From NCBI GenBank assembly GCA_039801885.1, contig JBDRVN010000040.1:1-16222 (forward strand): DNA of 16,222 bases. The letters run 5' to 3'. The notes under the pieces were generated by a model. It was given only the letters and a program-made list of their open reading frames with translations, had not been told where the DNA came from and did not search any database. The translations under genes and the position numbers were made by a program. Origin of the DNA: a candidate division WOR-3 bacterium. Its GTDB lineage: Bacteria; Hydrothermota; Tepidihabitantia; Tepidihabitantales; DTDR01. This document shows, in pieces, positions 1 to 16,222 of the stretch (position 1 is its first letter; every line of letters starts with the position of its first letter).

Positions 1-2
1 AT

Positions 3-848
3 TTAAGATGCGAACCTAATATATCTTTACGATATAATAATTATCCTTCAGAAAGAAGAGAGATAAAAAATTTGAATTCTCTAAGGAATGTCTATCAGGC
101 ATTGGAATACGAAATTGGGTATCAGAAAAGTTTATTAGAAAAAGGAGAAAAAGTAGTAAGGGCAACATTATTGTGGAATGAAAAAGAGAGAAGAACTGAG
201 ATAATGAGGGCAAAAGAAGAAGAGGAAGATTATCGTTATTTTCCTGAGCCAGATTTACCACCATTAATTATTAATGAAGAAGATATTTTAAGAATAAAAG
301 AAGAGATAAAAGAACTTCCCAAGGAAAGAAAAGAAAGATTAATAAGAGAATATAATATAAAAGAAGATTTCGCCGAGATAATTATTAGGGATAAAAATTT
401 ATGTGATTACTATGAAAACTTAATGAAATTGGTAAAAGATAAAAATTTGGCAACCAATTGGTTAATAAATGAAGTTTTAAGAATATTAAATGAGAAGAAT
501 ATTAAAATTAATGAATTTCCCTTGAAAATAGAGGAGCTTAGTTGTTTTTTAAATTTATTAAGGGATAACCGACTGCCAATGGGTAATATAAAAAAAATTT
601 TTTATGAACTGGTTGAAAAAAAGATTAGTATCAAAGATTTGGAAAACTTATCCTTAGAAAAAGAAAAAGATTTAGATAAGGTTATTAGCGAAGTTTTAGA
701 AAAAGAGAAAGAGGTTGTTGAGAAATATAAGAAAGGGAAAAAGGGAGTGATTGGTTATTTAATTGGTGAAGTAGTAAAAAGAATGGAAGGCAAAGTTGAC
801 CCAAGAGAAATAAGAGAGAGGGTAATTAAGATTTTAGAAAAAGATTGA
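3..848 (+). CDS. gatB: Asp-tRNA(Asn)/Glu-tRNA(Gln) amidotransferase subunit B, 5'-truncated by the window edge
   Basis: Frame is open from position 3 (LRCEPNISLR...REIKNLNS), before the ORF-track start at 72. Contains GatB motifs EIKNLNS and MRxKE...DYRYFPEPDLPP and a C-terminal Yqey-like tail (KYKKGKKGVIGYLIGEVVKRMEGKVDP). Confidence 0.97.
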   Translation, partial: LRCEPNISLRYNNYPSERREIKNLNSLRNVYQALEYEIGYQKSLLEKGEKVVRATLLWNEKERRTEIMRAKEEEEDYRYFPEPDLPPLIINEEDILRIKEEIKELPKERKERLIREYNIKEDFAEIIIRDKNLCDYYENLMKLVKDKNLATNWLINEVLRILNEKNIKINEFPLKIEELSCFLNLLRDNRLPMGNIKKIFYELVEKKISIKDLENLSLEKEKDLDKVISEVLEKEKEVVEKYKKGKKGVIGYLIGEVVKRMEGKVDPREIRERVIKILEKD

Positions 849-855
849 CATACTA

Positions 856-883
856 TTGATTTTTTGTTAATTTTATATATAAT
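856..883 (+). promoter_or_regulatory. Putative sigma70-type promoter for tRNA-Ala
   Basis: TTGATT (856-861), 16-bp spacer, TATAAT (878-883), 9 bp before the tRNA 5' end. Confidence 0.6.
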
Positions 884-892
884 ATTTTAATT

Positions 893-965
893 GGGGGTGT
901 AGCTCAGTTGGGAGAGCATCTGCTTTGCAAGCAGAAGGTCGGCGGTTCGAATCCGCTCACCTCCA
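893..965 (+). tRNA. tRNA-Ala (anticodon TGC), CCA not encoded
   Basis: Cloverleaf: acceptor stem GGGGGTG/CACCTCC with the G3:U70 alanine identity pair, D arm GCTC/GAGC, anticodon stem TCTGC/GCAGA with loop TT-TGC-AA (anticodon 926-928), T arm GGCGG-TTCGAAT-CCGCT, discriminator A965 followed by TTTT. Confidence 0.98.
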
Positions 966-968
966 TTT

Positions 969-1811
969 TTACTTTATTATTAAATTGATAATCCGATTCA
1001 AATCTTCCTCAGAATAATATTCAATAATAATTGTTCCGCCTTTTGTCTTTTGTAAAATATTTACCTTTGTGCCTAAGAAATTTTTTAACCTTTCTTCTAA
1101 ATCACTAACGAAGGGGTCTTTCTCTTCTTTTTTTATCTTCTTCTTTTTCTTTATTCCTAAGGAGGAGATTTTTGCTTCTAATTGTCTTACTGATAATCCT
1201 TCTTCTATTATCTTTTCTGCCCAATTTTCTTGGCTTTGCCTATCCGGTAAAGAAAGTAAAATTTTCGCATGACCGACACTAATTAGATTACTTGCTAAAT
1301 AATCTCTTACCTTTGGTGGCAGAGTCAGAAGCCTTAGGGCATTAGTAATTGTTGCCCGTTCTTTGCCTACCTTTTCTGCAACTTTATCATGGGTATAGTT
1401 AAACTCATCAATGAGACTTTTATAACCTAAGGCTTCTTCTATCGGATTTAAATCATCTCGGTGAAGGTTCTCAATTAGTGCCATTTCAATCATTTCCGGT
1501 TCACTCACATTTTTTACAATTACCGGCACCTCATTAAGTCCTACCATTTTAGCAGCCCTTAATCTTCTTTCTCCCATAATCAATTGATAACCTTCTCTTG
1601 TCCGACGGACAACCAAGGGCTGTAAGATTCCTTTTTCTCTTATAGAATTGGCTAATTCCTCTAAACTTTTCTCATCAATCAATTTTCTTGGCTGATAGGG
1701 ATTTGGTTTTATTTCATCAATTTTTAAATAAACTACTTCATTTTCTAATGCCTTTTTTGTATCTTCAGAAATCAGGGCACTAAGCCCTTTACCTAATGCT
1801 TTATGTTTCAT
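969..1811 (-). CDS. parB: Chromosome partitioning protein ParB/Spo0J
   Basis: N-terminal KALGKGLSALI ParA-interacting peptide, PNPYQPRK, CTP-binding GERRLRA, ENLHRDDLNPIEEA, HTH region. Overlaps the parA end and has an AGGAG RBS. Confidence 0.97.
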   Translation of the reverse strand: MKHKALGKGLSALISEDTKKALENEVVYLKIDEIKPNPYQPRKLIDEKSLEELANSIREKGILQPLVVRRTREGYQLIMGERRLRAAKMVGLNEVPVIVKNVSEPEMIEMALIENLHRDDLNPIEEALGYKSLIDEFNYTHDKVAEKVGKERATITNALRLLTLPPKVRDYLASNLISVGHAKILLSLPDRQSQENWAEKIIEEGLSVRQLEAKISSLGIKKKKKIKKEEKDPFVSDLEERLKNFLGTKVNILQKTKGGTIIIEYYSEEDLNRIINLIIK

Positions 1812-2580
1812 TTTTTCTCTCCTGGTGGTTTAAAATTTCACTTGCTAATTGGAGATAAGCCTGAGCACCTAAGGAAGTAATATCATATTGAAAGATTGTC
1901 TTACCAAAACTTGGGGCTTCTGCTAAACGGACACTACGGGGAATTACTGTTTGAAAAACTAAATCTTGAAAGAAATTTCTAAGTTCCTCTTCAACTTGCT
2001 TTGTTAAATTTAATCTTGGTTGATGCATCGTTATTAAAATGCCTTCAATTCTTAAATAGGAATTTAAATTTTTTTTAACTAAATTAATCGTATCTAAAAG
2101 TCGGGAAATTCCTTCTAAGGCATAATATTCCGGTTGAACAGGAATTAAAACGCTATCAGCCGCTGTTAAACCATTGATGGTTAAAATTCCTAAGGAAGGT
2201 GGACAATCAACAATGATAAAAGAATACTCCTCTCTAATTAAAGATAAATTAGTTTTTAGTAGAAATTCTTTCTCTTCAATAAAAGGAAGCTCTACTTCGC
2301 AACCAGCAAGGTCAATATTAGCCGGTAATAAGTCAAGATTTTCAAAGATATTATTGATAATAACTTCTTTAATATTGGCTTTTTTTAATAAAATATCATA
2401 AACAGAAAGTTTTAGATTTTTTTTATCAATCCCTAACCCTAAGGTAGCGTGGGCTTGGGGGTCTAAATCACAAAGTAATATTTTTTCTTTTCTCATTGAT
2501 AAAGCGGCTGATAGATTAATAGCAGTTGTGGTTTTACCAACGCCACCTTTTTGATTGGCAATCGCAATTATTTTCCCCAT
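1801..2580 (-). CDS. parA: Chromosome partitioning ATPase ParA/Soj
   Basis: Deviant Walker A NQKGGVGKTTT, DLDPQ, DCPPSLG, IPRSVRLAEAPSFG. Directly upstream of parB. Confidence 0.97.
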   Translation of the reverse strand: MGKIIAIANQKGGVGKTTTAINLSAALSMRKEKILLCDLDPQAHATLGLGIDKKNLKLSVYDILLKKANIKEVIINNIFENLDLLPANIDLAGCEVELPFIEEKEFLLKTNLSLIREEYSFIIVDCPPSLGILTINGLTAADSVLIPVQPEYYALEGISRLLDTINLVKKNLNSYLRIEGILITMHQPRLNLTKQVEEELRNFFQDLVFQTVIPRSVRLAEAPSFGKTIFQYDITSLGAQAYLQLASEILNHQERKNET

Positions 2581-2590
2581 CGTTAATTTT

Positions 2591-2618
2591 AATATAACGG
2601 AAATTTTAAATAAGTCAA
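2591..2618 (-). promoter_or_regulatory. Putative sigma70-type promoter of parAB (near-leaderless)
   Basis: Minus strand TTGACT (2618-2613), N16, TATATT (2596-2591), 10 nt, ATG. No Shine-Dalgarno. Confidence 0.55.
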
Positions 2619-2720
2619 TAAGAAAAAGAGAGTATAAAGCCAGAAGAAAACTTAATAATAAATATCTTATAAACCTTTATTTACTTTAAAAAACTTATAT
2701 TTAAAATTTATTATGCCCTC

Positions 2721-2948
2721 AATTCTTATCATAATTTATTATATTTTTCTTTGCTATCTTCTTATCAATAATAAAAATTAGTTACTATACTATCTCCTAT
2801 ACTGCTCCCTTTATAATAGAAACTAAAGCCCTCCTGTCTTATTAAAGTAATGCTAAAAAGATATTTAAAAGGATTACTTATTTACCTTTTAAGAGAAGAA
2901 AATACAACTCCTTTAATGCCCCCTTTTTTAATTTCTTTTTTACTATTT
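2721..2948. repeat. Degenerate ~12-bp-periodic tract in the intergenic region
   Basis: Consecutive 12-mers from 2721: aattCTtatcat, aatttattatat, ttttCTttgcta, tcttCTtatcaa, taataaaaatta, gttaCTatacta, tctcCTatactg, ctccCTttataa (6 of 8 share CT in phase). Further 12-spaced pairs: ctaaaaagat/ttaaaaggat (2853/2865) and ctttttta (2923/2935). Confidence 0.35.
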
Positions 2949-2984
2949 CTTTCTTAATCAGTGATTCCATATCCTTTAGTTTTC

Positions 2985-3347
2985 TCATAAGATAATACCA
3001 AAAAGGTCAATCCTTAATTTTTCCATTATCTCTTTATTTAAGCCTTTTGCTTCCCATTTACTTTCAGTAGTCGCAACAAGTTTATAAAGCATAATGCCCG
3101 AATATTTATTAGTAAGCCGCCAGATTTCCTTAACATAAGAGAAATAATATAGATATTGGGTAGGTATTGTTTCCGGATGGGTATCTAAGATTGTCTTTAT
3201 TTTATTATCTAAGGCAGCGAGTTCTTGGTATTTTTTGATAGCATTCTCAATCATCTGCTCCTTTAATTTCTCATATCTTTCTTTAATAATTTCTGGTTCT
3301 AATTTAGCGATATACTTATTAATTCTTTGATAGGCGTTTCTTACCAT
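2985..3347 (-). CDS. 120-aa alpha-helical protein resembling the SIRV2-type (Adnaviria) DNA-wrapping major capsid protein
   Basis: Strong RBS AAGGAGGAG (3359-3351). N-terminal R-x3-QR-x2-K-x2-AK and central Y-x2-[FY]-x3-[IV]-x-R-x2-N-[KR]-x1-2-SG-x2-L patterns match the rudiviral MCP as recalled from memory. The CDS itself is well supported; the family call is a by-eye alignment. Confidence 0.75.
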   Translation of the reverse strand: MVRNAYQRINKYIAKLEPEIIKERYEKLKEQMIENAIKKYQELAALDNKIKTILDTHPETIPTQYLYYFSYVKEIWRLTNKYSGIMLYKLVATTESKWEAKGLNKEIMEKLRIDLFGIIL

Positions 3348-3383
3348 AAACTCCTCCTTTTTGTTTATTTTTCTTCTATATAT

Positions 3384-3411
3384 ATAACGAAAAAGAGGGG
3401 CAAAAGGTTAC
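3384..3411 (-). promoter_or_regulatory. Putative ECF-sigma-type promoter for the 120-aa gene
   Basis: Minus strand GTAACC (3411-3406), N16, CGTTAT (3389-3384). Fits the AAC...CGT architecture of ECF promoters. No good sigma70 match nearby. Confidence 0.5.
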
Positions 3412-3470
3412 TACTTTTTTTAATTCAAATTGCGACAAATTAGGATTCCTTAAAAATATTTTTATTTAAA

Positions 3471-3498
3471 TTGACTTTAAAATAATTTTTAATATAAT
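3471..3498 (+). promoter_or_regulatory. Sigma70-type promoter of rplF (leaderless)
   Basis: TTGACT (3471-3476), N16, TATAAT (3493-3498), 7 nt, ATG at 3506. No SD. Confidence 0.75.
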
Positions 3499-3505
3499 TT
3501 ATACT

Positions 3506-4075
3506 ATGCCAATTGGTAAACGACCAATAACGATACCGGCAAATGCGAAAGTAGAGTTGAAAGATAGCGAGATTTTTGTTTCCGGTCCTTTGGGGCAGTT
3601 GAATATGAAAATTCATCCGCAGGTTGATGTTATTTTGGATAACAATCAGATTATCGTGAAAGAGAAATCTCCTAAAGCAAAAAATTTTCGGGGTTTAATG
3701 TGGGCTTTGATAAATAATATGATAATTGGTGTTACTAAAGGGTTTGAGAAAATATTGGAAGTAAGAGGACAGGGTTATCGAGTACAAAAAACTAAAGAAG
3801 GTATTCAACTTTTTGTAGGCTTTTCCCATCCAGTAAACTTTTCGATACCACAAGGGATTGATGTTGATATAAGGCAGGCGCCCAATCCGGACGATCCAAA
3901 AACACCGTTAATTGAAATTGTTGTTAAAGGAATTGATAAGTATCTGGTGGGTCAAGTAGCGGCCAATATTAGAAGGATTAAACTACCGGATAGTTATAAA
4001 GGAAAAGGGATAAGATATAAAGGTGAAATAATAAAACTAAAACCTGGGAAAAAAGCAGTTTCTACTACTACTTAA
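3506..4075 (+). CDS. rplF: 50S ribosomal protein L6 (uL6), stand-alone
   Basis: IGKRPITIP, VSGPLG, ALINNMIIGVTKGFEKILEVRGQGYR, VGFSHPV, VGQVAANIR, PDSYKGKGIRYKGE, KPGK motifs. Confidence 0.97.
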   Translation: MPIGKRPITIPANAKVELKDSEIFVSGPLGQLNMKIHPQVDVILDNNQIIVKEKSPKAKNFRGLMWALINNMIIGVTKGFEKILEVRGQGYRVQKTKEGIQLFVGFSHPVNFSIPQGIDVDIRQAPNPDDPKTPLIEIVVKGIDKYLVGQVAANIRRIKLPDSYKGKGIRYKGEIIKLKPGKKAVSTTT

Positions 4076-4087
4076 TTTATTAAAAAT

Positions 4088-4834
4088 TTATCCCATTAAA
4101 AGTCCGCCATCAATTCTAATTATTTGGCCGGTAATATAACTTGCCATTTCACTACATAAAAATAAGCAAAGATAAGCAACTTCTTCTGGTTTGCCAAATC
4201 TTTTTAAAGGAATTATTGATAAATACTTCTCTTTAATTTCTGATTTTAAACTTTCCGTCATCGGTGTTTCAATAAAACCAGGAGCAATAGCATTTACTGT
4301 AATATTTTTACCGGCAACTTCTTTGGCAACACTTTTAGTAAAGCCAATAATCCCGGCTTTAGCTGCTGCGTAATTGGTTTGACCAACATTCCCCATTTCA
4401 CCAATTACGGAAGCAATATTTACTATCCTTCCCCAACGTTTCTCTAAAAGATAGGGTAAAACTGCTTTTGTGAAATTAAAAGTGCCTTTCAAATTGACAT
4501 CAATTACTTTTTGGAAATCCTCTTCTTCCATCTTTATTAAGAGCTTATCCCGGACAATTCCCGCATTGTTGATAAGAATGTCGATACCGGAAAAGTCTTG
4601 GGCAATCTTTTTGACGACTTCTTTCACTTCCTGGTAATTACTTACATCCACTTTGTAGGGAAGGCTTTTTCCACCAATGATTTCTAACTCTTTGGCAGTT
4701 AACTGGATAGTTTCTTCATTAATATCGCAAACCGCAATAAAGGCTTCCAATTCCGCAAATTTTTTGGCAATGGCTTTACCAATTCCTTGTCCTGCTCCAG
4801 TAATAATTATTCTTTTCTCTTTGAAGTTGAACAT
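4088..4834 (-). CDS. fabG: 3-oxoacyl-[ACP] reductase (SDR family)
   Basis: TGAGQGIG Rossmann motif, NNAGIVRD, GNVGQTNYAAAKAG (YxxxK), VNAIAPGFIET, YITGQIIRIDGG. RBS AAGGAG. Confidence 0.9.
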   Translation of the reverse strand: MFNFKEKRIIITGAGQGIGKAIAKKFAELEAFIAVCDINEETIQLTAKELEIIGGKSLPYKVDVSNYQEVKEVVKKIAQDFSGIDILINNAGIVRDKLLIKMEEEDFQKVIDVNLKGTFNFTKAVLPYLLEKRWGRIVNIASVIGEMGNVGQTNYAAAKAGIIGFTKSVAKEVAGKNITVNAIAPGFIETPMTESLKSEIKEKYLSIIPLKRFGKPEEVAYLCLFLCSEMASYITGQIIRIDGGLLMG

Positions 4835-4858
4835 ACTAACTCCTTTTTTGTTTGATAT

Positions 4859-6532
4859 TTATTTGATAATTGTAATAAATCCTTTTTTTCTTTCAACAAT
4901 TCCTTCGCTTTCTAATTCAATTAAATAAAGATAAATCCCTGTTACTACTTCTTTTCCTTTCTTATTTTTCATATCCCAAAATCCACTCCTTCTTTCTGGT
5001 TTTATCTCTTGGGGAATTTCTTTTAATTCTCTAACTAAACGACCATCTAAGGTAAAAATTTTTATTTTAAAGGAAGGATATTTATCTTTTAATTTTGTTG
5101 TATCACTTGGTTCATAAGTAATTATTAGATAAGAATAGGAATTCTCTTTAGAAATAAAAGGATTGGGATAGGCATAGACCTTACCTAAAAATAAAGGCTT
5201 TATTTCAATATCACAATAGATTAGGTTATTTAGATATTTAATATTATAAATTTTTACTCCACTGGGAGTTTTGTCATAAAAATTGGTTGTTGGGGTAGTT
5301 AAGTCGCTTACTCCCAATGTATCATTTTGCCAAAAATCATTCGCACTACCTAAATCTTTTAACAAATATCCTTCTTCTCGATCTCCTTGTAAAATTCCCA
5401 CCAGAGGTTCTTTTTCATTATCATTATTACTTTTTTCTTCATTTATATGATAAATTAATAAACCTTCATTAGGTAGTGAGCTATCAAAGCCGACTTTTCT
5501 TCGGTTTTCTAAAAGAAAATATTCGCCTTTTCCCGTTTTATTAAAAAACCAGTCTTTTATAGAATTGGGATTTTCTAAAATTCTTATTCCGTAAGAAGAA
5601 ATAGTAGAAGAGGAGATGGGAAGTTCTTTTACTTCTTTTAGATAATTCTTTTGAATAGAATCCGGTTCTAACCAGCCTAAAAGATATTTACACCAAAGAG
5701 AGAGATGGGTGGGTGAAGAGCCATACGGTTCGTATTCATTTTTCCTTGCCCAACCACCACTCGCCATTAAACAAAAAATTCCTAAACCATAAGTGGAATA
5801 ATCGGTGTCATATAAATCCGGTAATCCTAAAAGATGACCAAATTCGTGAGCAAAAACACCGATTGTGATAAAAGAACCGTTTTTAAACCTTTCCGGTTGA
5901 ATAGTATAAAGATTAATATAAACACCATCATCAGTTAAATAGGGACCTGGTGAGCCAGCATTTTGATCGCTAAGTTCCCATTTGTGGGACCAGATATCAT
6001 TTTTATCTTGGGTTTCTTCAGCACCTGGTCCGCTATGGACAATTATTAAATTGTCAACATAACCGTCGTTATCTTCGTCGTATTCTCGAAAATTAATATA
6101 AGAATCGCAGATTTTTATTAAATCGATTACTAAGCCTTGGGAGTTATGGGGATAATTTCCGTAAATTCCGTAATTAGAATCAACATAATAATGATAATTG
6201 TTGTTTAAATGAAACCACCCAAAAACCTCACCGGTGATAATTAAATTTCCATAAGAAACTTCATAATAATAATCTTTTAAAGAATTATTATTTTCCTTAA
6301 AAAAAAGACGATAAAAATTTTCTTTTTCGTAACGATAAGATTGATCAGGGAAATCGACCAAAAGGATGATTAATTTTTTTATTCCGGTTGTTTTTTTAAC
6401 AATTGTTGGTTTTTCAATCTGATAGGGAAATTTTATTTTTACTTTTGGCTCAATCCTTTTTTCATATAAGAATAGGGGAGGCATTGAAAATAGAAAATTA
6501 AATAGAAAGAAAAAAAGAGGAAAACGGGACAA
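4859..6532 (-). CDS. Secreted M6-family (immune inhibitor A-like) zinc metalloprotease with C-terminal Ig/T9SS-like sorting domain
   Basis: TTG start with hydrophobic signal peptide. LLVDFPD, DYYYEVSYG, IWSHKW, HEFGHLLGLPDLYD, CLMASGGW, EYFLLENR, GLLIYHI. Tail YPNPF...KIFTLDGRLVREL...WD...GIY...ITIIK. Confidence 0.9.
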   Translation of the reverse strand: MSRFPLFFFLFNFLFSMPPLFLYEKRIEPKVKIKFPYQIEKPTIVKKTTGIKKLIILLVDFPDQSYRYEKENFYRLFFKENNNSLKDYYYEVSYGNLIITGEVFGWFHLNNNYHYYVDSNYGIYGNYPHNSQGLVIDLIKICDSYINFREYDEDNDGYVDNLIIVHSGPGAEETQDKNDIWSHKWELSDQNAGSPGPYLTDDGVYINLYTIQPERFKNGSFITIGVFAHEFGHLLGLPDLYDTDYSTYGLGIFCLMASGGWARKNEYEPYGSSPTHLSLWCKYLLGWLEPDSIQKNYLKEVKELPISSSTISSYGIRILENPNSIKDWFFNKTGKGEYFLLENRRKVGFDSSLPNEGLLIYHINEEKSNNDNEKEPLVGILQGDREEGYLLKDLGSANDFWQNDTLGVSDLTTPTTNFYDKTPSGVKIYNIKYLNNLIYCDIEIKPLFLGKVYAYPNPFISKENSYSYLIITYEPSDTTKLKDKYPSFKIKIFTLDGRLVRELKEIPQEIKPERRSGFWDMKNKKGKEVVTGIYLYLIELESEGIVERKKGFITIIK

Positions 6533-6537
6533 AAGAT

Positions 6538-6936
6538 TTATGCTTCTTTGGGAATTTCTTTTGGTTTTAAAAGCTCCTTAATTTTATTCAAAAGTTCTTG
6601 GCTATTTAATGGTTTTGTTAGATAAAAATCGGCTCCCATTTCTAAACCTCTTTCTTTATCTTCCGGATTTGTTCGCGCGGTTGCCATAATTAAGGGAATT
6701 TTTCTGTACTGTTCACTAAATTTTAAAAGACGACAGACAGTATAGCCATCAAGTTTGGGTAGCATCAGATCTAAGATAATTAAATCTACTTTATGTTGTC
6801 TCGCCAGGTTTAATGCCTCTAAGCCATCACTGGCCGTGATTACTTGATAGCCGGCATTTTCTAACTGATATTTTAAAAGTTCTCTTAAATTTTCTTCATC
6901 TTCCACTAATAAAATTTTGTATTTCTTTTCACTCAT
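6538..6936 (-). CDS. Single-domain response regulator (receiver only)
   Basis: KILLVEDE, DLIILDLMLPKLDG (phospho-acceptor Asp), MATA, GADFYLTKP. No output domain. Confidence 0.93.
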   Translation of the reverse strand: MSEKKYKILLVEDEENLRELLKYQLENAGYQVITASDGLEALNLARQHKVDLIILDLMLPKLDGYTVCRLLKFSEQYRKIPLIMATARTNPEDKERGLEMGADFYLTKPLNSQELLNKIKELLKPKEIPKEA

Positions 6937-6940
6937 AATT

Positions 6941-8386
6941 TTATTTTTGAGTTAATGGTATTAAAACATAAAAAGTTGTTCCCTTTTCCTCATTACTTTC
7001 TACCCAAATATTTCCTTTATGTAATTTAATAATATTTTTAACAATTGTTAAACCCAAACCAATTCCTTTAACTCCGGGTTTTAACTCAACCTTTTCAAAT
7101 TTTTCAAAAATCTTTTCTTGATACTCTTTCGGAATTGCCGGTCCTTGGTTGTTAACTCCGATGAGCAAATAAGGTAAATTGAATTTCACTTTTCTCTCTT
7201 TTAAAACTGCTGAATTGGGTTCAATTTTCTGCAATGAAACTATTATTTTATTGTTTTCCGGTGAATATTTAATAGCATTATCCAGAAGATTACTAATTAC
7301 TGAGGAAAAACGATCCGGATCAACTTCTACTTTTATTTGGTAAGCAGGATATTTTTTTTCAATCTTAATACCCTTCTTTTGAAGAAAGATGTTAAAACGT
7401 TCTATTGTTTTGTTAATTAATTGTTGAATATCAATTGGCTGAAAATTTAATCTTATTTTCCCAGTTTCTAAACGGGAAACCTCGATTAAATTGTCAATCA
7501 AATGAAAGAGGCGCATTATTTCTTCCAAGATAATGTTAAAAAACCTTTCTCCCTCTTTGGGTAATTTATCTTTAACCATTTCTTTAATAATTGTCGCTGC
7601 TTCTTTAATAGTTGTTAAAGGACTTCTCAAATCATGGGAAACCATGGCAAAATAATCGGTCTTTAATTTTTCTAATTCCTTTAAATGAGTAATGTCGCGG
7701 AAAAACAAAATTAAAGAATCAACACCATTTTTTGTTACCGGAACGATTCTCAATTCGGTATCAATTTCAAAATTATTTTTGTGAATAATTTTTACTCCAA
7801 AATGGAGCGGTGAAAAAATATTTTCTGGTTTCTCAATTATGGAAGTTATTTTCTCTTTGTCTTGGGAACTAATCAATTCAAAGAAATTTATTTTTTTAAG
7901 TTCTTCTTCGGAATAACCGGTTAGTTCTTCTAATCGGCGGTTAGCGAGAGTAATTTTTTTCTCTTTTAATATACAGATTCCGTCAATAGCATTTTCCATA
8001 ATTTCGTGATAAATATTTGTCGAAATGGCGATTTCCCTTTCTAATTCTTTCTCTTTTTCTAAAGTAAAAAAGGCAAGAAGATAGCCCAACATTTCTTTTT
8101 CTTTTGCCACTGGTGAAAAGAAACAGCGAATGGGTAAATAATTTATTTTAATACGAAAATCGAGAGAGAAATTGCGATTATTATTTTCCCGAAAATATTC
8201 TTCTACCCATCTTTTATCTTCTTCGACGATTATTTCCGACCAATTTTTATTGATTAAATTAGCTTCTGGTAATTGAGAAAGAGAAAAAAAACTTTTATTA
8301 GCAAATTTTATAATCCCTTCTTTATTAAGATAAATAAAACCAAATTGTAAAGAATTACCAAAAATATTTAAAAAATCTTCCAGCAT
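6941..8386 (-). CDS. Cytoplasmic PAS-domain sensor histidine kinase
   Basis: Two PAS-like domains (IKFANKSF; ANRRLEELTGYSEEEL...FRDIT), H box SHDLRSPL, N box NLLDNAIKYS, F box IFEKF, G2 GIGLGL. No transmembrane segment. Confidence 0.93.
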   Translation of the reverse strand: MLEDFLNIFGNSLQFGFIYLNKEGIIKFANKSFFSLSQLPEANLINKNWSEIIVEEDKRWVEEYFRENNNRNFSLDFRIKINYLPIRCFFSPVAKEKEMLGYLLAFFTLEKEKELEREIAISTNIYHEIMENAIDGICILKEKKITLANRRLEELTGYSEEELKKINFFELISSQDKEKITSIIEKPENIFSPLHFGVKIIHKNNFEIDTELRIVPVTKNGVDSLILFFRDITHLKELEKLKTDYFAMVSHDLRSPLTTIKEAATIIKEMVKDKLPKEGERFFNIILEEIMRLFHLIDNLIEVSRLETGKIRLNFQPIDIQQLINKTIERFNIFLQKKGIKIEKKYPAYQIKVEVDPDRFSSVISNLLDNAIKYSPENNKIIVSLQKIEPNSAVLKERKVKFNLPYLLIGVNNQGPAIPKEYQEKIFEKFEKVELKPGVKGIGLGLTIVKNIIKLHKGNIWVESNEEKGTTFYVLIPLTQK

Positions 8387-8395
8387 TTTAATTTA

Positions 8396-8424
8396 ATTTT
8401 AAAAATAAATTGCCTAAAAATCAA
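8396..8424 (-). promoter_or_regulatory. Putative sigma70-type promoter of the kinase operon (near-leaderless)
   Basis: Minus strand TTGATT (8424-8419), N17, TAAAAT (8401-8396), 9 nt, ATG. No SD. Confidence 0.55.
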
Positions 8425-8427
8425 TAT

Positions 8428-10077
8428 TTATTTAATAATTACCAATTTTTTAATTTTTTTATTTTCTTTAATAAAATATATTCCTTTTTTTAGATTTCCT
8501 TTTTTTACTTCTTGACCACTGGTATTAAAAATTTTGTTTCCGTAAATTTTTTTTACTTTTATTTTATATTTATAGTTTTCAGAATCTTTAATACTGCTGG
8601 CGATGCCAATGGCAAAGGGACGGTTAGTTAATGCCGAAACAGTATCGGTGGAAGTAATTAAAGTAAATTTTAAATAGCAGTTATTACTTATAAGATTAGG
8701 GATTCGCCATTGATAAAAGCCGGTATTAGGAAAAGAGTCGACAACAGTGGTAAATGGTCCGTTAGGTCCGTTTTGGGAAAATTCAATCTTCACAAAAGAA
8801 GGGTTTTGGGGATGATTGGGTACAGATGAGAGCCATTTGATAAAATTGACTGAGTTAGGTTGAAATCTTTCATAACCTTTAGGAAAAACTGGAAAGATAT
8901 TTAAATTTTCTGGTATTGATGTCTCTTTAAAAAATCTTGCCCGATTTCGGTCATTGGGCCAAGTTCCCTCTCTTGCTACTAAAATTATATCCGGATAGCC
9001 ATTATGGTCACAATCACCACCAACTTTTAATTCTTGTCCGGTTCCCGGAGAGGGAGTATTAATCGTTACTGTTTCCTGCCAATTGCCTCTACCATTACCT
9101 AAATATATTTTCAAAACTCCATTACCTTGGGCAACAACATCAATAAATCCATCGAGATTCATATCAAAAAGTTGGATTCTCTGATAAGAACCAGTAGAGG
9201 GTAAATTACCAGAGAAATTCTCCCAACTATCTCCTTCTTCATTAAAAATCCAAACTTCAATACCACCTTGCGGATTAATGAATCCTAAATCCATACCACC
9301 ATCATTATCCAAATCGTTTAAAGCAACGCTATAATAATAGTAATTACCAGGAGAGGGTAAATTTCGGTGGGCTAAAATAAAATTACCTGTTCCATCACCA
9401 AAATAAACACTACCAAATTGATGAGCAACCGCAAAATCTATATTACCATCTTTATTAATATCACCAAAGACAAAATCCATATTGGAATTGCCACCGATAA
9501 AACCAAAACTCCTTCGCCAAGTTCCATTACCCAAATTTAAATAAATATGAATTCCGTCATCGGCACCAAAAGAATTAGCACCGATATCTAAAAGCCCATC
9601 ATTATTAATATCGGCAAAATCGGTAGAGAACATTCCCCAATCTTGACCATTGGTTGCTAAACTATCATCCCAAGGAAGCCAGTTTCTGCCGGTTCCGTCA
9701 CCTAAGGCAACTTCCATTAATTGGTCACCAAAATCATTTCCTGAATAATTGTGATGCATTCCGTAACCAACGTCTAAAAAACCGTCATTATTGACATCGC
9801 CATAGGCAATTCCTCCGTAACCAAAATCACCATTCATATAAACCTGCCAATTCCCTCGACCATCACCAAACCAAACCATAATGCCATGTTGGTCAGTGTT
9901 GATATAAGGAGAGCCGTGATCACCTATTGAGATTAAATCTAAATTGCCATCACAATTAATGTCAACCATTTCTATTTCCAATCTACCACCTTCCAAATTT
10001 GGAGGAATTAAACCATTGGAAGATTCTTGGTATTCTAAATTAAAAAGCAAATTAAAAATTATTAAGAATATCTTCAT
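8428..10077 (-). CDS. Secreted FG-GAP/VCBS repeat beta-propeller protein with short T9SS-like C-terminal tail
   Basis: Signal-like N terminus, about 7 DxNxDGxxD repeats paired with GDGxGNW/F motifs, an Ig-like domain (PKGYERF...IKW...PNTGFYQWRIP), tail KIFNTSGQEV...LKKGIYF...KKLVIIK. Confidence 0.88.
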   Translation of the reverse strand: MKIFLIIFNLLFNLEYQESSNGLIPPNLEGGRLEIEMVDINCDGNLDLISIGDHGSPYINTDQHGIMVWFGDGRGNWQVYMNGDFGYGGIAYGDVNNDGFLDVGYGMHHNYSGNDFGDQLMEVALGDGTGRNWLPWDDSLATNGQDWGMFSTDFADINNDGLLDIGANSFGADDGIHIYLNLGNGTWRRSFGFIGGNSNMDFVFGDINKDGNIDFAVAHQFGSVYFGDGTGNFILAHRNLPSPGNYYYYSVALNDLDNDGGMDLGFINPQGGIEVWIFNEEGDSWENFSGNLPSTGSYQRIQLFDMNLDGFIDVVAQGNGVLKIYLGNGRGNWQETVTINTPSPGTGQELKVGGDCDHNGYPDIILVAREGTWPNDRNRARFFKETSIPENLNIFPVFPKGYERFQPNSVNFIKWLSSVPNHPQNPSFVKIEFSQNGPNGPFTTVVDSFPNTGFYQWRIPNLISNNCYLKFTLITSTDTVSALTNRPFAIGIASSIKDSENYKYKIKVKKIYGNKIFNTSGQEVKKGNLKKGIYFIKENKKIKKLVIIK

Positions 10078-10144
10078 AAATTAATTATAAATTAATTATA
10101 AAAGAATATTTGCAAAAATTCAATAAATTATTATAATAAAAACT
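10078..10144. promoter_or_regulatory. Compact divergent promoter region (FG-GAP gene and hppA)
   Basis: Plus strand: TTGCAA (10110-10115), N16, TATAAT (10132-10137), 7 nt, ATG. Minus strand: TTGAAT (10123-10118), N17, TATAAT (10100-10095), plus a second TATAAT (10089-10084) 6 nt before the ATG. Confidence 0.65.
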
Positions 10145-12241
10145 ATGAATATTTGGTATTATTTTGCACCAATTAGTTCAATTGTCGCAATTTTATTTGT
10201 AATTTTTTTAATTCTCAAAATCCTTAAAGAAGATGAGGGCGAACCAGAAATGCGCAGAATTGCCGAAGCGGTTAGGGAAGGTGCTACCGCCTATTTAAAA
10301 AGACAGTATCAAGTGGTGAGTATTTATTTCGTAGTTCTTTTCATTATCTTGCTTTATTTAGCCTTAAATAAAATGTTACCAATTTTTGTTCCTTTTGCCT
10401 TTATTACTGGTGGTTTTTTCTCTGGATTAGCGGGATTTATTGGAATGTCAATAGGAGTTCGTTCTTCAGCAAGAACAACCAATGCTTGTAAAAGGTCATT
10501 AAATGCTGGATTAAGAATTGCTTTTTCTTCTGGGATGGTAATGGGTTTAGTGGTCGTAGGGCTTGCCTTGTTAGATTTAGCGATTTGGTATTTTATTCTT
10601 TCTAAGGTTTATCAATCATTAGAAGTGGCTATCCGGATGGAAAAGATTACTTCTACAATGCTTGGATTTGGCATCGGAGCTTCTTCTCAAGCATTATTTG
10701 CTAGGGTTGGTGGTGGAATTTATACAAAGGCTGCCGATGTCGGTGCCGATTTAGTTGGTAAAGTAGAAGTAGGAATTCCGGAAGATGACCCAAGAAATCC
10801 AGCAGTGATTGCCGATAATGTTGGTGATAATGTTGGTGATATTGCCGGAATGGGAGCTGATTTATACGAATCTTATGTTGGTTCAATCGTAGCAACAATG
10901 GCTTTATCGGTCGCTGCCGGATTAAAAGAGAATGGTGTTTTATTACCTTTAGTAATCGCGGGTATTGGAACAATCTCTTCAATTATTGGTTATTTTTTTG
11001 TTCAAGCAGAAGAAAAGGCAAGTCAAAAAGTTTTGCTTGCTGCTTTGCGAAGAGGAATTTATTTAACAACTTTTTTTGTTGCTTTCTTCTCTTATTTTGC
11101 AGTTAAATCAGTTCTGGGTAATAACTATGTGAATATCTATTGGGCAATTCTTACTGGTTTATTAGCAGGAGTTGGTATTGGTTTCTTTACCGAATTTTTC
11201 ACCTCGGATGCTTATTTTCCCACAAGGGGTTTAGCTTCGGCATCCACTGCTTCGCCAGCAACAGTAATTATTGAAGGCATTTCTGTCGGAATGTTATCCA
11301 CTTTAGCAATTGTAATTATTATTGCTTGTGGAGTGATCAGTAGTTTTTATTTGAGCGGCGGTTTTTATAATTTTTCTTTAGGACTCTATGGAATTGGTAT
11401 TTCAGCGGTTAGTATGCTTTCTACTTTAGGTATAACTTTAGCGAGCGATGCCTATGGTCCGGTAGCGGATAATGCCGGAGGAAATGCCGAGATGTCCCAT
11501 CAGCCATCTTATGTGAGAGAAAGAACCGATGCCTTAGATGCTTTGGGAAATACCACAGCGGCAACCGGTAAAGGATTTGCTATTGGCTCTGCTGCATTAA
11601 CTGCTTTAGCTTTGATTGCTTCTTATCGTGATGAGGTGAGAATTGTTAGTGAAGGCAAAAAAGTATTAGACTTATTTCTTTTAAATCCCCGATTGATAAC
11701 TGGAATATTTATTGGAGCAATGCTTCCTTATGCTTTTGCCTCAATGATTATGAAAGCGGTAGGTAGAGCAGCCCAAAAAATTGTTGAAGAAGTAAGAAGA
11801 CAGTTTCGGGAGATTATCGGTCTATTAGAAGGAAAAGCAAAACCTGATTATGGCAAGGCGGTTTCTATTTGTACGAAAGCAGCCCAAAAAGAGATGATTT
11901 TGCCAGCTTTAATGGCAATTATTGCACCAATTCTTGTTGGTATTTTTTTGGGAGTAGAAGGAGTTTGTGGTCTTTTAGTTGGTGCCTTAACTGCTGGTTT
12001 TGTTTGTGCGGTAATGATGGCAAATGCCGGTGCCTCATGGGATAATGCCAAAAAATATATTGAAAAGGGAAATTTGGGTGGTAAGGGTTCGCAAGCTCAT
12101 AAGGCAGCCGTGGTTGGCGATACTGTTGGCGATCCTTTTAAAGATGCTGCTGGTCCTTCGCTTAATATTTTAATTAAATTGATGTCAATGATTTCAATTG
12201 TCTTTTTGGGATTTATCTTGCGCTACTCGCTATTTAAATAA
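10145..12241 (+). CDS. hppA: Membrane-bound K+-dependent cation-translocating pyrophosphatase (Na+ or Na+/H+)
   Basis: GGGIYTKAADVGADLVGKVEVGIPEDDPRNP, DNVGDNVGDIAGMGADLYESY, DAYGPVADNAGG, GNTTAATGKGFAIGSA (Ala at the K+-dependence site), WDNAKK, GDTVGDPFKD. Many transmembrane helices. Confidence 0.97.
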   Translation: MNIWYYFAPISSIVAILFVIFLILKILKEDEGEPEMRRIAEAVREGATAYLKRQYQVVSIYFVVLFIILLYLALNKMLPIFVPFAFITGGFFSGLAGFIGMSIGVRSSARTTNACKRSLNAGLRIAFSSGMVMGLVVVGLALLDLAIWYFILSKVYQSLEVAIRMEKITSTMLGFGIGASSQALFARVGGGIYTKAADVGADLVGKVEVGIPEDDPRNPAVIADNVGDNVGDIAGMGADLYESYVGSIVATMALSVAAGLKENGVLLPLVIAGIGTISSIIGYFFVQAEEKASQKVLLAALRRGIYLTTFFVAFFSYFAVKSVLGNNYVNIYWAILTGLLAGVGIGFFTEFFTSDAYFPTRGLASASTASPATVIIEGISVGMLSTLAIVIIIACGVISSFYLSGGFYNFSLGLYGIGISAVSMLSTLGITLASDAYGPVADNAGGNAEMSHQPSYVRERTDALDALGNTTAATGKGFAIGSAALTALALIASYRDEVRIVSEGKKVLDLFLLNPRLITGIFIGAMLPYAFASMIMKAVGRAAQKIVEEVRRQFREIIGLLEGKAKPDYGKAVSICTKAAQKEMILPALMAIIAPILVGIFLGVEGVCGLLVGALTAGFVCAVMMANAGASWDNAKKYIEKGNLGGKGSQAHKAAVVGDTVGDPFKDAAGPSLNILIKLMSMISIVFLGFILRYSLFK

Positions 12242-14636
12242 TTTCCATTCCCTTATAGCGGTCTTTTAATTCCTGCTTTTTCCCTTTATTCCAAGCAGAA
12301 ACCCGAGAAAAATAACCAGTTACTCTTGTTATATGGTCAACATTTTTTGATTGGCAATAAGGACAAGCTTGTCTTAACCCACGCATAGTCTTTAGACAGG
12401 TATTACAGGTAGTAAATTCTGGCGAGAATGCAATTTGAGCATTTCTTGTGTGGTAAAAAGTTTTAATCACAAAATTGTTAATACTTTCTTTTGGTGGTTT
12501 GGTATCTGCTAACCAGATATGGGTTAAAGCACCGGCTTCAATCAAATCGTGAAATTTGCCTTCTTTATAAACCCTTTCCATTGGAGGAATTGGTAAGCCA
12601 ATGTTCAAATAAGTAGAATTAGTATAATAAATGCTATCTTTAGAGATACTACCTTTAACAACCCTTTTTGTTTGGTTGGGATAATATTCCATATCTAATT
12701 TAGCAAGACGATAGGCACAACTTTCTGCCGGTGTTTGTTCCAAAACAAAACGCATATTAAAAATTTTGGAATATTTATCGCAAAGAGACTTAAGGTAGGC
12801 AATTATCTTTAAACCAAATTTGAAAGCTTCTTCATCATCGGATAATTCTTTTCCCAAATGATATTGAACCATCTCATTCAGTCCCAAAATTCCAATAAGA
12901 TAAGTAACCCGGTGCATTCGTAAATAAGGTTCGCCATCTCTTTCCATTGCTAATAGGGCTAAAGGACCTTCCTCCTTTAATCTTAATAGACTTTCTAAGA
13001 ATTTCTTTTTTTGGATATGGGCATTGATTGCTAATTCAAAGAATTCTTTTATTTTATTAAAAAGTATTTCCTCATTATGATTAGCAAGATAGGCAATTCT
13101 TGGTAAATTTAAGGTAACATTTTGCAGGGCGCAGTAACGCATCTTCCAGGGCTCACTAGCATCTTTTAAATCTTTTTCATCTAATTTAAAAGCCAGCCGA
13201 CAACATTCGGAAATTTTTGCGGTTTCTCCCCGGTCAAAGACAAAATAGGTATTTCCTTTTTCACTTGCCACTTCGGAAATCAAGGATAGAAATTCTTCAT
13301 AGCCTTCTGTTTGGAAAAATCTTTCGGTGATGTGAACCAAAGGTTTTGGGAAAAAGAAAGGTCGACCACTTCCGTCGCCATCTAAATAAACATAAAAAAT
13401 TGCCTTTAAGAATCTTTGGGCTTCTTTTAAATAATCTTTATAAGTCTTACCAGTGTATTCACCACCCGGACCGATTGCCGGTGTATTTTCAAAATGTTTA
13501 GGAATTTCCCAATATAGATTTAAATCAGAAAAGATTGCTTGACCACCACGAGCAACATTTTGTTGGGAATATTCAAAAATAAGCATTTGAGCAAGTTGAT
13601 ATAAGTCTTTATCGGACATCCCTACTAAAAAAGGAGCAAAAAAGATATTTACCGCGTCCCAACCAATCGCACCGGCAAAATGACCTTGCAGAGCAGCAGA
13701 AAATTTTACCATATGGGCTAAAAGAGTTTCCGGATGTTTAGCAGGTTTGGCAATAGATAAGGCACCGGGTAGGGAAAGCCCAAATTTTTTTACATATTCT
13801 ACTGATTGTCCGGAACAATAAGGTCGATTGATGAAGCCCAAATCGTGAATATGAATATCACCACGAATATGGGCTTCCGCCACATCGGGGCTATAAACCA
13901 TTTCTAAAGCATATTGTTTATTAATTGCTTCCGCTAAAGTTAGATTAGTTCCTTCCGGACAGTGAGGAGTATTGGCATTTTCTTTGTTCCGATAAAATAA
14001 AATTCTTTCGACATCATATAAAGGAATTCCTAATCTTTGGTGTCTCTTTCTTATTTCAAACAACCCTTTTTCAATCAATTTGGCATTTACTAATTCTCTA
14101 ATTAAATTACTGGTTATTATTTTGGGCTGGGCTTTTTTAATAAATTCTTCTATTTCCAAAGCAACTCCTTGGGCACTCTCTTCATCTAAAGAAGTCTCCC
14201 GAACCAAGGCTTTCACGATCTTATTTCTATCCCATTTTTCAATCAATTCTTGGGAAGTTTGGACAAATAAGGCAAAGTCCGTAGATTCCTTTACTTCTTT
14301 AATAAAAGAAAATTGGGTTTGGGTAGTCTCTTTTAAAAATAGTTTTCGTTTATAAAATTCATCATAAGTTTTTAATATATCAAAATAACCATAATAACTC
14401 AAAACTCTTTTTACTGTCTCCCTGATTATTTCCGTAGCAACGATGCCATCGTTTCCATTTTCTTCTTCTAATAGATTGACAATTTCTTTAGTTAATTTTT
14501 TGAAAGATTCTTTTTCGAATTGACCTACTTCGCAGCCAGCATTATAAATACTTTGTAAAATTTTATTGAAGGAAAAAAATTCTTTTCTTTTATCATTCTT
14601 TTCTACATAAATAATACCATTTTTAACCTTTGCCAT
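12234..14636 (-). CDS. nrdD: Anaerobic (class III) ribonucleoside-triphosphate reductase
   Basis: N-terminal ATP-cone-like domains, AHIRGDIHIHDL, RPYC, FFPKP, SECCRL finger loop, VTLNLPR, EQTPAES, YYTNS, Zn site CNTC...CPYC, glycyl-radical loop TRVTGY, WNKGKKQELKDR. Confidence 0.96.
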   Translation of the reverse strand: MAKVKNGIIYVEKNDKRKEFFSFNKILQSIYNAGCEVGQFEKESFKKLTKEIVNLLEEENGNDGIVATEIIRETVKRVLSYYGYFDILKTYDEFYKRKLFLKETTQTQFSFIKEVKESTDFALFVQTSQELIEKWDRNKIVKALVRETSLDEESAQGVALEIEEFIKKAQPKIITSNLIRELVNAKLIEKGLFEIRKRHQRLGIPLYDVERILFYRNKENANTPHCPEGTNLTLAEAINKQYALEMVYSPDVAEAHIRGDIHIHDLGFINRPYCSGQSVEYVKKFGLSLPGALSIAKPAKHPETLLAHMVKFSAALQGHFAGAIGWDAVNIFFAPFLVGMSDKDLYQLAQMLIFEYSQQNVARGGQAIFSDLNLYWEIPKHFENTPAIGPGGEYTGKTYKDYLKEAQRFLKAIFYVYLDGDGSGRPFFFPKPLVHITERFFQTEGYEEFLSLISEVASEKGNTYFVFDRGETAKISECCRLAFKLDEKDLKDASEPWKMRYCALQNVTLNLPRIAYLANHNEEILFNKIKEFFELAINAHIQKKKFLESLLRLKEEGPLALLAMERDGEPYLRMHRVTYLIGILGLNEMVQYHLGKELSDDEEAFKFGLKIIAYLKSLCDKYSKIFNMRFVLEQTPAESCAYRLAKLDMEYYPNQTKRVVKGSISKDSIYYTNSTYLNIGLPIPPMERVYKEGKFHDLIEAGALTHIWLADTKPPKESINNFVIKTFYHTRNAQIAFSPEFTTCNTCLKTMRGLRQACPYCQSKNVDHITRVTGYFSRVSAWNKGKKQELKDRYKGMEII

Positions 14637-15093
14637 TTTCTTCCTCCTTTTTAATCTTTTTTATTTCCCTAATAAATTCATCAATATTTTGAAAATTTTT
14701 ATATACCGAAGCAAATCTTACATAAGCAACTTCGTCAATCTTTTTTAAATAATCTAAAATCCTTTCTCCCAAATATTTGGATTCGACTTCTAATTGATTA
14801 TTGTCAATCATTTCTTTTTCAATTAAATTAACAATCTCCTGAATCTTTTCTTGGGAAATTGGCCTTTTCCGACAGGCAAGGACAATTCCTTTGATTAATT
14901 TTTCCCGATTATAAGGTTCTCGCCGACCATCAGATTTTATTACCATTAAAGGAATCTGCTCAATATACTCAAAAGTAGTAAACCGCTGCCCACAATTCAA
15001 ACACTCTCGCCTTCTTCTAATTGCTTCCCCATTCAAAACCGGTCTCGAATCAATCACCCGGTCATTATCAATATTACAATTAGGACATCTCAT
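14623..15093 (-). CDS. nrdR: Transcriptional repressor NrdR
   Basis: MRCPNC...RVIDSR...IRRRRECLNCGQRFTTFE zinc ribbon, ATP cone VIKSDGRRE, DEVAYVRFASVY. ATG at 15093 is preferred over the TTG at 15099. Overlaps the nrdD start by 14 bp. Confidence 0.97.
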   Translation of the reverse strand: MRCPNCNIDNDRVIDSRPVLNGEAIRRRRECLNCGQRFTTFEYIEQIPLMVIKSDGRREPYNREKLIKGIVLACRKRPISQEKIQEIVNLIEKEMIDNNQLEVESKYLGERILDYLKKIDEVAYVRFASVYKNFQNIDEFIREIKKIKKEEENGKG

Positions 15094-15139
15094 AATCAAT
15101 ATATTGTATTTTTATAAAATATAATACAAAATATTGAAA
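15094..15139 (-). promoter_or_regulatory. Two tandem NrdR boxes
   Basis: Minus strand ataCAATATATTGatt (15109-15094) and tttCAATATTTTGtat (15139-15124), 30 bp apart. Both resemble the NrdR-box consensus acaCwAtATaTwGtgt. Confidence 0.75.
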
Positions 15140-15145
15140 AGTCAA
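15118..15145 (-). promoter_or_regulatory. Putative sigma70-type promoter of nrdR-nrdD
   Basis: TTGACT (15145-15140), N16, TATATT (15123-15118). Same hexamers and spacing as the parA promoter. Confidence 0.6.
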
Positions 15146-15185
15146 TAAGAAAGATATTGGATTTTTTTTAGAGATAATATAACTA

Positions 15186-15204
15186 TTGGCAGAGAGATTG
15201 CCAA
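15186..15204. terminator. Weak hairpin, possible terminator of the SBBP-repeat gene
   Basis: TTGGCA-gagagat-TGCCAA inverted repeat about 45 bp past the stop codon. U-tract is poor. Confidence 0.25.
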
Positions 15205-15249
15205 ATTAGATAATGCAATTATATCATATCCTATAATTTTAACAATTCT

Positions 15250-16221
15250 TTATTTCAAAATTAAGATTTTTTTAATACCTTTTTCGGTTTCTTTAAAGTA
15301 GATGCCTTTTTTTAGTTTCTTTTCCTTTACAAGTTTGCCAGAAATATCATAGATTTTCTTTTTTGTTAGTTTCTTTTCGCTCTTATTTTCTTTCTCTTCA
15401 CTAATGCTTGGTGTTTCTTGAATATACTTGATTGTCGCATAGTCATAATCAGTGCCAGAACCCCAACTATGACCAGTAACATAGACATTGCTCTGATTAT
15501 CAACAAAAAGGGAGGTAGCCCCATCATAATCATTTCCTGGACCATTATATCTTCTCTCCCATAACAGGTTACCATTCGCATTATACTTCAAAGTAGTATA
15601 ATCAAAATTTGTGAGGGAGTCATAACTACCACCAGTAACATAGACATTGCCATTCATATCAACAAAAAGAGAGGTAGCCCAATCATCACTATTTCCTGGA
15701 CCATTATATCTTCTCTCCCATAACAGGTTACCATTCGCATCATACTTCAAAGTCGCATAGTCATAATCAGTGCCAGAACCTTCACTTCTACCAGTAACAT
15801 AGACATTGCCCTGATTATCAACAAAAAGGGAAGTAGCCCCATCATTATAATTTCCCTGTCCATTATATCTTCTCTCCCATAATAAGTTGCCACTCGCATC
15901 ATACTTCAAAGTAGTATAATCAAAATTTGTGAGGGAGTCATAACTACCACCAGTAACATAGACATTGCCCTGATTATCAACAAAAAGAGATTTAGCCCCA
16001 TCATAATCATTTCCTGGACCATTATACCTTCTTTCCCATAATAAGTTGCCCTGCCTATCATACTTCAAGGTCGCATAATCATAATCAGTAACAGAGTCAT
16101 AACTATAACCAGTAACATAGACATTGCTCTGATTATCAACAAAAAGGGAGGTAGCCCCATCATAATCATTTCCTGGACCATTATATCTTCTCTCCCATAA
16201 CAGGTTACCATTTCCATCATA
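15250..16221 (-). CDS. SBBP-type beta-propeller repeat protein with short T9SS-like tail, 5'-truncated by the window edge
   Basis: Frame is open to the window end. 53-aa repeats (KYDxxGNLLWERRYNGxGN...A.SLFVDxxGNVYVTG.S...DY.T). Tail KIYDISGKLV...LKKGIYF...KKILILK. Confidence 0.9.
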   Translation of the reverse strand, partial: YDGNGNLLWERRYNGPGNDYDGATSLFVDNQSNVYVTGYSYDSVTDYDYATLKYDRQGNLLWERRYNGPGNDYDGAKSLFVDNQGNVYVTGGSYDSLTNFDYTTLKYDASGNLLWERRYNGQGNYNDGATSLFVDNQGNVYVTGRSEGSGTDYDYATLKYDANGNLLWERRYNGPGNSDDWATSLFVDMNGNVYVTGGSYDSLTNFDYTTLKYNANGNLLWERRYNGPGNDYDGATSLFVDNQSNVYVTGHSWGSGTDYDYATIKYIQETPSISEEKENKSEKKLTKKKIYDISGKLVKEKKLKKGIYFKETEKGIKKILILK

Positions 16222-16222
16222 T
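15421..16222. repeat. Intragenic 159-bp tandem repeat, at least 5 units
   Basis: ACCAGTAACATAGACATTGC recurs at 15472, 15631, 15790, 15949 and 16108 (period 159). Confidence 0.95.

Follow-up and report, generated by a model that had tools for sequence, protein, structure and literature searches.

We analysed a stretch of 16,222 nucleotides (the window) from a candidate division WOR-3 bacterium. A small gene on its minus strand, gene A, lies between parA and rplF. The features of the locus are as follows.

969-1811, minus strand: parB, downstream of gene A
1801-2580, minus strand: parA, downstream of gene A
2581-2877: AT-rich non-coding spacer, which separates the capsid-like module from parA
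2878-2988, minus strand: gene B remnant of 36 codons, a more divergent capsid-like paralog of gene A
2985-3347, minus strand: gene A (product P0001), 120 aa with an ATG start, as read from the sequence
3351-3357, minus strand: Shine-Dalgarno sequence GGAGGAG, 3 nt 5' of the gene A ATG
3358-3505: divergent intergenic region between gene A and rplF, with promoter-like sites for both genes
3506-4075, plus strand: a lone rplF, divergent from gene A

An earlier note, made from the letters of the DNA alone, had described a helical-looking protein of 120 aa with a strong ribosome-binding site, encoded between parA and rplF. Each of these points held. The open reading frame was recovered on the minus strand and its AlphaFold (AF2) model is all-helical, GGAGGAG stands immediately before the ATG, and the coordinates and the Pfam families of the neighbours confirm the position. 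The intergenic region is conserved with a related locus, L001, as far as position 3442, where the blastn match ends. As matches to the consensus only, the promoter-like site on the rplF side (plus strand, 3471-3498) has 11 of 12 consensus positions, two sites on the minus strand (3520-3491 and 3512-3485) have 9 of 12 each, and a site for parA at 2618-2591 has 10 of 12. Part of the spacer (2765-2884) is conserved with locus L005, with 73% identity across 123 nt. An RNA gene in the spacer was rejected, as Rfam finds a tRNA-Ala at 893-965 alone in the window.

Gene A is genuine. It evolves under purifying selection and is a resident of a WOR-3 bacterial chromosome. Its GC content (0.306) is even with that of the whole window (0.327). 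dN/dS was 0.219 between gene A of the window and L001, 0.173 against L005 (a partial gene), and 0.046 between loci L003 and L004; this range of 0.05-0.22 in the family indicates purifying selection. Eight close homologs of P0001 were found with 74-98% identity, four of which are named candidate division WOR-3.

The surroundings support the view that gene A lies in the DNA of a bacterial chromosome and not within a provirus. According to Pfam, the 13 larger ORFs of the window are gatB, parB, parA, rplF, an SDR, an M6 peptidase, a response regulator, a histidine kinase, an FG-GAP protein, an H+-PPase, nrdD, nrdR and an SBBP repeat protein, and none of the 13 carries a viral, integrase, replication-initiator or packaging domain. 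A repeat search of the window turned up nothing att-like, only short AT-rich matches attributable to chance. At locus L002, the gene is flanked by polA and a nucleotidyl transferase gene on one side, with purH and clpB on the opposite side. Thus, the claims that the window is free of viral, integrase, replication and packaging genes and of att repeats, and that the setting is bacterial and non-proviral, were borne out, the latter by the housekeeping flanks in both the window and L002. Among the neighbours searched there were no terminal repeats, att sites, viral hallmark domains or integrase, and 27 of the 29 unknown neighbouring ORFs had no PHROG match. A provirus at the window locus was rejected on flanks, repeats, composition and PHROGs. 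The realm Adnaviria is characterized by a linear dsDNA virus genome with other adnavirus genes, and neither the window nor L002 shows such a genome. A defence island was also rejected; P0001 had no PADLOC match, nor did 18 of the 20 proteins scanned, and the weak partial matches belonged to just two distant neighbours at locus L007.

Gene A had also been called stand-alone. This stands in the sense that no viral genes surround it, but gene A is not strictly alone because it is followed by 36 codons left over from a translationally coupled paralog, and the family occurs in multiple copies per genome, often at contig ends. The ATG of gene B overlaps the TGA of gene A (ATGA), and the identical 4-nt overlap is found in L002. 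Compared with L001, about 195 nt of gene B have been lost in frame; by blastn, L001 2014-2510 corresponds to window 3442-2974 and L001 2706-2792 to window 2985-2899. Full-length gene B matches the family profile at 5.5e-8 in L001 and at 8.3e-7 in L002. Judging from these sequences, the ancestral unit was probably a coupled pair of paralogs, A and B. The broken gene B of the window could mean that the module is decaying.

The AF2 model of P0001 (pLDDT 94.6, pTM 0.76) has helices at residues 5-15, 18-55, 62-81, 84-100 and 105-116. The predicted layout is an extended N-terminal helical arm (about residues 1-40) followed by a C-terminal four-helix bundle (about 40-116). The note had proposed that P0001 is homologous to the major capsid protein (MCP) of the archaeal virus SIRV2, and had suggested AlphaFold and Foldseek as a check. 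This check placed Adnaviria capsid proteins on top. Against PDB, 3j9x (SIRV2) and 6wq0 (SSRV1) were the best matches, with probability 1.00 and TM 0.63-0.68, and 3f2e gave a TMt of 0.79 with an rmsd of 1.6. Adnaviria capsid proteins made up eight of the ten best matches, with modest E-values (4e-3 at best). Against BFVD, the first rank was a SIRV coat protein with probability 1.00. ESM Atlas gave no usable match for P0001. A two-copy complex prediction with A2, the alignment of 110 family members, scored 0.00; it was run without controls and counts neither for nor against dimerization.

Sequence profiles revealed the same relationship. The A2 profile was searched against PDB (177,635 sequences) and matched 6wq0 at 1.9e-9, 3j9x at 5.1e-8, 6d5f (SFV1) at 3.3e-6 and 3f2e at 0.0027, followed by AFV1 chains; the best 8 of its 12 matches were all Adnaviria capsid proteins. 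The match to the viral proteins is colinear over about 114 residues, from the N-terminal arm through the end of the helical bundle. The by-eye alignment to SIRV2 in the note agrees with it, as all five blocks are in the same register as in the HMMER family-profile alignment to 3j9x_A. With a profile of the 20 nearest sequences (A3), five Adnaviria capsid chains still ranked first (E 0.007-0.2). Searched alone against 1.84 billion proteins by phmmer, P0001 found P0033 (2.2e-9) and P0065 (3.1e-7). Both of these, together with P0085, P0140 and P0159, pass the curated cut-off (25.2 bits) of PF12193 (Sulf_coat_C), and P0065 reaches annotated rudivirus capsid genes by tblastn (3e-6 to 4e-4). Two spurious-looking phmmer matches, P0091 (865 aa) and P0157 (673 aa, with a nematode chemoreceptor domain), were ignored. 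A profile of four metagenomic proteins above the PF12193 cut-off (A5) matched 6wq0 at 4.4e-12 and 3j9x at 9.3e-10. By hhalign, the narrow WOR-3 clade (A4) aligned with A5 at 99.5% (E 7.6e-23, 118 columns), and against five annotated rudivirus capsid proteins (A6), A3 reached 91.5% (E 8.6e-7) and A2 96.7% (E 4e-10).

More direct searches failed. P0001 had no match to PF12193 even at E up to 10, and thus lies below the Pfam cut-off, while 20 of 110 relatives match this family at E up to 0.01. P0001 also had no match in PDB by phmmer, in NCBIfam, or to the MRV1 capsid protein by BLASTP. A nine-sequence WOR-3 profile found no capsid protein in PDB, and hhalign of the narrow clade with rudivirus proteins gave a probability of 4.9% (E 0.0082). 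PHROGs gave nothing useful for P0001 (best 0.0034, function unknown). P0001 scored 22.3 bits against DUF5740 (PF19011), below the cut-off of 26.5 (E 1.6e-4, 84 of 94 profile positions); this domain is matched by just 2 of 110 relatives, and we found no paper that mentions it. Because single-sequence and narrowest-profile searches fail, the homology rests on intermediate sequences. The profiles, the predicted fold and the phmmer link to proteins above the PF12193 cut-off show that P0001 is a true but remote homolog of the Adnaviria (SIRV2-type) major capsid protein, as the note had claimed.

The family is large. It comprises at least 201 clusters at 50% identity; 150 family representatives carry no taxonomy, and all sequences come from metagenome-assembled genomes (MAGs). 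The protein search with the A2 profile gave 15 proteins, and related loci were found with the A4 profile, which reaches nearer relatives only. In a quick tree (124 columns, long branches, midpoint root, rows L009_A and L010_A left out), all 11 bacterial-genome-linked rows fell in one 64-row group with support 86, and the rudiviruses fell together with the four PF12193-cut-off proteins in a 12-row group. By this sequence comparison, the bacterial-genome-linked members are shown to cluster together, apart from the rudivirus capsid proteins.

What would such a protein do in a bacterium? By analogy with the viral proteins, P0001 is most likely a dimeric protein that wraps dsDNA. It is basic, with a computed pI of 9.26 (9.57 for the N-terminal arm), and in the alignment with SIRV2 and SSRV1 the arm residues R8, K11, Y12, K15 and P18 stand opposite R, K, W, K and P. 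R8 is nearly invariant in the 110 rows of A2; in A3, Y12 is invariant and K15 and P18 are nearly so. The pI and the arm residues in register with SIRV2 and SSRV1 make DNA binding by P0001 plausible. In the solved SIRV2 and SSRV1 virions, the N-terminal arm reportedly contacts DNA. In the proposed mechanism, its own promoter and the strong ribosome-binding site would drive production of P0001, which would pair via the C-terminal bundle, like rudivirus capsid proteins, and lay its basic N-terminal arm along double-stranded DNA. Cooperative binding would then give a protein-coated stretch of DNA, possibly in A-form. In the cell, P0001 may serve as a nucleoid-associated or protective coat, with an effect comparable to that of spore SASPs. 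The roles suggested in the note, a domesticated chromatin-like or stress-protective coat or part of a minimal gene-transfer particle, likewise stand as hypotheses. The ancestral protein may have acted with the translationally coupled paralog B as a heterodimer, as in most adnaviruses. Since gene B is down to 36 codons in the window genome, P0001 would act there alone, as a homodimer like those of rudiviruses. The explanation as a whole combines a resident gene, a remote capsid homolog, a bacterial clade and a dsDNA-wrapping mechanism that we infer, and we regard its chances as even. That WOR-3 bacteria have long inherited, in their chromosomes, a family of Adnaviria-type capsid proteins coating cellular or incoming dsDNA is a tentative proposal.

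It is also conceivable, though somewhat unlikely, that gene A belongs to, or was recently left by, an undiscovered adnavirus-like virus or mobile element of WOR-3. P0001 would then coat virions, and the copies of its gene in chromosomes would be orphans, satellites or decaying remnants. Several features of the family fit this. Genomes hold several copies, often as tandem pairs; one MAG holds L003 and L004, another holds L007, L009 and L011, and P0006 and P0007 have a common locus-tag prefix, N2323. Copies within a genome are near-identical at contig ends (L003/L004, 98% over 465 nt; L009/L011, 93% over 212 nt), and at 4 of 11 loci the gene is less than 500 nt from a contig end or cut by it. 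The tandem arrays at L007 (two genes) and L008 (three clear and one weak) recall the paired capsid genes of most adnaviruses and of the rudivirus MRV1, and the short contigs L006 and L008 carry unknown ORFs only. Gene B is broken in the window, and L001, with DNA 85% identical to the window, lies in a MAG binned as archaeal. The context also varies by locus, as the flanks of the window, L001 and L005 differ outside a module of about 680 bp. Against this, the nearest housekeeping genes on either side in the window and L002 start no more than about 100-400 bp away, which leaves no room for a viral genome. The neighbours searched also gave no integrase, terminal repeats, att sites, viral domains or PHROG matches to point to such an element, the gene is under purifying selection, and the GC content of family genes tracks that of the host over genomes of 28-69% GC. 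Moreover, tblastn with P0001 found nothing in 50,697 phage and virus records or 72,556 plasmids, and tblastn with P0033 against phages gave no match.

An unlikely alternative is that the fold is reused for a job other than coating DNA, for example to build a filament of protein alone, to act as a scaffold or to serve as a small regulator or adaptor, and that viral DNA wrapping is a separate specialization. Helical bundles are versatile, no conserved DNA-related partner stands beside the gene and neighbourhoods vary, and the basic character of P0001 is mild (21 K+R to 16 D+E by computed count). Some longer family members carry lectin-like fusions (Laminin_G_3 in 6 of the 35 long matches scanned, Lcl_C in 1 of 35), which are unlikely nucleoid actors. 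However, the N-terminal arm is kept, with R8, Y12, K15 and P18 conserved in register with the viral residues, and pI exceeds 8 in 98 of 110 members (family median 9.43). The fused forms share their layout with an archaeal adnavirus MCP homolog (PMC13700489); therefore, they may be viral and say little on the bacterial proteins. A chance or convergent likeness of small helical proteins with no shared ancestry is highly improbable. In its favour are an identity of about 16-20% to viral capsids, the lack of a direct pairwise match, the failure of the narrowest profiles and Foldseek E-values of only 4e-3 to about 1. Against it, several comparisons made independently reach significance and stay colinear from end to end, Adnaviria capsid proteins alone hold the top of the sequence and fold searches, and a chain of intermediates joins both sides at E of about 1e-6 or less per link.

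In papers from 2022-2026, the capsid protein is described as unique and exclusive to archaeal filamentous viruses, and the realm Adnaviria as having no link to bacterial viruses (PMC9246712, PMC10848233, PMC13700489). In a 2025 preprint, the capsid tree was rooted with an unrelated three-helix domain from a fold search (10.1101/2025.08.23.671958). We found no report of bacterial homologs of the Adnaviria capsid protein in the literature outside subscription journals and preprint supplements. If true, the idea of a DNA-coating capsid family in WOR-3 chromosomes would give a realm-defining capsid protein its first counterpart in cells, and would point either to a cellular stock for the coat of archaeal filamentous viruses or to adnavirus-like elements also in Bacteria. 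A bacterial chromosomal family with sequence-level homology would offer real outside relatives for rooting the capsid tree. It would also make the origin of Adnaviria testable, as cellular capture, viral domestication or a wider host range, and provide a candidate new class of bacterial DNA-coating protein.

Among known cellular proteins, alpha/beta-type SASPs are small and abundant, coat dsDNA, shift it toward an A-like form and protect it. The likeness of P0001 to SASPs and bacterial nucleoid-associated proteins is an analogy of proposed function only; unlike SASPs in sequence and fold, P0001 has no such Pfam or NCBIfam match. In an archaeal adnavirus MCP homolog (PMC13700489), an MCP-like domain at the N terminus is joined to a jelly-roll domain at the C terminus. 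The longer family members are built in a similar way, with a capsid-like N-terminal domain and a C-terminal jelly-roll-type lectin domain (Laminin_G_3) or Lcl_C, often with a proline-rich linker in between, whereas P0001 has no C-terminal extension. MCP1 and MCP2 of enveloped filamentous archaeal viruses (AFV1, 5W7G/3FBZ/3FBL; SFV1, 6D5F; PF21660, PF25647) are diverged paralogs encoded side by side. The A and B pair of L001 and L002 and the arrays of L007 and L008 resemble these gene pairs, and the sequence and fold matches of P0001 to MCP1 and MCP2 are weaker than those to rudiviruses but consistent. Unlike in those viruses, gene A has no envelope or other viral genes, and partner B is a 36-codon remnant in the window. 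Rudivirus MCPs (SIRV2, 3J9X; SSRV1, 6WQ0; the SIRV-YNP C-terminal domain, 3F2E; PF12193) are 134 aa long against 120 aa in P0001, share about 16-20% identity with it and carry 4 extra residues behind the first arm helix that P0001 lacks. Gene A is located in a bacterial chromosome, not in a linear archaeal virus genome, and has no adjacent glycosyltransferase or other rudivirus genes. Nevertheless, the order of helices is colinear in both, an arm and then a bundle; the arm carries R, K, an aromatic residue, K and P in register, and by analogy gene A would be, as in rudiviruses, a single gene of the homodimer-forming type.

Gene A is a real gene under purifying selection, and it is located in bacterial chromosomal DNA. 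Between the window and related loci in other genomes, dN/dS was 0.219 (L001) and 0.173 (L005, partial), and it was 0.046 between two further loci, L003 and L004. The earlier note had described a 120-aa ORF with a strong ribosome-binding site between parA and rplF, and reading of the sequence placed the features as follows.

892-966, + strand: tRNA-Ala (TGC), between gatB and parB, 2 kb from gene A; the sole RNA gene in the window
969-1811, - strand: parB, downstream of gene A on the same strand
1801-2580, - strand: parA, downstream of gene A on the same strand
2878-2988, - strand: remnant of gene B, a 36-codon ORF whose ATG overlaps the gene A stop (ATGA)
2985-3347, - strand: gene A, encoding P0001 (120 aa; ORF translation)
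3 nt 5' of the gene A ATG, - strand: GGAGGAG (direct sequence reading)
3506-4075, + strand: rplF (ribosomal protein L6, 189 aa), upstream of gene A and divergent

The remaining genes of the window are housekeeping genes (gatB, SDR, M6 peptidase, a two-component pair, FG-GAP protein, H+-pyrophosphatase, nrdD, nrdR). As the same note had claimed, no viral genes or att repeats were found: the 13 larger ORFs of the window lack viral, integrase and packaging domains, a search of the window for att-like and terminal repeats yielded none, and no second copy of the tRNA-Ala 3' end turned up close to gene A. GC varies little (0.306 in gene A, 0.327 in the window). Close homologs of P0001, with 74-98% identity, all come from metagenome-assembled genomes (MAGs), and four are named candidate division WOR-3. 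Apart from this, rplF is not part of a ribosomal protein operon; its neighbours are gene A on one side and the SDR gene on the other. The M6 peptidase (4859-6532), the FG-GAP protein (8428-10077) and an SBBP beta-propeller repeat protein (15250-16221), all on the - strand, are large proteins of secreted type with similar lysine-rich tails of ~20 residues, like C-terminal sorting signals; a peptidase of locus L002 weakly matches Por_Secre_tail.

P0001 alone gave no match in NCBIfam or, by phmmer, in the PDB, no BLASTP alignment with the capsid protein of Metallosphaera rod-shaped virus 1 (MRV1), and only a sub-threshold DUF5740 match in Pfam (22.3 bits; cut-off 26.5). Over 1.84 billion representative proteins, phmmer with P0001 found 201 at E <=1e-3 and 12 at <=1e-10, the majority ~120 aa long. 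The family alignment A2 (110 rows) consists of P0001, four of its eight close homologs and 105 of the 150 phmmer matches listed; 38 matches that exceeded 165 aa and 7 partial ones were left out. The A2 profile matched 12 PDB sequences at E <=10, the first eight of which are all Adnaviria capsid proteins. E-values were 1.9e-9 for SSRV1 6wq0 (query 8-121, chain 8-127), 5.1e-8 for SIRV2 3j9x, 3.3e-6 for SFV1 6d5f, 0.0027 for 3f2e and 0.007-0.1 for AFV1 chains. All five blocks that had been aligned with SIRV2 by eye are in register with the HMMER alignment to 3j9x.

Narrower profiles and intermediate sequences were run as a control against profile drift. The profile of the 20 nearest sequences (A3) placed five Adnaviria chains on top in the PDB (E 0.007-0.2), and a nine-row WOR-3 profile (A1) found no capsid protein there. 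The phmmer matches of P0001 include P0033 (2.2e-9), P0065 (3.1e-7), P0085, P0140 and P0159, which all pass the Pfam curated cut-off for PF12193, the rudivirus coat family; within A2, 20 of 110 members have a PF12193 match (E <=0.01). An alignment of the four short proteins among those that pass this cut-off (A5) was aligned by hhalign with a narrow WOR-3 clade of nine rows (A4) at 99.5% (E 7.6e-23, 118 columns), and its profile matches 6wq0 (4.4e-12) and 3j9x (9.3e-10). With P0065, tblastn found annotated capsid genes of Stygiolobus, Metallosphaera and Sulfolobus rudiviruses (3e-6 to 4e-4). Against A6, five annotated rudivirus capsid proteins, the hhalign outcome varied with profile depth.

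A2 (110 rows) against A6: probability 96.7%, E 4e-10
A3 (20 rows) against A6: probability 91.5%, E 8.6e-7
A4 (9 rows) against A6: probability 4.9%, E 0.0082

Because the deep profiles match and the narrow A4 and A1 profiles do not, the homology of P0001 to Adnaviria capsid proteins, as judged from sequence profiles, is real but remote, and goes via intermediate sequences.

AlphaFold2, with A2 as input alignment and no templates, predicted P0001 at pLDDT 94.6 and pTM 0.76, with helices at residues 5-15, 18-55, 62-81, 84-100 and 105-116. A Foldseek search of the PDB with this model, proposed earlier for SIRV2-type structures, matched both 3j9x (E 4.4e-3, TM 0.67/0.64) and 6wq0 (E 8.1e-3) at probability 1.00. 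Adnaviria capsid proteins occupied PDB ranks 1-4, 6-8 and 10, including 3f2e (TMt 0.79, rmsd 1.6 Å), and unrelated matches had probability <=0.28. In BFVD, the SIRV coat protein ranked first (probability 1.00), an SBFV2 capsid protein third and an SSRV1 coat protein fourth. Modest Foldseek E-values such as these are usual for small helical proteins.

An A4-based scan of 185,579 species genomes gave 11 loci, ten of them in MAGs titled bacterium or uncultured bacterium. The eleventh, L001 (JAWAJM010000123.1, 2792 bp), has 85% DNA identity to the window over the capsid-like module and belongs to a MAG named Aenigmatarchaeota; this label probably reflects misbinning, with movement of the module as the other explanation. 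GC of the loci ranges over 0.28-0.69. For a GC-rich MAG with three copies, 8 of the 120 GuaA relatives listed have phylum-level names, and 7 of these 8 are WOR-3 (65-73% identity). Neighbours are ordinary and differ by locus (66 ORFs scanned): polA, nucleotidyl transferase, purH and clpB in L002, ddl and glycosyltransferases in L003, priA and tamB in L005, leuS and guaA in L009. A PHROG match was absent for 27 of the 29 unknown neighbours, and no defence link was found among the relatives' neighbours.

Six-frame translation of the window and of the 11 loci gave 1,336 ORFs, which were also searched with the A2 profile. Gene B, a divergent paralog of ~104 aa, lies directly 3' of gene A in L001 (E 5.5e-8) and in L002 (E 8.3e-7), where the two genes overlap by 4 nt. 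Compared with L001, gene B of the window has lost ~195 nt in frame and kept the ATGA overlap. The description of gene A as stand-alone thus calls for a qualification, since the remnant of a gene that is full-length in L001 and L002 follows it. L007 has two tandem copies. In L008, a row of four ORFs (496-2937, +) matches the family profile, one of them weakly and the other three clearly; the ORF that comes first encodes a 450-aa fused form, in which residues 64-156 are capsid-like and the C-terminal part is of unknown type. Other ORFs of the L008 contig (4.9 kb) are unknown except for one Bflower domain protein. The rudivirus family is usually described with one capsid gene. The MRV1 record (L012 1-684; MN876843.1 4083-4895) annotates a tandem pair, in which the gene for the major capsid protein (134 aa) immediately follows that for a 108-aa 'putative coat protein'.

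Near-identical copies lie at contig ends within one MAG in two cases, L003 1-465 with L004 65-529 (465 nt, 98%) and L009 10029-10240 with L011 1-212 (212 nt, 93%). Since the gene is <=500 nt from a contig end, or cut by it, in 4 of 11 loci, this suggests a repeat-like family at which short-read assemblies break. The locus tags of P0006 and P0007 begin with the same prefix, an indication that one WOR-3 MAG has two copies. Homology among the window, L001 and L005 covers no more than ~680 bp (2765-3442), outside which the flanks differ. Either paralogy of the loci or movement of the small module could explain this limit.

In a quick IQ-TREE phylogeny (121 rows, 124 columns, SH-aLRT support only, midpoint root, long branches flagged), the five rudivirus proteins group together as a clade (support 99), with a long branch leading to it, and join P0085 and P0140 (support 97) in a 12-row group to which all four Pfam-cut-off proteins belong. 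The rows with a link to bacterial genomes, 11 in total (five WOR-3-clade proteins, six MAG loci), are all placed apart from these, in a 64-row group with support 86; support for the WOR-3 clade is 99. The direction of transfer cannot be read from this tree. Among 35 of the long phmmer matches, scanned for domains, six combine an N-terminal capsid-like domain with a C-terminal Laminin_G_3 lectin-type domain and one has Lcl_C. In P0033 two capsid domains are fused in tandem, some fused forms have proline-rich linkers, and no signal peptide was found among those inspected. An MCP homolog of archaeal adnaviruses with a comparable layout, MCP-like at the N-terminus and jelly-roll at the C-terminus, is described in PMC13700489, and fused or multiple capsid genes are described for archaeal rod-shaped viruses in passages of another report (10.1101/2025.08.23.671958). 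These relatives may therefore be viral.

P0001 is basic (pI 9.26; 9.57 for residues 1-40), as is the family (median 9.43, >8 in 98 of 110 members). R8, Y68 and W98 are near-invariant in A2; in A3, Y12, G84, W98 and F116 are invariant and R8, K15, P18, K51, Y68, K97 and L103 nearly so. Arm positions are aligned with R, K, W, K and P of SIRV2 and SSRV1. We propose that the protein would form dimers through its helical bundle and, with the basic arm placed along dsDNA, bind cooperatively to make a nucleoid-associated or protective coat. The ancestral form would have been an A/B pair, with A alone in this genome. As the chief alternative, the family may serve a virus-like element of WOR-3 bacteria that has so far gone unseen. 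The number of copies, their tandem arrays, the contig-end repeats and the broken state of gene B speak for this; the housekeeping flanks, the host-like composition and the lack of any viral neighbour found argue against it. It is also possible that the capsid-like protein has a function unrelated to DNA. A chance resemblance to Adnaviria capsid proteins is very unlikely: the family profile, hhalign, the PF12193-passing intermediates and Foldseek all agree that P0001 is, as had been claimed, a homolog of SIRV2-type capsid proteins, though a remote one.

In literature outside subscription journals and preprint supplements, we found no report of bacterial homologs of the Adnaviria capsid protein. 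Passages of papers from 2022, 2024 and 2026 describe this capsid protein as unique or exclusive to archaeal viruses, and Adnaviria as having no link to bacterial viruses (PMC9246712, PMC10848233, PMC13700489).
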